A stretch of 64,000 nt of DNA from Acidimicrobiia bacterium (GCA_043720595.1 JAYSSK010000057.1:65381-129380); one strand, 5' to 3'. Shown: positions 1-64,000, counted from the first letter of the stretch. Notes: generated by a model from the sequence alone, not told the origin. Translations and numbers: made by a program.

Positions 1-71
1 CGGAACCGGTGTGATGGAAGGACTCCGGTTGCAGTGGTCAAGCCCTCTGCGGAATATGCCGATTAATAGGC

Positions 72-695
72 ATGAAACGAGGACGTGCTGGCAGGGGAAC
101 CCGGATCATGGTTGCCCTAGTTGGGGTGGCGCTCGCCGCCGTAGCGTTGGCCACCCACCTTGTATCGGATCGTCATGATGGCAGAAGCCAAGCGCAGCGC
201 GACTACGAAGCCATCTCGCACAACTCCGAACCCCCCTGCATCCCGGATCCCGAATACGGCAACCCGATGTGCGGCGCACCGAATTCGACGAAGGCGGATT
301 TGTCCGTCACCGCCACCGCGAGCCGAACCGGAACCAACATCACCATCAGAGCAATCGTCCACAACCACCAGTGGGCCAACGCCACAGCATCCGGCTTCAG
401 CTTGGGAGTGGAACGCCATCCGTACCCCAAACCGTACCTCGTCGCGCGTGACGCGAAACTGGACTCAGGTCTGTCATCCGAACGGTCACACGCCGAATGC
501 CTGTATGGCGGATGCAAGTTCTTAATCCCAGTCGCGCCTGGCACCGAGATCGGCTTCGAAATGACGGTGCACGGCACTGATACCAAAGAACTGAAGCTCT
601 ACCTTTCCACCCTCGACACCAATGGCGGCAGTTACCTTGAATTGCACGAAGAAGACAACAGGATTGTCATCCCGGTCGAAGACGAACCCTCGTAG
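72..695 (+). CDS. hypothetical membrane-anchored or secreted protein
   Basis: 207-aa ORF with a basic N-terminus followed by a hydrophobic helix (IMVALVGVALAAVALA). No family recognised by eye. Confidence 0.45.
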   Translation: MKRGRAGRGTRIMVALVGVALAAVALATHLVSDRHDGRSQAQRDYEAISHNSEPPCIPDPEYGNPMCGAPNSTKADLSVTATASRTGTNITIRAIVHNHQWANATASGFSLGVERHPYPKPYLVARDAKLDSGLSSERSHAECLYGGCKFLIPVAPGTEIGFEMTVHGTDTKELKLYLSTLDTNGGSYLELHEEDNRIVIPVEDEPS

Positions 696-906
696 ATTCC
701 CCGACAGTCGAAACATCCTCAGCCAGTGAGGGCGCTGCAAACGCGCGTTGAACGTCAACGACCAGCGGGCCGTTGCCAAAGAGGAACCACCAACGTGTAG
801 AGACTGGCTCTCGCATAGAGAGTGCGTCACTATGTCGCACTAGGGCTACGAACTTTGTGGCTTTATTGCCGACCTCGCCCTGCAACAAAGCCAAGAGGCC
901 TGATTG

Positions 907-1596
907 TCAGCCCGCACGGGTTGTGAGGGTGGCGAAACGCATTTGGTGGCCGAGGAAGGCGAGCTCGACAGTCGCAGTGGGGCCGGCACGATGCTTCGCG
1001 ATGCTGAGCTCAGCACGACCCTTCGACGGCGAATCATCCGGGTGGTAATAGTCATCGCGATACAGGAACATGACCACATCAGCCGCCTGCTCAATTTCAC
1101 CTGACTCACGCAAATCCGACAGCAACGGCCGTTTGTCCTGACGGGACTCCACCCCACGTGACAACTGCGCCACCGCCACCACCGGAACATCAAGCTCACG
1201 TGCCAACTGCTTTAACCCGCGAGCAACCTCCGCAATCTCTATCTGCCGATTCTCCTGACGACGACCCGTCATCAACTGCAAATAGTCAACGACGACCACG
1301 CCGAGCTTCTTCACCTTCTGCTGCAGCCGTCGCGCCTCACCTTTCGAGCTTCCCGGTCCGGAACCGGTCATACGGAATCTGCGTCAACGCAGACAACAAA
1401 CGCTTGTTCAGCTCCTCAGCGTCGGCACCCCGGACATCTGACCGGGGTGCTTATAGAGCGCTTCAATCGAATCAAGAGTCGCTGACAGCGACTGGCCAAC
1501 ATGCAGGGTCGCAGTTGTGGTGCGCTGATGCGTTGCCGCGTACAGCGCCTGCTCGGCACGGTCACGCACCGAATCAACCTCCGCGGTCAAAACCAT
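907..1596 (-). pseudogene. DnaB-type replicative helicase remnant (internal deletion, in-frame stops, 5' truncated)
   Basis: The 154-aa ORF 907-1371 carries the DnaB C-terminal motifs (VVVDYLQLM, VPVVAVAQLSRGVESRQDKRPLLSDLRESGEIEQAADVV, AKHRAGPT). The 62-aa ORF 1408-1596 is in the same frame and matches the linker (..ALYKHPGQMSGVPT). My translation of 1372-1410 gives two in-frame TGA codons. The Walker A region and the N-terminal domain are absent. Confidence 0.6.
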
Positions 1597-1684
1597 GCCG
1601 AGGCTGATGATGTCGTGGCCGGCGGCGACCAGTCGGCATTCTACCTGCGATGCGGGTCGTTCCCGATGCCTCTGTTTGGTCGCC

Positions 1685-2734
1685 TTAGCGCAGAGTGGCG
1701 TGGGGGTGGCTCTCGGTCAGGCCGGCGTTGGTGATGCGGATGAACTCGGCGTTGGCCTGAAACTCTTCGATAGTGGTGGCGTTGACGTAACTCATCGACG
1801 ATCGCACGCCGGCCATCAACTTGTTCACCAACTGCACGACGCTGCCCTTGTATGGCACAGTGCCTTCGACACCTTCCGGCGCACGCTGCTCGAGGTACTC
1901 CTCGTCAAGTTCGGTACCTTGGCGTTGTGCTCGACGCTCCAAAGCCTCGAACGAAGCCATCCCGCGGACACGCTTTACCAACCCGTGAGGTGACTGCTCC
2001 ACCTCACCGGGGCTTTCCTTGGTGCCTGCGAACATCGAACCGATCATCACACTGTTGGCTCCGGCGGCGAGTGCCTTCGCGATATCGCCCGAAGTGCGGA
2101 TGCCGCCGTCGCCGATGATGGGAACATCGAGGCCAGCGCAATCGTTGATTGCGGTGAGCTGGGGAACGCCGACTCCAGCGACGATGCGTGTCGTGCAGAC
2201 ACCGCCCGGGCCAACGCCGACCTTGATGCCGTCGGCGCCGGCGCGGATGAGATCCTCGGCGCCCGCCCGGGTTGCAACATTGCCGGCAATGACGTCGGTG
2301 CTGGGGAACTCCTTCTTCAGCAACTGCACGGTGTCGATCGCGTGGTCGGAGTGGCCGTGTGCGATGTCGAGCACCAGTACGTCGACCCCGGCTTCGATCG
2401 AGGCCCTGGCTCGATTGACCGCATCGTGATCGGTTCCAACCGCCGCACCCACGAGCAGCCCTTCTCCCTTGACCTTGCGGATCTGGGCTGCCTGTTGCTC
2501 GACGGTGAAAAAACGGTGAATCATGCCGATGCCACCAAGGCGACCGATCGCGATGGCCATCTCCCATTCGCACACGGTGTCCATGTTGGCCGCCGTGACC
2601 GGGATGTCGATGCTCACGTTGCGGGTGAGCTGGGTCCGCATGGAAACGGAGCCCCGGCTGCGAATGGCAGAGCGAGCTGGAACGATGAGAACGTCGTCGA
2701 ACGTGAGGCCGATGCGGACGGTATCGAGGTTCAT
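1685..2734 (-). CDS. IMP dehydrogenase/GMP reductase family protein without CBS insert (GuaC-like)
   Basis: Motifs [33 protein letters not shown] (catalytic Cys loop) and [20 protein letters not shown]. The 349-aa length matches the CBS-less form. Confidence 0.88.
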
Positions 2735-2827
2735 CTTCGGGACTCCACTGTGCCGCTGTTGGCACCGGGTGGGTCCCGGCTGAACGGCCGGTGAAGCATC
2801 CTAGAACACCCGTGAGAAACTGCAGCC

Positions 2828-3445
2828 GTGAGCTTCTTCGACCGGAATCGCAAGGACCTCGAGGCCAGGGGCATTGATCCCGCGCGCCTCCCGCCGGGGC
2901 AGTACTTCACGGACAGGTTTCCCGTGCTGCATGTGGGCGACGTGCCCGACTACGGCGACCTGTCTGACTGGAACCTGGTCGTGGGGGGTGCGGTAGCCAA
3001 CAAGCTCACGCTTTCGTGGGCCGACGTGCTTGCCCGCCCGGCGATCAACATCACCACCGATATCCACTGCGTCACCAAGTGGTCCAAGTTCGACACCCTG
3101 TGGACCGGGTGCTCGTTGGCTGACCTCATCACCGAGGCCGGCCCGTCGCCGGAGGCAACGCACGTCATGTTCCACTGCGAGTTCGGTTACACCACCAACC
3201 TGCCGCTCGAAGATGTGATGGCACCGCGCGTCGCTCTGCTCGCATACAACTTTGACGGCGAACCGCTGGAAGGCGAGCATGGGTTCCCGCTCCGCACGCT
3301 GGTTCCTCACCTGTACCTGTGGAAGTCCGCGAAGTGGGTTCGGGGCATCGAACTGCTCACGCAAGACAAGGCTGGGTTCTGGGAACGAAACGGATACCAC
3401 ATGTACGGCGACCCGTTCCTGGAGCAGCGTCACTGGGGTGACTGA
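2828..3445 (+). CDS. sulfite-oxidase-like molybdopterin-binding oxidoreductase domain protein
   Basis: Motifs DIHCVTKWSKFDTLWTG, FDGEPLEGEHGFPLRTLVPHLYLWKSAKWVRGIEL and GFWERNGYH are typical of the oxidoreductase molybdopterin-binding family. Confidence 0.85.
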   Translation: MSFFDRNRKDLEARGIDPARLPPGQYFTDRFPVLHVGDVPDYGDLSDWNLVVGGAVANKLTLSWADVLARPAINITTDIHCVTKWSKFDTLWTGCSLADLITEAGPSPEATHVMFHCEFGYTTNLPLEDVMAPRVALLAYNFDGEPLEGEHGFPLRTLVPHLYLWKSAKWVRGIELLTQDKAGFWERNGYHMYGDPFLEQRHWGD

Positions 3446-3446
3446 G

Positions 3447-4757
3447 GTGCCGGTGCAACCTGTTTCCGGGGTGGCTGCCGATCCTCGACCGGCCGAATCC
3501 TTATCGCCGACTACGTCGGAGTCGCTGCGATCGGCTGCCACCTGGCGAACGAGAGCGGTTGAACTCGACTCCAAAGACTCCTTTGCCAGCCAGGGACGTT
3601 TCGTCGCGGGCATTCGCGATGTCGCCAGCTGGCCCAACAGTCGTCTGCGCGCAGTCATTGGCAGCGTTGCGGCCGTTGTCGTGGCCACCGGTGCAGCACA
3701 GGGTGTCGCGAAGCAGTCGTCGGCAGTGTTCCGCTACGGGTTGTCGACGGCCAACACGCTCGCAGTCATGGTGTTCGCCATGGTCGCATTGGGCCGGTGG
3801 GTTCGGGTGTCCGCGTCGACCATGCGTCGAGTTGGGTTCGTCAGCGCTGCACTACTCGGCTTCATCATCCTCACCGGCGCAGCGGTACGGCTCACCGGTA
3901 GCGGGCTGGGATGTGTGGATTGGCCGACGTGCAACAACGGGAGCGTCACTCCCGAGCTGTCTGATGCGCACGGCCTCATTGAGTTCGGTAATCGGGTTGT
4001 CACGGGACTGTGTGTCCTCGCCGCGGGTGTCGGTGTGCTGGCAACGCTGGTGCGAGTTCCTTACCGTCGTGACCTGGTGCGGCCTGCCGTGGTTGTGGTT
4101 GCCGCAATCATGGGCAACGCGGTGTTGGGTGGGCTAATGGTCAAGAAGGCGTTGCCGCCCACGTGGGTGCTGTCGCATTTTCTTCTGGCTATTGCTGCAC
4201 TTGCCGCCGGATTGGTGCTGCTCCACCGCAGCGGCGAAGGCGCTCCGACCCCCGATCTGTGGGGCCGCTCCCGCCACCGCGCCTTCGGTGTTTTCGAACA
4301 GTGGCTGGGGCGTGGGCTGACAGCTTTCGCGTTGTTGACGTTGTTTCTGGGAACCATCGTTACCGGGTCCGGGCCTCATGCGGGCGACGAAGCAGCCGAG
4401 CGGCTGGGTTTCGCAATGGACTCGGTTGCCATGCTCCATTCGCTGGCAGCGTGGGCAGCGCTGGCCTGCGCAGCGGTACTTGCCTGGCGGACATGGAAGG
4501 TGCCGCACATCGCCCAATCTTCAGCCGGCGCGGCGTTGCAACCGCGTGTCCAAGTAATGCTTGCGGTCATTGTCGTGCAGGGTTCTGTTGGCTACCTGCA
4601 ATGGTTCAATCAGGTACCGGCCGGGCTGGTGTTCGTCCACATCATCGGGGCTGTGGCGTTCTGGATGTCGGTGCTGTGGGTTCGTGCTGCGCTCACCGTT
4701 CCGCCCGCGGTTCCGCCGACTGTCGGGTTCGGCGCACCTCAGACCAGCTACCGTTGA
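3447..4757 (+). CDS. ctaA: heme A synthase (COX15/CtaA family)
   Basis: Motif AVRLTGSGLGCVDWPTC, multiple TM helices, and a second-half repeat with conserved His. ORF-track start 3252 overlaps the upstream gene. A GTG at 3447 lies 2 nt after that gene's stop. ATG alternatives are at 3768, 3777 and 3822. Confidence 0.8.
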   Translation: MPVQPVSGVAADPRPAESLSPTTSESLRSAATWRTRAVELDSKDSFASQGRFVAGIRDVASWPNSRLRAVIGSVAAVVVATGAAQGVAKQSSAVFRYGLSTANTLAVMVFAMVALGRWVRVSASTMRRVGFVSAALLGFIILTGAAVRLTGSGLGCVDWPTCNNGSVTPELSDAHGLIEFGNRVVTGLCVLAAGVGVLATLVRVPYRRDLVRPAVVVVAAIMGNAVLGGLMVKKALPPTWVLSHFLLAIAALAAGLVLLHRSGEGAPTPDLWGRSRHRAFGVFEQWLGRGLTAFALLTLFLGTIVTGSGPHAGDEAAERLGFAMDSVAMLHSLAAWAALACAAVLAWRTWKVPHIAQSSAGAALQPRVQVMLAVIVVQGSVGYLQWFNQVPAGLVFVHIIGAVAFWMSVLWVRAALTVPPAVPPTVGFGAPQTSYR

Positions 4758-4803
4758 CCTTATGCGCAGGCCCCGTCTCGGCCACGGTGAACCTGATCAC
4801 CAA

Positions 4804-5547
4804 ATGAACCGCGTCGCCCCCCAGTGCGGCCGGGCGGATTGTGCACGCCCAGCATCGGCTCGATTGATGCTCGATGTCACCAACCGCATTGTCTCTATCG
4901 ACCTTGCCATCGGCGAGGTTGGTGCAGGCATGTTGTGTTTCTCGCACGCCGAGAAAATCGTGGTGCCACGAGGCTGGACCCTGGTCGATAACCGGTCGGT
5001 CCGTCCGCCGTTGTTCGACGGCGAACGATACGAGGTGCCCTCGTTGCCCGAGGTACTGCCAGCCGTCGAAGTGGCTACTCCTCTGGCAGCTACGAAACGG
5101 CGCGACAAGCAGCGCCGTTCGCCGCTGCCGGGCGCAGACTCCAGGTTCAGCGACACAGGTGACCCCGAAGCACGACCGAGTAACCCGCCCGGTCCCCGGT
5201 CTGCTTGGCAGTCTGACGAAGATCAGTTCGACCTCCGACACGCAGATGTGACCAGCCCCGCCGCAGCGTCGCGCATCGAAGTCGTTGTCGACGTCACCTC
5301 GGCGTACGCCGATGCTGAGCGAACGGACCGTCTCCTACGGGTTGAGCATGTCGGTGCGCTGGACGGTTCAATAGATGTGCGTGAATCGGAACCTGAATCG
5401 GAATCAGCTCATGAGGCTGGGAACTACGACCTTCCGGCCGCCTATCGCGACGGCGTCGCACACGTTGCGCTCGACGAGCCCGACCGCGAGGCCAGCCCGT
5501 TGTTGGCGAGGGCCTTCGACGTCACCCGCACCAAACGCCGCCCGTAA
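4804..5547 (+). CDS. DUF3499-like protein
   Basis: N-terminus MNRVAPQCGRADCARPASARL...CFSHAEKIVVPRGWTLVD matches the actinobacterial DUF3499 pattern (Cys-rich N-terminus, PRGWxLVD). It is followed by an acidic, low-complexity tail. Start taken at ATG 4804 inside ORF 4561-5547. Confidence 0.7.
   Translation: MNRVAPQCGRADCARPASARLMLDVTNRIVSIDLAIGEVGAGMLCFSHAEKIVVPRGWTLVDNRSVRPPLFDGERYEVPSLPEVLPAVEVATPLAATKRRDKQRRSPLPGADSRFSDTGDPEARPSNPPGPRSAWQSDEDQFDLRHADVTSPAAASRIEVVVDVTSAYADAERTDRLLRVEHVGALDGSIDVRESEPESESAHEAGNYDLPAAYRDGVAHVALDEPDREASPLLARAFDVTRTKRRP
5383..5406 (+). repeat. 12-bp in-frame tandem duplication (gaatcggaacct / gaatcggaatca)
   Basis: Read directly from the sequence. It encodes ESEPESES in the DUF3499 tail. 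Confidence 0.8.
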
Positions 5548-5807
5548 GCACACGGCACGTCCGTCCCGGGACGACCATGTCTCGGGGCCCAGTTTGGAAC
5601 CTCTGGGCGTGTCCTGCATGGCTGGGCGTGCTGAGCAGGCTGCTGGAGACGACCAAACCTGCAGGAGACACCCACTCATCGACGCGGCCGATCATTCCGG
5701 AACGAATACATATGTCCGGAAAATGAATCTGCCCGCCGGTCGCAAGACCACCGGGCAGCACTCAGTTGTTTCGGGCCCGAAGCGGGCAAAGCCCAGGGAA
5801 CCAGAAT

Positions 5808-8720
5808 TCAGTCGGTGGCGATGGCGCGGAGGATGTTCATCTTCGCCGCGTCTTTGGCCGGCTTCCGAGCTGCGTAAAGACCCACAAGTGACGCAAGCAG
5901 CATGAGCGCCAAAATGGTGGTCCACGGGATGGTGAGTTTCACGGACTCTTCCTTGCCAAGCACACGCACGAGTGCTGACCCGAATCCGGTGCCGATCACC
6001 ACCCCAAGAAACGTGCCGAACGTTGCAACGACAATTGCTTCCCAGCGGATCATGGACCGGACCTGGTCGCGTCCCTGACCGACAGCCCGAAGCAATCCGA
6101 TCTCCCTGGTCCGTTCGTATATCGACAATCGCAGTGTGTTGGCAATTCCCAGGATGGCAATGATGATGGCCAGACCGAGCAGCGCATTAATGAGTTGAAT
6201 GAACTGGTTCAGTTGGCCGACTTGCTGATCTGCAAACTGCTTCTTCGTCTTCAGTTCAGCCGCTGGGAATGGCTGCAGCACTTTGTCGGCCGCAGCCTGG
6301 AACGCTTGAGAGTTCTTGCCGTCGGTCTTGACGTAGGTGAAGTTCGAGACTTCGCTTGGAGCAAGCCTGTCGCCGGTTGCCCGACCAACCAAGTAATACG
6401 TGTTGCCAAGCCCTTCGGCGTTGTCGTAGATGGCTACGAGTTCGAACGAAGACACCGCCCCGCTGGCAAATTTCACTTCGAGAGTGTCGCCGAGCGAAAG
6501 CGCGTTGTCTGTCGCCGATTTCGTGTCGACCGCGATCGTGTCAGGTTGTGCGAGTTGTGTGATGTCGCCTTGCAGGTCGCCGAGGTCAACCACCGCGCTG
6601 ATCCCAGTTTCATCGACGATGCCGAGCGTGCGTTGTTTGTCCTTGTATTCGATACGACTGAATCGTTGACCCGACGATGCCACGTAGCCAGGCACCGCTT
6701 TGATGCGATCTTCTACTTCCACCGGAAAACCGAAGTCGGTTCCGCTCGCGACCACGAAGTCAGACTTCACGGAGTTTTCAAGGGCGCCCCGAAACGTTCC
6801 GGTGATCGACTGCGACAACACGAAGATTGCGCTCACGACCGCAGTGCCGATGGTCAGCGCAAGAGCTGTTGCCGACGTTCGCGTGGGATTGCGGACCGAG
6901 TTTTCACGTGCGATCTGGCCGGTAACCCCATTCGCCTGGATGCCCGTCACCATCAACGTCCAACCGGCCACTCCAGCAAGCGGAATCGACAGGCCTGCGA
7001 GCACCAAGCCCACGAGTTTCCACCAGGAAAAGTTGTCGGTGACCGCCTTTGCCGCAACGGCCGTAAGCACGACTGCGGCCAGAGTTGCGACGACGCCGAA
7101 CAGCGGTCCGAAAAGAGCAATGACCCAGCCGTACCAGCGTCGACCGAGAATTCCGGTAACCGGTCGTGCAATATACGGCCCGAGAAAAATCGTCGCCACC
7201 AAGAAAAGACCGGCAGCGATACCAACATTTCGAGCGGCCTTCCCGCCACTGCCGGCAAGGCCGACTGCAAGCACAAAACCGCACAGAGCAACGAAGACGG
7301 TGCCGATTGTGGCTCGGAGGCGCGACGTCCCAGCACGGTCGATCGCCGTTGCTTGCAGCGCGGCAAGCGGCTTGATCCGCGACAGCCGAAGGACCGGAAG
7401 CACCGAGGACCACACCGTCACGATGGTTCCGACGAATAAGCCAGCTAGAACGGTTCGAGGGAGCAATTTGAAGCCGCTCGAGGGAAATCCGCTGCCGTCA
7501 CCACCCGAAAAGAAGTTGAGTGCGAAACGGATGAGCCACGCGACGGCGAACCCCGATGCGATCCCGACGATCGAAGCGAGGAGGCCGAGGAAGAATGCTT
7601 CGAGGAGCGTGGCTGCCACCACTTCGCGTCGCCCAGCGCCCAGTGTTCGGAGCATTGCCATCTCTCGATTGCGCTGCGCGATGACGATCGAGAACGAGTT
7701 CGCAATGACGAAAACGCTCACGAACAGAGCGATGACAGCGAACGCGGTGAAGAAGTAGTTGATGAAGTTGAACAGCGTGTTGACGAACGACTGCTGCTCT
7801 GCGTCAAACGCAGCGCCCGTAATGACGTCCAGCTTGGCTCCCGACACGCTGGTGACGGAGGCAGTCGATTCCTTGATGTTGCGGACAAGCTGGCGCTGCG
7901 TCAGCCCGTCATCTCCCCGGACGATGAAGGCCTGCACTTGGCCGGGCTTACCCATCAGCTCTGTACCACGTTCGGGCGTGAAGAAGACAGCAGTTGCCCC
8001 AAGGGCGCTGTCGGAGGTCCCGAACGTTGCGTCGCCCACGACCTTGAACTCGACAACCGGGCCGCTGGTGTTGACCTTGACTGTGTCTCCAACCCTGTAT
8101 CCGGTGGTCTTGATCAGCCCGCGATCAAGCACGATCTCGTTGTCGGCCTTGGGGGCGCGCCCATTGAGGATCTGGTAGGAACTCAGCTCAGGGTCGCCAG
8201 CCCATAGGAACCCGAACGTTGGCGCGCCGCCGGTGCGAACGAGTTTTCCCTTTTTGTTCAATAATTGGGCGTATCCCGTGTAGAGCGGGTCGACAGCGGT
8301 TACCCCTGGCGTGCCCTGAAGCTTTTCGGCCAGATTGATTGCCAACAGCGAGCGTCCGTCATCGTAGGGACCGCCGTCCGGGCCAAGGTCGAAGCCCTGT
8401 TCGGACCGGACCACCGCGTCGACTCCCTTCACCGAAGAAGAAAACAGATCAGTGAACAGGCTTTTTAGGGTGTCGGTGAAAATGAACGAACCGCAAAGGA
8501 ACGACACGCCGAGCACAACGGCGAATCCGCTGGTGAGCAGCCGGCGCTTGTATGACCACAGGTTGCGAAGGGCAACTTTCCGCATTCCTGGTCCAACGGC
8601 AAAGAATGCCCAGAAGATGGCTACGACGGTTGCAATGAAGCTGAGCAGGACAGTTACCGCCAGGGCGACCCCGATCACCGTTGCCCCGATGTCAATCGCT
8701 TTTTCGAGAGTCTTCAACAT
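5808..8720 (-). CDS. ABC transporter permease with two FtsX domains (MacB/YbbP-like)
   Basis: About 970 aa with two blocks of 4 TM helices and large extracytoplasmic loops. FtsX-type motifs are present (REIGLLRAVG, REMAMLRTLG). ATG 8720 lies 10 nt downstream of the ATPase stop. Confidence 0.9.
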   Translation of the reverse strand: MLKTLEKAIDIGATVIGVALAVTVLLSFIATVVAIFWAFFAVGPGMRKVALRNLWSYKRRLLTSGFAVVLGVSFLCGSFIFTDTLKSLFTDLFSSSVKGVDAVVRSEQGFDLGPDGGPYDDGRSLLAINLAEKLQGTPGVTAVDPLYTGYAQLLNKKGKLVRTGGAPTFGFLWAGDPELSSYQILNGRAPKADNEIVLDRGLIKTTGYRVGDTVKVNTSGPVVEFKVVGDATFGTSDSALGATAVFFTPERGTELMGKPGQVQAFIVRGDDGLTQRQLVRNIKESTASVTSVSGAKLDVITGAAFDAEQQSFVNTLFNFINYFFTAFAVIALFVSVFVIANSFSIVIAQRNREMAMLRTLGAGRREVVAATLLEAFFLGLLASIVGIASGFAVAWLIRFALNFFSGGDGSGFPSSGFKLLPRTVLAGLFVGTIVTVWSSVLPVLRLSRIKPLAALQATAIDRAGTSRLRATIGTVFVALCGFVLAVGLAGSGGKAARNVGIAAGLFLVATIFLGPYIARPVTGILGRRWYGWVIALFGPLFGVVATLAAVVLTAVAAKAVTDNFSWWKLVGLVLAGLSIPLAGVAGWTLMVTGIQANGVTGQIARENSVRNPTRTSATALALTIGTAVVSAIFVLSQSITGTFRGALENSVKSDFVVASGTDFGFPVEVEDRIKAVPGYVASSGQRFSRIEYKDKQRTLGIVDETGISAVVDLGDLQGDITQLAQPDTIAVDTKSATDNALSLGDTLEVKFASGAVSSFELVAIYDNAEGLGNTYYLVGRATGDRLAPSEVSNFTYVKTDGKNSQAFQAAADKVLQPFPAAELKTKKQFADQQVGQLNQFIQLINALLGLAIIIAILGIANTLRLSIYERTREIGLLRAVGQGRDQVRSMIRWEAIVVATFGTFLGVVIGTGFGSALVRVLGKEESVKLTIPWTTILALMLLASLVGLYAARKPAKDAAKMNILRAIATD

Positions 8721-8730
8721 GACGCCGACC

Positions 8731-9501
8731 TCAGCGTCCGAAGCGGCGCATGCGCTGAAGGACCCGCTCTTCGTCGGGGTCTCGCATTTCGTCGACGATC
8801 TTGCCGTCGGCAAGGAACAGCACCCGGTTGGCGTACGAGGCCGCGTTGGGGTCGTGGGTGACCATCACGATGGTCTGCCCGAACTCTGCTGTGGCACGCC
8901 TCATGAAGGTGAGGATTTCGTCACCGGTAGCTGAGTCGAGGTTTCCTGTGGGTTCGTCCGCGAAGATGATCTGCGGGCGGCTGGCGAGTGCGCGGGCCAC
9001 GGCAACACGCTGCTGCTGACCACCCGACAGTTCGCTCGGCCGATGGCTGAGCCGGGTGGTGAGCCCGACGGCGTCGACCACGTTGTCGACCCACGCCTGG
9101 TCGGGCGTGGCCTTGGCCAGCGTCATCGGCAGCACAATGTTTTCTTGGGCTGTGAGGGTGGGAATGAGGTTGTACGCCTGGAACACAAACCCGATGTTGT
9201 CCCGACGCAATTTGGTGAGCGCAGCTTCTTTCAGGTCGCCCAGCCTGGTGTCGCCGATGAACACATCGCCGCTGGTGAGCTCGTCGAGCCCTGCAGCACA
9301 GTGCATGAGCGTTGACTTGCCGGAACCGGAGGGGCCCATGATGGCGGTGAATTCACCGCGGGCGAAGTCAACCGAAACGTCGTTGAGCGCGAAGACGGAA
9401 CTTTCGCCGGTGCCGTACTGCTTCACAGCGTTTCGAACCGAGGCGGCAACGGGCGGAAATGCGACCGCGCCGGAGGCCGCAATTGAGACGGGGGTGGTCA
9501 T
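8731..9501 (-). CDS. ABC transporter ATP-binding protein (MacB/LolD-like)
   Basis: Walker A GPSGSGKST, signature LSGGQQQRVAVARAL, Walker B IIFADEPTGNLD and H-loop VTHD. Confidence 0.95.
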   Translation of the reverse strand: MTTPVSIAASGAVAFPPVAASVRNAVKQYGTGESSVFALNDVSVDFARGEFTAIMGPSGSGKSTLMHCAAGLDELTSGDVFIGDTRLGDLKEAALTKLRRDNIGFVFQAYNLIPTLTAQENIVLPMTLAKATPDQAWVDNVVDAVGLTTRLSHRPSELSGGQQQRVAVARALASRPQIIFADEPTGNLDSATGDEILTFMRRATAEFGQTIVMVTHDPNAASYANRVLFLADGKIVDEMRDPDEERVLQRMRRFGR

Positions 9502-9670
9502 CTGGAGATCTTCTCAGGTTCACGTCACTAACTCAGAACGAAGCGGTGGTTGAAACCCTGAGCGCACTCCGGGTTGAGCAGGGGGTTTGCCGGCGATTGG
9601 TGAGATGCCGATCGGGTCGCCAAACTCGTGCAGCGTGAACCGATGAGTAGGCGGGCGCTAGGAGGGCAAC

Positions 9671-10936
9671 ATGAATTTCACACCCGAGGTGGAGCAACCC
9701 ATCAAACACTTGGGCCCAATGGCTGGCGTCAACGTTGTCGAGATAGGCGTCTGGGTGGCTGGGCCGGCAGCCGCAGGAATCCTGGCCGATTGGGGTGCAT
9801 CGGTGATCAAGGTCGAACCACCTGCAGGCGATCCGGCCCGCCAGTTCCACGCCATGCTCGGTGGTGACCTGCCGACCAACCCGGTCTTCGAGCTGGACAA
9901 TCGATCCAAGCGCGGGGTGGCGTTGGACATCACCCAACCCGCTGCGTACCAAGCCGTCTGTGCACTTATCGATAGAGCTGATGTGTTCGTCAGTAACCTT
10001 CGGCCGGGTGCATTGGAACGCCTGAAGCTCGACCCGGTCACCCTGATGGCCCGCAACCCACGCCTGATCTATGCGTCGATCACCGGCTATGGCGTTGAAG
10101 GCGACGACCGAGATCGTGCTGCCTTCGACATCGGCGCCTTCTGGTCCCGGTCTGGCATCGCCGATCTCCTCACCCCACCGGGTGGTATGCCCCCATATCA
10201 ACGTGGGGGTATGGGGGATCACCCGACAGGGATGTCTGCGGCCGCCGCCATCAGCGCAGCGCTGTTTCACCGTGAGCGAACCGGGGAGGGTCAGCTGGTG
10301 AGCACATCGCTTCTGCGTCAAGGCATGTACACCGTGGGGTTCGATCTCAACCTGGCGCTCGGGTGGGGGAGGGTCCCGTCGAAGGGCGTCCGCCAGACCA
10401 TGGCCAGCCCGACCGTTAACCATTACCAGGCAAGCGACGGCAAACGGTTCTGGATGATTGGGTTGGAAGGTTCTCGTCACTGGCCGTCGCTCGCCCGCGC
10501 TGTTGACCACGAGGAATGGGTCAGCGAGGAACGCTTCGCGACGCCGTTGGCGCGCGCCCAGAACGCATCGGTGCTAGTTGGTCTGTTGGACGCAGCGTTT
10601 GGCACCAAGACCCTGGCCGAGTGGGCAACGGTGTTCGCCCATGACCCAGAAGTGTTCTGGGCCCCCGTGCAGACGGTGGACGACGTGTTGGCCGACCCGC
10701 AGGCATGGGCTGCAGGTGCCTACGTTGAGGTTCCCGGCCCGTCTGGGCCGACAACGATGGTGGCCACACCGGTCGACTTTGCCGGTAGCCCATCGGCGCC
10801 AACCGGGCTAGCTCCTGACCTCGGTGAACACACCCGAGAGGTATTGGGCGAGTTGGGCTACGACGACGCCAAGATCAACGCGATGTACGAGTCGGGAGCA
10901 GCTGTCACACGACGATGGTTCGGTGACAACGACTGA
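9671..10936 (+). CDS. CoA transferase family III (CaiB/BaiF-like)
   Basis: N-terminus GVNVVEIGVWVAGPAAAGILADWGASVIKVEPPAGDP, with GGAGGG 5 nt upstream of the ATG. Confidence 0.9.
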   Translation: MNFTPEVEQPIKHLGPMAGVNVVEIGVWVAGPAAAGILADWGASVIKVEPPAGDPARQFHAMLGGDLPTNPVFELDNRSKRGVALDITQPAAYQAVCALIDRADVFVSNLRPGALERLKLDPVTLMARNPRLIYASITGYGVEGDDRDRAAFDIGAFWSRSGIADLLTPPGGMPPYQRGGMGDHPTGMSAAAAISAALFHRERTGEGQLVSTSLLRQGMYTVGFDLNLALGWGRVPSKGVRQTMASPTVNHYQASDGKRFWMIGLEGSRHWPSLARAVDHEEWVSEERFATPLARAQNASVLVGLLDAAFGTKTLAEWATVFAHDPEVFWAPVQTVDDVLADPQAWAAGAYVEVPGPSGPTTMVATPVDFAGSPSAPTGLAPDLGEHTREVLGELGYDDAKINAMYESGAAVTRRWFGDND

Positions 10937-10960
10937 TGCAGCCGACCTGGGACGTCTGCT

Positions 10961-10991
10961 GATGAGCTAGCCGATGAGCTAGCCGATGAGA
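10961..10991. repeat. 12-bp tandem repeat, about 2.6 copies (gatgagctagcc), spanning the regulator's stop codon
   Basis: The minus strand reads CTCATCGGCTAG CTCATCGGCTAG CTCATC, which is L-I-G-stop repeated. Confidence 0.9.
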
Positions 10992-11854
10992 GAGGTGCAT
11001 TCGGCTGCGCCGGTGGGACGCGTCCCAAGCAGCGAAGGTTCGCCTTCGCCGTGCAGCGTGAGCAGCATGGCGCGCACGATGCCACGGTCGACCGCGCAGA
11101 TAACCGGATGTTGCGTGCTGAGATCGCCGAACGGACAGTTGCCCGACACGATGGATGGGCCGTCGACATGTTCTTGGGTTCGGGCGGCAAAGCCGTGTGC
11201 CGTCAGTGCATCGGCAACAGCGTGTAGGGCCGATTGCATGGACCGATGTCCGTCGCCCGGGTTCATCTGCTCGGCGAGTTCCCTGCCGTAATGCTCGCCA
11301 ACCTCTTCGGCCATCGCAGCAGCGACGTCGGTTGGCAGAAGTTCCAACGCACGGCCCAGGAGCATCGCAATGAGATCGTGTCGACGGGCCGGGAATTCGA
11401 GATCGATCGGGCGGCCGTTGGACTTATACCGTTTCGACGGGCGTCCGGTTCGACCCGACCCTGCCTCCAGCTCGACATCGAGGTAACCGCCAGAGTTGAG
11501 CTTGTCCAGGTGGTGCCGGGCCACGTTGGCGTGTACCCCGCAGCGCTCTGCTGCCTGGGCGGCGGTAATGCCGTCCGGCATGGACCGCGCCAGCAGGTAG
11601 ATGCGGCGACGGGTCTGATCACCGAACATCGACGTCGCTGCTGATACTGCCGAGGAGAAGTACTGCGGGCCGTCTGCGTCGTTTTCCGGAACCTGGTTGC
11701 GCGGCGCAACGCGACTTGACGACAAGCCCTCCGGGAAGGGTGGTCGAAGGCCGGGTTGGGGGGCGCGTTGTGGCTTGCCGCTGATGGCCACGTGAGTCCC
11801 GTTCATGGCCAGATGGTACTCCGGCCCTCCCTTTTCCGGGCGGCCCTTGTGCAC
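10979..11854 (-). CDS. winged-helix (ArsR-like) transcriptional regulator with Cys-containing C-terminal sensor domain (SufR-like?)
   Basis: HTH region GDQTRRRIYLLARS..ITAAQAAERCGVHANVARHHLDKLNSGGYL. C-terminal region CPFGDLSTQHPVIC...EC. Start uncertain: GTG 11854, ATG 11806 or ATG 11629. The first ~75 codons are Pro-rich and may be non-coding. Confidence 0.7.
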   Translation of the reverse strand: MHKGRPEKGGPEYHLAMNGTHVAISGKPQRAPQPGLRPPFPEGLSSSRVAPRNQVPENDADGPQYFSSAVSAATSMFGDQTRRRIYLLARSMPDGITAAQAAERCGVHANVARHHLDKLNSGGYLDVELEAGSGRTGRPSKRYKSNGRPIDLEFPARRHDLIAMLLGRALELLPTDVAAAMAEEVGEHYGRELAEQMNPGDGHRSMQSALHAVADALTAHGFAARTQEHVDGPSIVSGNCPFGDLSTQHPVICAVDRGIVRAMLLTLHGEGEPSLLGTRPTGAAECTSLIG

Positions 11855-11967
11855 GGTCCGAGCGCACGCCCTTCGGCGGCGTGAAATCGGTTACCGAAGG
11901 GTGCCGGTAGCGTGGAAGCGGTCCACCACCGAATCCGGTCGGTCGACGCAACTCCGGAGCCTGCCAG

Positions 11968-13158
11968 ATGACCCTCACCGAAGCCGATGTGATCGCCGCC
12001 CTGCGCGAGGTCAACGAGCCCGAACTGCACCGCAGCATCGTGGAACTCGACCTTGTCCGATCTGTCACCGTTGGGTCCCGTGGTTCGAGCATCGAAGTCG
12101 TTGTCGCAACCAAAGTGGCAGACGACGAAACCGCCGAAGACTTGGCCCAGGCAGTCGAACGCCGGCTCAGCCAGCTGCCCGGCGTATCCACGGTTCGTTG
12201 TGCGCTCGACGTGCTCGCCATCGACGAGCAGCGCGTGTTGCTGGCCCGCCTGCGCGAAGGATGGGCCACGCACGAGAACGCCGGCCAGTCCGGCCATGGC
12301 CACTCAACCGGCCCGGCCGAGGCTCCACCGTTCATGCAGATCGGTGCCAAGACCCGCATTCTCGGCATCGCGTCAGGCAAGGGCGGGGTCGGCAAATCCT
12401 CTACCACCGTCAATCTGGCCGTGTCACTTGCGAAGATGGGTTACCGCGTCGGCGTGCTCGACGCCGACATCTATGGGTTCTCCGTGCCGAAGATGCTGGG
12501 TGTCGACCGCCAGCCGACCATGATTCCCGACGCCGATGGCGACGAGAAAGAATTGCGGATGATCATCCCGCCGGTCGGGCACGGCGTGTCCGCGATGAGC
12601 ATGGGCTTCCTCGTCGAAGAAGACCGGGCCATCATCTGGCGTGGGCCGATGATCCACAAAGCGCTCGAACAGTTCCTCACCGACGTTTACTGGGGCGAGC
12701 CGGATTTCCTGCTCGTTGACATGCCACCCGGTACCGGCGACGTCGCACTGTCAATGGCCCAGTACCTGCCACGGGCAGAGCTGTTCATCGTCACTACGCC
12801 GCAGCCAGCCGCGCAGCGCGTTGCGCAGCGCAGTGCGTCAATGGCTCGTCAGCCGCAGATCAACATGGCTGTGGCTGGTGTCATCGAGAACATGAGCTGG
12901 TTCAGTGGTGACGACGGTAGGCGTTACGAGATTTTCGGCTCCGGCGGCGGTCAAGAGTTGGCCGACACACTTTCGGTCCCGTTGTTGGGCCAGATCCCCT
13001 TGGTTCCCGCGTTGCGTGAGGGAATGGACATCGGTCTGCCCATCACCGTGTCAGACCCCGATGCCGAGGCTTCGGCCGCATACGCTGCCATCGCCCGTAC
13101 CATCGCTCAGGACATGGCCCCTAAGCGCCGATACAACAAAGCACTCCGCATCGGCTGA
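11968..13158 (+). CDS. mrp: Mrp/ApbC/NBP35-family Fe-S cluster carrier ATPase with N-terminal DUF59/MIP18 domain
   Basis: DUF59-like N-terminus (EADVIAALREVNEPELHRSIVELDLV), deviant Walker A ASGKGGVGKSS, and MPPGTGD. Confidence 0.92.
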   Translation: MTLTEADVIAALREVNEPELHRSIVELDLVRSVTVGSRGSSIEVVVATKVADDETAEDLAQAVERRLSQLPGVSTVRCALDVLAIDEQRVLLARLREGWATHENAGQSGHGHSTGPAEAPPFMQIGAKTRILGIASGKGGVGKSSTTVNLAVSLAKMGYRVGVLDADIYGFSVPKMLGVDRQPTMIPDADGDEKELRMIIPPVGHGVSAMSMGFLVEEDRAIIWRGPMIHKALEQFLTDVYWGEPDFLLVDMPPGTGDVALSMAQYLPRAELFIVTTPQPAAQRVAQRSASMARQPQINMAVAGVIENMSWFSGDDGRRYEIFGSGGGQELADTLSVPLLGQIPLVPALREGMDIGLPITVSDPDAEASAAYAAIARTIAQDMAPKRRYNKALRIG

Positions 13159-13184
13159 ACCCATCGGCTGAACCCATCGGCTGA
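13149..13184. repeat. 13-bp tandem repeat, about 2.8 copies (catcggctgaacc), spanning the mrp stop codon
   Basis: Each copy carries ATCGGCTGA (I-G-stop). The first TGA (13156-13158) is the functional stop. Confidence 0.9.
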
Positions 13185-13287
13185 TGCGTCAGCCAAGTAC
13201 TGCCAAGCACACCCAGCTAGCACCTGCACCCCCGAACTCCCCATCAAACCTGAGCCACTGGCTCGAACCTTCGAAGAGGCACACAAC

Positions 13288-13518
13288 GTGGACGTCCGCA
13301 TCGGTATCACCCAATCCGTCAGGGAGATCGAACTCGACATGGCTGACGAGCAGCACGATCAGCTGCGCGCCGACGTCGAGAAGGCACTCGCGTCCGGCGA
13401 AGGGGTGCTCTGGCTCACCGATCGCAAGGGCCGTGACATCGGTGTTCCTGCGGCCAAGATCGCATATGTCGAAATTGGCAGCACGTCCGACGAACGAAAG
13501 GTCGGGTTCGCCCGCTAA
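13288..13518 (+). CDS. DUF3107-like small protein
   Basis: 76 aa. VRIGITQSVREIELD...GVLWLTDRKGRDIGVPAAKIAYVEIG matches the conserved actinobacterial DUF3107 pattern. GTG start. Confidence 0.8.
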   Translation: MDVRIGITQSVREIELDMADEQHDQLRADVEKALASGEGVLWLTDRKGRDIGVPAAKIAYVEIGSTSDERKVGFAR

Positions 13519-13535
13519 TTCCAGCGGCAACCACA

Positions 13536-14483
13536 ATGCTGTTCGACCGTGAGCTGCTGATTGTCACCGGCAAGGGTGGCGTCGGCAAGACCACGGTCGC
13601 ATCGTCGTTGGCTTGGGCAGCGGCCGAGCAAGGCAAGCGAGTGCTTGCAGTCGAACTCGACGCAACGGGCGACCTGCATACGGCGCTGGTGGGGCCTCGG
13701 CCGGACTTCATCCCGTCGTACCAACCTGTTGAGCGTCAACAACGCCTCTGGTCCATGTCGATGGACCCGGAAGAGTCGTTGAAGGAATACCTCCGTACAT
13801 TCCTAAAGATCCCCGTGGTTACCCGCATTGGCGTGCTGTCCGGCATGTTCGATTTCGTAGCCAACGCGGCCCCTGGCGTGCGTGAAATCGTCACCATGGG
13901 CAAGGTGTGCTTCGAAGTCCGTGAACATCACTACGACCTCGTTGTCGTCGATGCCACGGCCACCGGCCACATTGTTGGTCAGCTCGATGCACCGCAAGCC
14001 ATCAACGAGTTGGTGGGCGCCGGGCTCATCCGCAGTCAGACCGGTTGGATGCGGGCCATCCTCAGCGACCCTGCCCGTACGGGTGTTGTTGCTGTAACGA
14101 CTCCTGAAGAGATGCCGGTCGTCGAGACCGTTGAACTGCTCGAACGCTTGCGTGGACGGGTCCGAGTCGACGTGGCCGCCGTTGTGGTGAACCGGGTGCT
14201 TCCCGAGCCGCTTGCACGCGCTGACCTGGCTGAGTTCGAAACCCTGTGTGCTCAACCCGCAGCGCTTGACCGGATCATGGGTGGCGACACTGCGCCGTTG
14301 CGCGAGTCCATCGATTTCGCCGTGCGGCAACGCCGTAGTCGTGAAGTCCATCTCGCCGATTTGCTAGGTGTAGTTGGTCCGACTCCTGTCGCGTTCGTGC
14401 CGTGGCTCGGCTGGTCTGAACCGGGCCCGTCGTGTACCGCTTCGGTTGCGGCGCTCTTGGGGGAGGAACTCGGATGGCCGTGA
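13536..14483 (+). CDS. ArsA/GET3-family ATPase (first of a pair)
   Basis: P-loop VTGKGGVGKTT, ATGH motif and ArsA-like length. Confidence 0.85.
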   Translation: MLFDRELLIVTGKGGVGKTTVASSLAWAAAEQGKRVLAVELDATGDLHTALVGPRPDFIPSYQPVERQQRLWSMSMDPEESLKEYLRTFLKIPVVTRIGVLSGMFDFVANAAPGVREIVTMGKVCFEVREHHYDLVVVDATATGHIVGQLDAPQAINELVGAGLIRSQTGWMRAILSDPARTGVVAVTTPEEMPVVETVELLERLRGRVRVDVAAVVVNRVLPEPLARADLAEFETLCAQPAALDRIMGGDTAPLRESIDFAVRQRRSREVHLADLLGVVGPTPVAFVPWLGWSEPGPSCTASVAALLGEELGWP

Positions 14484-15727
14484 ACATTCCGGCGAGTCCG
14501 ACGGCCTCGCTTGCTGATGCCCGAGTGCTGATCGTTTGTGGGTCTGGTGGAGTCGGCAAAACAACAACAGCTGCGTCGCTTGCGGCGGCAGCGGCGACCG
14601 GTGGCAAACGAGTGTTGGTGCTCACCATCGATCCAGCGAAACGGCTTGCGACGGCGCTCGGGCTAGAAGTCGTCGGCAACACCGAAACCCGTGTCGAACT
14701 TCCCGTCGGGGCTGTCGGGCATGCGGACGTTGCGATTGGCGCTGGACCCGGCGAACTGTGGGTTGCCATGCTCGACACATCGGCATCGTGGGACGACTTG
14801 GTCCGACGACACGCTCCCGATGCCGACACCCGAGACCGAATCCTCGCCAACCCGCTGTATCGAAACATCACGCAAAGGTTCGTCCAAAGCCACGACTACA
14901 TCGCGATGGAGCGACTGCACGAGTTGGCAGAGTCGGCGCGCTTTGACCTCATTGTGGTGGACACCCCGCCAAGCAGACATGCCATTGATTTCCTCGAAGC
15001 GCCGCAACGAATGAAGGACTTCTTCACGTCTGCGTTGCTGCGGTGGATCACGTTTCCGTACCGGGTGGGCGGCGAACGCGGAGGTCGGCTTGGGTATCTG
15101 GCAACGAAGCCCTTCTACCAAATCGCCGACCGCATCCTGGGTTCACAGTTCTTGCAGGACGTGGCCGAGTTCTTTCTGCTGTTCCAAGGAATGTACGAAG
15201 GCTTTGTTCACCGGGCCACGTCGGTCGCGCAGCTCATCGGCTCACCAGAGACGGCGTTCATAGTCGTCACCACCCCCGAGCCCGCACCGATGCACGAAGC
15301 CGACTACTTCACCGCCGAGCTGGCAAAACGGGGTCTGCGTTTGGGCGCAGCAGTGATGAACCGAGTTGCTCCGCCCGCAATGGTCGACATTGTCGGCGCG
15401 GCTCCGCTTGCAGCGGAATCGGTCGCGCTTGCGAGTTCGTTTCTGCAACGCATCGACGATGATTCCGTTGGCGGACAGCCAAGTGCTTCCCTTCGACGCA
15501 TTGCGATTGCTGCTGCTGAAACGCATGTGCAGCAGATCCAGCTGGCCGAGCACCAACGGAGGCAGTTCCAGAGGTTCTGCCCGAACGCTGGTGTGCGTGT
15601 TGCACTGCCCGAGGCACCCGACCCGATCGACGATGTGGTTTCGCTCGCGCGGATTGGCCGCCTTGTCTTCGAACCGGCACTTGTTGGCACGCCACCGAAA
15701 CAAGCCGCAGGGCGACGACGCCGATGA
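14474..15727 (+). CDS. ArsA/GET3-family ATPase (second of a pair)
   Basis: P-loop CGSGGVGKTTT and LTIDPAKRL. GGGAGGAA lies 5 nt upstream of ATG 14474. There is a 10-nt overlap with the upstream stop. Confidence 0.85.
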   Translation: MAVNIPASPTASLADARVLIVCGSGGVGKTTTAASLAAAAATGGKRVLVLTIDPAKRLATALGLEVVGNTETRVELPVGAVGHADVAIGAGPGELWVAMLDTSASWDDLVRRHAPDADTRDRILANPLYRNITQRFVQSHDYIAMERLHELAESARFDLIVVDTPPSRHAIDFLEAPQRMKDFFTSALLRWITFPYRVGGERGGRLGYLATKPFYQIADRILGSQFLQDVAEFFLLFQGMYEGFVHRATSVAQLIGSPETAFIVVTTPEPAPMHEADYFTAELAKRGLRLGAAVMNRVAPPAMVDIVGAAPLAAESVALASSFLQRIDDDSVGGQPSASLRRIAIAAAETHVQQIQLAEHQRRQFQRFCPNAGVRVALPEAPDPIDDVVSLARIGRLVFEPALVGTPPKQAAGRRRR

Positions 15728-17430
15728 CGCAACAGCACCAATCCTCTGAACACCATCTGGATCTGCTGGTCCGCTCGTGGGGGCTGATGGCCGATGTTGG
15801 ATTCTGTGATTTGCTGCTGCTGCAACGTGGGTCCGGTGCCATCGGCTGGCGCGTCACTGCGCAGGTTCGGCCAACCACTCATCAAACTCTGTACGCAGAG
15901 GATCTGGTGGGTCAGGTTGTTACACCTGCCGAACGCCCGGTTCTGAACGAGCAATGGTCCGGCCGGTCATGGTCCGATTCCAATGTCTACGCCATCGGTG
16001 CAACGAGTGCGGCCCGATCCCGCGCGATCCCTGTCCCCGCAAGAAGGTCAGGTGCCGGCCAACCATCGGTCCAGCCTGTCGACCGACGTGCTGCGGAACC
16101 TGCTGCGGAACCTGCCGCGGTTGTCCTCTGCGAGGCTGCGGTCGCCGCCGGTCGTCGCCGGGGGCGCCTTGAACGGGCGTATATTGACATCTTCGATCAG
16201 CTGTCAGAGATGATCGCCGCCGGCCGCTTTCCGTATTCCGAGGACTACGAACCGACCGAGAACATGCGGGTGGGCGACGGCGTTGTGGTTCTGGACTCTG
16301 AAGCGCGCATACGATTTGCTTCGCCGAATGCAACGTCGTCGTTGCACCGTCTCGGAGTTCAGGTAAACGCCGAGGGGAAACGCCTCACCGAGTTGGGGCT
16401 ACAAGAGGGTTGGCTCGATGATGTCGCCGCAGCCACGGTGCCCCTCAGTGGGGAACTGACGGCTGTCCTCCCTGGGCGCGGAGCGGGTAGAGGTCTGTTC
16501 AGCCCCCCCGGGATCACCAGTGGAGGCGCAGCCGTATTTGAAACCCAGTCGGGTCTGCATTCCTCGGCCACCTACAAAACACGGACGGCCGCTGAACCGA
16601 ACCTGTCGACGGTCGTCGCAACGTACCTTCTGCCGCTGAACGAGGGCAGTCTGCTGCTGATGCGAGACGTGACCGACGTGCGGCGGCGAGACCGTTTGAT
16701 CAGATCGAAAGACGCAACCATCCGCGAGGTTCACCACCGTGTGAAGAACAACCTCCAGACCATCAGTTCGTTGCTTCGATTGCAGGGTCGTCGAACTGGG
16801 TCTCCCGAGGCGCGTGAAGCGATCGAAGAATCCGTTCGCCGAATTCGGTCGATGGCGTTGGTGCACGAAACCCTGTCTCAGGGCATCACCTCTGCCGTCC
16901 CGTTCAACGACGTCATTCGCCCTTTGGTTCGCGTTGTCGAGGAGGGACTGCAAGAGAGCGGGCACGGGTCCCGTCCTGTTCGTTTCAGTATCGAGGGCAG
17001 TGCTGGAGAGCTGCCGGCAGAAATTGCGACACCCTTATCGATAGTCCTCGTTGAGTTGCTGCAGAACGCCGTTGAGCATGGGTACCCGGCTCCAGCGCTA
17101 CCTGGCTCGGGTACCCCATCAAGCGGCGCGTCGGGGGGCTTTGGCGGTGGGGCGGTTCGTGTTCGGTTCGACCGGATTGGAGGTGCCGAACCACAACTGA
17201 GGGTTGTCGTTCGAGATGACGGGCGCGGGTTCCCTCCGGGGTTCTCCCTGTCCTCACCAACCGCAGGTGCCAGCCTCGGGTTGACCATCGTCAGGACCTT
17301 GATCACCTCTGAATTGGGCGGTGTCATCTCGACATACAACGACAACCGACCACCTGCTGCTGGATCCTCTACCGGAGTTCCAGGCGGAGGCGCCGTGGTC
17401 GAGATCCGCATACCGCTCGGAGAACACTGA
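15724..17430 (+). CDS. pdtaS: PdtaS-type sensor histidine kinase (GAF/PAS N-terminus, HisKA_2, HATPase)
   Basis: H-box EVHHRVKNNLQTISSLLRLQ, N-box ELLQNAVEHG and G-box VRDDGRGFP. The soluble N-terminus resembles PdtaS. The ATG overlaps the upstream TGA (ATGA). Confidence 0.75.
   Translation: MTQQHQSSEHHLDLLVRSWGLMADVGFCDLLLLQRGSGAIGWRVTAQVRPTTHQTLYAEDLVGQVVTPAERPVLNEQWSGRSWSDSNVYAIGATSAARSRAIPVPARRSGAGQPSVQPVDRRAAEPAAEPAAVVLCEAAVAAGRRRGRLERAYIDIFDQLSEMIAAGRFPYSEDYEPTENMRVGDGVVVLDSEARIRFASPNATSSLHRLGVQVNAEGKRLTELGLQEGWLDDVAAATVPLSGELTAVLPGRGAGRGLFSPPGITSGGAAVFETQSGLHSSATYKTRTAAEPNLSTVVATYLLPLNEGSLLLMRDVTDVRRRDRLIRSKDATIREVHHRVKNNLQTISSLLRLQGRRTGSPEAREAIEESVRRIRSMALVHETLSQGITSAVPFNDVIRPLVRVVEEGLQESGHGSRPVRFSIEGSAGELPAEIATPLSIVLVELLQNAVEHGYPAPALPGSGTPSSGASGGFGGGAVRVRFDRIGGAEPQLRVVVRDDGRGFPPGFSLSSPTAGASLGLTIVRTLITSELGGVISTYNDNRPPAAGSSTGVPGGGAVVEIRIPLGEH
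16090..16120 (+). repeat. 12-bp in-frame tandem duplication (gctgcggaacct x2 plus a partial copy)
   Basis: Encodes AAEPAAEPAA inside the kinase sensor region. Confidence 0.85.
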
Positions 17431-17476
17431 TCGAGGTCTGGTGCATTGCAGGGTCGTGGCGGGCAAAACTGTCGGC

Positions 17477-18196
17477 ATGACTAGTAACCCGGTTCCGCGC
17501 GTCGTTGCCCATCGAGGCGCATCGCGCGTCGAGCGGGAGAACACGGTCCAGGCTTTTGCTCGGGCAGTTGAGATGGGCGCCGACATGGTGGAACTCGACG
17601 TGCGGTTGAGCGCCGACAATGTAATGGCCGTTCATCACGACCCCAGGATCGAAGGCCTTGGGGCCATTTGCTCGCTCAGGTTGTGCGAATTGCCTCAGTA
17701 TGTGCCGACGCTCGCCGCATCGCTTGATGCGTGCGCTGACCTGCAGGTCAACATCGAGATCAAAAGTGATCCCGACGAACCGGGCTACGACCCCGACCAT
17801 CGCTTGACGCGGCTTGTGACGGAGTTACTGCTTCACGACCCGCGACGTGAGCGGTACATCATCTCGTCGTTCGATCGGGCGGTCATCGATCTCGTGAAAG
17901 AGCTCGACGGTGGTATGTCCACGGGCTTTTTGTTCAGCGTGTCTGCCCGACCCGGCCGAATCATCGAGACCTGCCTGCGCGACGGACATCAGGCAATCCA
18001 TCCTTTCCACCGGCCGTTGGTCCGACGCACCGTCGAGCAGGCCACCGAAGCTGGTCTGGCCGTGAACGTGTGGACCGTCGATGAACCTGATCGGATGCGA
18101 ACCCTGAGCAGCTGGGGCGTGTCGGCGATCATCACCAACGTCCCTGATGTTGCGACAGCCGTTCTTCGCGGAGGTACGGACAACCCGGGCAGCTGA
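17477..18196 (+). CDS. glycerophosphodiester phosphodiesterase family protein
   Basis: Motifs VVAHRGAS..ENTVQAF..A.EMGADMVELDVRL, NIEIK and VWTVD. Confidence 0.85.
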   Translation: MTSNPVPRVVAHRGASRVERENTVQAFARAVEMGADMVELDVRLSADNVMAVHHDPRIEGLGAICSLRLCELPQYVPTLAASLDACADLQVNIEIKSDPDEPGYDPDHRLTRLVTELLLHDPRRERYIISSFDRAVIDLVKELDGGMSTGFLFSVSARPGRIIETCLRDGHQAIHPFHRPLVRRTVEQATEAGLAVNVWTVDEPDRMRTLSSWGVSAIITNVPDVATAVLRGGTDNPGS

Positions 18197-18364
18197 AAGG
18201 TTCAGTTGCCCGCTCCGGTGGACACGTTGAGCGCGCAGAATAAAACCGTTTGCATCAGTAGTGCGAATAATTCGGACCCTCTGTGAGGGACGGAAATGTG
18301 ACAGACTCGTACGTTCGATCTTCATGGATGCCTGTGACGGAGGCACGACATTTGCGAAAGCGCT

Positions 18365-18820
18365 ATGGCGAATCTGCTTACACACCCGACGCATCACGAC
18401 GCCTGGCGGGGGCTTCTGAAGTTCCATGCCCGCGTCACGACCGCTGTTTCGTCCCGGCTGCAGATTGAGACCGGTCTCACGCTCGCTGAGTTCGAGGTTC
18501 TGACGCATCTCGCCGAGCACCCTGCCCAGAGGCTACCCATGAGCGAGCTGGCCAGAGAAGTCGTCCTCACTCCCAGTGGCATCACTCGTATGGTCGACCG
18601 GCTGGTGGCACGTGGGTTCGTCGAACGGCAACCGGTCCCTAGCGATGCGCGGGTTCAACACGCGGTCATTACCGAAGAGGGCCGTGTCGTGGTGGCTAAG
18701 GCGACCATCGTTCAGAACGAAGAAATCGCCGACCGTTTCATCGGTCAGCTCAGTCCGCGGCAAATTTCGCAGCTGCGAGAAATCTGGACCGCGCTCGAAG
18801 GTGTTCCCGCGGCGGACTAA
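18365..18820 (+). CDS. MarR family transcriptional regulator
   Basis: GLTLAEFEVLTHLAE..MSELAREVVLTPSGITRMVDRLVARGFVER..DARV is a typical MarR wHTH. Confidence 0.9.
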   Translation: MANLLTHPTHHDAWRGLLKFHARVTTAVSSRLQIETGLTLAEFEVLTHLAEHPAQRLPMSELAREVVLTPSGITRMVDRLVARGFVERQPVPSDARVQHAVITEEGRVVVAKATIVQNEEIADRFIGQLSPRQISQLREIWTALEGVPAAD

Positions 18821-18826
18821 CTGTCG

Positions 18827-18857
18827 GCCGGTTTACGCCGGTTTACGCCGGTTTCAC
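18827..18857. repeat. 10-bp tandem repeat, about 3 copies (gccggtttac), spanning the lipid-kinase stop codon
   Basis: The minus strand reads AAACCGGCGTAA ACCGGCGTAA ACCGGC, re-copying the terminal K-P-A-stop codons. Confidence 0.9.
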
Positions 18858-19751
18858 GAGCGACAGGCAGTCCGGCTCGTAGCTGAAGTCGAGCACGTCG
18901 GTATCACCTAAGTAGTCCCCGTCGATCTGCCAAGGAAACGGGCGGTGACCGCGAACGGTGAACCCGTGCAGGCCGTCGAGGCGTGTCACCGAAGACACTT
19001 TTGCGATGTCGCCGCCGCGCACAGCGAGGCTCAAGGCCCGTACGATCGGAACGAGGCCAAGCGACGTCAGTACGACAACCGATAGCGGTGATGCTGTCGT
19101 GGCCGCTGGTGCGAAGGAGATCGGTTTCGGGCCGACGAAGGAGTAGGGGTCGATCTTGATGGCGACGGCAAAAAATCCGTCGACGCGAGTGCGTCCATCG
19201 TTTACCTCGACCGACATCGCCGGACGTTTTCGGTCATATCCGCGGACCCATGTCCTGACGCCTGCATATGCGAACAACGGGTGGCCCAGCCATCGTTTCA
19301 ACGTGCCGAACCGTTCGACGTGTGCCACGACAGCTGCGTCGAACCCCATGCCGACGTGAAAGCAGAAGTATCGACCGTTGACCTTGCCTAGGCCGATGCG
19401 CTGATGCTCGCTTCGTCGCAGACCTGCCAGCAGCTGCTCGGTGGCTGCCTCGGGGTCGTTGGTGAACCCGAGTTGGCGGGCAAACACGTTTGTAGATCCG
19501 CCTGGAAGTACGCCGAGCAACGTGGATGACCCGGCCAAGCCATTCGTGACTTCGTTGACCGTCCCGTCACCCCCGACGGACACGACGACGTCGAATCCAC
19601 GCGCAGCCGCGCCTTGAGCGAAGCGGGTTGCGTGCCCACGGCGGTGGGTTTCGGAAACCTCCAGGTCGTGCTCGGCGCTGATGGCGTTCTGGATCACCAC
19701 TCTGTTGCGAGCGGTGACTCCCGAAGCCGATGGGTTGATGATCATCAGCAC
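18843..19751 (-). CDS. diacylglycerol-kinase-family lipid kinase (YegS/DagK-like)
   Basis: Motifs IINPSASG, VVVSVGGDGTVNEV and GVLPGGSTNVFAR. Confidence 0.9.
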   Translation of the reverse strand: MLMIINPSASGVTARNRVVIQNAISAEHDLEVSETHRRGHATRFAQGAAARGFDVVVSVGGDGTVNEVTNGLAGSSTLLGVLPGGSTNVFARQLGFTNDPEAATEQLLAGLRRSEHQRIGLGKVNGRYFCFHVGMGFDAAVVAHVERFGTLKRWLGHPLFAYAGVRTWVRGYDRKRPAMSVEVNDGRTRVDGFFAVAIKIDPYSFVGPKPISFAPAATTASPLSVVVLTSLGLVPIVRALSLAVRGGDIAKVSSVTRLDGLHGFTVRGHRPFPWQIDGDYLGDTDVLDFSYEPDCLSLVKPA

Positions 19752-19936
19752 CCGTCGGCGCGCGTGTTGGCTACCTACGGGTTGCAGACGACGTGGCTCG
19801 GGCGCGGCCGAGTGGTGAGCGGAGGGGGTGTCGCGATCGATCTCATGAGGTTACGCAGTGCCAGCACTGTGTGGTGTCTGTCACGTTTGCTTGTGCGGAT
19901 TTTCACGAGCGGCGAGACCGGTGCGAGACTAGGCCC

Positions 19937-20722
19937 ATGTCTCTGAATGTTGCTGTATGCGTGAAGCAGATCCCCGACCCCGCAACCCCGGGTTCGCTCA
20001 GCCTCGCCGACCATACGCTGGTCCGTGAAGGCAAGCTCATCCTCGACGATTCTGATGCCTACGGTGTCGAGATGGCGTTGCGCCTGGTCGAGGCTGCTGG
20101 CGGCGGCGAGGTCACGCTCGTCTCGATGGCACCGAACTCCGAACAGAGCGGTCTGCGTACCGGCCTTGCGATGGGCGCTCACAAGGCAATCTTGGTCAGC
20201 GACCCAGCGCTGAGGGGAAGCGATGCACTCGGCACGGCAAAAGTTCTGGCTGCGGCAATCAAGCGGGTCAACGCAGACCTGGTGATCACCGCCACCGAGT
20301 CGACCGACGGATACACCGGCACCACGCCAGTTCAGATCGCCGAGCTGATGGGCCTCCCCAGCGTCACGTTCGCCAAGAAGCTCACGGTCAATGGTTCGTC
20401 GCTCTCTGTCGACCGCCAGACCGAGGCCGGATACGACGAGGTCACCACTCCATTGCCGGCACTGGTTTCAGTCACCGCCGGTGTTGTCGAGGTTCGCTAC
20501 CCGTCATTCAAGGGAATCATGGCAGCCAAGGGCAAGCCACTCGAAGAGCTCACGGTTGCCGCTCTCGGCATCGATGCATCGTCAGTCGGTTGGGCCGGCT
20601 CCGGTCAGCAAGTTGTCTCCGTCACCGATTCCGAAACCCGCCAGGCCGGCGAGGTCATCGAAGACGATGGTGAATCGCATCACCGCATCGTTGCCTTCCT
20701 TGACCAGCTCAAGGTCCTCTGA
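19937..20722 (+). CDS. etfB: electron transfer flavoprotein beta subunit
   Basis: MSLNVAVCVKQIPDP..., DAYGVEMALRL and TESTDGYTGTTPVQIAELMGLP. Confidence 0.92.
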   Translation: MSLNVAVCVKQIPDPATPGSLSLADHTLVREGKLILDDSDAYGVEMALRLVEAAGGGEVTLVSMAPNSEQSGLRTGLAMGAHKAILVSDPALRGSDALGTAKVLAAAIKRVNADLVITATESTDGYTGTTPVQIAELMGLPSVTFAKKLTVNGSSLSVDRQTEAGYDEVTTPLPALVSVTAGVVEVRYPSFKGIMAAKGKPLEELTVAALGIDASSVGWAGSGQQVVSVTDSETRQAGEVIEDDGESHHRIVAFLDQLKVL

Positions 20723-20773
20723 GCATCAGCTCGACCCGTCGACATTCCTGACTCGAAATCCCTGAACCACACC

Positions 20774-20806
20774 CGAACGACCTTACGAACGACCTTACGA
20801 ACGACG
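20774..20806. repeat. 12-bp tandem repeat, about 2.7 copies (cgaacgacctta), in the etfB-etfA spacer
   Basis: Read directly from the sequence. Confidence 0.9.
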
Positions 20807-20830
20807 CAGAACGAGAGAAACGAAAACATC

Positions 20831-21796
20831 ATGGCAATTTCCAAGATCTGGGTGTTCGCCGAGGCAGTCAACGGCAAAGTTGCGACCTCCACCCTTGAGC
20901 TGCTCACCGCGGCACGTGCAACCGGCGCAACCGTCGAGGCGTTCATCGTCGGCGACGGGGCAGCCGTTGCAACCGAATTGGGTGCTTTCGGCGCATCCAA
21001 GGTGTACGCCACAGGCGACGTCGGCGGAGCGCTCACGTCCATCCCTGCAGCAACTGCGATGGCGACGTTGGTGGCTGGGGGCAATGTGCCTGACGCAATC
21101 TTGCTTGCCCAGACCTACGAAGGCCGCGACACCGCTGGCCGTCTGTCGGCCAAGTTGGACAAGACCGTGCTCACCAACGCAGTCGGCTTCACGGTCGATG
21201 GCGACAATGTCACGGTTGAACACGCCGTGTTCGGCGGGGCAAAAACGCTGAAGGCATCGTTCACCGCCGGCGGTCCGTTCCTGGTGATGGTGCGCCCGAA
21301 GTCCTTCGCTGCAGAGTCAGCCGGCGGAGCTCCGGCAGCTGTCGAAGCCGTTGCTGTCCCCGATGCTGGCGCAACCGGCGGTGCTGCGATCATTAATCGT
21401 CATGCAGAAGAGCGCACGGGCCCTTCGCTTGACGAGGCGGCAGTCGTGGTCTCCGGCGGTCGCGGCCTCGGCGAAGCTGCCAAGTACCAGATGATCGAAG
21501 ATCTGGCCAAGCTTCTGAAAGGTGCGCCAGGCGCATCGCGTGCCATCGTCGACGCGGGCTGGGTGCCGTACTCGTACCAGGTGGGCCAGACCGGCAAGAC
21601 CGTGAAACCGGCGGTGTACATCGCTGCTGGTATCTCGGGTGCAACGCAGCACATGGTCGGCATGAAGGGTGCAAAGACCATTATTGCCATCAACAAGGAC
21701 AAGGAAGCCCCCATCTTCGGCATTGCCGACCTTGGCATTGTCGGCGACGTCCACAAGGTGCTGCCAAAACTCATCGAGGCGTTGCAAGCCCGCTGA
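20831..21796 (+). CDS. etfA: electron transfer flavoprotein alpha subunit
   Basis: FAD-binding C-terminus VVSGGRGLG....SRAIVDAGW......VGQTGKTVKPAVYIAAGISGATQHMVGM. Confidence 0.95.
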   Translation: MAISKIWVFAEAVNGKVATSTLELLTAARATGATVEAFIVGDGAAVATELGAFGASKVYATGDVGGALTSIPAATAMATLVAGGNVPDAILLAQTYEGRDTAGRLSAKLDKTVLTNAVGFTVDGDNVTVEHAVFGGAKTLKASFTAGGPFLVMVRPKSFAAESAGGAPAAVEAVAVPDAGATGGAAIINRHAEERTGPSLDEAAVVVSGGRGLGEAAKYQMIEDLAKLLKGAPGASRAIVDAGWVPYSYQVGQTGKTVKPAVYIAAGISGATQHMVGMKGAKTIIAINKDKEAPIFGIADLGIVGDVHKVLPKLIEALQAR

Positions 21797-21847
21797 ATAG
21801 CCAGCTCGGCGTAACCAGTTCGCTTCGTCGCCGGGTAGTTTCGCGAC

Positions 21848-22324
21848 GTGGCGAACTTCAACGTGCTCGTGGTGGCGGCAGCTGAGCAAGCCCCCGGTGA
21901 GGCTGACTTGCAAGCACGGCTGATCAGCCTTCTGGAAGCAGATCATCAGGTCAATGCGTTGGCCGTCAGGCTGCCGCGCGCCGAGGCCATGCTCGCCCCT
22001 CGGTTGATTGGCCTATGGGACCGATTGGTGTTTATCGGCACAACCGCTTCTCCTTCTGTGCCGCTCGACGTCGCTGTGATCCAACATCAAGCGCAGCTGC
22101 TCGATGCCCTCCCGCCGCTCGTCGTTGTGGGCCGCGCCGCCGACCTGTGGCCAGGGTGGTCGCTGTTTCAGACCGTCATCGGCCGCCCGGGCGGTGCCCA
22201 GTCCATCGACCCGACGCAGGCCGATGCCGTCCAGCGTGTTGTCACCGCAATGCAATTGCAGCACTCCGACTCTGGCAATCGTGTGCCCACGTGGGAGAAC
22301 GCGGCCATCCGTTCTGATGTATGA
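21848..22324 (+). CDS. hypothetical protein
   Basis: 158-aa ORF with a GTG start, directly downstream of etfA. No recognisable motif. Coding status uncertain. Confidence 0.4.
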   Translation: MANFNVLVVAAAEQAPGEADLQARLISLLEADHQVNALAVRLPRAEAMLAPRLIGLWDRLVFIGTTASPSVPLDVAVIQHQAQLLDALPPLVVVGRAADLWPGWSLFQTVIGRPGGAQSIDPTQADAVQRVVTAMQLQHSDSGNRVPTWENAAIRSDV

Positions 22325-22437
22325 CGGCTGAGCCCCTGTTCGAACGACATGGGATGCCTTGAAACGGCGTCTCGTGCGAGGCCGGTCGCTGAAAACCGAC
22401 GACCGAGTAACGGGCGAGTTCCGGAACAGTCGCATCG

Positions 22438-22459
22438 CTGCGCGTTCTCTGCGCGTTCT
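22438..22459. repeat. 11-bp tandem duplication (ctgcgcgttct x2), intergenic
   Basis: Read directly from the sequence. Confidence 0.85.
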
Positions 22460-22548
22460 CCCGTAGGTCATTCCCATCGGCCATTCGGGCTGCTTAGGTG
22501 GTTCCCAGACAAGGCGTTCACCACTTCACACGAAGGAAAGAGGTTGAT

Positions 22549-23412
22549 ATGTCTACTTACAGTGTTACTTCGGTTCTTTACGATCGGCTCAAACAAGATC
22601 AGCGAATCAGCCTCTGCATTCCTGCTCGCAACGAAGCAGAAACGATTGGGTGTTTGCTTCGAAACCTGTTCGAACACCGAGTCATTACTGACGGGCTCAT
22701 CGACGAGGTCATCGTCATCGACGACCGGTCAGACGATGACACTGCCCTCATCGCTGCAAAGTGCGGCGCAACTGTTTGGTCGTCCGCTGACTGGATGGGG
22801 CGCTTTGGTCCAAGCCGCGGCAAGGGCGACGCGATGTGGCGATCTGTCGCAGCCAGCACCGGCGAGATCATTTTGTGGTGCGATGCCGACCTGTCGGAGT
22901 TCGATCCGGCGATGATGTGGGAGCTATTGCGGCCGATGCTGCTCGACGACGAACTGTTGTTGGTCAAGGGCTACTTCGACCGCAACGCGCAAGGGTCGGT
23001 CGGTGGTGGTCGGGTTACTGAGCTAGCAGCCCGCCCGCTGCTGTCGATCCTGTTTCCCGACCTTGCGGGCATTCGCCAGCCACTTTCGGGAATGGCTGCC
23101 ATCCGTCGGTCTGCTGCGGAAGCCCTTTCGTTCGAAGCTGACTACGGCGTCGATGTAGGGCTGCTCATAGGGATGTACCAACGCTTCGGCCGGGACTCGA
23201 TCGGCGAAGCTGATCTTGGTCCTATCGAGCACCGGCATCGCCCTCTGCATGAACTCGGTGCGATGGCAGCATCGGTGCAGCGGGCCATCTTGCGGAGGGC
23301 AGGGGTGCTTGAGGACAAGCAGACCATGTTGTCGCCGCCCGTTCGCCCATCGTTGGAGACGGTCGCTGGCTATCGGCGAGCACGTCACCGTTCGTTGGTA
23401 CGTCCGGCTTAA
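22549..23412 (+). CDS. gpgS: glucosyl-3-phosphoglycerate synthase-like GT-A glycosyltransferase
   Basis: Motifs ISLCIPARNEAETIG, VIVIDDRSDDDT, RGKGDAMW, WCDADL, GGGRVTEL and the YGVD.GLL pattern fit the GT81 GpgS family. GGAAAGAGG lies 6 nt upstream of the ATG. Confidence 0.75.
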   Translation: MSTYSVTSVLYDRLKQDQRISLCIPARNEAETIGCLLRNLFEHRVITDGLIDEVIVIDDRSDDDTALIAAKCGATVWSSADWMGRFGPSRGKGDAMWRSVAASTGEIILWCDADLSEFDPAMMWELLRPMLLDDELLLVKGYFDRNAQGSVGGGRVTELAARPLLSILFPDLAGIRQPLSGMAAIRRSAAEALSFEADYGVDVGLLIGMYQRFGRDSIGEADLGPIEHRHRPLHELGAMAASVQRAILRRAGVLEDKQTMLSPPVRPSLETVAGYRRARHRSLVRPA

Positions 23413-23617
23413 CAGCTGACCCGACTTGGGTTGGTCAGCAGCTGGTTTGACCGTCCTTTGGGTGAGTGGGTGTGTTCAGCGTGTCCGGGCGTGTTCAGCA
23501 ATGGCTGCTGGAGACAACCAGACACGCCGGGCGCGCCCACTTCACCGCTCGCTACTACGAACAACTTCAGAAGTGGGGCTTGCCAAGGCGGGTACCTATC
23601 TGTCATGGTATTGGGCG

Positions 23618-23720
23618 ATGAACGCCAAAACCGCCATCATTTTTGTAGTAACCACGTAGCGCGCTGCGTTACATAGCGGTGCGCACCCAACCTCCGGCCT
23701 GGCCGGGGGTTTTTTGTTTT
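23618..23720 (+). promoter_or_regulatory. ilvB leader-peptide attenuator (13-codon leader MNAKTAIIFVVTT plus terminator)
   Basis: The short ORF 23618-23659 is rich in Ile and Val (IIFVV). It is followed by alternative pairings and a GC stem plus T6GT4 tract ending 58 nt before the ilvB ATG. Confidence 0.65.
23691..23720 (+). terminator. intrinsic terminator of the ilvB attenuator
   Basis: cctccgg-cctgg-ccggggg gives a 7-8 bp GC-rich stem, followed by ttttttgtttt. Confidence 0.65.
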
Positions 23721-23777
23721 CCTCGTAGAATTTCTGTTCCCAACCATCCGTCTCCAGCCAGCTAGGACCTTTTCGAC

Positions 23778-25538
23778 ATGAAGCTCACCGGCGCCCAAGC
23801 CCTCATCAAGAGCCTCGAAATGTGCGACACCGAGGTGATCTTCGGTCTGCCCGGCGGGTGCATTCTCCCCGCCTACGACCCGCTTCTCGAGTCCAGCATT
23901 CGCCACATCCTCGTGCGTCACGAGCAAGGCGCCGGCCATATGGCCGAAGGCTATGCACATGTCACTGGTCGGCCTGGTGTGGCCATGGTGACGTCGGGTC
24001 CTGCAGCCACCAACATGGTCACCCCGCTATGCGACGCCTACATGGACTCGGTCCCAATGGTCTGCATCACCGGGCAGGTCTCGCGTCCGGCCATCGGCAC
24101 CGATGCGTTCCAGGAGTGCGACACCGTCGGCATCACGCGGTCGGTCACCAAACACAACGAGCTCATCATGAGCGCGCAGGACATCCCTCGCCTCGTGAAG
24201 GAAGCGTTCTACCTGGCAACCACCGGCCGCCCAGGCCCCGTGCTGTTGGACCTGCCGAAGGACGTGCTGCAAGAGTCGATGGACTGGTACTGGCCAGACG
24301 CCGTGGATCTCGCCGGCTACCACCCAGTCACTGAGCCAGACCCCATCAGCATCCGTCGTGCCGCCGAGATGATCCTTGCCTCGCACCAGCCCATCTTGTA
24401 CATCGGTGGCGGCGTGCTCAAGGCTCGTGCTGCCGAGCCGTTGCGCGAACTGGCCGAGCTGTGTGACATCCACGTTGTCACCACGCTGATGGCTCGCGGT
24501 GCGTTCCCAGACAGCCACAAGCTGGCGCTCGGAATGCCTGGCATGCACGGCAACTTCACGGCCATCCAGTCGCTACAGAAGAGCGACTTGCTCATCAACA
24601 TCGGCGCCCGGTTCGATGATCGCGTCACGGGCAAGGTCTCGGCGTTCGCCCCCAATGCCAAGATCATCCACGCCGACATCGACCCTGCCGAGCACGGCAA
24701 AGTTCGCACCCCAGATGTGTCGCTCATCGGTGACGCTCGTCGTGTTGTCGAAGAGTTGATGCGGGCCATCAAGGACCTCATCAACGGTGGAGCCACATTC
24801 CCCGACCGTGCTGCATGGAAGCAGACCATCAGCGGCTGGCAAGAGAACTTCCCGCTCACCTACGAGGCGTCTCTGCCCGGCAGCACACTCAAGCCGCAGT
24901 TCGTCATGGAGCGTTTGCGTGACCAGGCTCCCACCGGAACCATCCTTGCCTCTGGCGTCGGCCAGCACCAGATGTGGGCCTCGCAGTACTGGAAGTTCGA
25001 AGAGCCCTACACCTGGGTCAACTCGGGTGGCCTTGGCACCATGGGCTTCTCCGTGCCAGCTGCTATCGGAGCCAAGGTTGGTCGGCCAGACAAAACTGTG
25101 TGGGCAGTCGACGGAGACGGTTGCTTCCAGATGACCAACCAGGAACTCACCACGGCGTCCATCGAGAAGATCCCGGTCAAGATCGCCATCTTGAACAACT
25201 CGTGGCTCGGCATGGTGCGCCAGTGGCAGGAGATGTTCTACGACGAGCGCTACTCCGAGACCCTGCTCTCGCCCGAGCTACCAGACTTCGTCAAGTTGTC
25301 CGAGGCAATGGGCTGTGTTGCGTTCCGCGCCGAGTCGCCTGAAGAGGTTGATGCGGTGATCGAAAAGGCCAACGCCATTAACGACCGTCCGGTGGTTGTG
25401 GACTTCCGCACCGACGAGACCGAAAAGGTCTTCCCGATGGTGCCTGCTGGTTTCAGCAACGACGACCTCGAGGTGCACGCCTCGTTGTCCGACCGTCTCG
25501 CTAAAGAACGTGCCCGCTGGATCAGCGGCAATCGATAG
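23778..25538 (+). CDS. ilvB: acetolactate synthase large subunit
   Basis: ThDP enzyme motifs: MKLTGAQALIKSLE, GGCILPAYD, HEQGAGHMAEGYA and GLGTMGFSVPAAIGAK...DGDGCFQMTNQEL. Confidence 0.95.
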   Translation: MKLTGAQALIKSLEMCDTEVIFGLPGGCILPAYDPLLESSIRHILVRHEQGAGHMAEGYAHVTGRPGVAMVTSGPAATNMVTPLCDAYMDSVPMVCITGQVSRPAIGTDAFQECDTVGITRSVTKHNELIMSAQDIPRLVKEAFYLATTGRPGPVLLDLPKDVLQESMDWYWPDAVDLAGYHPVTEPDPISIRRAAEMILASHQPILYIGGGVLKARAAEPLRELAELCDIHVVTTLMARGAFPDSHKLALGMPGMHGNFTAIQSLQKSDLLINIGARFDDRVTGKVSAFAPNAKIIHADIDPAEHGKVRTPDVSLIGDARRVVEELMRAIKDLINGGATFPDRAAWKQTISGWQENFPLTYEASLPGSTLKPQFVMERLRDQAPTGTILASGVGQHQMWASQYWKFEEPYTWVNSGGLGTMGFSVPAAIGAKVGRPDKTVWAVDGDGCFQMTNQELTTASIEKIPVKIAILNNSWLGMVRQWQEMFYDERYSETLLSPELPDFVKLSEAMGCVAFRAESPEEVDAVIEKANAINDRPVVVDFRTDETEKVFPMVPAGFSNDDLEVHASLSDRLAKERARWISGNR

Positions 25539-25548
25539 GAACATGATC

Positions 25549-26070
25549 ATGCCCGCACATCACACACTGACCGTTCTGGTCGAGAACAAGTTCGGCGTCC
25601 TGGCCCGTGTCGCCTCGCTTATTTCTCGTCGCGGTTACAACATCGTGTCGCTTGCTGTCGCTCCCACAGACGACGTGCGCACGTCACGCATCACCATCGT
25701 TGTCGACGCCGACGAGACGCCGATGGAACAGATCGTCAAGCAGCTCACCAAGCTCATCAACGTGCTCGACATCCGGGAGTTGTCCCCGTCGGAAAGCGTT
25801 ACCCGCGAGATGCTGCTCATCTCTGTGCAGACCCCATCTGATAAGCGTGCAGAGATTGCCGAGCTGGTCAACATCTTCGACGGCAAGATAGTCAACGTTG
25901 GGTTCGATCAGATGACCATCATGCTTGCCGATCCACCCGAGAAGCTTGACGACTTCGAAGACCTGCTGCGCCCTTACGGCATCGTCGAAGTACAGCGCAC
26001 CGGCCAGGTCGCCCTGCCAAAGCTCAGCCGCGAGAGCCCAGGTCTGCGCGCCGTTTCCGACGTCGCGTAA
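25549..26070 (+). CDS. ilvN: acetolactate synthase small (regulatory) subunit
   Basis: ACT domain HTLTVLVENKFGVLARVASLISRRGYNIVSLAV. AGGA lies 8 nt upstream of ATG 25549. An alternative ATG is at 25543. Confidence 0.93.
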   Translation: MPAHHTLTVLVENKFGVLARVASLISRRGYNIVSLAVAPTDDVRTSRITIVVDADETPMEQIVKQLTKLINVLDIRELSPSESVTREMLLISVQTPSDKRAEIAELVNIFDGKIVNVGFDQMTIMLADPPEKLDDFEDLLRPYGIVEVQRTGQVALPKLSRESPGLRAVSDVA

Positions 26071-26085
26071 ATCACCTTGTGCGTT

Positions 26086-26112
26086 GCGTGCAGACTCTTG
26101 AAGTCTGCACGC
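26086..26112 (+). terminator. perfect 11-bp hairpin after ilvN (no T-tract)
   Basis: gcgtgcagact-cttga-agtctgcacgc. It could be a terminator or an RNA-stabilising stem-loop. Confidence 0.4.
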
Positions 26113-26167
26113 AGGGAGTTGTGGTCGAGTTGAAGTTCCCGTTGGACGAGAAGCGGAACGTGATCCG

Positions 26168-27064
26168 ATGACGACGCTTGCTGCTGAAGGAACGCACCAC
26201 GAGGCGTTCGAGGCTCAGGACTGGTTGCTCTATCTCGCCCCTGGCGTGATCTGGGGTATTTCGTTCCTGCTCATCGACGAGGGGCTCAACTCCTATCACC
26301 CGTTCGCAGTCACGTTCGTGCGCATCCTGCTTGGGTGCGTCGCGCTGGGGTTGGTACCAGCTGCTCGTCGACCCGTTGAACGAGCCGACCATGTGCGGGT
26401 CGCTGCGGTCGGCATCACCTGGCTGGCGTTTCCGATGATGCTGTTCCCAATCGCGCAGCAGCACATCGCATCGGGTCTGGCCGGGATGCTGAACGGTTCC
26501 ATCACGATCTTTGCCGCCATAGTTTCTTCAGTGTTGCTTCGCCGATTGCCCGGCCGGGCTCAGCTGTTGGGCCTGCTGGTCGGCGTGGTGGGTGTGGTGC
26601 TGCTGGGCGTTCCATCGTTGAACGAAGGTGGCACTCAGTTCACGTCTGCGCTTCTGGTCGTTGTGGCGTGTGCGTCGTACGGCGTGGCAGTCACACTGGC
26701 CGTTCCGTTGACGCAGAAGTATGGGAGCATGCCGGTGTTCTGGCGTGCGCAATTGGTGTCGGTGGTGCTGACCGCTCCGTTCGGACTTCACGGGTTGAGC
26801 GGCGGCCGGTCGTCGTTCGTTCTTCGGCCCACGCTTGCGCTAGTTGTCCTCGGTGTGATGGGAACCGCTGTTGCGTTCGTGTGCATGACGAAGCTGGGTG
26901 CTCGCGTCGGCAGCACACGCAGCGCGTCGCTCACGTACTTCGAAGCGGTGTTCGCGTTGATCGTGGGGGCAGTGGTCTTGGGCGAGCCGGTCATCGCCAT
27001 CGAGGTAGCTGGTTGCGCCGTACTGCTACTCGGCGCCTGGTTGTCATCGCGAGCCGGCCGCTAA
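26168..27064 (+). CDS. EamA/DMT-family transporter
   Basis: About 10 TM helices in two EamA-like halves. 298 aa. Confidence 0.8.
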   Translation: MTTLAAEGTHHEAFEAQDWLLYLAPGVIWGISFLLIDEGLNSYHPFAVTFVRILLGCVALGLVPAARRPVERADHVRVAAVGITWLAFPMMLFPIAQQHIASGLAGMLNGSITIFAAIVSSVLLRRLPGRAQLLGLLVGVVGVVLLGVPSLNEGGTQFTSALLVVVACASYGVAVTLAVPLTQKYGSMPVFWRAQLVSVVLTAPFGLHGLSGGRSSFVLRPTLALVVLGVMGTAVAFVCMTKLGARVGSTRSASLTYFEAVFALIVGAVVLGEPVIAIEVAGCAVLLLGAWLSSRAGR

Positions 27065-27204
27065 GCTATTCGTCGGTTCGGTCTGTTTGCCAGAGACATC
27101 GTGCCCCGCTGACGTCGCGGTACTCCGGCACGTTCGCGGTATTTGTGCATGCTGCCTGAGGTCCGCGAACGCGCGTGAGTGCCGCGAAGTCCCCGCACGG
27201 GTAG

Positions 27205-27678
27205 CTACTTGATCAGTCTGTAGGCGCCCCGGCTGACGGTGAAACCCTTCTTCGGCCCAGACGTGGTGACACAGCTGACGCCCGCAGCGGCCGACGTGCA
27301 GGTGATCCGCCCGAGTTTGGCTGTCTTGCCGTAGGCCAACACCGTGCATCCGTCCGCAACACACAGCGGGCCGATGTCCCCCCGGCACCCACCTACCCCA
27401 GCGCTGTTGGTGACCTTGGTTCCAACCATCTTGGAAGACAGGTAGGCCTCGGATGCAACCCAGTCGAGTTCACAATCGCTTGGACGTTTCGGTGGGTTCT
27501 TCCATGTGGCTTGCTCCACCAGACAGTCCGCAACCACTTCGTTGTCCAGCTCATACAACAGACAGTCGATGTTCTTCGAGGGAGTGGTGAATTTGAGATC
27601 AGCTGCCCACACAGTTGTGGTTGAGCTGAGGCCGAGCATGGTGACCGTGAGGAAGATGAGGGAAGCGATCCGTCGCAT
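27205..27678 (-). CDS. secreted cysteine-rich small protein (hypothetical)
   Basis: Signal peptide MRRIASLIFLTVTMLGLSSTTTVWA. The mature part has 8 Cys. Confidence 0.6.
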   Translation of the reverse strand: MRRIASLIFLTVTMLGLSSTTTVWAADLKFTTPSKNIDCLLYELDNEVVADCLVEQATWKNPPKRPSDCELDWVASEAYLSSKMVGTKVTNSAGVGGCRGDIGPLCVADGCTVLAYGKTAKLGRITCTSAAAGVSCVTTSGPKKGFTVSRGAYRLIK

Positions 27679-28110
27679 TCGTGGATCGTACTTGCCGGAT
27701 AATAGTTCGAAGGTGTCAGTTCTGCTCGTGCACGAGCTTGCCGACTATGTCGGGTCAGCAACGACTCCATGATGTGACGTGATGGCTCGTTGCAGATGGG
27801 TCCGAGATGACAGGACGAATTCCGTGAACGTCGCCGCCGTGGTCTGAGACAAGTCGATCGTTGCGCGGTGAGGCGGCAGTTCATCGGCGGTTGCGGAGTT
27901 GATGGCGTCGGAACCGGACCGACGATTCGACCCTTTAGCGGGTTCGACTATTGGGTTGGGGCCCGAGGACGACGCACGGTCGATACGGGCGGCGGCACCG
28001 AGGTCGCATGTCAGTCAAGGTCCTAGCAGGCTCGAATCCATTCACTTGGTTGCGTCAAGATCGCTGTGCAGACCTGGCTTGCGCAGACTCCACCAAGGTA
28101 GGTTCAGCCA

Positions 28111-28926
28111 ATGGCTGACCCCGTACGTGTTCGACTTGGCATCCGACCCGATCGAAGCGCAGGCTCGTTGGACCTTCCCTCGCTGATTGAACGACTGAAC
28201 GCAGCGTTGCGATTGCGCACCACGCCGATCGGCATGAAGATGTTCGAGACGGTCGAGGCGATGGAAGCCATCCCGAAGGTCAGACGTCCGACGGCGATCC
28301 ATACGACTGATCAGATCGTCGGCCAGGCAGCCCGGCTGGGTTGGACGGTCGGGATCACAGCCGCAGACCTCGTTGGTCCGCAGTGTTCCACGGTGATCGG
28401 CCTGACCCCGAGGAGCGAGGAGTGGCTGAGCGGTAAGCAGATGAACGGCGTGTGGTTCTCCTCCATCGAAGATGCAGCGGCGCATCAGGACGCGATGGAC
28501 TGTGTGCCCTTCGGCTGCTATGAGGCAATGGCGGTTTCGCCGTTGACGAGCGGGCGGTTGAACCCGCCGGACATTTGCCTCATCTATGCCACCCCGGCGC
28601 AGATGATCCTGCTCATCAACGGGTTGCAGTGGAGTGGGTTCCGCAAGCTCGAATGGGGCTGTGTCGGCGAATCTGCTTGCGCAGACTCATGGGGACGCGC
28701 GTTGGCCACCGGCGAGCCGTCGCTATCCATCCCGTGCTTCGCGGAGCGGCGGTACGGCGGGGTGATGGAGGACGAGCTTCTGATGGCTATGCCGCCGTCG
28801 TATCTGCCAGGTGCGATCGACGGGCTGGAAGCCTTGGCTCGCAACGGCCTGCGGTACCCGATTCCGCCCTACGGTGTGCAGAGCGATGCTTCTGCCGGGC
28901 TTGGCCGCAGCTATCCGAAAAGCTGA
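28111..28926 (+). CDS. DUF169-like protein
   Basis: PIGMKMFE..., a central Cys-containing core and PDICLIYATPAQMILLINGLQW resemble DUF169. Start uncertain. Confidence 0.6.
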   Translation: MADPVRVRLGIRPDRSAGSLDLPSLIERLNAALRLRTTPIGMKMFETVEAMEAIPKVRRPTAIHTTDQIVGQAARLGWTVGITAADLVGPQCSTVIGLTPRSEEWLSGKQMNGVWFSSIEDAAAHQDAMDCVPFGCYEAMAVSPLTSGRLNPPDICLIYATPAQMILLINGLQWSGFRKLEWGCVGESACADSWGRALATGEPSLSIPCFAERRYGGVMEDELLMAMPPSYLPGAIDGLEALARNGLRYPIPPYGVQSDASAGLGRSYPKS

Positions 28927-28929
28927 CCC

Positions 28930-29436
28930 TTACAAAGCCGGCTCGTGCAGCAACGTTGCGAGCGAATATCCGAGCGCCAAGTCGTCGACGACACCGAAGT
29001 GACTCAGGCGAAGTCGCCCTGCTCGATCGAAGAGCAGCAGCGAAGGAGTCCCTTGAAGTTGATAGGTGTGCATAGTTCGTGGGATGGGACCGTCGGTGGA
29101 CGGTTCGTCGATGCCAACCGGAAACGATATTCGATTCTCGTGCAGGAACGCTTTTAAGACGTCGGACTGTCCCTGAGCGCTGTGATGCTCGAAGACGGTG
29201 TGGAGCCCGATCACTGCAAGCTCGTCACCCGCAAACTGTTCGTGGACCCGTTGCACCTGAGGTAACGCCCGTGCGACGCAGCCCGGGCAGAGCAATTGAA
29301 ACGCCTCGACCACAAGTACGCGTCGTGCGACAGTCGCAAGATCGAACCCCGGCACGCAGTTGATCCATTCGCGAACCTGCAATGGGTGCGAATCGAGGGT
29401 AGGAGTTGAAGGGTCAGTTGCGTGGCGTTGGTTCAT
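28930..29436 (-). CDS. thioredoxin-fold redoxin (TlpA/AhpC-TSA-like, CPGC motif), no signal peptide
   Basis: VVEAFQLLCPGCVARALPQ, FPVGID and GTPSLLLFDRAGRL. Confidence 0.75.
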   Translation of the reverse strand: MNQRHATDPSTPTLDSHPLQVREWINCVPGFDLATVARRVLVVEAFQLLCPGCVARALPQVQRVHEQFAGDELAVIGLHTVFEHHSAQGQSDVLKAFLHENRISFPVGIDEPSTDGPIPRTMHTYQLQGTPSLLLFDRAGRLRLSHFGVVDDLALGYSLATLLHEPAL

Positions 29437-29454
29437 GTTCGGGTGGGAGTTCGA

Positions 29455-30462
29455 TCAACCAGAGGTGACCGTCGAAACGAACTTCGACATGAGGTGGCGG
29501 CCGGCCAGAACTGGTTTGTATCTGGGTGCCTCGCCGTGAGCAAGACAAGACGGAATGCACGCAATCTCGGCATCCCAGTTGGCGTTGTGGAAGAACGCAA
29601 TGGACTGACGTCGGGTGGAGCCTTGGGCATCGGGAGGCGGGTTGACGACCCGGTGCAAAGTGGACCGCCACCGGTCGTTGGTCCACCGGGCCAGACAATC
29701 GCCCACGTTGACAACGAATGCACCGTCGATCGCGTCGACCGGCAACCACGTGTCGTCGACGGAACGGACTTCCAGCCCACCGGGTTTTTGCTCCTGGCGA
29801 AGGATGGTGAGCGTGCCGTAGTCGGTGTGCGCGCCGGCACGAAGTTGACCCGGAAGCGGTTGGGTGCTGTTGTGCGGATAATCTAGGACGCGTAGAGCGC
29901 TGGTGTGTGCGCTGATGAATGGTTGGAAGAAGTCGGCTGTTTGCCCGAGCGCCCTGGCCATCAAGGACATGATCGTCTCGCAGAGCGTGCTCATCGCCGT
30001 GTAATAAGCCTCCATGGTCGGGCGAAACCGCGCAGGCGAACTTGGCCACTGATTGGCACTTCGAATCCAGATCTCATCGGGGTCTGCGAGCGAATGCGCA
30101 ACGGGGGTTATGGGCCCGATTGAATAGCTGTGTTTGCGGTCGGGTGGCGTGTTGTCGCCCAGCGACGACGCCAAACGCTCCACCGCGTATCCCTGGTAGC
30201 CGTACGGATAGCCCGGGTGGGGCATCGCGACCGAGTCACGTACGGCTGGGGGTTCGTCGAAGAATTGGCTGGCAAGGGCCCACGCGGCATCAGTCAACTC
30301 GACATCTACACCGTGGCCGATGACCTGAAAGAAGCCCACGCGCTCGCACGCCGAGGCGATCTCAATAGCCGCGTCGGCTCTACGGAGATCGATCACCGGA
30401 ACCATGTGCGCGGACATGGTTGACAGGCTAACGCTGGAAGCGAGCGAAGCCGCGTTCGTCAC
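29455..30462 (-). CDS. 2-oxoglutarate/Fe(II)-dependent oxygenase (isopenicillin-N-synthase family)
   Basis: N-terminal VPVIDL...GFFQVIGHGV. HxD...H facial triad region (GAHTDYGTLTIL ... STLHRV). The likely true start is ATG 30405 or 30417 within the ORF. Confidence 0.85.
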   Translation of the reverse strand: MTNAASLASSVSLSTMSAHMVPVIDLRRADAAIEIASACERVGFFQVIGHGVDVELTDAAWALASQFFDEPPAVRDSVAMPHPGYPYGYQGYAVERLASSLGDNTPPDRKHSYSIGPITPVAHSLADPDEIWIRSANQWPSSPARFRPTMEAYYTAMSTLCETIMSLMARALGQTADFFQPFISAHTSALRVLDYPHNSTQPLPGQLRAGAHTDYGTLTILRQEQKPGGLEVRSVDDTWLPVDAIDGAFVVNVGDCLARWTNDRWRSTLHRVVNPPPDAQGSTRRQSIAFFHNANWDAEIACIPSCLAHGEAPRYKPVLAGRHLMSKFVSTVTSG

Positions 30463-30560
30463 GCGTCGAGTCGCCAGCCGGTTGCCCCGAACCCGTGAAC
30501 AGCAAATAGCTCAGTGGCCCGCTGCAAGATGCGTGCGCGCCGCTCTCGTCAGGCTAGGAA

Positions 30561-31682
30561 GTGACGATGCCTACCGTCACAGACCGAGAAGTTGCACTCA
30601 TTCGCGATCCGCGGTCGATCACACCAGAGTGGCTTTCCCGGGTATTGCTAGCGGAAGGTTCCTTGCCGACAGGTGCGAGGGTGATCGGTGCCCCGTATGA
30701 GCTCATTGGTGTCGGCGTGGGTGTGCTCAGTCGCATCTATCGCGTTTCCCCGCAGTACTCGCAGGTGGTGCCCGCAGCGCCGGCTTCAGTGATCGTGAAG
30801 ATTCCCACTGACAACGAAGCGAACCGGTTCACCGCTGACCTGCTCAGCGCGTTCAGACGTGAGATGGTGTTCTACAGCGAGTTCGCTCAGTCCGCACCGT
30901 TCCGCATCCCCCGATGTTTTGCCGCCGTTCAGGCAAGCGACAACTCGGACTTCACGCTGGTGATGGAAGACCTGGCAGGCATGAGATTCCAGGACCAGCT
31001 GGAGGGCTCCAGTTGGACGGACACGATCGCTGCGATTCAGGCAATAGCGTCGTTTCACGCTGCGTGGATGAACGCAGAGCACCCGTACCCTGACCTCTAC
31101 CTGCCGCTACTGAACGACGGTTACCTGGCGCTGCTTCCAATGCTGTTCAATCAGAACTGGGGGATGGCCAAGGAGATTTTCGCCGACCTGCTGACCGATG
31201 ATGTGCGTCGGTTCGGCGACACTTGGGGTGAGCACTGCGCGTTCATGTTGGCTGGGTTGAACGCGCCATACACCACGATGGCGCACGGGGACTGGCGGGC
31301 CGACAATGTGTTGTTCGAGCCGGGCGTCGACGGAGCTGTGGTGGGCATCGATTTCCAGTTGCTGGGTGTCGGATGCGGAACGTACGACGTGGCCTTCTAC
31401 GTATCGCAATCGGTTGACCCGCACGAACGCCTGGGCCGTGACCGAGACCTGGTGCAGATATACGTCGACGCGCTCGCCGTTGCAGGAGTGACCGTCGACG
31501 TTGACATCGTCTGGACGCAGTACCGCCTAGGACTGCTGTTCTGCCTGGCCTATCCGGTAAACGGAGCATTGGGATACGAAGAAATGGCGCCTCGCGCAAA
31601 GTCCCTCATGCGGTCGATGTTCACGCGTGCTTCGGCAGCCATCAGCGAGACGAATGCAGTGGAGGTGTTGCCGCCTCGCTAA
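30561..31682 (+). CDS. phosphotransferase-family kinase (APH/ecdysteroid-kinase-like)
   Basis: Catalytic loop HGDWRADNVLF and the IDFQ motif. 373 aa. An alternative ATG at 30567 has better SD spacing. Confidence 0.8.
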   Translation: MTMPTVTDREVALIRDPRSITPEWLSRVLLAEGSLPTGARVIGAPYELIGVGVGVLSRIYRVSPQYSQVVPAAPASVIVKIPTDNEANRFTADLLSAFRREMVFYSEFAQSAPFRIPRCFAAVQASDNSDFTLVMEDLAGMRFQDQLEGSSWTDTIAAIQAIASFHAAWMNAEHPYPDLYLPLLNDGYLALLPMLFNQNWGMAKEIFADLLTDDVRRFGDTWGEHCAFMLAGLNAPYTTMAHGDWRADNVLFEPGVDGAVVGIDFQLLGVGCGTYDVAFYVSQSVDPHERLGRDRDLVQIYVDALAVAGVTVDVDIVWTQYRLGLLFCLAYPVNGALGYEEMAPRAKSLMRSMFTRASAAISETNAVEVLPPR

Positions 31683-31728
31683 GTCCCGGGGGCGGAGCGA
31701 CGGCTGAGTCCACCTGTGGCGGATGCTG

Positions 31729-32562
31729 TCAGATTGCGGCCCACAGGTCGGGGAGTGGGTCGCGGGGGATCGCGGCGCGGCGAGCGACCAGCCCGACCTT
31801 GATCACGGGCAGGCCCGTTGGTGTTGTGAGGGTGCGCACGCGCTGCCCGAGTGAACTGGCGTCGACCACCAGCTTGGGAACGATGGCGACGCCTCCGCCC
31901 ATGGCCGCCAACGCCAGGACCTCTTCGTTGGTTTCCGCTTCCCGAATGTCGACGTCGTTGCCGAGATGGCACCGCACCCACTTCTCAGACAATTCGCGCA
32001 ATAGGCCTTGCCGAGAAAGCACCACGGGATGTCCGATGAGCGCTTTGATTTCCGGGGTGGCAACCGCAACCATTGGAGTGGTGAGGAGTGGGGCTGAAAC
32101 AAGTCCGGCCGGAAGGCGGGCCGGGAGCGGCGCAATGGTGACATCCACTGTGCCATCGAGTACCGCTGGAATCGCTGCGCTGGCCGAACCTGTTCGCAGG
32201 TCCACCTGCACATCCGGCCGAGCGCGGCGGAACCGTGCGAACAACGGCGGCGCGATGAGCTGGCTGGCGGTGACGGTGCAGAACACGCGCAGCTGTATCA
32301 CCTCAGTTGTACGCGCGCTGACGATCACGGTGTCCCAATCATCGACCAAGCGTTGGAGCGACTCGAACACTTCGCCGGCATCGGGCGCGGGTCGCACCGA
32401 GCGCGCCTCGCGGAGGAAGAGTGGCCGTCCAACTGCCTGCTCGACCCGTTGGACCGCTCGTGAAACAGTGGATTGGCTGACGTGCAGGTCTCTCGCCACA
32501 ACACCGAAGCTGGGCCGGTGCCGTGCGGCCACGGTGAGGCGGATGTCGTCGAGTTCAGGCAC
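31729..32562 (-). CDS. LysR family transcriptional regulator, divergent from ilvC (IlvY-like arrangement)
   Basis: HTH FGVVARDLHVSQSTVSRAVQRVEQAVGRPLF plus a substrate-binding domain. Confidence 0.9.
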   Translation of the reverse strand: MPELDDIRLTVAARHRPSFGVVARDLHVSQSTVSRAVQRVEQAVGRPLFLREARSVRPAPDAGEVFESLQRLVDDWDTVIVSARTTEVIQLRVFCTVTASQLIAPPLFARFRRARPDVQVDLRTGSASAAIPAVLDGTVDVTIAPLPARLPAGLVSAPLLTTPMVAVATPEIKALIGHPVVLSRQGLLRELSEKWVRCHLGNDVDIREAETNEEVLALAAMGGGVAIVPKLVVDASSLGQRVRTLTTPTGLPVIKVGLVARRAAIPRDPLPDLWAAI

Positions 32563-32591
32563 ACGACGAGTCTATTCCAGATGTGCGGTCA

Positions 32592-32612
32592 CTGATCCGC
32601 TCTACGCATCAG
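32592..32612. promoter_or_regulatory. candidate LysR box (CTGAT-N11-ATCAG)
   Basis: A 5-11-5 inverted repeat in the LysR/ilvC divergent spacer. TACGCATSAG is repeated at 32603 and 32634. Confidence 0.3.
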
Positions 32613-32642
32613 CCTGGATCGAAATTGGCGCTTTACGCATGA

Positions 32643-33764
<1,122 letters not shown>

Positions 33765-33779
33765 TAGTTCCTGAAGAGA

Positions 33780-33808
33780 GCAGGACCCGCAGACGCTGCG
33801 GGTTCTGC
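33780..33808. terminator. 13-bp hairpin between convergent ilvC and the arsI-like gene
   Basis: gcaggacccgcag-acg-ctgcgggttctgc (one G-U pair). The T-tract is weak. Confidence 0.45.
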
Positions 33809-33879
33809 GATTCTCAGCGACACCACCACTCGGCCTTCGAACCGTCGGCCGACTCGCTTGAATGATGTTGTCGCCAGTG

Positions 33880-34332
33880 TCAGCAGCAGGGTGCTGCTTG
33901 GGTTTCAACGGCGACGAGCTCGTCGGGCTGGTCGGTTGTCGAGCAGCCGGTCGGCATGCACGCCATGTCCGGAGCGTCGCCGAGAACGGTGTAGATCTCC
34001 CACGCGATGTCGGGGCCCTGCACCCAAACCTTGTCCTGCACGGCATAGCAGCACGACGTGTTCCCCTGAACGTCAGTGGCAAGGCCGTTGTCCTGAGCTC
34101 GTTGGATGGCTTCGGTGACGAGGTCGGTGTTCTCGACCTCAACGCCGACGTGGTTCATCGTCCCCGGCACGCCACCACCTGCGATGAGCACCAGCTTCAA
34201 GGGCGGTTCGGCGATCGCGAAGTTGGCGTAGCCGTCTCGTACCTTGGCGGGTTCAGTGCGGAACAGTTTTGAATAGAACGCGATGGCTTCATCGAGGTCA
34301 CCGACGTTGAGCGCAAGTTGAATACGAGACAT
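33880..34332 (-). CDS. ArsI/CadI-family glyoxalase-fold protein (vicinal Cys pair)
   Basis: MSRIQLALNVGDLDEAIAFYSKLF..PAKVRDGYANFAIAEPPLKLVLI...NHVGVEV...TSCCYAVQDKVWV closely follows the ArsI/CadI pattern. The C-terminal tail is Cys-rich (CMPTGC...PCC). Confidence 0.8.
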   Translation of the reverse strand: MSRIQLALNVGDLDEAIAFYSKLFRTEPAKVRDGYANFAIAEPPLKLVLIAGGGVPGTMNHVGVEVENTDLVTEAIQRAQDNGLATDVQGNTSCCYAVQDKVWVQGPDIAWEIYTVLGDAPDMACMPTGCSTTDQPDELVAVETQAAPCC

Positions 34333-34348
34333 TTGGATCCTCCAATAG

Positions 34349-34404
34349 ATCGACGACTATCGATGTGTCTATCCTCGCGAACACATCGACGATTGTCAAT
34401 GTGT
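34349..34404. promoter_or_regulatory. tandem operator-like repeats upstream of the arsI-like gene
   Basis: ATCGACGACTATCGATGTGT (34349-34368) and ATCGACGATTGTCAATGTGT (34385-34404) are 16/20 identical. TCGATGTGT-N12-ACACATCGA and ACACAT-N12-ATGTGT are inverted repeats. The sites lie 17-72 nt upstream of the ATG. Confidence 0.4.
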
Positions 34405-34450
34405 TCGTTCGAGATCGAGCAATTCTTCAGATCGCAGTACTACTGCGTGG

Positions 34451-35578
34451 TCAGCTGGGAAGTGTCGTCCCAGTGAAGTTGAACTTGGGGGCCTCGAGTG
34501 CTACTAAGCGCACATAGAGGATGAGGGTCTCGTCCGGCCCGATGAGCGGCGGGCTCCCAAGTGTGCCGAAGCCGAATGTGGGTGGGATCACGATCCGGCG
34601 AAGTCCCCCGACCCGCATTCCTTGCATGCCCTCGTCGAAGCCTTTCACCACCTGATCGCGGCCGAGGGCTAGGCCCAGCAGCGGCGCCGAGTCTGCCCAG
34701 TTGGACTCGATGGCCGTTCCGGCTGACCACGTGGCCAGCACGAACTTCACGCCGACTTTCGAAGAAGCCCCAACCGTCTCGCCGTTGCCGGTTTCGATGT
34801 CTGTGATGGTGAGTTCAGTCGGCTTTGTGCCAGCGGGGACGTTCACCTTTGGCTCCGGCCCGATCCGTGCTTTGCGGTCCGGCGTCAGGGCGAATTCCAC
34901 CGGTACGTCGGCGGGCTGGTCCAGCTCGCTCATGGATGGCGGTGGGCCGATCAACTGATCGTCTGGCGCGAACACGATGGCGATGACCTGGTCTCGTTCA
35001 AGCGGAAGCGTGCGCGGCTTGCGAACCTCGACCGGCTCACTGTGGGTCGCTCCTCCGAACAGAAGGACGCGTACGGTCCCCTTTCTGCCGTTCGGGCACC
35101 GATCGCCGTTGCGTCTCGAGACGTTTCGTGCGGCGGCGTCGAGATACCCGTCGCCAAGCTTGATGCCTACCGCGTCAGTGAAACGCTGCAGCGTGGCATT
35201 GGCACCGGAAGCTCGATCCGTAAATGGATGGATGTGGATCAGACCATCTGCATGCGTATGAATACCATCAGGGTCCGGGAGTTCGGAGCCATCGATAGGG
35301 TCAAGATACCGATCACAGTCATAGATCCCGTAGGCAGCATGCCAGTGGTCGACGTTCGCCACCGGCCCGCCCCGCGTGGACTCGGAGGGGGACACCGAAG
35401 TCGTCCCCAAGATCGAAGTTCGAGTCGTGGGTCGCGCTGAGGGTCCAGTTATGCGTCGAGACGAGGGGCGGTCCGTCCCCGCAGCCGAACCGCTACCTGA
35501 CGAACAACTTGAAACGATGAGCGCCCCGCCGAGGAACCCGCAACCGACTAGTCCCCAAACCCCGCGCAAGAACCCCAT
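34451..35578 (-). CDS. lipoprotein with His-rich N-domain and C-terminal FKBP-type peptidyl-prolyl isomerase
   Basis: Lipobox LIVSSC. FKBP core GVKFVLATWS...GLALGRDQVVKGFDEGMQGMRVGGLRRIVIPP..GFG. Confidence 0.8.
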   Translation of the reverse strand: MGFLRGVWGLVGCGFLGGALIVSSCSSGSGSAAGTDRPSSRRITGPSARPTTRTSILGTTSVSPSESTRGGPVANVDHWHAAYGIYDCDRYLDPIDGSELPDPDGIHTHADGLIHIHPFTDRASGANATLQRFTDAVGIKLGDGYLDAAARNVSRRNGDRCPNGRKGTVRVLLFGGATHSEPVEVRKPRTLPLERDQVIAIVFAPDDQLIGPPPSMSELDQPADVPVEFALTPDRKARIGPEPKVNVPAGTKPTELTITDIETGNGETVGASSKVGVKFVLATWSAGTAIESNWADSAPLLGLALGRDQVVKGFDEGMQGMRVGGLRRIVIPPTFGFGTLGSPPLIGPDETLILYVRLVALEAPKFNFTGTTLPS

Positions 35579-35747
35579 TTCACGAGGCTAGTTCCGAGTT
35601 CAACGAATCGCAGCCACTCGGTGGCGAGGTGCCGGGAGCGGCTGCACCCAACGATCCACCGCGTCGACAACTTCACCGATCGTCTCCATCTCAGTTTCCA
35701 TTCTCGACGTGTTGGGCCATGTCTCGTGCCGCCCGATCCACCTGCGC

Positions 35748-36491
35748 TCATCGGACGTTCCGTGCGGATACGTTGAGATCCACAGGGCCTTTTACACCGT
35801 CCACCGTGGCGCGGAACGAAACCTGCCAGAGGTCCCATCGGTCTCCGCCCGGACGCCGGAAAAGACGGCGGGTCCAAAGACGTCGGTGCATTGCCTTGCC
35901 GATTCCGTAGTCGGCTTCGGTGTCGTGCAGGACGTACATGATGAGCGGTCGGCCCCAAGCCATCTCGACGATGTCGACGAATGCTTCAACTTCGACTTGA
36001 AGTTCAGCGGGGTTGGGGCGCTTCGAGCAGTTTCCGGCATATTCGATGTCGAGCGCAGGTGGAAGCCAGTCGGGTTGCGGTGGAGCCACCTGCAGGAAGT
36101 GCGTGGCCTGTTCTGCTCCAGAGCGACAGAAGGTGAAGAAGTGATACGCACCAATATCAAAGCCCTCGCCACGTGCAGCTTGGGCGTTGGCTTGAAACAA
36201 CCGGTCTGTGTGATCCCCGCCTTCGGTTGCCTTGATGTAGGCAAAGTCGATGCCATCTGAACGAACCTGCGCCCAGTCGATGCTGCCCTGGTGGTGGGAA
36301 ACATCGATGCCATACCGCTCGCCTGCTTGAAGCGCAGGGCGATAGTTCGGAATCACCAGCCACCACGCTACAGCAGCCAACGCGAAACCCACAGCGCACG
36401 CAATGGCAACAATCCGAACTGCCCGGTTGACGTGTGTCCATCGACCCGAACTCGCCTGTTCTGGCTGAGAATCGGGTAGCGCATTGGTCAT
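35748..36491 (-). CDS. GH25 muramidase (lysozyme) with N-terminal membrane anchor
   Basis: YGIDVSHHQGSIDW...GIDFAYIKATEG..., GAYHF and LPPALDIEY. TM helix IVAIACAVGFALAAVAWWLVI. The ATG overlaps the upstream TGA (ATGA). Confidence 0.9.
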   Translation of the reverse strand: MTNALPDSQPEQASSGRWTHVNRAVRIVAIACAVGFALAAVAWWLVIPNYRPALQAGERYGIDVSHHQGSIDWAQVRSDGIDFAYIKATEGGDHTDRLFQANAQAARGEGFDIGAYHFFTFCRSGAEQATHFLQVAPPQPDWLPPALDIEYAGNCSKRPNPAELQVEVEAFVDIVEMAWGRPLIMYVLHDTEADYGIGKAMHRRLWTRRLFRRPGGDRWDLWQVSFRATVDGVKGPVDLNVSARNVR

Positions 36492-38311
36492 GAGGTCGCT
36501 CCCGCGGCTACTTCTCGGTCACAAACCCGGGTAACCGTTTCGTCGATGCTGACCATCACCTGCGCTCGATGTTGGGTGCTGTGCAGGGCATGGTCCAGGC
36601 CATCGATGATCATCAGCTCGACACCGGCCCGCTGCAGTGCGGCGAGTTGGCGGGGGTCTTCGCGTTGGAGGAACCGGAGGCCGCGGTCGCCGGTACCGAA
36701 CACGAGAACCAACTTGGTGGGGCTGTCTACGAACGCCTCGATCCAATCGAACGCTGGGTGGCGACGCCCTGCCAAACGCTTGAGCGCCTTCGTTGTCCGG
36801 CGCAGACCAATGAAATGGTCAGCACGTGCAATCCAGTAGCGAACATGGTTCGTTGCTTCCTCAATCACACCGGGAGGGGTGCCGATGCGGAACAACTGCG
36901 GGTTAATCACGATTGCTGTGGCGATCTTCTCGTGTGGGCCTGCCTGCAACAGGCTGAACGAACTGGAGCACAGCCCAACTGCAACCACACGGTCGATCCC
37001 GGGCCTCATGGGTTGCTCAACCTCGGGTTCGACTCCGATCCCTCCGCTCACCGCTCGGCCGCGCCCGGGCTTGATGGGTTGCTCAACCTCGGGTTCGACT
37101 CCGATCCCTCCGCTCACCGCTCGGCCGCGCCCGGGCGAGATCAACAGGTCGACCGCCAACGCGATGTCCTCTGGTCCGCGGGTTCCATAAACATCGTTTC
37201 GCCTCTGTGAGGGCCACGTTCCGCTGTCTCCGGTCGATGCGTGTTCGACGCGTGCCACGGTGATGCCCGATGCTGCCCACTTGCGCGCTGCATCGACCCA
37301 GGCGCGCCCGGGTCCCCATGCTCGTTCCACGCCTGAATTGAGCAGGAGAACGCCGCACGACGAAACGTTTTCACCGCGGGCCTGATGAACGGTAGCGGCC
37401 AGTCTTGGGGCTCCGACGGACTCCGAACGTTCGTTGAGAACCGACGTGGTGCACAGACCTACTGCCGAGACACCTCCCGTAGCGGGGACAACCCGCGGCG
37501 AGTCATCTGCCAAGGATGCAGCGACGCGACGAACGTTGTCGACCAGAGCCGCTACGTCGTTCACTGGGGGAACCGCCAGTTCTGCTGATGCATCGAGCCA
37601 CGCACGGGTCTCGACAGATCGAACCGTTTCGATCTTCCACCCGAGTGAAGCGAAGGCGCTCAGGGCTTTGGTCGGTTCGGGGCGCTGTGCATCTTCGATG
37701 ACCAACAGCTGCCGGCCGCGGGCATCGACGGGTTGGAGGGAATGCGCCCCGAGCTCGTTGAGCAAGCCGCTTGGGTGCACGAAGCCGCCGAACGTAACTC
37801 CGTCACCATCGACATGGCCTGGAGCGCTCCCGGCGAGCAGCGTGAGCTCGCGTTTGAACTGCCGGCCTGAAGGTGTGGGCGACCACAGCACCAGCGATGC
37901 GACCTGCGCATCAATATCTGAGCGGTGCATTGCAGCGGAAGCGACAAGTGCACCGAGGCGCGCACCGACCAGGACAACGTTGCGCGTTCCGAGGGCACGG
38001 ATCGTGTCACCTAGTGCCGTGATCCATGAATCCACCCACGGACCTGGGTTTCCGTCGGTGCCGACCGGAATATCGCACGACGAGCCTGTGTTCGGGAGGT
38101 CGAACAGGATCGTCGGAAAGCCCTCTGCGACCAATCGATTTGCTACGACTACCCAGCCTTCGCGCGCGACGAGTTCCACGTACCCAAACCCGGGTACAAC
38201 TACAACGCCGAGGTCGGGGTGCGCAGTGCCTGCTTCAGGTTGCATCATGCGAGCGAAGATCGGCACGTCTCCGTTGATCCATCCGAACGACTCGTTCGGC
38301 CCCCCGCTCAT
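36488..38311 (-). CDS. fused double alpha/beta-hydrolase-fold protein (nucleophile elbows GARLG and GLCSS)
   Basis: There are two hydrolase-like halves: VVVPGFGY...VLVGARLGALVA...LVLWSP and GVLLLNSG...VVAVGLCSSS...LVLVFGTGD. ATG 38311 overlaps the GH2 stop (ATGA). The longer ORF-track start 38656 lies inside the upstream gene. Confidence 0.6.
   Translation of the reverse strand: MSGGPNESFGWINGDVPIFARMMQPEAGTAHPDLGVVVVPGFGYVELVAREGWVVVANRLVAEGFPTILFDLPNTGSSCDIPVGTDGNPGPWVDSWITALGDTIRALGTRNVVLVGARLGALVASAAMHRSDIDAQVASLVLWSPTPSGRQFKRELTLLAGSAPGHVDGDGVTFGGFVHPSGLLNELGAHSLQPVDARGRQLLVIEDAQRPEPTKALSAFASLGWKIETVRSVETRAWLDASAELAVPPVNDVAALVDNVRRVAASLADDSPRVVPATGGVSAVGLCTTSVLNERSESVGAPRLAATVHQARGENVSSCGVLLLNSGVERAWGPGRAWVDAARKWAASGITVARVEHASTGDSGTWPSQRRNDVYGTRGPEDIALAVDLLISPGRGRAVSGGIGVEPEVEQPIKPGRGRAVSGGIGVEPEVEQPMRPGIDRVVAVGLCSSSFSLLQAGPHEKIATAIVINPQLFRIGTPPGVIEEATNHVRYWIARADHFIGLRRTTKALKRLAGRRHPAFDWIEAFVDSPTKLVLVFGTGDRGLRFLQREDPRQLAALQRAGVELMIIDGLDHALHSTQHRAQVMVSIDETVTRVCDREVAAGATS
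36998..37136. repeat. 66-bp in-frame tandem duplication (63 nt identical in both copies)
   Basis: 37008-37070 equals 37074-37136. It encodes GRGRAVSGGIGVEPEVEQP(I/M)(K/R)P twice, just upstream of the second nucleophile elbow. Confidence 0.92.
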
Positions 38312-40929
38312 TGCGTTGATTCCGATGTTGATGGTGACGCTGGCAGTTGCAGCGTCAGCGAAGCGGAAGATGACAACGCTCGAACGACAACTCGCGAGGA
38401 CGGCTGTCGCTTTGATTGCAGTTCGATGACCCGTGTATCGCCCGGCGCGAGATGGAACCACGCGTCGCTGGCGCTCCAGCCTCGTGCCTCGATGCGCACA
38501 CCGAACGCTCCGGCGGGCGCACCAACCTCGACGTAGTGGACGGCAGCAGAATCGCCCGACAGCGCCGAGCCCGAGCACACCGAGGCCGTCAGAGCATCGC
38601 CGCGTCGCGCAGCGTGTGGCCGACCTTTGGGCCATAAGTGTGCATCCGATATCCAAGTTCCGCCCGCAGTGTGCAGCCGTGCCCTGATGGTTTCGATGGT
38701 TGCAGGTCCGAACGCGTAGACGCCCGTGAGATCGCGGAAGTCCTGGAACAGCGATGCGGCCGTTAGCGTTGTTGTGCTGTGCGCAGGCAGCGTGATTGGC
38801 CGACTGGCGCCCAGCACGCGACCAGTCTCAGCCCAGGCGCCGAGGTCTAGCTCGACATTCAGATCCACCGATCGATCGTTGACCAGATGCACGTCGACAC
38901 CGTTCAGCCCTTCATCGGTCAGCCCGACGACGACCGGTTGAGCCCGCCTCGCAAACCCGTACCAAGCGGCCTTTCGTATTCCCGACGCTTCTGTCAGTCC
39001 CCAGCCGGCGCCATCCCACAGGTCTCGCGCTGTCCATACGATGGCACCGCTGCAATTTGATCGGCCTGTCCGCCATTCGGTCAGTGTGGCGTCGATCGCT
39101 TCGGCCGACGTGACTCGGCCCAAATCCAACGCAGCCGCCGGATCGACCCATCGCAACTCGGTCGCAGATACGTTGAAGAGCTGTTGCGTCATCGCATCGC
39201 GGACGTCATCGAAGTCCCAACCTGTACCGCGGTCGCGTGGCACGCGTTGCTTCCATCGGGGATGATGGACCACAGGTCCTTCGTCGCCCATGAGGACATC
39301 GACGGTGTCTGCTGTGGGTACGTTGGCAAACGCGAGGCACTCGGTGGCGAAGCCCACCTCCGAAATGCGCGCATCGAGCATCGGCCGTCTGTATGCACTC
39401 ACCCCGAAGTAGTGCGAGATGCCGCTGCGATGGTGATGCGGCACCTGCTCAGTGCGTGGTGCTGAGGTCGGCGACGAGGTTACGAAAGCAATGTTCGGCG
39501 CTGCTTCACTGCAGAGCTCTGCAAGAAGCGTGCGTCCCAACGTATCGTTCACGGTTTCGGGCGTTGCCCCAGCCATAGCACTCTGTTGCTCGACCTCGCT
39601 GCCGCCGCAGAGAACGGCCACACACGCGTGAACCGAAGCCCTTTTGGCGAGAATCGTCACCTCGGCCTGAATCAGGTCGCGAAGGCCCGGTGCCTCTAAA
39701 GGTACGTCGAGGTTGGCGAACAACAAGTCATGCCACACGAGGATGCCCAGTTCGTCGCATGCATCGAGCAGTTCGACGGGAGGAATGACGGTGGTCCCGG
39801 CGACCCGGATGATGTTCATGCCGCCAGCGACGCAGTTGCGGAGTGCAGAGAACATTGCTTCTCCGGTAACGAACGGATCGGCCGCGCTGAGCGGAATCCA
39901 ATTCACGCCTCTGGCAAAGATGCGGGTCCCATTGATGACGAGCCGGGCGCCTGGCCCTTGGTGGTCAGCATCACCTGTGTGGCTCATTCCAAGAAGTGCG
40001 ATGTCCCGGAACGCTAGACGGGCGAATTGGTGATCGCCCGTTGGCGTTGCAAGGACGACCCGCGAGGTTGCGGGTGTTCCGTGTGTATGGGGCCACCACG
40101 TGCGAACCGACCCGGCCGGGATGTTGGCCACCGCACGGATGGACGTTAGGTCGTCGTCGCTGCGAGCAGCGCCGACTTCAACCGTTGCGTCGATGCTGTG
40201 ACGCAGCGCATCAGTTGCGCTTACACCACCAGAAATATGCACACGTAGGGTATCGGCGAGAGAGTCGGAAGGAGCTTCGTCAGCTAGGTCGACCAGTGCG
40301 CAGATTTCGATGTCGATGCTGCCGTCTGAGTTCGGCGTGATTGTGCGCGATGTTTCGATAGGCCGACGTTGGGCTGCAAGGCGCATCGGGCCGTGCGAAC
40401 CAATAATGGGAAGGGGCGGATTCCAACCGGGCATTCTGCCCAACAACGGTGTGCGAACCAGCCGTAGGCGCTGATCCTTCACCAGCCGAGTGCGCCATCT
40501 CGCCCGATGCGTGCGGTCAACTGCGCGCAATGAATCGAGGTGCGCGTGCAGCGACGGGAACCGCATCCAGATGGTGGAAGTTCCAACCGGGATACGCAGG
40601 GTCACCGGTACGTTGGCAGTCTCGGAAGTAAAGATCGGCGCATCGTCGGCGAAGACCTGCGTGCCGACTGACAGCCCGTCGGTCTGCATCCATTGGGCAC
40701 TGTCGCTCTGGTCCAGCAGGGCCGACCGAAACCACCAATCGAGCGCATCGAGGTCGCAGCGCGGCTGAGACGGATCGAACCAGCCGGCCTCAGTGACGCA
40801 CTTGCCAACGGTAGTGAACTCCGGTGCATCCAGCCACTCGGCTTGGTGACTCTGAACAGCAGACGTGGGGTCCGACACGGCGCTTGGCGCGAATGGCGCC
40901 AGTCGACCGGACAACGTCGAGTGGGTCAC
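38308..40929 (-). CDS. glycoside hydrolase family 2 protein (beta-mannosidase-like), no signal peptide
   Basis: INGTRIFARGVNWIP, NIIRV.G, ILVWHDLLFAN, LCGGSEVEQ (acid/base region) and FATECLAFANVP (nucleophile region). GTG 40929 overlaps the upstream TGA (GTGA). Confidence 0.75.
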   Translation of the reverse strand: MTHSTLSGRLAPFAPSAVSDPTSAVQSHQAEWLDAPEFTTVGKCVTEAGWFDPSQPRCDLDALDWWFRSALLDQSDSAQWMQTDGLSVGTQVFADDAPIFTSETANVPVTLRIPVGTSTIWMRFPSLHAHLDSLRAVDRTHRARWRTRLVKDQRLRLVRTPLLGRMPGWNPPLPIIGSHGPMRLAAQRRPIETSRTITPNSDGSIDIEICALVDLADEAPSDSLADTLRVHISGGVSATDALRHSIDATVEVGAARSDDDLTSIRAVANIPAGSVRTWWPHTHGTPATSRVVLATPTGDHQFARLAFRDIALLGMSHTGDADHQGPGARLVINGTRIFARGVNWIPLSAADPFVTGEAMFSALRNCVAGGMNIIRVAGTTVIPPVELLDACDELGILVWHDLLFANLDVPLEAPGLRDLIQAEVTILAKRASVHACVAVLCGGSEVEQQSAMAGATPETVNDTLGRTLLAELCSEAAPNIAFVTSSPTSAPRTEQVPHHHRSGISHYFGVSAYRRPMLDARISEVGFATECLAFANVPTADTVDVLMGDEGPVVHHPRWKQRVPRDRGTGWDFDDVRDAMTQQLFNVSATELRWVDPAAALDLGRVTSAEAIDATLTEWRTGRSNCSGAIVWTARDLWDGAGWGLTEASGIRKAAWYGFARRAQPVVVGLTDEGLNGVDVHLVNDRSVDLNVELDLGAWAETGRVLGASRPITLPAHSTTTLTAASLFQDFRDLTGVYAFGPATIETIRARLHTAGGTWISDAHLWPKGRPHAARRGDALTASVCSGSALSGDSAAVHYVEVGAPAGAFGVRIEARGWSASDAWFHLAPGDTRVIELQSKRQPSSRVVVRALSSSASLTLQLPASPSTSESTQ

Positions 40930-41903
40930 GGTCGTCCCCCGGACCCCAAGAGCCGGGTTTCCGCTGCATCCATGGCAGTCAACCACGGGCCGACGGCATC
41001 GTCGACTGCTTGGCCGATATCGATGGTGCGGCCGGCGGCGAGACGCGCCAACTTGAACTGGAGGCCCTTGCAGGACTGCGCCGCAGACCGGAACAACGCG
41101 TCCAGGTCAGGCTCGTCAATGGTGGCCATCACATCGGCTCCGAGCTCGCAGGCGGCCCCGAGTTGGCGCACTGTTGCAAACGCGTACGCGTGAAACGACC
41201 GCATATCAGCCAAGAGTTGCGGCGACTCCGTCACCAGTTGAGCGCGGAACCGTGATGCGCTGTCCGCAGCGGGTCGGCGTCGTTGTAGATGGGCGATGGT
41301 GAGTCGGCGAGCTGCGTCGGCTGCCTGCTGGGCCGGCAGTCGCATAACCCGGTCGGCTTTAACGATTTCGACATAAGGCGGTAGGACGTCGCCCGTGAAC
41401 CTCTCGGGCTGGTCTATTCGCAACAGCGGGTCGTAGTCATGTGTCGGAAGCACAAAGTGTCCCTGACCGTGGAAGTACTCAAGCGTTTTTGTCACAGGGT
41501 CGATGCCGGTGACGGCGATGGAACTCTTGACGTGTTCTTTCTGGTAGGCGGTGCCGGCGGTGTCGGCCAGGTAGAACGAATCGACTTCGATGATCACGGA
41601 CCGGCCGGCGGTGAGCTGGTCGACCAGGTGCCGTTCGGTGGGGCGCCACAATGCGAGTTCGCAGACATCGAGGCCGTACGCGTCACGCAGATCTTCCAAC
41701 GAGTATTTGAGAAACGTCCACTGGTCGTCCTCGAACTCGATCTCGAACACAGACCCGAGTGCTAGCGCAGGGTCGAGGCCGAACCCGTTGAGCAACTCAA
41801 TCCATAGGTCGACATAGCAACTCGTCTCAAGCCAAATGCGCGTCTCGCCATGCAACGCATGCCGCTGCTGGCGGAGTGGGTCGAGAATTCGAATCTGGGA
41901 CAT
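40926..41903 (-). CDS. DUF1839-like protein (candidate Cys-dependent transacylase)
   Basis: HALHGETRIWLETSCYVDLWIELLNGFGLDP...EFEDDQWTFLKYSLEDLRDAYGLDV...EVDSFYLADTAGTAY..HVKSSI...YFHGQG matches my memory of the DUF1839 family pattern. Confidence 0.65.
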   Translation of the reverse strand: MSQIRILDPLRQQRHALHGETRIWLETSCYVDLWIELLNGFGLDPALALGSVFEIEFEDDQWTFLKYSLEDLRDAYGLDVCELALWRPTERHLVDQLTAGRSVIIEVDSFYLADTAGTAYQKEHVKSSIAVTGIDPVTKTLEYFHGQGHFVLPTHDYDPLLRIDQPERFTGDVLPPYVEIVKADRVMRLPAQQAADAARRLTIAHLQRRRPAADSASRFRAQLVTESPQLLADMRSFHAYAFATVRQLGAACELGADVMATIDEPDLDALFRSAAQSCKGLQFKLARLAAGRTIDIGQAVDDAVGPWLTAMDAAETRLLGSGGRP

Positions 41904-41932
41904 GACGCGTTTGGCGGCGTGGACGGACCGAG

Positions 41933-42904
41933 TTAGAGACGAAGCAGGTTGCGAGTGGCCTGTGGCCAGGTGGCTGGGTCAAGCCCGTGCTTTGCGAGCA
42001 AGGCCAATGCGACTCGTTCCAGGCCAAACCCTACGCACGCAGTGTTGGCGGGGCCGTCCGCATCGGTGAGGCCGATCGAGAACGGTGTCCCGAAATGGTC
42101 GTGATGTCGATTGATGGAAGCAACGGCGGTGCGGTGCTCGCTGGAGGCAATAGGCACAACCACTTCGTGCTTCAGTTCCTGGCCGCGCTGCTGGGCCTTC
42201 ATCAGGCGGCCTGGCCGTCCGAAGAAAGGGTCGTTAGCCACGACAAGCTCGGCGTCGAGACCCAATTCGCAGAGAAGTGCCACGGCGCGCTCGTGCCAGG
42301 TTGTCGCGTAGGCGTCAACGACCGAGGAGTGCCCGATCATCACGTGTTCGTGTTGCCGAAAGCAGCGCAGCCGCGCCGGATCTGGCGACGGTTCGTGCCG
42401 GTAGCAGTGGCCGATGGTGTGAAACCCACGACCAGACGACGGAACCGACGTGCCCTCGAGCGCGAGGTAGATCGGATAGCACGATGCCGGGAGCAGCGTT
42501 GCGTCTGACATCGAGAACCGATCGCCGTAGTCATGGCCAGCTTCGGCCGCTTCAAGGATCGCCGCCTGGTCACCTTCGGAGCCGGAGAACGCGTGCAACG
42601 AACCAAGCATGTCTGGGAATGAACGTAGGTAGCCAACCCGGTGCACCAATGCCCGCGGGATGACAGGGGGAAAGAACCACGTGGTTTCGTTGAAGTCCGC
42701 AGCGAGGTGGTTGACGGCATCCCCAATAGCTTGCACAACGCCTTCGAAGACGATGTTGCGTCCCATCAGGCCGTCGGCACCAAGCGGAATGAGGAGGCCA
42801 GCATCAACCATACGGTCGCGGAGGTTGATCTGGGCGACGCGCAGGTCTGTGGTGGCTTCGGTTGTCACGTCAGTCATCCTTGGAGACGAGGAGCCAGGCA
42901 GCAT
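41933..42904 (-). CDS. amino acid--[carrier protein] ligase (class II aaRS/SerRS-core homologue without tRNA-binding domain)
   Basis: Motif 2-like GFHTIGHCYRHEPS and motif 3-like CVGFGLERVALALL. Cys/Glu/Cys candidates are present (PASCYP, YRHE, NTACVG). About 320 aa. The alternative ATG 42877 gives an 8-nt overlap (ATGACTGA) with the upstream stop. Confidence 0.8.
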   Translation of the reverse strand: MLPGSSSPRMTDVTTEATTDLRVAQINLRDRMVDAGLLIPLGADGLMGRNIVFEGVVQAIGDAVNHLAADFNETTWFFPPVIPRALVHRVGYLRSFPDMLGSLHAFSGSEGDQAAILEAAEAGHDYGDRFSMSDATLLPASCYPIYLALEGTSVPSSGRGFHTIGHCYRHEPSPDPARLRCFRQHEHVMIGHSSVVDAYATTWHERAVALLCELGLDAELVVANDPFFGRPGRLMKAQQRGQELKHEVVVPIASSEHRTAVASINRHHDHFGTPFSIGLTDADGPANTACVGFGLERVALALLAKHGLDPATWPQATRNLLRL

Positions 42905-44045
42905 TGGCCCCGGTGAGACGGTGATTGTTGATCATGACTCTGGCCCCGTGAGCGTCGCGCAGCAAGCGCCCGAGCGAAAACGGTCCTGACGCCTGATACG
43001 CAGGCATGCCGCATGCCTCGATTGCGTCGGTGACGATTTCGACGACGGCTTTCGACCCGGCGAGTTTCAGCCCGTTCATGCGAATGGAGAACGGGAGGCT
43101 GTCGACGACCAGCCCGGGTGCGTCGGGGTTTGCCTGCCACACCTCGATGGCCTGCTGGTAATCCGTTGCTGCGTGGTAGACGAGCGAGCGAAGTTCTTGC
43201 AGCCGGTTCACCAGGTCGACGACTGCCGGAGCAGCCGCTGGCACCGCGCCCGGCGTGGATCTTGCCTGCTTGCGCAGCAGCACTCGTGCCCTGCTGACAG
43301 CCTCGGTCGCCATCCCAACCCATAAGTGGCCCCACAGGACGTGCGAGACGGGGAGCATCGTGCGGCGGGAGATATCGGCGAACGGGTCAGGGAAGATTGC
43401 CCCGATTGGCCCTTCTGACTGGATGAGGTACCCGCCAGATTCGGTGCCGCGGAACCCGATCGTGTCCCACACCTGACGACGTTCCAGACGGTAAGAATCT
43501 GCGGTGATGCAAGCCAAAACCTGATCGGTGGGCGGTGCGTCTGGCCCGCTGCGCGCGGTGATCAGGATCGCGTCGGCGAGACGGGCGTAGCTGATGATCG
43601 ACGCTTCCTTTTCGAGGGAAAAGGTGTCGCCATGCGGTTCGATGGAACACGCGCTGGTGCGAACAGCACCACTGACAACTTTTTCCGTCGTTGCAGACGC
43701 CAGTAGTAGCTGCTCGGTTGCGGTTCGTCGAAGGAGCGACTCGATTTCAGGTGTGCGCCGATGCCACAGTAGGCACCCAACCTGGATCTGATGCATGGCA
43801 AAGACCATCGAAGCCGATGCGCAGGACCGCGCAAGTTCTTCAACGACTCGGCAGGTTTCGGAAAGGGTCAGCCCCAGGCCACCCAGCGATTCCGGTATAA
43901 GCGCGCCGAGCAACCGGCCCTCGCGAAGCGCCTCAATGGTTTCGTGCGGCAGCCTCGCTTCGTGGTCAACCGCCTCGGCATGTTGAGCGGCGATCGCACG
44001 GCATGCAGCGATGGCCTCGGCAATCGGACCTGCAGGTTGCGGCAT
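42870..44045 (-). CDS. acyl-CoA dehydrogenase-fold flavoprotein
   Basis: N-terminal LPHETIEALREGRLLGALIPESLGGLG, a middle beta domain and a C-terminal ..LGRLLRDAHG.. helix bundle. Confidence 0.88.
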   Translation of the reverse strand: MPQPAGPIAEAIAACRAIAAQHAEAVDHEARLPHETIEALREGRLLGALIPESLGGLGLTLSETCRVVEELARSCASASMVFAMHQIQVGCLLWHRRTPEIESLLRRTATEQLLLASATTEKVVSGAVRTSACSIEPHGDTFSLEKEASIISYARLADAILITARSGPDAPPTDQVLACITADSYRLERRQVWDTIGFRGTESGGYLIQSEGPIGAIFPDPFADISRRTMLPVSHVLWGHLWVGMATEAVSRARVLLRKQARSTPGAVPAAAPAVVDLVNRLQELRSLVYHAATDYQQAIEVWQANPDAPGLVVDSLPFSIRMNGLKLAGSKAVVEIVTDAIEACGMPAYQASGPFSLGRLLRDAHGARVMINNHRLTGANAAWLLVSKDD

Positions 44046-44059
44046 GATGAGCGCAGCAG

Positions 44060-44317
44060 TTAGGGCTGCAGCACCGCGACAGCGTCCGCGATGGCTGCGA
44101 CAGACTCGAAAGTGGAGCGAACCAGGAGACGTTCAGGAAGCTCGATCTCGAATGCATCTTCGATGGCCAGCATCAGCTGCACAGTGGCCAACGAGGACAG
44201 GCCGTGTGCGTACAGGTCGTCGGTATCTGACAGCTTGGAGATATCGGTGCTGAGGTTTCCGTGCTCGGAAACCAGATCGCGAATGGTGGTGATTGGTGTA
44301 GTCATGGGCTCGTTCAT
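44060..44317 (-). CDS. acyl/aminoacyl carrier protein
   Basis: 85 aa. The phosphopantetheine site context is DLYAHGLSSLATVQLMLAIEDAFEIELP. An alternative ATG is at 44305. Confidence 0.85.
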   Translation of the reverse strand: MNEPMTTPITTIRDLVSEHGNLSTDISKLSDTDDLYAHGLSSLATVQLMLAIEDAFEIELPERLLVRSTFESVAAIADAVAVLQP

Positions 44318-44517
44318 GGCCTGCCTGCAGCCTCTCAAAGAAGATCGACGATCGTACCGCCCCTTCGGTTCCGTTCGAGTACGGACGAAGCTCGCTCCCA
44401 TCTTCGTCGGCGGGAACGGGTCGGGACTTGAGGGTGGGCAACAGTCCAGCAATCCACACACTGGTAAGTCTGGGAGGACGATGTTTCGCACAAGAACCAG
44501 CGGTACGGTTCAAACGT

Positions 44518-45171
44518 ATGCATCTCGAACGTGTGATCAAGGCTCGACGCATGTGCAGGTCGTTCACGACCGAGCCGTTGATCGAAGGGCAGCTGGATCG
44601 GTTCCTGGACATGGCCCGGCGGGTGCCGTCAGCAGGCTTCACCCAAGGGTTCCACTTTTTGGTCCTGGAAGGTGAGGCCCAAACCCAGCGATTCTGGGAC
44701 GTCACGCTGCCCGCGATTGAGCGTGCGACCTTTCCTTACCCAGGGCTGCTGAATGCTCCCGTGTTGGTGCTTCCTCTTGCAGACAGTGCGGCGTACATCG
44801 ACCGGTATTCCGAGCCAGATAAGGCTCGCACTGGTTTGGGTGAAGGTGTCGAGAAGTGGCCGGTCCCGTTCTGGTGGAGCGACACCGCGATGGCAGTTCA
44901 GAACCTGTTGTTGGCATGCACCGACGCCGGCCTGGGTGCGCTGTACTTCGGGATCTTCCGCAACGAAGCCCGGCTGATGGCCGACCTTGGGGTCCCAGAA
45001 GGGATCCGTCCGCTCGGAGCGGTCGCTATCGGGCACCCAGCCGAAGGGGCGCTCGACTCGACCGTCGGCTCACCTGGACGGCGGCCGCGCCGCTCGTTGG
45101 CAGACATGGTCCACCGCAACGGATGGGACCCCGCGCTACGTCAGCGAAACGCTGCCCAAACCCCGGCGTGA
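44518..45171 (+). CDS. nitroreductase family protein
   Basis: MHLERVIKARRMCRSFTTEPL...ARRVPSAGFTQG. Confidence 0.85.
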   Translation: MHLERVIKARRMCRSFTTEPLIEGQLDRFLDMARRVPSAGFTQGFHFLVLEGEAQTQRFWDVTLPAIERATFPYPGLLNAPVLVLPLADSAAYIDRYSEPDKARTGLGEGVEKWPVPFWWSDTAMAVQNLLLACTDAGLGALYFGIFRNEARLMADLGVPEGIRPLGAVAIGHPAEGALDSTVGSPGRRPRRSLADMVHRNGWDPALRQRNAAQTPA

Positions 45172-45959
45172 TCCGACGGCATCACACCATCGACTGGTTC
45201 GGTGCCGATGAGCCGAGTCTTCACAGGAGTACCTTGCCCGGATCGGCGGGGCCACGACGTGAGGATGTAATCCAGTCGACGGTTCGGCCACAGAGCTTCG
45301 GTGAGCAGCGGGTTATCGGCGCGCCAGGTCCATCCCGGATCACCGGTTGGGGTCCCGGCGATGTCCCATGCATCGGTGAGCACCATGCCAGGGCAGTACG
45401 GCGGCCGGCGGCCGCTGAGGGCGCGGATCTCGTCGCTGTCGGGAACGGCGTTGAGATCTCCTGCCAGAACGATTGGAAAATCCGTGTCTGAGTTTCGATC
45501 GATACGGCTCATCAGCGCGCAGATCATTTTCAGTTGTTTCTCGCGAAGCTCGGAATTGTCGAAGCGCTGATCGAGGTGCGTCGAAAACACGTGGATGGCG
45601 CCGCGGGGAGAATCGATTTCCGCATGGATGACATGGCGATGCGATGGCCGTGCATCGGTGCCGGGAAGCGCATGGCTCTCAGACCGGATGATGGGCCACT
45701 TGCTCAGCACAGCGTTGGCGAAGGACAGCCCGTCTCGCTGAGCCGTATCATGGCGTGCAACGTGCATGCCAAGGCGTTCGCCAAGCCACGCAGCTTGATC
45801 ACGCTGGTCTTGTTTCGCCCACACCTCTTGTAGACACACAATGTCGGCGTTGGCTTCGGCCAGCACTGCCGCAATGGGCTCTTGCCGTGTGCGGTAGTCC
45901 CCGAAACGCCACCACAGGTTCCACGTGAGAACGGTAACCTCTGGTACGGGCGGGACCAT
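45141..45959 (-). CDS. endonuclease/exonuclease/phosphatase (EEP) family protein
   Basis: VLTWNLW, DIVCLQEV, GDLN and SDHAGV. Confidence 0.9.
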   Translation of the reverse strand: MVPPVPEVTVLTWNLWWRFGDYRTRQEPIAAVLAEANADIVCLQEVWAKQDQRDQAAWLGERLGMHVARHDTAQRDGLSFANAVLSKWPIIRSESHALPGTDARPSHRHVIHAEIDSPRGAIHVFSTHLDQRFDNSELREKQLKMICALMSRIDRNSDTDFPIVLAGDLNAVPDSDEIRALSGRRPPYCPGMVLTDAWDIAGTPTGDPGWTWRADNPLLTEALWPNRRLDYILTSWPRRSGQGTPVKTRLIGTEPVDGVMPSDHAGVWAAFR

Positions 45960-45968
45960 CAGGTGACC

Positions 45969-47252
45969 CTATCGGAAGACCCCAGCTGCGAACCGTTCGA
46001 CTCGGCCCATCGCCCGGTCCATGAGTGCGCCTACGTTTCCGAGTCGGTGGCGTCCGTTGTTCACGAGCAACTGGCCACCAACGGCAACATGGGTGATGTC
46101 GCTGCTTTTTGCATACCGCAACACCTGATCCATTGCGTCCTGGGCCGGGGTGCAACCGATTCTGGACGTATCAACGGTCACGATGTCGGCCAACTGTCCG
46201 CTGGCGATCAGGCCACTGTCGCGCCATCCGAGGGTGCTTGCGGCGTCGGCGGTGACGGTGCGCATCAGTTCGCTTGCCCGAAGCGGCGGGCACGCAGGGT
46301 CGTCCTTCGCCAAACGTTCAAGTAGACGCATGGCACCGAACGAATCGACAGGAACGACGGAGCTTTGCGCAAGTGCCAAACGGCCACCCGCAGTTCGGAA
46401 TGCACCGATTGGGAAGCTGTCCATGTGTGAACCAGACACGGCAATCAGGCTGCCCCGATGCTGTGCGACGGTTGCGAGAGCCTCGGCGGTGACACCGCGG
46501 GTGCCGACGGCGGCAAACCCGCCGCGGTTTGTTGTGACGCTTGCCTTGATCAATTGATCTAGCGGTGCAGCGCCATCAACCATGGGTGTTTCGAGCAGGG
46601 CGTGAACTGGCAGACCACACTGACCTGACCAGATGGCGACGTCGGCGAGGCCGCGCATTCCCAGCCCTGTCTGGTCGCCCAGTCCACCGATCATCCGAAC
46701 GGACGTCGACCTGCCGAGGCGCTCAGTCCACGGGTCGACTCGTTGCATCCATTCGTGCACAGAGTTCTCACGTGTTCGTGCTGGCCCATTCAACGCGCAG
46801 ATGTCGATGATCGCTAGGCGAACCCCAGCGGTCTGAGCCGCGTGCACCAGCGCGTCGGCCACAATGTTCGGGTTCGCAAACGGGGCACCGTCTCGTTCGC
46901 GATGCAGGGAAACCACTTCGCCGACCGTCGTGATGCCAGCGAGACTCAACTCTGCGTACACAGCGGTGGCCAATTCGCAAAGGTCCTCGGGCGATACGCC
47001 GTTCTGCACGCTGGCAACTGTCGCTGCGACCGAGTGTTCAAGCTGGCCGCGTGCGGCGCGCTCGAAGGTGCGGTGATGCGGGTTGACCATGCCCGGCATC
47101 GTCAAGCCTGGCAATGCCGGGATGCCCGGCGGCGGGGTTGGGAATCCAGTCTCGACGCGACTGAAGCGCTCGTTCTCAATTTCCAGCAGGACGCCGTCAC
47201 TTGCAGACGGGCCGCCCAGCCAGGCGTGTTGGCACCAGACGCGGAAGGTCAC
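45969..47252 (-). CDS. amidohydrolase-superfamily protein (formimidoylglutamate-deiminase/guanine-deaminase-like)
   Basis: WCQHAWLGG...LPGLTMPGMVNPHHRTFERAARG. GTG 47252 was chosen because the longer ORF overlaps serC. Confidence 0.7.
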   Translation of the reverse strand: MTFRVWCQHAWLGGPSASDGVLLEIENERFSRVETGFPTPPPGIPALPGLTMPGMVNPHHRTFERAARGQLEHSVAATVASVQNGVSPEDLCELATAVYAELSLAGITTVGEVVSLHRERDGAPFANPNIVADALVHAAQTAGVRLAIIDICALNGPARTRENSVHEWMQRVDPWTERLGRSTSVRMIGGLGDQTGLGMRGLADVAIWSGQCGLPVHALLETPMVDGAAPLDQLIKASVTTNRGGFAAVGTRGVTAEALATVAQHRGSLIAVSGSHMDSFPIGAFRTAGGRLALAQSSVVPVDSFGAMRLLERLAKDDPACPPLRASELMRTVTADAASTLGWRDSGLIASGQLADIVTVDTSRIGCTPAQDAMDQVLRYAKSSDITHVAVGGQLLVNNGRHRLGNVGALMDRAMGRVERFAAGVFR

Positions 47253-47334
47253 AACGGCTGCATCGACATGTTTGCACCACTCCTTGAGCGCCGGCACCAA
47301 CGCCCCGGGTTGGCCGGCGGGTTGGCTGGCGGGA

Positions 47335-48465
47335 TTAGGCGAGTGCGCCGACCACGTAGTCGATGCAGGCAGTGAGCTGCTGTACGTCGGACGGTTCAAC
47401 CGCCGGGAACATCGCCATGCGGAGTTGGTTGCGGCCGAGTTTGCGGTAGCTGTCGGTGTCGAGGATGCCGTTGGAGCGCAGGACCGCGCTGACAGTGGTG
47501 GCCTCGACTGCATCGAGGTCAATGGTGGCAACCACGTTCGAGCGGTCTGCCGGGCTGGTCACGAACGGTCTCGCAAAGGGCGACGCCTCGGCCCAGGAGT
47601 ACATGATGTCGGCGCTGGATGCGCATCGTGCAGCCGCCCAAGTCAGGCCGCCTTGGTCATTCATCCAGTCCAATTGATTGACCATCATGAACACCGTTGC
47701 AAGCGCAGGCGTGTTGTACGTCTGCTGTTTCCGGCTGTTGTCCATCGCGGTCCACAGGTCGAGCGACGCGGGGATCCATCGCTTCGATGCGTGGATGCGT
47801 TCGACTCGTTCGACCGCGGCGGGGGACAGCACAGCGATCCACAGTCCACCGTCGGAAGCGAAGCACTTCTGCGGAGCGAAGTAGTAGCAGTCGGCCTGAG
47901 TCGGGTCGAGGGCCAGACCGCCCGCTGCGGAGGTCGCGTCAACAGTAACCAGTTGGTTGGCGGCGGCAGAGGTACCAGCAGGGCGCTGGATGGTGACTGC
48001 GACGCCCGTCGAAGTTTCATTGTGCACCAAACAGTAAGTGTCGATACCTTCTTCGAAGAGTGCCGATGCACTGGTTCCGACTGGCGCCTCGATCACCGAA
48101 GCTCGCGTCAGATGCGGAGCAGCCGCGGCGGCCTCTGCGAACTTCGAGGAGAACTCGCCGAACACTGTGTGCTGGGATGCCTGCTCGATGAGGCCGAACG
48201 TGGCAACGTCCCAGAAGCACGTCGACCCACCGTTGCCGAGGGCAACTTCGTACCCGTCGGGCAGGCCGAAGAACTGGCGGACTCCGTCTTGCAGACGCCC
48301 CACCATGTTCTTGACCGTGGACTGCCGGTGGCTTGTTCCCATGTACGACGAACCGATTTCGGCCAGCGATGCGATGGCCTCTGGGCGGACTTTCGACGGA
48401 CCGCATCCGAAGCGCCCATCGGCAGGGAGCAGGTCGGCGGGGATGGTGATTTCTGGAACGGGCAT
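47335..48465 (-). CDS. serC: phosphoserine aminotransferase (actinobacterial type)
   Basis: IPADLLPADGRFGCGPSKVRPE..., GNGGST.FWD and APQKCFASDGGLW. Confidence 0.9.
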   Translation of the reverse strand: MPVPEITIPADLLPADGRFGCGPSKVRPEAIASLAEIGSSYMGTSHRQSTVKNMVGRLQDGVRQFFGLPDGYEVALGNGGSTCFWDVATFGLIEQASQHTVFGEFSSKFAEAAAAAPHLTRASVIEAPVGTSASALFEEGIDTYCLVHNETSTGVAVTIQRPAGTSAAANQLVTVDATSAAGGLALDPTQADCYYFAPQKCFASDGGLWIAVLSPAAVERVERIHASKRWIPASLDLWTAMDNSRKQQTYNTPALATVFMMVNQLDWMNDQGGLTWAAARCASSADIMYSWAEASPFARPFVTSPADRSNVVATIDLDAVEATTVSAVLRSNGILDTDSYRKLGRNQLRMAMFPAVEPSDVQQLTACIDYVVGALA

Positions 48466-48474
48466 CGGTAGAGG

Positions 48475-49098
48475 CTATGAGCTGCGAACAGCCTTCCAAA
48501 CACGAATTCCCCTCGGCGACAGGCGATAGCCGACAGTGAGGCTCTCTGTGAGGCCCATTTCCTTGAGCTTGCGGACGTCGTTCTTGAACCGCATAGTCTC
48601 GCGTCCCTGCATTTCTGCCAACTCTGGAGCGCGGCGTCCAGGCCAGTCGTTGATGAGCTGCAACGTGCTTCGAGTCCATGGGCCGAACGACGACCGCGCA
48701 TCGAATCCATCGAGGCGTGCGCGGATCTTGGTGAGTTCGTCGGTTGAGAGAGCTTCGTCTGAACGGAGCGCGATCCGCGTGTCTTGACCGGAATACGCGA
48801 CCCCGACTCGGTACACGTGGCGTTCACCATCGCTGCGGGCGACCCGGCCGCGGCCGTTGTTTTGTCGTTCTCTGAATAGCTCGTCAACGAGCGCGGCGGC
48901 TGATTCGAAGCCGGCGTTCCGCGCGTCCGTGTCGGCAATGGACGCTGGTTCGACCACATCGACCGTCGTGATGGCCAGTTCGCCAATCACCGTTCGAAGC
49001 CGGCCGCCGGCCTTCACCGTGGGTTTGGTCCACCGTCGAAACACGAGGGAGACGTTCCCAGCGACGATCTCGTCAAGCACGGGACGGGTCAGCAGCAT
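48475..49098 (-). CDS. hypothetical protein (ASCH/PUA-like N-domain?)
   Basis: ORF with ATG 49098. LVFRRWTKPTVKAGGRL...ITTV resembles ASCH-type beta barrels. The assignment is weak. Confidence 0.45.
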   Translation of the reverse strand: MLLTRPVLDEIVAGNVSLVFRRWTKPTVKAGGRLRTVIGELAITTVDVVEPASIADTDARNAGFESAAALVDELFRERQNNGRGRVARSDGERHVYRVGVAYSGQDTRIALRSDEALSTDELTKIRARLDGFDARSSFGPWTRSTLQLINDWPGRRAPELAEMQGRETMRFKNDVRKLKEMGLTESLTVGYRLSPRGIRVWKAVRSS

Positions 49099-49164
49099 GA
49101 GCCATGTTCTAGCACCGGGGTTGTCTTGACAAACTGTCTGCCGACTGGCCTCTAGCCTTGCCTG

Positions 49165-50736
49165 ATGGCACGCATCCTGGTCACCGAGTCCATCGCCGAG
49201 GGAGGGCTTGAACGCCTTCGCAAGGCCGGTCACACGGTGGATGTGCGCGAGGGTTTGTCTTCCGAGGAACTACTGAAGGTGGTGCCCGGAGCGCACGCCC
49301 TCATCATCCGTTCCGCAACCAAGGTCACAGCCGAGGTGCTCGACGCAGGCTCTGATCTGGTGGTGGTCGGTCGGGCAGGCATCGGACTCGACAACGTCGA
49401 CGTGACACATGCCACCGAGAAGGGTGTGATGGTTGTCAACGCACCGCAGTCCAACGTCATCTCGGCTGCCGAGCAGGCCATGGGTCTGCTCCTCGCCTCG
49501 GCGCGCAACATCCCGCAGGCCCACGCCGCTTTGGTGAACGGCAAGTGGGAGCGCGGCAAGTGGGAGGGTGTCGAGCTGTTTGGCAAGACGGTCGGCATCG
49601 TCGGCCTAGGCCGGGTTGGTGCGTTGGTCGCCGCTCGCTGCGCGGCGTTTGGCATGCACGTCATTGCGTTCGATCCGTTTGTGTCCGCCGACCGTGCTCG
49701 AACGATGGGCGTTGAACTGCTCGACTTGGTCGAAGTCATGAAGCGGTCAGACTTTCTTTCGGTTCACCTGCCGAAGACAAAAGAAACCAACGGGCTCATC
49801 AACGCAGAGATGCTCCGCAATGCCAAGCCAGATCTCCGCATCATCAACACCGCGCGCGGCGGTATTGTCAACGAAGACGACCTGTACCAGGCCGTGAAGA
49901 ACGGCACCATCGCCGGTGCTGGGCTCGACGTGTTCGTGGAAGAACCCACCACAACTTCGCCGCTGTTCACGTTGCCGCAGGTCGTGGTGACTCCGCACCT
50001 GGGCGCGTCAACGAGGGAAGCACAGGACAAGGCTGGCGACACCATCGCCGACATGGTGCTGCTGGCAATGGCAGGCGAGTTCGTTCCGTTCGCGGTGAAT
50101 GTGAGCGCATCGGAAGCGTCAGAGACGGTCCGCCCTTTCTTGCCGCTCGCAGAGCGGATGGGCCGTGTGATCGCAGGTTTGTGCGGCAACGTGCCTTCAT
50201 CGCTCGAAGTCGCTGTCGAGGGCGAAATTGCCGAGTACGACACTCGCATCATCAAGCTTGCCGTGCTCAAGGGTCTGCTCGCCCCTTACGCCGATCAGCC
50301 CGTCACCTATGTCAACGCGCCTGGTCTCGCCCAGGCCGCTGGGTGCACCGTCAGCACCACACAGTCCACGGTGGCCCGTGACTACCGCAACATGCTCACG
50401 CTGCGGTCGTCGTGTGGTCACTCTGTGTCAGGAACGCTTGCCGGCCTGCGCAAGGAACCACGCCTGGTCGACATCGACGCGCACGACGTCGAAGTACCGC
50501 CGTCCGCGCATCTGTGCGTCATCCGCAACGACGATCGCCCGGGCATGATCGGCGTCGTCGGCACCACGCTTGCGGCGTTCAATATCAACATCGCCAACAT
50601 GGCTCTCGGCCGTGACGAGCACGGTGGGTCGGCGCTCATGGCCATTGCCACCGACGAAGCACTGCCTGCCGAAGCGGTCCGCAAGCTGGAGGCCGCTCCC
50701 GGCATCACCGGTGTGCACCTGATTTCAGAGAACTAG
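49165..50736 (+). CDS. serA: D-3-phosphoglycerate dehydrogenase (long form with ASB and ACT domains)
   Basis: NAD motif GIVGLGRVGALVA, catalytic region TPHLGAST.EAQ and a C-terminal ACT domain. Confidence 0.95.
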   Translation: MARILVTESIAEGGLERLRKAGHTVDVREGLSSEELLKVVPGAHALIIRSATKVTAEVLDAGSDLVVVGRAGIGLDNVDVTHATEKGVMVVNAPQSNVISAAEQAMGLLLASARNIPQAHAALVNGKWERGKWEGVELFGKTVGIVGLGRVGALVAARCAAFGMHVIAFDPFVSADRARTMGVELLDLVEVMKRSDFLSVHLPKTKETNGLINAEMLRNAKPDLRIINTARGGIVNEDDLYQAVKNGTIAGAGLDVFVEEPTTTSPLFTLPQVVVTPHLGASTREAQDKAGDTIADMVLLAMAGEFVPFAVNVSASEASETVRPFLPLAERMGRVIAGLCGNVPSSLEVAVEGEIAEYDTRIIKLAVLKGLLAPYADQPVTYVNAPGLAQAAGCTVSTTQSTVARDYRNMLTLRSSCGHSVSGTLAGLRKEPRLVDIDAHDVEVPPSAHLCVIRNDDRPGMIGVVGTTLAAFNINIANMALGRDEHGGSALMAIATDEALPAEAVRKLEAAPGITGVHLISEN

Positions 50737-50742
50737 ACCGAC

Positions 50743-51342
50743 TCAGGTTGCAGTGATGCGCGGCGCCCATCCAGGGCGTGTGGTCTCGTACTCGGCCACG
50801 GCGTCAGCGTGGCGAAGTGTGAGGCCGATGTCATCGAAGCCGTTGATGAGCCGGTACACGGTGAAGTCGTCAAGTGCGAATGATTCCTCGAACCCAATCG
50901 CAGGCGCGCTTATGATTCGGCGTTCCACGTCAATGGTGATCTCAAGCGTGGGATCTGCGGTGATGGCGTCGAGCAGCGAACGGCCGCCCTCGGCGGTTAC
51001 CTGCACGGGGACCACGCCGACCTTGGTGCAGTTGTTGCGGAAGATGTCGCCGAAGCGCGGGGACACGACGGCCTTGAAGCCGTAGTCCTCGATAGCCCAC
51101 ACGGCGTGCTCTCGTGATGACCCGGTGCCGAAGTTGGGTCCGGCCACCAAGATGCAGGCCCCGGCGTACTGCTCTTGGTTGAGGACGAAGTCACGATCGT
51201 CTCGCCACTCGGAGAACAATCCACGGCCATAGCCGGTGCGCTCGATGCGCTTCAGCCAGTCCGAAGGGATGATCTGATCGGTGTCGACGTCTGAGCGGTC
51301 GAGTGGAACGGCGGTGCCGGTGATGACCTGAACGGGCTGCAT
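50743..51342 (-). CDS. leuD: 3-isopropylmalate dehydratase small subunit
   Basis: DVDTDQIIPSDWLK and GPNFGTGSSREHAVWA. Confidence 0.95.
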   Translation of the reverse strand: MQPVQVITGTAVPLDRSDVDTDQIIPSDWLKRIERTGYGRGLFSEWRDDRDFVLNQEQYAGACILVAGPNFGTGSSREHAVWAIEDYGFKAVVSPRFGDIFRNNCTKVGVVPVQVTAEGGRSLLDAITADPTLEITIDVERRIISAPAIGFEESFALDDFTVYRLINGFDDIGLTLRHADAVAEYETTRPGWAPRITAT

Positions 51343-51375
51343 GATGATCCTCTGTGTTCCTGTACTCGTTGAGAC

Positions 51376-52791
51376 TCAGAGGTCTGCGGGGGCGGCGAAA
51401 CGTCCGACGATGGCACTCGCTGCGGCAACCTCGGGGGACACAAGATGTGTTCGCCCGCCCCGGCCCTGTCGTCCTTCGAAGTTGCGGTTGCTGGTCGAAG
51501 CGCTGCGCTGACCAGGGGTGAGCGTGTCTGGGTTCATTCCCAGGCACATGGAACAGCCTGGTTCTCGCCATTCCATTCCCGCAGCCGTGAACACCGCCGG
51601 CAGCCCTTCTGCCTCTGCTTGCGCCTTGACGGCCGTGCTGCCCGGCACGACGAGCGCGCGCACGCCGGCCGCAACCGTACGTCCACGTACGACATCGGCT
51701 GCGGCGCGAAGGTCTTCGATGCGAGAGTTGGTGCACGAACCGATGAACACGACGTCGACCGGCACGTCACGCATGAGCGTGCCGGCGGTGAGGGCCATGT
51801 ACTCCAGCGCACGTTCTGCAGCATTGCGTTCGACCGGATCGCTAAAGGAACTCGGGTCGGGCACTGAGCCTGCCAATGGGATGGTTTGGCCGGGATTGGT
51901 ACCCCATGAGACTTGCGGGCTGAGGGTTGCAGCGTCGATGCGAACGACCTTGTCGAAGATGGCATCGTCGTCGGTGATGAGCGTCTTCCAATCGGCAACG
52001 GCTGCGTCCCAGTCGACACCGCTGGGGGCGTAGGGGCGGCCCTTCGCGTATTCGAACGTCTTGTCGTCCGGCGCGACCAGGCCAGCTTTGGCGCCGCCTT
52101 CGATGCTCATGTTGCAGACCGTCATGCGGCCTTCCATCGAGAGACTGCGGATGGCCGACCCGCGATATTCAATGACATACCCCATGCCCCCACCGGTGCC
52201 GATTGCAGCGATGATTGCAAGCACCACGTCCTTGGCACTCACGCCTGGCGGAAGCTCGCCTTCCACCTCGACTGCCATCGTCTTTGGTCGTTGCTGCGGG
52301 AGCGTTTGAGTGGCGAGGACGTGCTCGACTTCCGAGGTGCCGATGCCGAATGCGAGCGCTCCGAATGCGCCGTGCGTCGAGGTGTGCGAATCACCGCACA
52401 CGATGGTCATACCCGGCAACGTGATGCCCAGCTCTGGCCCGATGACGTGCACAATACCCTGACGTTCATGACCCATCGGGAACAGGGCGATGCCGAACTC
52501 GGCACAGTTGACAGCGAGCGCTTCCATCTGTTGGCGGCTCACGATGTCGGTCACCAAGTCGGTGTTGTGCATTCCAAGGCCCGGGATGTCGGTCGGTACG
52601 TTGTGATCCATGGTGGCAACAGTGAGGTCGGGCCGACGGACGGGGCGATTCGCGATCCGCAAACCATCGAACGCCTGCGGCGAGGTGACTTCGTGTACGA
52701 GGTGCATGTCGATGAAAAGCAGGTCGGGCTCGCCCACTGCGCTGCGCACCACGTGCCGGTCCCACAGCTTCTCGCTCAGTGTCTTGCCCAC
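51376..52791 (-). CDS. leuC: 3-isopropylmalate dehydratase large subunit
   Basis: [32 protein letters not shown] and CSMCLGMN. Confidence 0.95.
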
Positions 52792-52855
52792 TCTGGTCTC
52801 CTTGTGAAGTCGACAGACTCCGGTGCTGTCTCACATGGTGAGATACAGTGTCCAC

Positions 52856-53536
52856 GTGTCAAGAGATCGTATCAGCGAGGTTGGGGTACTTGACAAGGCT
52901 GTTGTGCTGCTCGACGCGCTCGCCAGACCCGAGGGACCCTTCACCTTGGTCGAACTCGTCACTCGTACTGGCATTCATCGCGCAACAGCGCATCGGCTAC
53001 TTCGTGCGCTCCAGGTTCATGGGTTCGCGCAGATCGACGAGCTGACACGATGGTCGCTCGGATCACGTTTGGATTACCTGGGGCGCCGTGCCGCTTCGGG
53101 TCTCCCTTTGCGTGACGCAGCCATCCCCACGCTCACGGCTTTGCGAGACGCCACCGGCGAAAGCGTACAAATGTACGTCCGCCAAGGCGAGGCGCGCGTC
53201 TGTATCGTCGGACTCGAATCACCTCACGGATTGCGCACCATTGTCGAAGTGGGCGCAGTCCTGCCGCTAGGTCAGGGTTCTGCAGGTCACGTCCTGCAGG
53301 GCGAAGCACCCGGCACCAAGGGCTGGATCTCCAGCGTTGCCGAGCGCGAAGCAGGTGTCGCGTCAGTCAGTGCTCCGGTGCGCGATTCGCAAGGTGTGGT
53401 GCGCGCTTCGGTATCGGTGTCTGGCCCGATCGAACGGATCGGCCGCAATCCGGGCCTGGTGTACGGAGCCGATGTGGCCGCCGCAGCACGGTCTATCGAG
53501 ACGGCAGCCGGATGGTCGACGTCGCCGACGGAATGA
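52856..53536 (+). CDS. IclR family transcriptional regulator divergent from leuCD (LtbR-like arrangement)
   Basis: VLDKAVVLLDALA...LVELVTRTGIHRATAHRLLRAL. The C-terminal effector domain contains GVASVSAPV. GTG 52856 was preferred over GTG 52823. Confidence 0.85.
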   Translation: MSRDRISEVGVLDKAVVLLDALARPEGPFTLVELVTRTGIHRATAHRLLRALQVHGFAQIDELTRWSLGSRLDYLGRRAASGLPLRDAAIPTLTALRDATGESVQMYVRQGEARVCIVGLESPHGLRTIVEVGAVLPLGQGSAGHVLQGEAPGTKGWISSVAEREAGVASVSAPVRDSQGVVRASVSVSGPIERIGRNPGLVYGADVAAAARSIETAAGWSTSPTE

Positions 53537-55751
53537 TGAGCGTGGGACTGGGCCGGCCGAAGAAGTAGCCCTGTGCCCGGTCGCACTTGATTGCCTGCAA
53601 CCTGTCGACCTGCAGTTGTGTTTCAACACCTTCAGCGATTGTGGCCAAGCCCAGCTCCTGCGCCACGCGCACCAGCGCAGATACAAGCGCGTCATCTCGG
53701 TGCTCTTGGCCCAGCCGTTGAATGAACGATTGATCGACCTTCAAAATGTCTACCGGCAGATCTCGGAGATACGCAAGCGACGAGTATCCGGTGCCGAAGT
53801 CGTCGATGGCCAACTTCACACCAAGCGCGCGTAGTTCTTCTAGACGAGGAACAACTGTGGCGCGATCAGCGAAGACGGTCTCTGTGAGTTCCAACTCGAT
53901 GAGTTCCGCAGGTACCAACGATGCTGTGATGATTGATTCCATCGTTGCTTGAAAGTTGGGGGCCATGAACTGGCGCACGGACAAGTTGACCGCGATCGTG
54001 GCCGTTTCCTTCACCGATCGGGTGGCCCGCCACGCCCGCATCTGATCCAACGCCATCTCGAGCAGCATCCAACCGAGTTCAATGATCTGGCCCGACTCCT
54101 CCGCTAGCTCGATGAAGGAGGCTGGCAACAGCACGCCTCGGCGCGGATGCTGCCAGCGGATGAGTGCCTCATACCCTTCGAGCTCATGGGTTTGCAGGTT
54201 GACCACCGGTTGATACCAAAGAGCCAGTTCGTCGGTGCGCCGAATCGCAACGCGTAGATCGGCGGAGAGTTCAAACCGTTCCCGTGTGGCCGCTTCCATC
54301 TCCTCCGCAAAGAGCACAGCCCGGTTCTTGCCCTGCTGTTTGGCCTTGTACATGGCAAGGTCGGCCCGCTTGAACATGGTTGCCGCATCCAGCGGAACAT
54401 CCTCGCCATGATGGACGGCGACCCCCACGCTGGCTGACAGCCTGACAGTGGTGCCGTTGTGCTCGAAGTTCGAATCGAGCACGTCGACAATACGTTGACC
54501 CAGCGCCACGACGGCAGCTTCGGGCTGGTCTGATTCCATCATCACGACGAACTCGTCGCCGCCGAAACGCGCAACCAACTCGCCACCGCGGCAAACCGAC
54601 AGCAGGCGCTCTGCGACCGAGATCAGTACCGTGTCGCCGACCTGGTGGCCGAACACGTCGTTAATATCCTTGAAGCCGTCACAATCGATAACGATCAAGG
54701 CCGCCCAGGACTTGGACCGGCGAATCCGCACCATCACGTCGTCGAGACGCTCGGTGAGCAGCCGTCGGTTCGGCAGCTGGGTGAGCGGGTCGCGGAACGC
54801 ACGTTCCTGCAGTTCGTGTGACGTCCGTTGACGAGCGAGGGCACCGGCAATCAGTTCGCTTGCCGTCTCCAGAAAGTTCATTCGGTACTCGTGGGCAGAC
54901 CAGATCTGCTCTGCGCACCCAAAGGCTGCGTAACCTTCGAGACGGTCCGCTGCGAAGAGCGGCACAACGAGCAACCGTTCGACAGCGTCATGCATGCCGT
55001 GGGCAAGGCGGGTAAAGGCGGCCTCATCCTCGGTGCGATGAAGCACGACCGATGTGCGCTCGCTGATCGCGACCTTCAGGATCGGCTCGTCGACAACAAA
55101 CGCTGCAGCGTCTGGCTCGACGAGGGTTGGACGTCCAACGCCCTGTCGCCCTGCCGTGGTGTAGATGGCCAGCGGCCGATCGGGGATCCACAGGCCGACG
55201 GAGCTCAGATCCGTCGCAACCATGGTCTCGACGAGAGCAACACCTATCGCAGCGTCTGTCTCGTCCAAAGGCGACAAAGCAATTCGTCGGCTGATGGAAC
55301 GAAGCGCTTGTGTTGCGCTGCTGGTGGTGACGTCAGAGTAGGTGACCAAGATGCCGTCTACTTCAAGCCGCTCACGTGAGGCCGAGGCAAGGACCTCCAA
55401 CACGCGTTGTTCACCGGATGGGCGCAAGCTTCGTACGCGCATGCGGCGGTCGAGTGCGAAGCCGTCGGCAACCGAGCGGTACTGCGAGATGGCCTGGGCT
55501 CGGTCGTCCGGGTGGAACATCGAGAAGATCGTCTTCGTTGGGTGCGCGAGGAACCACGCCTGCAGTTCGGGGTCGGTTGCTTGCAACACGCGGCCGACCC
55601 GGTCTGCAATGACGAGTCCGCTGGGAGGGATGGTGCCGATCGCCCGGTGATCGAACCCGAAAAGTACAGCCGGATCGGAGAGCAGCTCGGTGTCGGGGAG
55701 GTGGGTCTGGCCTGCGACTAACCCCGAGCTTGGATACATGCACCCATTCAT
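53493..55751 (-). CDS. PAS/GAF-GGDEF-EAL signalling protein
   Basis: RDPLTQLPNRR and RFGGDEFVV (GGDEF domain). EALIRWQHP, DDFGTGYSSL and EGVET (EAL domain). Confidence 0.92.
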   Translation of the reverse strand: MNGCMYPSSGLVAGQTHLPDTELLSDPAVLFGFDHRAIGTIPPSGLVIADRVGRVLQATDPELQAWFLAHPTKTIFSMFHPDDRAQAISQYRSVADGFALDRRMRVRSLRPSGEQRVLEVLASASRERLEVDGILVTYSDVTTSSATQALRSISRRIALSPLDETDAAIGVALVETMVATDLSSVGLWIPDRPLAIYTTAGRQGVGRPTLVEPDAAAFVVDEPILKVAISERTSVVLHRTEDEAAFTRLAHGMHDAVERLLVVPLFAADRLEGYAAFGCAEQIWSAHEYRMNFLETASELIAGALARQRTSHELQERAFRDPLTQLPNRRLLTERLDDVMVRIRRSKSWAALIVIDCDGFKDINDVFGHQVGDTVLISVAERLLSVCRGGELVARFGGDEFVVMMESDQPEAAVVALGQRIVDVLDSNFEHNGTTVRLSASVGVAVHHGEDVPLDAATMFKRADLAMYKAKQQGKNRAVLFAEEMEAATRERFELSADLRVAIRRTDELALWYQPVVNLQTHELEGYEALIRWQHPRRGVLLPASFIELAEESGQIIELGWMLLEMALDQMRAWRATRSVKETATIAVNLSVRQFMAPNFQATMESIITASLVPAELIELELTETVFADRATVVPRLEELRALGVKLAIDDFGTGYSSLAYLRDLPVDILKVDQSFIQRLGQEHRDDALVSALVRVAQELGLATIAEGVETQLQVDRLQAIKCDRAQGYFFGRPSPTLIIPSATSTIRLPSR

Positions 55752-55929
55752 CGGTGGCGTTTTCGAGCCGCTTGAGGACGTTCGCCCAGAGTGACATTCG
55801 ATTCAGCGATGCATCATCGGGCCTCGTCAGAGCAGGTCGAACGGTGTATCACCAAGCGATGCGTTGCACACCCAAACCCAGCCAACCGTTGTCAGATCGT
55901 GCCCAGTGGGTCACGCGTCGGCCTGCGAG

Positions 55930-57780
55930 TCATTGCGGACCGCCACGGAGCGCAAGCACTGCCTCGCACAGTGAAAGGAGGGCGGGCGCGTGGGGCCGAT
56001 TTCCTAGGTGTGCATTGGAACGCGGGTCGAGGTGCGACGGAACCGTCAGCACCGGAAGTGACGCCGACCGCTCTCGGGGAGGCGGGTTAGCCGCTGCCCC
56101 GAGCGCGGATGTGAGCGCTGTCCGCAGAAGTTCCATTCGGGTATTGGCTTCGTCCCAGCGACCCAGCCTGCAGAATGCGCTGACCAGGTCGGCCGTGGCG
56201 CTCACATCGGCACCCTGGCCCGGCGCGAACCCGTCGTCAGCGTGCGGCAGGTGGCGGTGGACAAGGCCATGGTCGTCGAGTTGTGCGGTGGTTTGTCCGA
56301 TGGCGTTCATCACGCGGACTTGGGCCTCACCCTCGTCATCGTCGGGAAGGTCGGGGAAGTCACCTGTCGGGTCTGCCGGCGCGATCCACCGCAGCAACTG
56401 CGCGTCTGACGTGTCGTCGTCGATGGCTCTGCGCCAACCCGCGGTGGCGTTGAGCCCGAAGCATCCGTTGGCGCGTAGCCAATGGCTGAGTTCGCGTGCG
56501 ATGGCGTCCCACTCGACAGCAGCAAGCGATAGAGGGTCGTGACGCCGTTCAGTTGCAGCCGCCGCACGCAACGAAGCCCGGGCTGCGATGGCTGACGAGA
56601 CCCACCTCGTTGCCGACTGGCGGTCGCGGTGTCGGCGCGTGTCGATCTGTCCGGCCCAGCGGCCTCCGTCGACAAGCGTCGGCGCCCGGAACTGTTCGGC
56701 GAGTCGGTTGGCGGTCGACACAATCACGCGTCGGTCACGGTTTGCGTCGAGCACCAACGATGCACTTGCAACGGCGGTGAGGTCTGTGCTTGGGGCGCCG
56801 CGGTCGCTGCGACGAACGGGCTGATGCCCGCTCCAGCCGGACAACATGAGGTCAGTTTCCTCGGTGGCGTCGCTGCCGTCGGCCCGCCGTGCACGGGCGA
56901 AGCCGCGCGACAGCGCATCTGCAATCCAGCGCCGGGTCGGATCAGCGAGGTCATAACGGTCGAGGCGCTCGCAGAGGCGCACAAACCGCGATGCGTCCTC
57001 GAGGTGGGCAAGACGTTCGTCGAACTGCCTTTCGCCTCCGATTTGAGTAGGAAGCGACGTGGTGAATGCCCGGAGGATGGCCCCGGTGTCAATGTTGTTG
57101 AGCAGTAGCAATTGCTGAAACCATCCACGCAGATGCATACGCCATGGCCCGTCGTAACTGTTGTCCAGCTTGTGTCGCCATGCGCGCGACAAATCAGCGA
57201 TGTGGCGGTCGTAAACCTCTCGTCTAACCCGATGGTCCTCGGCGTCGGGCGAGATCGTGATCATCAGCGACTCGCCTTGGTGCAGGACAGTCGGACCGTC
57301 TGGGTCGATACCGCGAACGCCGATGACGGCTGCCCCGAGGTCGGTCGAAACCCACGCCACCGAATCGCTGCCTCGATAAGTACGCATAGGTTGTGAGAAC
57401 CGAGACCCGCCGACAACCGTGCCGTGCAACTCAGCGCGCCCACCGAGGACGGTCACCAGGCGGACGATGGTTCCATTGCCGAAACCATGCTGTCCATCAG
57501 CCATGTGGTCATGAATCGTGACCGTCGCGTCGGGCGAACGAAGGGTTGTGATGAGTACCGGCGCGTCGCCGAAGCGGCTCGCCGTTGTGTTCGTCGTGCC
57601 CGGAAGCTCAAGCGAGAGGTGTCCGCCTGCAACGTGCACGAGCGAATAGAACGCAGCATCGTGCTCGATTGATTGGGGTGTCCACCAGGTGATGTCGGCA
57701 CCCGGGCCGACGAGAGCACCCGAGCGTCCGTTGCCAATGGGGTGCAACGATGCGAACTGGGTCGGCTCTGGTGGAGGCAC
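55930..57780 (-). CDS. glycoside hydrolase family 15 protein (glucoamylase/trehalase-like)
   Basis: N-terminal HPIGNGRSGALVGPGADITWW.P..IEHDAAFYSLV pattern and an (alpha/alpha)6-type C-half. It starts 3 nt after the greA stop. Confidence 0.75.
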   Translation of the reverse strand: MPPPEPTQFASLHPIGNGRSGALVGPGADITWWTPQSIEHDAAFYSLVHVAGGHLSLELPGTTNTTASRFGDAPVLITTLRSPDATVTIHDHMADGQHGFGNGTIVRLVTVLGGRAELHGTVVGGSRFSQPMRTYRGSDSVAWVSTDLGAAVIGVRGIDPDGPTVLHQGESLMITISPDAEDHRVRREVYDRHIADLSRAWRHKLDNSYDGPWRMHLRGWFQQLLLLNNIDTGAILRAFTTSLPTQIGGERQFDERLAHLEDASRFVRLCERLDRYDLADPTRRWIADALSRGFARARRADGSDATEETDLMLSGWSGHQPVRRSDRGAPSTDLTAVASASLVLDANRDRRVIVSTANRLAEQFRAPTLVDGGRWAGQIDTRRHRDRQSATRWVSSAIAARASLRAAAATERRHDPLSLAAVEWDAIARELSHWLRANGCFGLNATAGWRRAIDDDTSDAQLLRWIAPADPTGDFPDLPDDDEGEAQVRVMNAIGQTTAQLDDHGLVHRHLPHADDGFAPGQGADVSATADLVSAFCRLGRWDEANTRMELLRTALTSALGAAANPPPRERSASLPVLTVPSHLDPRSNAHLGNRPHAPALLSLCEAVLALRGGPQ

Positions 57781-57783
57781 CGA

Positions 57784-58245
57784 TCAGGCCGAGATCGAGA
57801 CGATCTCGACCTTCATCGAGCGCCCGTTGACTTGATACTCGGCAGCGTCGCCTGGGCGCTTCCCCATCAGGGCTTTGCCCATGGGGGATTCTGGCGACAT
57901 GATGTCCATGCCATCACGGCGCTCTTCGATGGAGCCGAGTAGGTAGATCTCGGTGTCGGTGTCTCCCTGCCACCGGATGGTGACGACCGCGCCGGTAGAC
58001 ACGACTGAGGTGTCGACGGCCTTGACGATCTCGGCCTCGTCGAGGATGGCGCGGATCTGACGCATGCGGGCGTCCATTTTTCCTTGCTCTTCCTTAGCGG
58101 CGTGGTACTCGCCGTTTTCGGACAGGTCACCGAGTTCGCGTGCCGCTTCGATACGACGTGCGATCTCGATCTTGCCGCGTGTCGACAAATCGGCGAATTC
58201 GGCCGTCAACCGGTCGAATGTCTCTTTGGAAAGCTTGGTTGCCAC
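57784..58245 (-). CDS. greA: transcription elongation factor GreA
   Basis: LTAEFADLSTRGKIEIARRIEAARELGDLSENGEYHAAKEEQG and a C-terminal FKBP-like domain. GTG 58245. Confidence 0.9.
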   Translation of the reverse strand: MATKLSKETFDRLTAEFADLSTRGKIEIARRIEAARELGDLSENGEYHAAKEEQGKMDARMRQIRAILDEAEIVKAVDTSVVSTGAVVTIRWQGDTDTEIYLLGSIEERRDGMDIMSPESPMGKALMGKRPGDAAEYQVNGRSMKVEIVSISA

Positions 58246-58255
58246 GAACGAGAGG

Positions 58256-59140
58256 TTAGGCCCCACCCGAGCCGGCGAGCACCAAGGCGAGGAAAGCGAA
58301 CGCGTTGTTGGCCATGTGGAGGGCAATGTTGACCTTCAGCGAACCGGTGCGGTGGTAGAGGTAACCAAACACCGCTCCCAATAAGGCAAGGATGGGAAAC
58401 GCCAGGGGTTGAAAATGGATGGCTCCGAACAATGCCGACGACAAGACGATCGCCATCCAGGGCTTCATTCGGCGGCTAAGCGCAGTCTGGAGATATCCGC
58501 GGAACAACAGTTCCTCCACGATGGGTGCAACAACCGCTATGGCGAGAAACCCGAGCGCGACGCCTGCGGGGGAGTCCAGCCCGTCGACGATGGCGTTGGT
58601 GTCGCCTTGAGCTTCCTTGCCCTTGAGGACCGTGCCGGTGTAGAACGCGCTGATGAGCAGTGCGCCGCCCATCAGTCCAATGCCATACCCGATAGTGGTG
58701 CCGATCGACAGCCGGCTGCTGGCGAACAGTCCAATGTTGCGGTAGCGATTCTCCTTGCGTAGATGGGTCCAGAGGACTGCGATGGTGATGACGCCGGTCA
58801 GGACCAGCGCGAGCAGAATCGGCACTCCACTGGCGTTGAGCAGGGCCTCTTGGGTGAGCTTGCGGTCGCCGCTGGTGAGCTTGTCTCGCAGGGACGGGTC
58901 TACCAATGCAGCGATGACCATCACCGGGATCAACACGAGTACCTGAAGCGCGAAGTACATGACGATCCACACCACGCTGATCACGATGCCTGGGACCGTC
59001 GGGTGTCTGTCGTTTTGCCTGTCGTTATGCCAGTCGTCGTGCGAGCGGTCGCCCGAGGGGACAGCCGTGCCGACCATCGGCATCGAGGGAGAGGCCTGAA
59101 CCCAGAGAGGCGGCTGAATCGGCTCTGTCGGCAGTGGCAC
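58256..59140 (-). CDS. CPBP-family intramembrane metalloprotease
   Basis: EELLFRGYLQ and FGAIHF motifs with multiple TM helices. Confidence 0.85.
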   Translation of the reverse strand: MPLPTEPIQPPLWVQASPSMPMVGTAVPSGDRSHDDWHNDRQNDRHPTVPGIVISVVWIVMYFALQVLVLIPVMVIAALVDPSLRDKLTSGDRKLTQEALLNASGVPILLALVLTGVITIAVLWTHLRKENRYRNIGLFASSRLSIGTTIGYGIGLMGGALLISAFYTGTVLKGKEAQGDTNAIVDGLDSPAGVALGFLAIAVVAPIVEELLFRGYLQTALSRRMKPWMAIVLSSALFGAIHFQPLAFPILALLGAVFGYLYHRTGSLKVNIALHMANNAFAFLALVLAGSGGA

Positions 59141-59246
59141 CGCCCCGGTCTAGCAAAGCCCGCGAGAGAGGTGCGCGAGCGCGTATCGTCGGAGGCCATT
59201 AGCTGAGAAGTTGGCCCGGATCGTGGGTCGGAAGGTGGCTCACAAG

Positions 59247-60239
59247 ATGTCTCACAACGTGGCAGTGCTCGGAGGCGACGGAATCGGCCCAGAGGTAACC
59301 GCCGAGGCGCTCAAGGTCATCCGTGCCGCAGGCGTGCAACTCAACACCACTGAATACGACCTCGGTGGTCGCAGGTACGCAGCCACCGGCGAGATTCTCA
59401 GCGACGCCACACTCGACGAGTTGCGCGGGTTCGACGCCATCTTGTTGGGCGCCATCGGCACACCGGCAGTGCCGCCCGGTGTGCTGGAGCGCGGGTTGTT
59501 GCTCCGCATGCGCTTCTCCCTCGACCTCTACATCAACCAACGACCGTTCCTGTTTCCGACCAACAACGTCGACTGCATCGTGATCCGCGAGAACACTGAA
59601 GGCACCTACGCCGGTGAGGGCGGGTTCCTCCGCAAGGACACCCCTTTCGAGATCGCCACGCAAGGGTCGGTCAACACACGAATGGGAGTCGAGCGATGCG
59701 TGCGTCACGCCTTTGCGCTCGCCCAGACACGCCCCCGCAAGCATCTCACGCTGGTGCACAAGACCAACGTGCTCCAATTCGCCGGGGATCTCTGGCAGCG
59801 CACGTTCAACGCCGTGGCCGCCGAATATCCCGATGTGCAGACGGCCTATAACCATGTAGACGCAGCGTGTATCTACTTTGTCGAATCGCCACAGCGTTAC
59901 GACGTACTGGTGACAGACAACCTCTTCGGCGACATCCTCACCGACCTTGCTGGGGCGGTCTCGGGCGGCGTGGGGCTGGCGGCTTCGGCAAACCTCAACC
60001 CGACGCGTACTGGGCCGTCGATGTTTGAACCGGTGCACGGTTCGGCACCAGACATCGTTGGCACCGGCAAAGCCGACCCGCGTGCTGCCATCATCAGCGC
60101 AGCCATGATGCTCGAGTTCCTGGGTGAACTGGCTGCAGCTGCGCGGATTCGGGCGGTGGTCGATTCCACCCTCGGTGCCTCGTCTATGCCAGTCGGTCCA
60201 ACAGCGGCGATCGGTGACTGGGTCGCCGGACGGCTGTAA
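59247..60239 (+). CDS. leuB: 3-isopropylmalate dehydrogenase
   Basis: [28 protein letters not shown] and [12 protein letters not shown]. Confidence 0.95.
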
Positions 60240-60528
60240 CGAGAGGGATCTGCGCCCAATCGTTGCGCGCTCAGAGTGGCGATGCGGGACTACGGACTGG
60301 CTTTCGAAGTCGAGCTGTTACGCTGCTCCGGTCACCTTGCTGGCCTGTGCACCATCAGATTTTTCGACCGTCAGCGGTCTCAACCTGTGGATGTGTACGG
60401 GTGTCATCGGTCCATCGGGTTGGCGCTACGGCGCCGCGACCGGTGGTGCCAGTGTCTGGCACCGGAAAAACGGACCGCCAATTCGGCCGCGTGACTGCAA
60501 CGCAACAAATCCAATCAAGGGGAGAAAC

Positions 60529-61716
60529 ATGAAGAGAAACGTCAAGGCAACAATCCTGATGTTCGGCGCGCTGATGTTGCTGGGAACAGCATGCGGCAGC
60601 GATGCAACGAATGCAGTCGACGCCGTCGACTCTGCAGTTGATTCGGTCGTCGACTCGGTCGTCGAAGAGGCTCCTGTCACCGAGGCAGCCGCAACCGAAG
60701 AAGCACCTGTTACCGAGGCTGCTGCTGCAGCCGAAACCACCGTTGCTGGCGCAGCAGCTGCAACCGGCGGACGCGCTTGCGTGATCCTGCCAGACGCCGA
60801 CAGCGGCACTCGCTGGGAGACCGGCGACCGTCCAGCACTGAACGACGCAATGACGGCTGCTGGCTTCGAAGCTGACATCCAGAACGCTCAGAGCGACCCA
60901 GCCAAGTACGCCACCATCGGCGACCAGCAGCTCACCAAGGGCTGTGGCGTCATGATCCTGGTTGATCACCAGGGCGCAGGCGTTGGCGTTGCCGAAAAGG
61001 CTAAGGCCCAGGGCATCCCAGTTATCGCGTACGACCGCCCAATCGCTGGTGCGGATTACTACGTGTCCTTCGACAACGCATATGTTGGCGAACTCCAGGG
61101 CCAGACCATCGTCGACGGCCTCAAGGCCGCAGGCCTTGATCCAGCAACTGCAAGCGTCGTCTTCTCGTCGGGCGATCCTGCCGACGGCAACGCCAAGATG
61201 TTCTTCGACGGCGCCAAGAAGATCCTCGACGCAGCTGGCGTGAAGCCAGCCTTCGAAATGACCGGAACCTGGGACGGCGCAAAGGCCGGCACCCTCTTCG
61301 AGCAGGCGTACACCGCTGTTCAGGGCAAGGTTGACGCAGTCCTCGCACCAAACGACAACAACGCAGCTTCGATCATTGCCATCCTCGACAAGAACGGCAA
61401 GAAGGCCGTCATCTCCGGCCAGGACGCTTCGGTTGCCGGTTTGCAGAACGTGTTGCTTGGCAAGCAGACCGCAACGGTCTACAAGCCATTCAAGGTTGAG
61501 GCCAAGTCGGCTTCGGACCTGGCAATCGCACTGCTGAAGGGCGAGAAGCCAACCACCGAGAAGAAGCTTGAAGACGGCACGCCGTTCGTTGCTTCGACCC
61601 CAATCCTGGTTGGCGCAGACAAGGTCAAGGACGTTGTTGCAGCTGGCGACGCGAAGGCCGCTGACATCTGCACCGGAGATGTCGCCGCAGCCTGCACCGC
61701 CAACGGCGTTGCTTGA
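60529..61716 (+). CDS. xylF: D-xylose-type ABC transporter substrate-binding lipoprotein
   Basis: Lipobox LLGTAC. IPVIAYDRPI.GADYYVSFDNAYVGELQGQ, NDNNAASIIA, ISGQDASVAGLQ and TVYKP closely follow XylF. GGGGAGAA lies upstream of ATG 60529. Confidence 0.85.
   Translation: MKRNVKATILMFGALMLLGTACGSDATNAVDAVDSAVDSVVDSVVEEAPVTEAAATEEAPVTEAAAAAETTVAGAAAATGGRACVILPDADSGTRWETGDRPALNDAMTAAGFEADIQNAQSDPAKYATIGDQQLTKGCGVMILVDHQGAGVGVAEKAKAQGIPVIAYDRPIAGADYYVSFDNAYVGELQGQTIVDGLKAAGLDPATASVVFSSGDPADGNAKMFFDGAKKILDAAGVKPAFEMTGTWDGAKAGTLFEQAYTAVQGKVDAVLAPNDNNAASIIAILDKNGKKAVISGQDASVAGLQNVLLGKQTATVYKPFKVEAKSASDLAIALLKGEKPTTEKKLEDGTPFVASTPILVGADKVKDVVAAGDAKAADICTGDVAAACTANGVA
60640..60729 (+). repeat. in-frame tandem repeats in the XylF linker (12 bp x2, then about 33 bp x2)
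   Basis: gattcggtcgtc/gactcggtcgtc encode DSVVDSVV. The 33-bp units encode EEAPVTEAAAT/EEAPVTEAAAA. Confidence 0.8.
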
Positions 61717-61765
61717 TTCAAGCTTGTGTGAATTGCTGACCTGAGGATCCGTTCTTCAGCCAGCT

Positions 61766-61814
61766 GGCCGCTGTGTCCACCGAATTCGGTGGGTGCGGCG
61801 GCCTTTTTCATTTT
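61766..61814 (+). terminator. intrinsic terminator after xylF
   Basis: The stem is ggccgc..ccaccgaattcggtgg..gcggcc. It is followed by tttttcatttt. Confidence 0.7.
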
Positions 61815-61922
61815 CCGGTGGCACCCATGCAGGCGAATTCGCTCGTCGCGCGCCCACCGCTCAATTTTTCGCACCAGAATCAATTCTGTATTTGTCAGCC
61901 GTCGCAGTAAGAAGAGGAACCT

Positions 61923-62678
61923 ATGGGCACCGATGTGCCGTTGATTGAACTGTCGGGCGTCAAGAAGAGCTTTGGGCCAGTCGAGGTGCTGAAGGGGATC
62001 GACTTCAAGGCATACGCAGGCCAGGTCACTGCCCTTGTGGGTGACAACGGCGCAGGCAAGTCCACCCTTATCAAGGGAATCGCGGGCGTGCAGTCATATG
62101 ACTCCGGCACGATCTCCTTCCAGGGGTCGGTGGTGCACCTGAAGTCAGCACGCGACGCTGCAGCCATTGGCATCGAGGTCGTTTACCAAGACCTTGCCCT
62201 GTGCGAGAACCTCGACATTGTCCAGAACATGTTCCTTGGCCGCGAAGAAACTGCCGCTGGCACGCTCGACGAGGCTTCCATGGAATTGCAGGCCACACAG
62301 ACGCTGAAGGGGCTTTCGGTGCGCACGGTGAAGTCCGTCCGCCAGAAGGTTGCGTCGTTGTCCGGTGGGCAACGCCAAACCGTTGCCATTGCCCGGGCGG
62401 TGCTGCGCAACGCCAAGCTGGTGCTCCTCGACGAACCCACAGCGGCCCTCGGTGTTGCGCAGACCGAGCAGGTGCTGCAGCTGGTCCGCCGCCTCGCTGA
62501 CTCTGGCGTCGGTGTCATCATGATCAGCCACAACCTGGCTGACGTGTTCAAAGTCTGCGACCAGGTCAGCGTGCTGTACCTGGGCCACATGGTGGCTTCG
62601 CTCAAGACGTCAGACACCACGCACAACGACGTGGTCGGTTACATCACCGGAACCCGCAGCAAGGACGACGAAGAATGA
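61923..62678 (+). CDS. sugar ABC transporter ATP-binding protein (single NBD)
   Basis: Walker A GDNGAGKST, signature LSGGQRQTVAIARA and Walker B LVLLDEPTAAL. Confidence 0.92.
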   Translation: MGTDVPLIELSGVKKSFGPVEVLKGIDFKAYAGQVTALVGDNGAGKSTLIKGIAGVQSYDSGTISFQGSVVHLKSARDAAAIGIEVVYQDLALCENLDIVQNMFLGREETAAGTLDEASMELQATQTLKGLSVRTVKSVRQKVASLSGGQRQTVAIARAVLRNAKLVLLDEPTAALGVAQTEQVLQLVRRLADSGVGVIMISHNLADVFKVCDQVSVLYLGHMVASLKTSDTTHNDVVGYITGTRSKDDEE

Positions 62679-63922
62679 GCACCACTCCCGAGACGGTTCC
62701 AACCGAGGATCACCCCACCGGCGTCGTCAGCCAGCTACGCGGTGCGTTGCACGACTATGTGGCCCGCGTCCGCGGCGGCGACATGGGCGTGCTGCCGGCG
62801 CTGCTAGCGATGCTTGTACTCACGGTGCTGTTCTGGCAGAAGAGCGAGTTCTTCCTCACCCGCCTCAACATCGCCAACCTGTTTGTACAGGCCTCCACCC
62901 TGATGGTGTTCACGTGCGCACTGGTTTTCCTCATCATCCTCACCGAACTCGACCTGTCCGCAGGCGTCACCGGTGGAACGGCCATGGCCGTGTTCATCAA
63001 GCTTGTTAAGGGTGGATGGCCATGGGGGGCGGCCCTGTTCGTGGCAGTGTTGGTCGGTGTCGGCACAGGTCTCTTGCTCGGGTTCTTCGTTGCGAAGATC
63101 GGGGTACCTGCATTCGTAGTCACGCTTGGCTTCTTCCTCGGCTACCAGGGGCTGATGCTCGTATTGCTGGGCGACGGCGGAATCTTCCGCATCGAAACCA
63201 AGCCGCTCAAAGCGATCATGAACGACAACCTCAAGCCGTGGATGGGCTGGTTGATGTTCGCTGTGATCGCGGCAATCGCAATTGGGCTGTCCGCTTACGA
63301 TCGAACACGTCGGGCCAAGCGTGGCCTTCCCAACCCGCCGATGGCGTTGGGGATCGTCAAGGTCGGGGGCGGGCTGGCACTTGCTGCGGCCATCGTTGCG
63401 TTCTTGAACGCCAACCGGAGCAAGTCGGTGAAGCAGATCCAAGGCGTGCCGATTGTGGTGCCCATCGTGTTGTTGCTCCTCTTCGTCGGCCAGTTCGTTC
63501 TCCTGCGCACCCGCTTCGGGCTCCACATCTACGCGGTGGGCGGCAATCCCGAGGCTGCACGGCGTGCCGGTATCAACGTCACTCGGATGCGGATCTCCGG
63601 TTTCGTCATCTGTTCCACGTTGTCGGTGGTCGCTGGGCTGTTCCATGCATCGCGGGTCGGGTCGATCGAGTCAACTGCAGGTCGCCAGATCGTGCTCAGC
63701 GCAGTTGGTGCTGCCGTCGTTGGCGGCGTCAGCCTGTTCGGTGGCCGCGGCAATCTGAAGAACGCTGCCATTGGCGCCTTCGTCATCGCCATGATCGACA
63801 ACGGACTGGGTCTGCTGCAGTTGAAAGGCGGAATCAACTTCCTCGTAACTGGCGGCGTGTTGGTGCTGGCTGCTTCGGTCGATGCGCTGTCGCGTAAACG
63901 CAACGCGGCTGTCGGACGTTGA
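62675..63922 (+). CDS. xylH: sugar ABC transporter permease (XylH-like)
   Basis: ELDLSAGV, FVVTLG, a basic cytoplasmic loop (RTRRAKRGLPNP) and YAVGGNPEAARRAGINV. Its start overlaps the ATPase stop (ATGA). Confidence 0.85.
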   Translation: MSTTPETVPTEDHPTGVVSQLRGALHDYVARVRGGDMGVLPALLAMLVLTVLFWQKSEFFLTRLNIANLFVQASTLMVFTCALVFLIILTELDLSAGVTGGTAMAVFIKLVKGGWPWGAALFVAVLVGVGTGLLLGFFVAKIGVPAFVVTLGFFLGYQGLMLVLLGDGGIFRIETKPLKAIMNDNLKPWMGWLMFAVIAAIAIGLSAYDRTRRAKRGLPNPPMALGIVKVGGGLALAAAIVAFLNANRSKSVKQIQGVPIVVPIVLLLLFVGQFVLLRTRFGLHIYAVGGNPEAARRAGINVTRMRISGFVICSTLSVVAGLFHASRVGSIESTAGRQIVLSAVGAAVVGGVSLFGGRGNLKNAAIGAFVIAMIDNGLGLLQLKGGINFLVTGGVLVLAASVDALSRKRNAAVGR

Positions 63923-63925
63923 CCA

Positions 63926-64000
63926 TTGAAGTTCACTGACGGTTTTTGGCTCACGCGGACCGGGTATTCGGTGCTGCCCGTTTTGCAGTCCCACGATGCT
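63926..64000 (+). CDS. 5' end of a probable GH31-type glycosidase (partial, runs off the window)
   Basis: A TTG start 3 nt after the xylH stop gives LKFTDGFWLTRTGYSV. An (M)KFTDGFW N-terminus is what I remember for GH31 alpha-xylosidase-like proteins. Only 25 codons are visible. Confidence 0.4.
   Translation, partial: MKFTDGFWLTRTGYSVLPVLQSHDA

Follow-up and report, generated by a model that had tools for sequence, protein, structure and literature searches.

The amino acid:carrier-protein ligases (aa:CP ligases) Bll0957 and Atu2573 have been shown to aminoacylate a carrier protein with Gly or Ala, and this loading of the carrier, in homologues of the proteins described below, is the step that has been shown biochemically. 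The Dlt (DltA/DltC) and AlmEFG systems activate an amino acid, place it on a small carrier protein of their own and transfer it from there to a glycoconjugate, i.e. teichoic acid or lipid A, using ANL-type ligases and membrane-bound transferases (DltB/DltD, AlmG). Another carrier-dependent gene set, the XrtA/PEP-CTERM (exosortase A) module, comprises an ACP, ligase_PEP_1, hydrolase 1 and hydrolase 2 (TIGR03098, TIGR03100, TIGR03101); according to the TIGRFAM descriptions it contains a PLP decarboxylase and lacks DUF1839, ACAD and GH2 genes. The genes for Bll0957 of Bradyrhizobium and Atu2573-Atu2574 of Agrobacterium belong to an aa:CP ligase/DUF1839 neighbourhood (Mocibob et al., 2010). In a note added in proof, Aravind et al. 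(2010) described a neighbourhood of an ACP, a redox enzyme, a SerRS paralogue, Atu2574 and a glycosidase, and predicted that an amino acid is ligated through an amide bond to a surface amino sugar (PMC2922099). The supplement of Ozhelvaci and Steczkiewicz (2023) gives GH2, DUF1839, aa-ACP ligase, ACAD and ACP as a consistent neighbourhood (PMC10318531). A papain-like, carrier-protein-dependent ligase with a Cys-acyl ping-pong mechanism is CtaG, whose fold-mates AsbE and BtrH use carrier-bound donors and free acceptors, BtrH in the biosynthesis of the aminoglycoside butirosin (PMC12865890).

The locus described here was found in a window of 64,000 nucleotides, i.e. the whole stretch of DNA analysed, from an Acidimicrobiales genome. 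Seven ORFs on the minus strand were confirmed at positions 35748-44317, and coordinates and sequence agreed with the gene order and junctions of the original prediction. The carrier protein (CP) and ACAD-fold flavoprotein genes are separated by a gap of 14 nt, the flavoprotein and ligase genes overlap by 8 nt (ATGACTGA) given a ligase start at 42877, or by 35 nt given a start at 42904, and a 29-nt gap precedes the gene of the DUF1839 protein. The remaining junctions are overlaps, GTGA between DUF1839 and GH2 and ATGA both between GH2 and a double alpha/beta-hydrolase and between the latter and GH25. No convincing terminator was found within the seven-gene block, terminator-like sites being fewer than in shuffled sequence. 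The first six genes were also tightly packed in most of 80 related loci, far beyond chance. The cassette is separated from a divergent nitroreductase-family gene by an intergenic region (44318-44517) that yielded no Rfam family and no sigma-70-like site, and its fold energy was no better than that of shuffles (z = 0.28). The nitroreductase-family neighbour is common only to the three closest relatives. Within the window the cassette is surrounded by housekeeping or metabolic genes, and neither polysaccharide-type neighbours nor XrtA/PEP-CTERM genes were found there.

Positions 36488-44317 carry one copy of a six-gene cassette that is widespread and self-contained and encodes a carrier protein, an ACAD-fold flavoprotein, a SerRS-derived ligase, a DUF1839 protein, a GH2 beta-mannosidase-like protein and a fused double alpha/beta-hydrolase. 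Among 55 related loci with enough flanking sequence, representing at least eight phyla, the carrier protein and the flavoprotein were each present in 55, the ligase in 52, GH2 in 50, the double hydrolase in 44 and GH25 in none. Gene order and tight packing were kept in Acidimicrobiia, other Actinomycetota, Planctomycetota, Verrucomicrobiota, Acidobacteriota, Gemmatimonadota, Pseudomonadota and others. The adjacency of ligase cassette and GH2 is not unique to this genome, and the proposal that the cassette forms a functional unit with GH2 and the double hydrolase was borne out by conservation across phyla. DUF1839 is encoded in at least 583 species genomes, the same six genes appear in the PGAP annotation of plasmid p2 of Azospirillum brasilense Sp7, and 65 plasmid records, conjugative ones among them, carry the cassette. 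An AcpS-type PPTase adjoins the carrier protein in 25 of the 80 loci. None of the six conserved proteins has TM segments, indicating that the chemistry of the cassette is cytoplasmic, and its conserved neighbours include neither transporters nor membrane transferases.

The expectation that no system of this composition had been described was wrong for the core, published in 2010 (PMC2922099) and 2023 (PMC10318531); the locus is a further copy of the cassette noticed in those papers. The cassette in the window is a straightforward orthologue of the aa:CP ligase/DUF1839 neighbourhood, with which it has five genes (ACP, ACAD-type redox enzyme, SerRS-paralogue ligase, DUF1839 and GH2) and their order in common; the earlier descriptions are proteobacterial, whereas the present copy is from Acidimicrobiales. 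The sixth conserved gene, that of the double hydrolase, goes unmentioned in both papers, and the window additionally contains a non-conserved GH25 gene and an in-frame repeat insertion. New are the likeness of the DUF1839 model to CtaG, the SE motif of GH2, the lack of the canonical ACAD base in the flavoprotein, the double hydrolase as a hydr2_PEP/hydr1_PEP-like fusion, and the position of some related cassettes inside exopolysaccharide loci, one of them of the XrtA type. The cassette follows the same logic as the XrtA module, in that both combine a carrier protein with an adenylating ligase and two alpha/beta-hydrolases, but in the cassette the two hydrolases are fused. It likewise resembles Dlt and Alm, from which it differs in having a ligase derived from an aaRS and only soluble partners.

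The carrier protein (85 aa; 44060-44317, minus strand) matched PP-binding (E 7e-9) and NCBIfam PRK07081 (102.7 bits, cutoff 72) and showed a weak similarity to DltC. Its phosphopantetheine attachment site is probably Ser42, which is conserved in 99% of 72 homologues. Two genes downstream of this dedicated PRK07081 carrier lies the amino acid:carrier-protein ligase (314 aa from the conserved start; 41933-42877, minus strand). An alignment of 73 homologues placed the conserved start at M10 (42877); alternatives are 42904 and a GTG at 42868, the latter chosen by one gene caller. Against the PRK07080 amino acid--[ACP] ligase model, the protein, a distant member from actinobacteria, scored 337 bits, narrowly below the curated NCBIfam equivalog cutoff of 357 (E 9e-101 over 312 of 318 model positions). 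A full-length match (residues 32-322) was obtained with the Bll0957 crystal structures 4h2w and 3mey (E 2e-61), with 45% identity to Bll0957 in the alignment. The ligase (314-323 aa) matched SerRS only over about positions 312-503 of the 518-aa models and 313-504 of the structures, and by these alignments it is a class II aaRS core like methanogen-type SerRS without the N-terminal tRNA-binding domain. The putative Zn ligands C142, E171 and C290 are 100% conserved in the 73 homologues and align with the Cys/Glu/Cys set of Bll0957 (residues 131, 176 and 279). The matches to PRK07080, PRK07081 and Bll0957 uphold the earlier assignment of an aaRS-like ligase with its dedicated carrier, and that of DUF1839 was equally supported by profile HMMs (Pfam E 2.6e-85).

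The ACAD-fold flavoprotein (391 aa; 42870-44045, minus strand) contains Acyl-CoA_dh_N and Acyl-CoA_dh_1 domains. Among its PDB relatives are true ACADs but also KijD3, DnmZ, ORF36 and DszC, and the family profile fitted N-oxygenases no better than true dehydrogenases. The canonical catalytic base Glu (E376 in the 'YEG' motif of MCAD) is lacking; the aligned residue I372 is Val or Ile in 71 of 71 homologues. The flavoprotein is predicted to modify the carrier-tethered aminoacyl group.

The AlphaFold model of the DUF1839 protein (325 aa; 40926-41903, minus strand; pLDDT 89) showed strands and helices up to residue 182 and then six helices (residues 191-319), i.e. a bipartite fold of an N-terminal papain-like alpha/beta domain and a C-terminal helical domain. 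CtaG was the closest solved fold (Foldseek E 1.8e-8, TM 0.59/0.62). The likeness to CtaG, BtrH and AsbE is structural only, with a sequence identity of 10-16% (10-12% for CtaG), and the DUF1839 profile gave no sequence-level match in the PDB; BtrH_N was matched by 6 of 24 family members. Residues C29, H124, D135 and H145 are invariant. The CtaG/BtrH/AsbE class carries a Cys-His-Asp triad, whereas the triad of DUF1839 has been described as a permuted C(T/S)H arrangement (PMC10318531). Like CtaG, BtrH and AsbE (closthioamide, butirosin and petrobactin, respectively), DUF1839 adjoins a carrier protein and a loading enzyme, both of which share its operon in 52-55 of the 55 loci, but its donor would be loaded by an aaRS-type ligase instead of an ANL or ATP-grasp enzyme. 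On the basis of the model, DUF1839 is predicted to be a papain-like, carrier-protein-dependent transacylase with the CtaG/BtrH/AsbE fold.

The cytoplasmic GH2 protein (873 aa; 38308-40929, minus strand) is a glycosidase of the beta-mannosidase clade. It was not matched by the Pfam GH2 models; the single sequence matched beta-mannosidases in the PDB (phmmer, E 7e-25), and the family profile matched BtMan2A (5n6u) with an E value of 1e-104 and aligned with 6byc over profile positions 44-824. In the profile alignment, CGnSE corresponded to CGNNE and FasEcLgF to FMSEFGF of BtMan2A, and the predicted catalytic residues are Glu445 (acid/base, motif CGGSE) and Glu530 (nucleophile), conserved in 97% and 100% of 63 sequences. 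The full-length architecture and both catalytic glutamates are thus common to BtMan2A and the cassette enzyme. The two differ at the NE acid/base motif, where 90% of the cassette family have Ser in place of Asn (S444), and in that the cassette GH2 is cytoplasmic and always coupled to DUF1839.

The fused double alpha/beta-hydrolase (607 aa; 36488-38311, minus strand) showed two alpha/beta-hydrolase domains in its AlphaFold model (pLDDT 80). Matches to TIGR03101 in the N-terminal half (41.5 bits, cutoff 203) and to TIGR03100 in the C-terminal half (42.8 bits, cutoff 168) were weak; those of the orthologue in locus L047 were stronger, yet also below the cutoffs (103 of 203 and 148 of 168 bits, respectively). 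The protein is related to the two families, not a member of them. Its hydr2_PEP-like N-half carries Arg at the nucleophile position and appears to be dead, and in the hydr1_PEP-like C-half Cys448 and His574 are invariant. An in-frame tandem repeat (66 nt x 2.1; 36998-37136, minus strand; TRF) encodes residues of about 392-437 and is absent from the homologues; the model predicts a disordered loop at this site, with pLDDT below 50 over residues 395-432. The duplicated 22-aa unit also occurs in an unrelated CobW-family protein, P0132.

In locus L047, four marker families that scored above cutoff show the cassette to lie inside an EPS locus of the XrtA/PEP-CTERM type, and a ligase_PEP_1-like AMP ligase replaces the aaRS-like ligase. 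Only this locus could be classed as XrtA/PEP-CTERM, L064 in part. In L041, L045 and L078, genes for GT4, Bac_transf, LMW-PTP and epimerase proteins surround the four-gene core. By raw count, polysaccharide-type neighbours were present in only 21 of the 80 loci.

A small amino acid is probably loaded on the carrier and then passed to a sugar-type acceptor. The best-supported reading is that an aminoacyl group, possibly oxidised, passes from the carrier to a glycan-type acceptor; this part of the original prediction stood, while its muramidase and cell-wall part did not. By analogy with the homologues, the Zn-dependent SerRS-derived ligase would aminoacylate the holo-carrier, after which the flavoprotein may oxidise or oxygenate the tethered aminoacyl group. 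Cys29 of DUF1839, judging from fold and context, would take up the acyl group and transfer it to a nucleophile, the likeliest being an amine or hydroxyl on a sugar-containing molecule. GH2, with both catalytic glutamates intact, might act on a beta-glycosidic bond, cleaving or remodelling it in either the acceptor or the product, and the Cys-His half of the double hydrolase could perform a second acyl transfer or a release via a thioester intermediate. The most likely product of such a five-step cytoplasmic cassette is a polysaccharide precursor or glycoconjugate that bears an aminoacyl-derived decoration, an explanation with about an even chance of being correct. In its favour are the independent 2010 prediction of sugar aminoacylation (PMC2922099) and the homology of the double hydrolase to the XrtA-associated hydr1/hydr2 pair; against it, loci with polysaccharide-type neighbours are a minority, and a hydrolase in a biosynthetic pathway calls for a special explanation.

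The seventh gene encodes a GH25 muramidase (247 aa; 35748-36491, minus strand; Glyco_hydro_25 E 2e-33) anchored in the membrane by one N-terminal TM helix (about residues 23-45) and, from this topology, predicted to be extracytoplasmic. Such a location would suit a seven-gene unit in which GH25 is a functional partner and the aminoacyl group is added to or trimmed from peptidoglycan or the cell wall, and the ATGA overlap with the double-hydrolase gene, on the same strand and with no terminator between, suggests that GH25 and the cassette are co-transcribed. However, no GH25 homologue was found in any of the 80 related loci, even at E<=10, and in the two closest syntenic relatives (L002 and L082) its place is empty or taken by an unrelated ORF, indicating that GH25 is a lineage-specific passenger. 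Its GC3 (0.62) is also below that of the cassette genes (0.67-0.73), and the six core proteins are cytoplasmic. Comparative genomics already largely refutes such a partnership, which is highly improbable, and because GH25 stands outside the conserved system, the link to an extracytoplasmic muramidase and the cell-wall inference fall away.

A somewhat unlikely product, though a more serious contender, is a diffusible or intracellular specialised metabolite, e.g. an N-acyl amino-sugar or a compound resembling an aminoglycoside or a siderophore; in that case DUF1839, in the manner of BtrH or AsbE, would use a small free molecule as its acceptor, and GH2 and the hydrolase would serve deprotection, activation or self-resistance. 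All characterised DUF1839 fold-mates (CtaG, BtrH, AsbE, MllDE) serve secondary-metabolite pathways, and the cassette is compact, self-contained and patchily distributed, also on plasmids. Moreover, 59 of the 80 loci have no polysaccharide neighbour, occasional neighbours being SAM methyltransferases (12 loci) and ANL ligases or NRPS (5 loci), and the solubility of all six proteins, together with the lack of a conserved transporter or membrane transferase, fits a small-molecule product equally well. Such a metabolite is harder to reconcile with the lack of a conserved exporter, regulator or further tailoring set, with a presence in environmental phyla that is very wide and vertically consistent, and with the kinship of the double hydrolase to XrtA-EPS families and the embedding of the cassette in EPS loci of several lineages. 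The membership of three of the six proteins in hydrolase superfamilies, the intact hydrolytic machinery of GH2 and the housekeeping or metabolic neighbours in the window would also agree with catabolism, salvage or detoxification. An aminoacylated or acylated glycoside would then be imported and broken down by GH2, the papain-like enzyme and the hydrolase, and the carrier, ligase and flavoprotein would process the amino acid so released. This is improbable, as biosynthetic pathways are the typical setting for ATP-dependent loading on a dedicated phosphopantetheinyl carrier, which often has an AcpS of its own, genes for transport or sugar utilisation are not conserved with the cassette, and the fold-mates of DUF1839 are ligases and transacylases, not peptidases.

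Within the decoration of sugars by an aminoacyl-derived group, a more specific course is put forward tentatively, as possible but open to some doubt: an oxidised amino acid would be delivered by the aaRS-derived ligase and the carrier to the CtaG-like transacylase, which N- or O-acylates a beta-mannoside-type sugar of an EPS or glycoconjugate precursor, and the Cys-His hydrolase pair and the SE-motif GH2 would complete the process. If this course is true, the aa:CP ligases would finally gain a biological role, and there would be a mechanistic tie to the unexplained ACP/ligase/hydrolase module of XrtA loci.

The six minus-strand genes at window 36488-44317 are almost certainly orthologous to the known cassette of aa:CP ligase (aa:CP for amino acid:carrier protein) and DUF1839; they are a new actinobacterial copy of a known and widespread cassette. 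A DUF1839 alignment was scanned against 185,579 species-level genomes, at least 583 of which encode the protein, and the best 80 of these at least 583 loci were fetched. Within the Actinomycetota they derived from Acidimicrobiia, Solirubrobacterales and others, and outside it from Planctomycetota, Verrucomicrobiota, Acidobacteriota, Gemmatimonadota, Alpha-, Beta- and Gammaproteobacteria, Abditibacteria and more. An Acidimicrobiales MAG (locus L002) was the closest among the matches listed, with a DUF1839 identity of 79%, which makes an origin of the window in this order most likely. Comparison of the window proteins with all ORFs of the 80 loci showed that the order carrier protein (CP), ACAD-fold flavoprotein, SerRS-derived aa:CP ligase, DUF1839, GH2 and double hydrolase recurs repeatedly. 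Presence was counted where the flanks were long enough, in 55 loci: CP and the flavoprotein were found in all 55, the ligase in 52, GH2 in 50, the double hydrolase in 44 and GH25 in none. The linkage to GH2, part of the original prediction, was borne out. At each junction in the related loci the extrapolated intergenic distance was either negative or some tens of bases. The same six genes are present in the PGAP annotation of Azospirillum brasilense Sp7 plasmid p2, and DUF1839 was found on 65 plasmid or chromid records from genera associated with plants and fungi (Rhizobium 18, Azospirillum 11, Burkholderia 10, Mycetohabitans 9, Caballeronia 7 and Cupriavidus 4); two copies were present on some of these records. 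On the Rhizobium binae conjugative plasmid p4 (NZ_CP071608.1, 276215-279543), ACP, the flavoprotein, the ligase and DUF1839 were annotated alone, and the genes after them are hypothetical, zincin-like or of a group II intron; either this copy is truncated, or its GH2 and hydrolase genes are pseudogenes unlisted by PLSDB.

In the window, all seven minus-strand ORFs originally read as one unit were present, and their junctions were read from the sequence. The CP gene (44317-44060) is followed after a 14-nt gap by the flavoprotein gene (44045-42870), which has an 8-nt ATGACTGA overlap with the ligase gene (42877-41933) if the latter starts at 42877. This start was preferred over 42904 because the Met at residue 10 of the window protein was conserved in an alignment of 73 homologues; one public gene call places the start at a GTG at 42868. 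A 29-nt gap precedes DUF1839 (41903-40926), which shares a GTGA overlap with the GH2 gene, and ATGA overlaps join GH2 to the double hydrolase and the double hydrolase to the GH25 gene (35748-36491). A scan detected no convincing terminator inside the seven-gene block, where terminator-like sites were rarer than in shuffled sequence, and the single sigma-70-like site was located elsewhere; both the promoter and the terminator scans were uninformative.

In the 200-bp region upstream of CP, neither an Rfam family nor any unusual structure was seen. A riboswitch or structured leader at this site was rejected, as the fold energy equalled that of shuffles and the one Rfam match was to a viral stem-loop, a chance match described below. 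Divergent from the cassette lies a nitroreductase-family gene (44518-45171, plus strand) with weak similarity to BluB and to the C-terminal part of FbiB, and beyond it an endonuclease/exonuclease/phosphatase-family gene (45141-45959, minus strand). Among the matches listed, this arrangement was kept only in the three closest relatives, and the link between nitroreductase and cassette occurred in one of 55 loci, i.e. it is not conserved. A flavin reductase of the nitroreductase type could act as the partner of a two-component flavoenzyme. A weak match to the Rfam tick-borne flavivirus stem-loop (44806-44845, plus strand; 25.3 bits against a gathering score of 38.3) lies within the nitroreductase coding region and is almost certainly due to chance. 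An AcpS-type PPTase gene adjoins CP in 25 of the best 80 of at least 583 loci; a search of the window with seeds from other loci revealed neither PPTase nor EPS genes.

The GH25 assignment of the seventh protein was solid (E 2e-33), and it alone among the seven carries a TM helix. The original prediction had made this muramidase part of the system, a role contradicted by the related loci: no homologue was detected at E<=10 in any of the best 80 of at least 583 loci. L002 is syntenic on both sides, with an unrelated 179-aa ORF (L002:15443-15982) in the GH25 slot and no GH25 remnant detectable by tblastn, and in a further close relative (L082:10659-11810) the double hydrolase is followed directly by an inverted FKBP gene. 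GC3 of the GH25 gene was 0.62, against 0.67-0.73 for the cassette genes. On the absence from the 80 loci, the differing slots and the lower GC3, the conserved unit therefore consists of six genes, neither five nor seven. Among the close relatives (the window, L002 and L082) the cassette has a hot spot of rearrangement at its downstream end, and it is at this unstable end that GH25 was added locally.

The predicted assignments of CP, ligase and DUF1839 held. CP passed NCBIfam PRK07081 (102.7 bits, cutoff 72), and the ligase scored 337 bits against PRK07080, 'amino acid--[ACP] ligase', slightly below the cutoff of 357. Ligase residues 32-322 aligned with the Bll0957 crystal structures (E 2e-61), the match to methanogen-type SerRS was confined to the catalytic core, and the Cys/Glu/Cys zinc ligands (C142, E171 and C290) were invariant in 73 homologues. 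The aa:CP ligases reportedly prefer Gly or Ala (see PMC9437257). Both ACAD Pfam domains are present in the flavoprotein. The position of the catalytic-base Glu ('YEG') is occupied by I372 in the window and by V or I in 71 of 71 homologues. The amino-sugar N-oxygenase KijD3 ranked first in a single-sequence search, whereas the family profile placed true short-chain ACADs slightly above KijD3, DnmZ, ORF36 and DszC. An assignment as N-oxygenase was not upheld in view of this profile ranking, and because the two rankings differ the claim was limited to the absence of the canonical base.

DUF1839 matched its Pfam family with E 2.6e-85, and C29, H124, D135 and H145 were invariant. Sequence searches against solved structures gave no match at E<=10, family profile included; only the fold search succeeded, placing the predicted model (pLDDT 89) closest to CtaG (E 1.8e-8, TM ~0.6). 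CtaG, a papain-like ligase whose catalytic domain is N-terminal and whose helical domain is C-terminal, moves a carrier-bound acyl group via a Cys-acyl intermediate; its fold-mates BtrH, which has a role in the biosynthesis of the aminoglycoside butirosin, and AsbE likewise use carrier-bound donors, with free acceptors (PMC12865890). Pfam BtrH_N was touched by six of 24 DUF1839 proteins, and Ozhelvaci and Steczkiewicz (2023, PMC10318531) class DUF1839 as papain-like. From the modelled fold, we infer that DUF1839 is a candidate CtaG-like Cys-acyl ping-pong transacylase.

The GH2 assignment was confirmed by matches to beta-mannosidase structures, though Pfam's GH2 models gave no match to the protein. 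The single sequence reached E 7e-25, and a 17-sequence family profile reached 1e-104 with 5n6u and 3e-89 with BtMan2A. In the family-profile alignment CGnSE aligned with the CGNNE acid/base motif and FasEcLgF with the FMSEFGF nucleophile motif. Among 63 family members E445 was conserved in 97% and E530 in 100%, and Ser replaced Asn ahead of the acid/base Glu in 90%. Judged by sequence, the protein truly belongs to GH2 and, within it, to the beta-mannosidase clade. The sixth conserved gene encodes a fusion of a hydr2_PEP-like and a hydr1_PEP-like half, with weak matches of the N-half to TIGR03101 and of the C-half to TIGR03100, two exosortase A (XrtA) system-associated hydrolases. The predicted model (pLDDT 80) shows two alpha/beta-hydrolase domains; fold searches returned generic esterases and lipases only, with no specific functional analogue, and sequence searches of the PDB gave no match. 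Because the G-x-R-x-G elbow of the N-half carries Arg (40/52) or Gly (11/52), this half is without a nucleophile; the C-half has G-L-C-S-G, with Cys448 and His574 invariant. The window gene also contains, at 36998-37136, 2.1 tandem copies of a 66-nt unit, in frame and encoding PGRGRAVSGGIGVEPEVEQP twice. All homologues lack this inserted repeat, which is predicted to form a disordered loop. The same 22-aa unit is duplicated in frame in an unrelated CobW-family GTPase (P0132, on a 1.2-Mb NCBI contig), which suggests a small mobile in-frame repeat of the lineage.

The original prediction knew of no described system with this composition, but the core neighbourhood has been published. A note in proof by Aravind, de Souza and Iyer (2010, PMC2922099) links a SerRS paralogue to ACP, a redox enzyme, the conserved uncharacterised ORF Atu2574 (a DUF1839 protein), a glycosidase and genes for liposaccharide. 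According to its prediction, an amino acid is ligated to an amino group of a cell-surface sugar; Atu2574 would form the amide, and the redox enzyme would modify the aminoacyl group. GH2, DUF1839, aa-ACP ligase, ACAD and ACP are listed as a consistent proteobacterial neighbourhood in PMC10318531. As late as 2022, a review considered it unknown what the aa:CP ligases do biologically (PMC9437257).

Ligase homologues have been shown to aminoacylate their own carrier protein. The flavoprotein, lacking the ACAD base, would oxidise or oxygenate the tethered aminoacyl group, and DUF1839 would take the acyl group onto Cys29 and pass it on to a sugar-containing acceptor, at an amine or a hydroxyl. GH2, its machinery intact, would cleave or remodel a beta-glycosidic bond, and its SE motif may fit an altered C2 substituent; the Cys-His half of the double hydrolase could perform a second transfer or release step. 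Since all six proteins are soluble, this chemistry is placed in the cytoplasm, and the substrate would presumably be a nucleotide- or lipid-linked precursor or a small glycoside. The original interpretation was right in part, its novelty and the muramidase having fallen away. We give glycan decoration by this mechanism about an even chance.

Polysaccharide neighbours in 21 of the 80 loci, a count that stands without a background rate for comparison, are suggestive only. In three Acidimicrobiales MAGs (L041, 1327-12232; L045; L078) CP, flavoprotein, ligase and DUF1839 occur without GH2 and double hydrolase, among genes for GT4, a Bac_transf polyprenyl-phosphate priming sugar transferase, an LMW phosphotyrosine phosphatase and an epimerase; this four-gene core lies within a capsule/EPS-type locus. 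A variant cassette was observed in a Betaproteobacteria MAG (JANOQY010000366.1; L047:884-17449), inside an XrtA/PEP-CTERM exopolysaccharide locus in which TIGR03015, TIGR03016, TIGR03018 and TIGR03007 all exceeded cutoff. Its double hydrolase scored 148 bits with TIGR03100 and 103 bits with TIGR03101, and genes for an ATPase, an outer-membrane protein, a tyrosine kinase and a chain-length determinant follow directly. The aaRS-like ligase is missing there and a ligase_PEP_1-like AMP-binding ligase lies upstream, with an Asn-synthase-type amidotransferase, an NAD-synthase-like protein and a GNAT. The loading enzyme seems to have been displaced here by a non-orthologous one. The main rival to glycan decoration, that the cassette makes a small molecule, is favoured by the 59 of 80 loci that have no polysaccharide neighbours, by carriage on plasmids and by the action of all characterised DUF1839 fold-mates in secondary metabolism; we consider it rather improbable.

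What the tRNA-independent SerRS homologues do biologically has been a question since 2010; the window leaves it unanswered, while the comparative work sharpens it. DUF1839 gains a concrete, testable mechanism as a CtaG-like transacylase, and the Cys-His alpha/beta-hydrolase would provide a second acyl-handling step. The tie between the cassette and exopolysaccharide loci, among them the hydrolase pair associated with XrtA, is new. Azospirillum brasilense Sp7 and Agrobacterium tumefaciens C58 are tractable hosts, better suited than the organism of the window. If confirmed, the pathway would represent a new route of amino-acid-derived glycan modification across many phyla of bacteria from soil and water.
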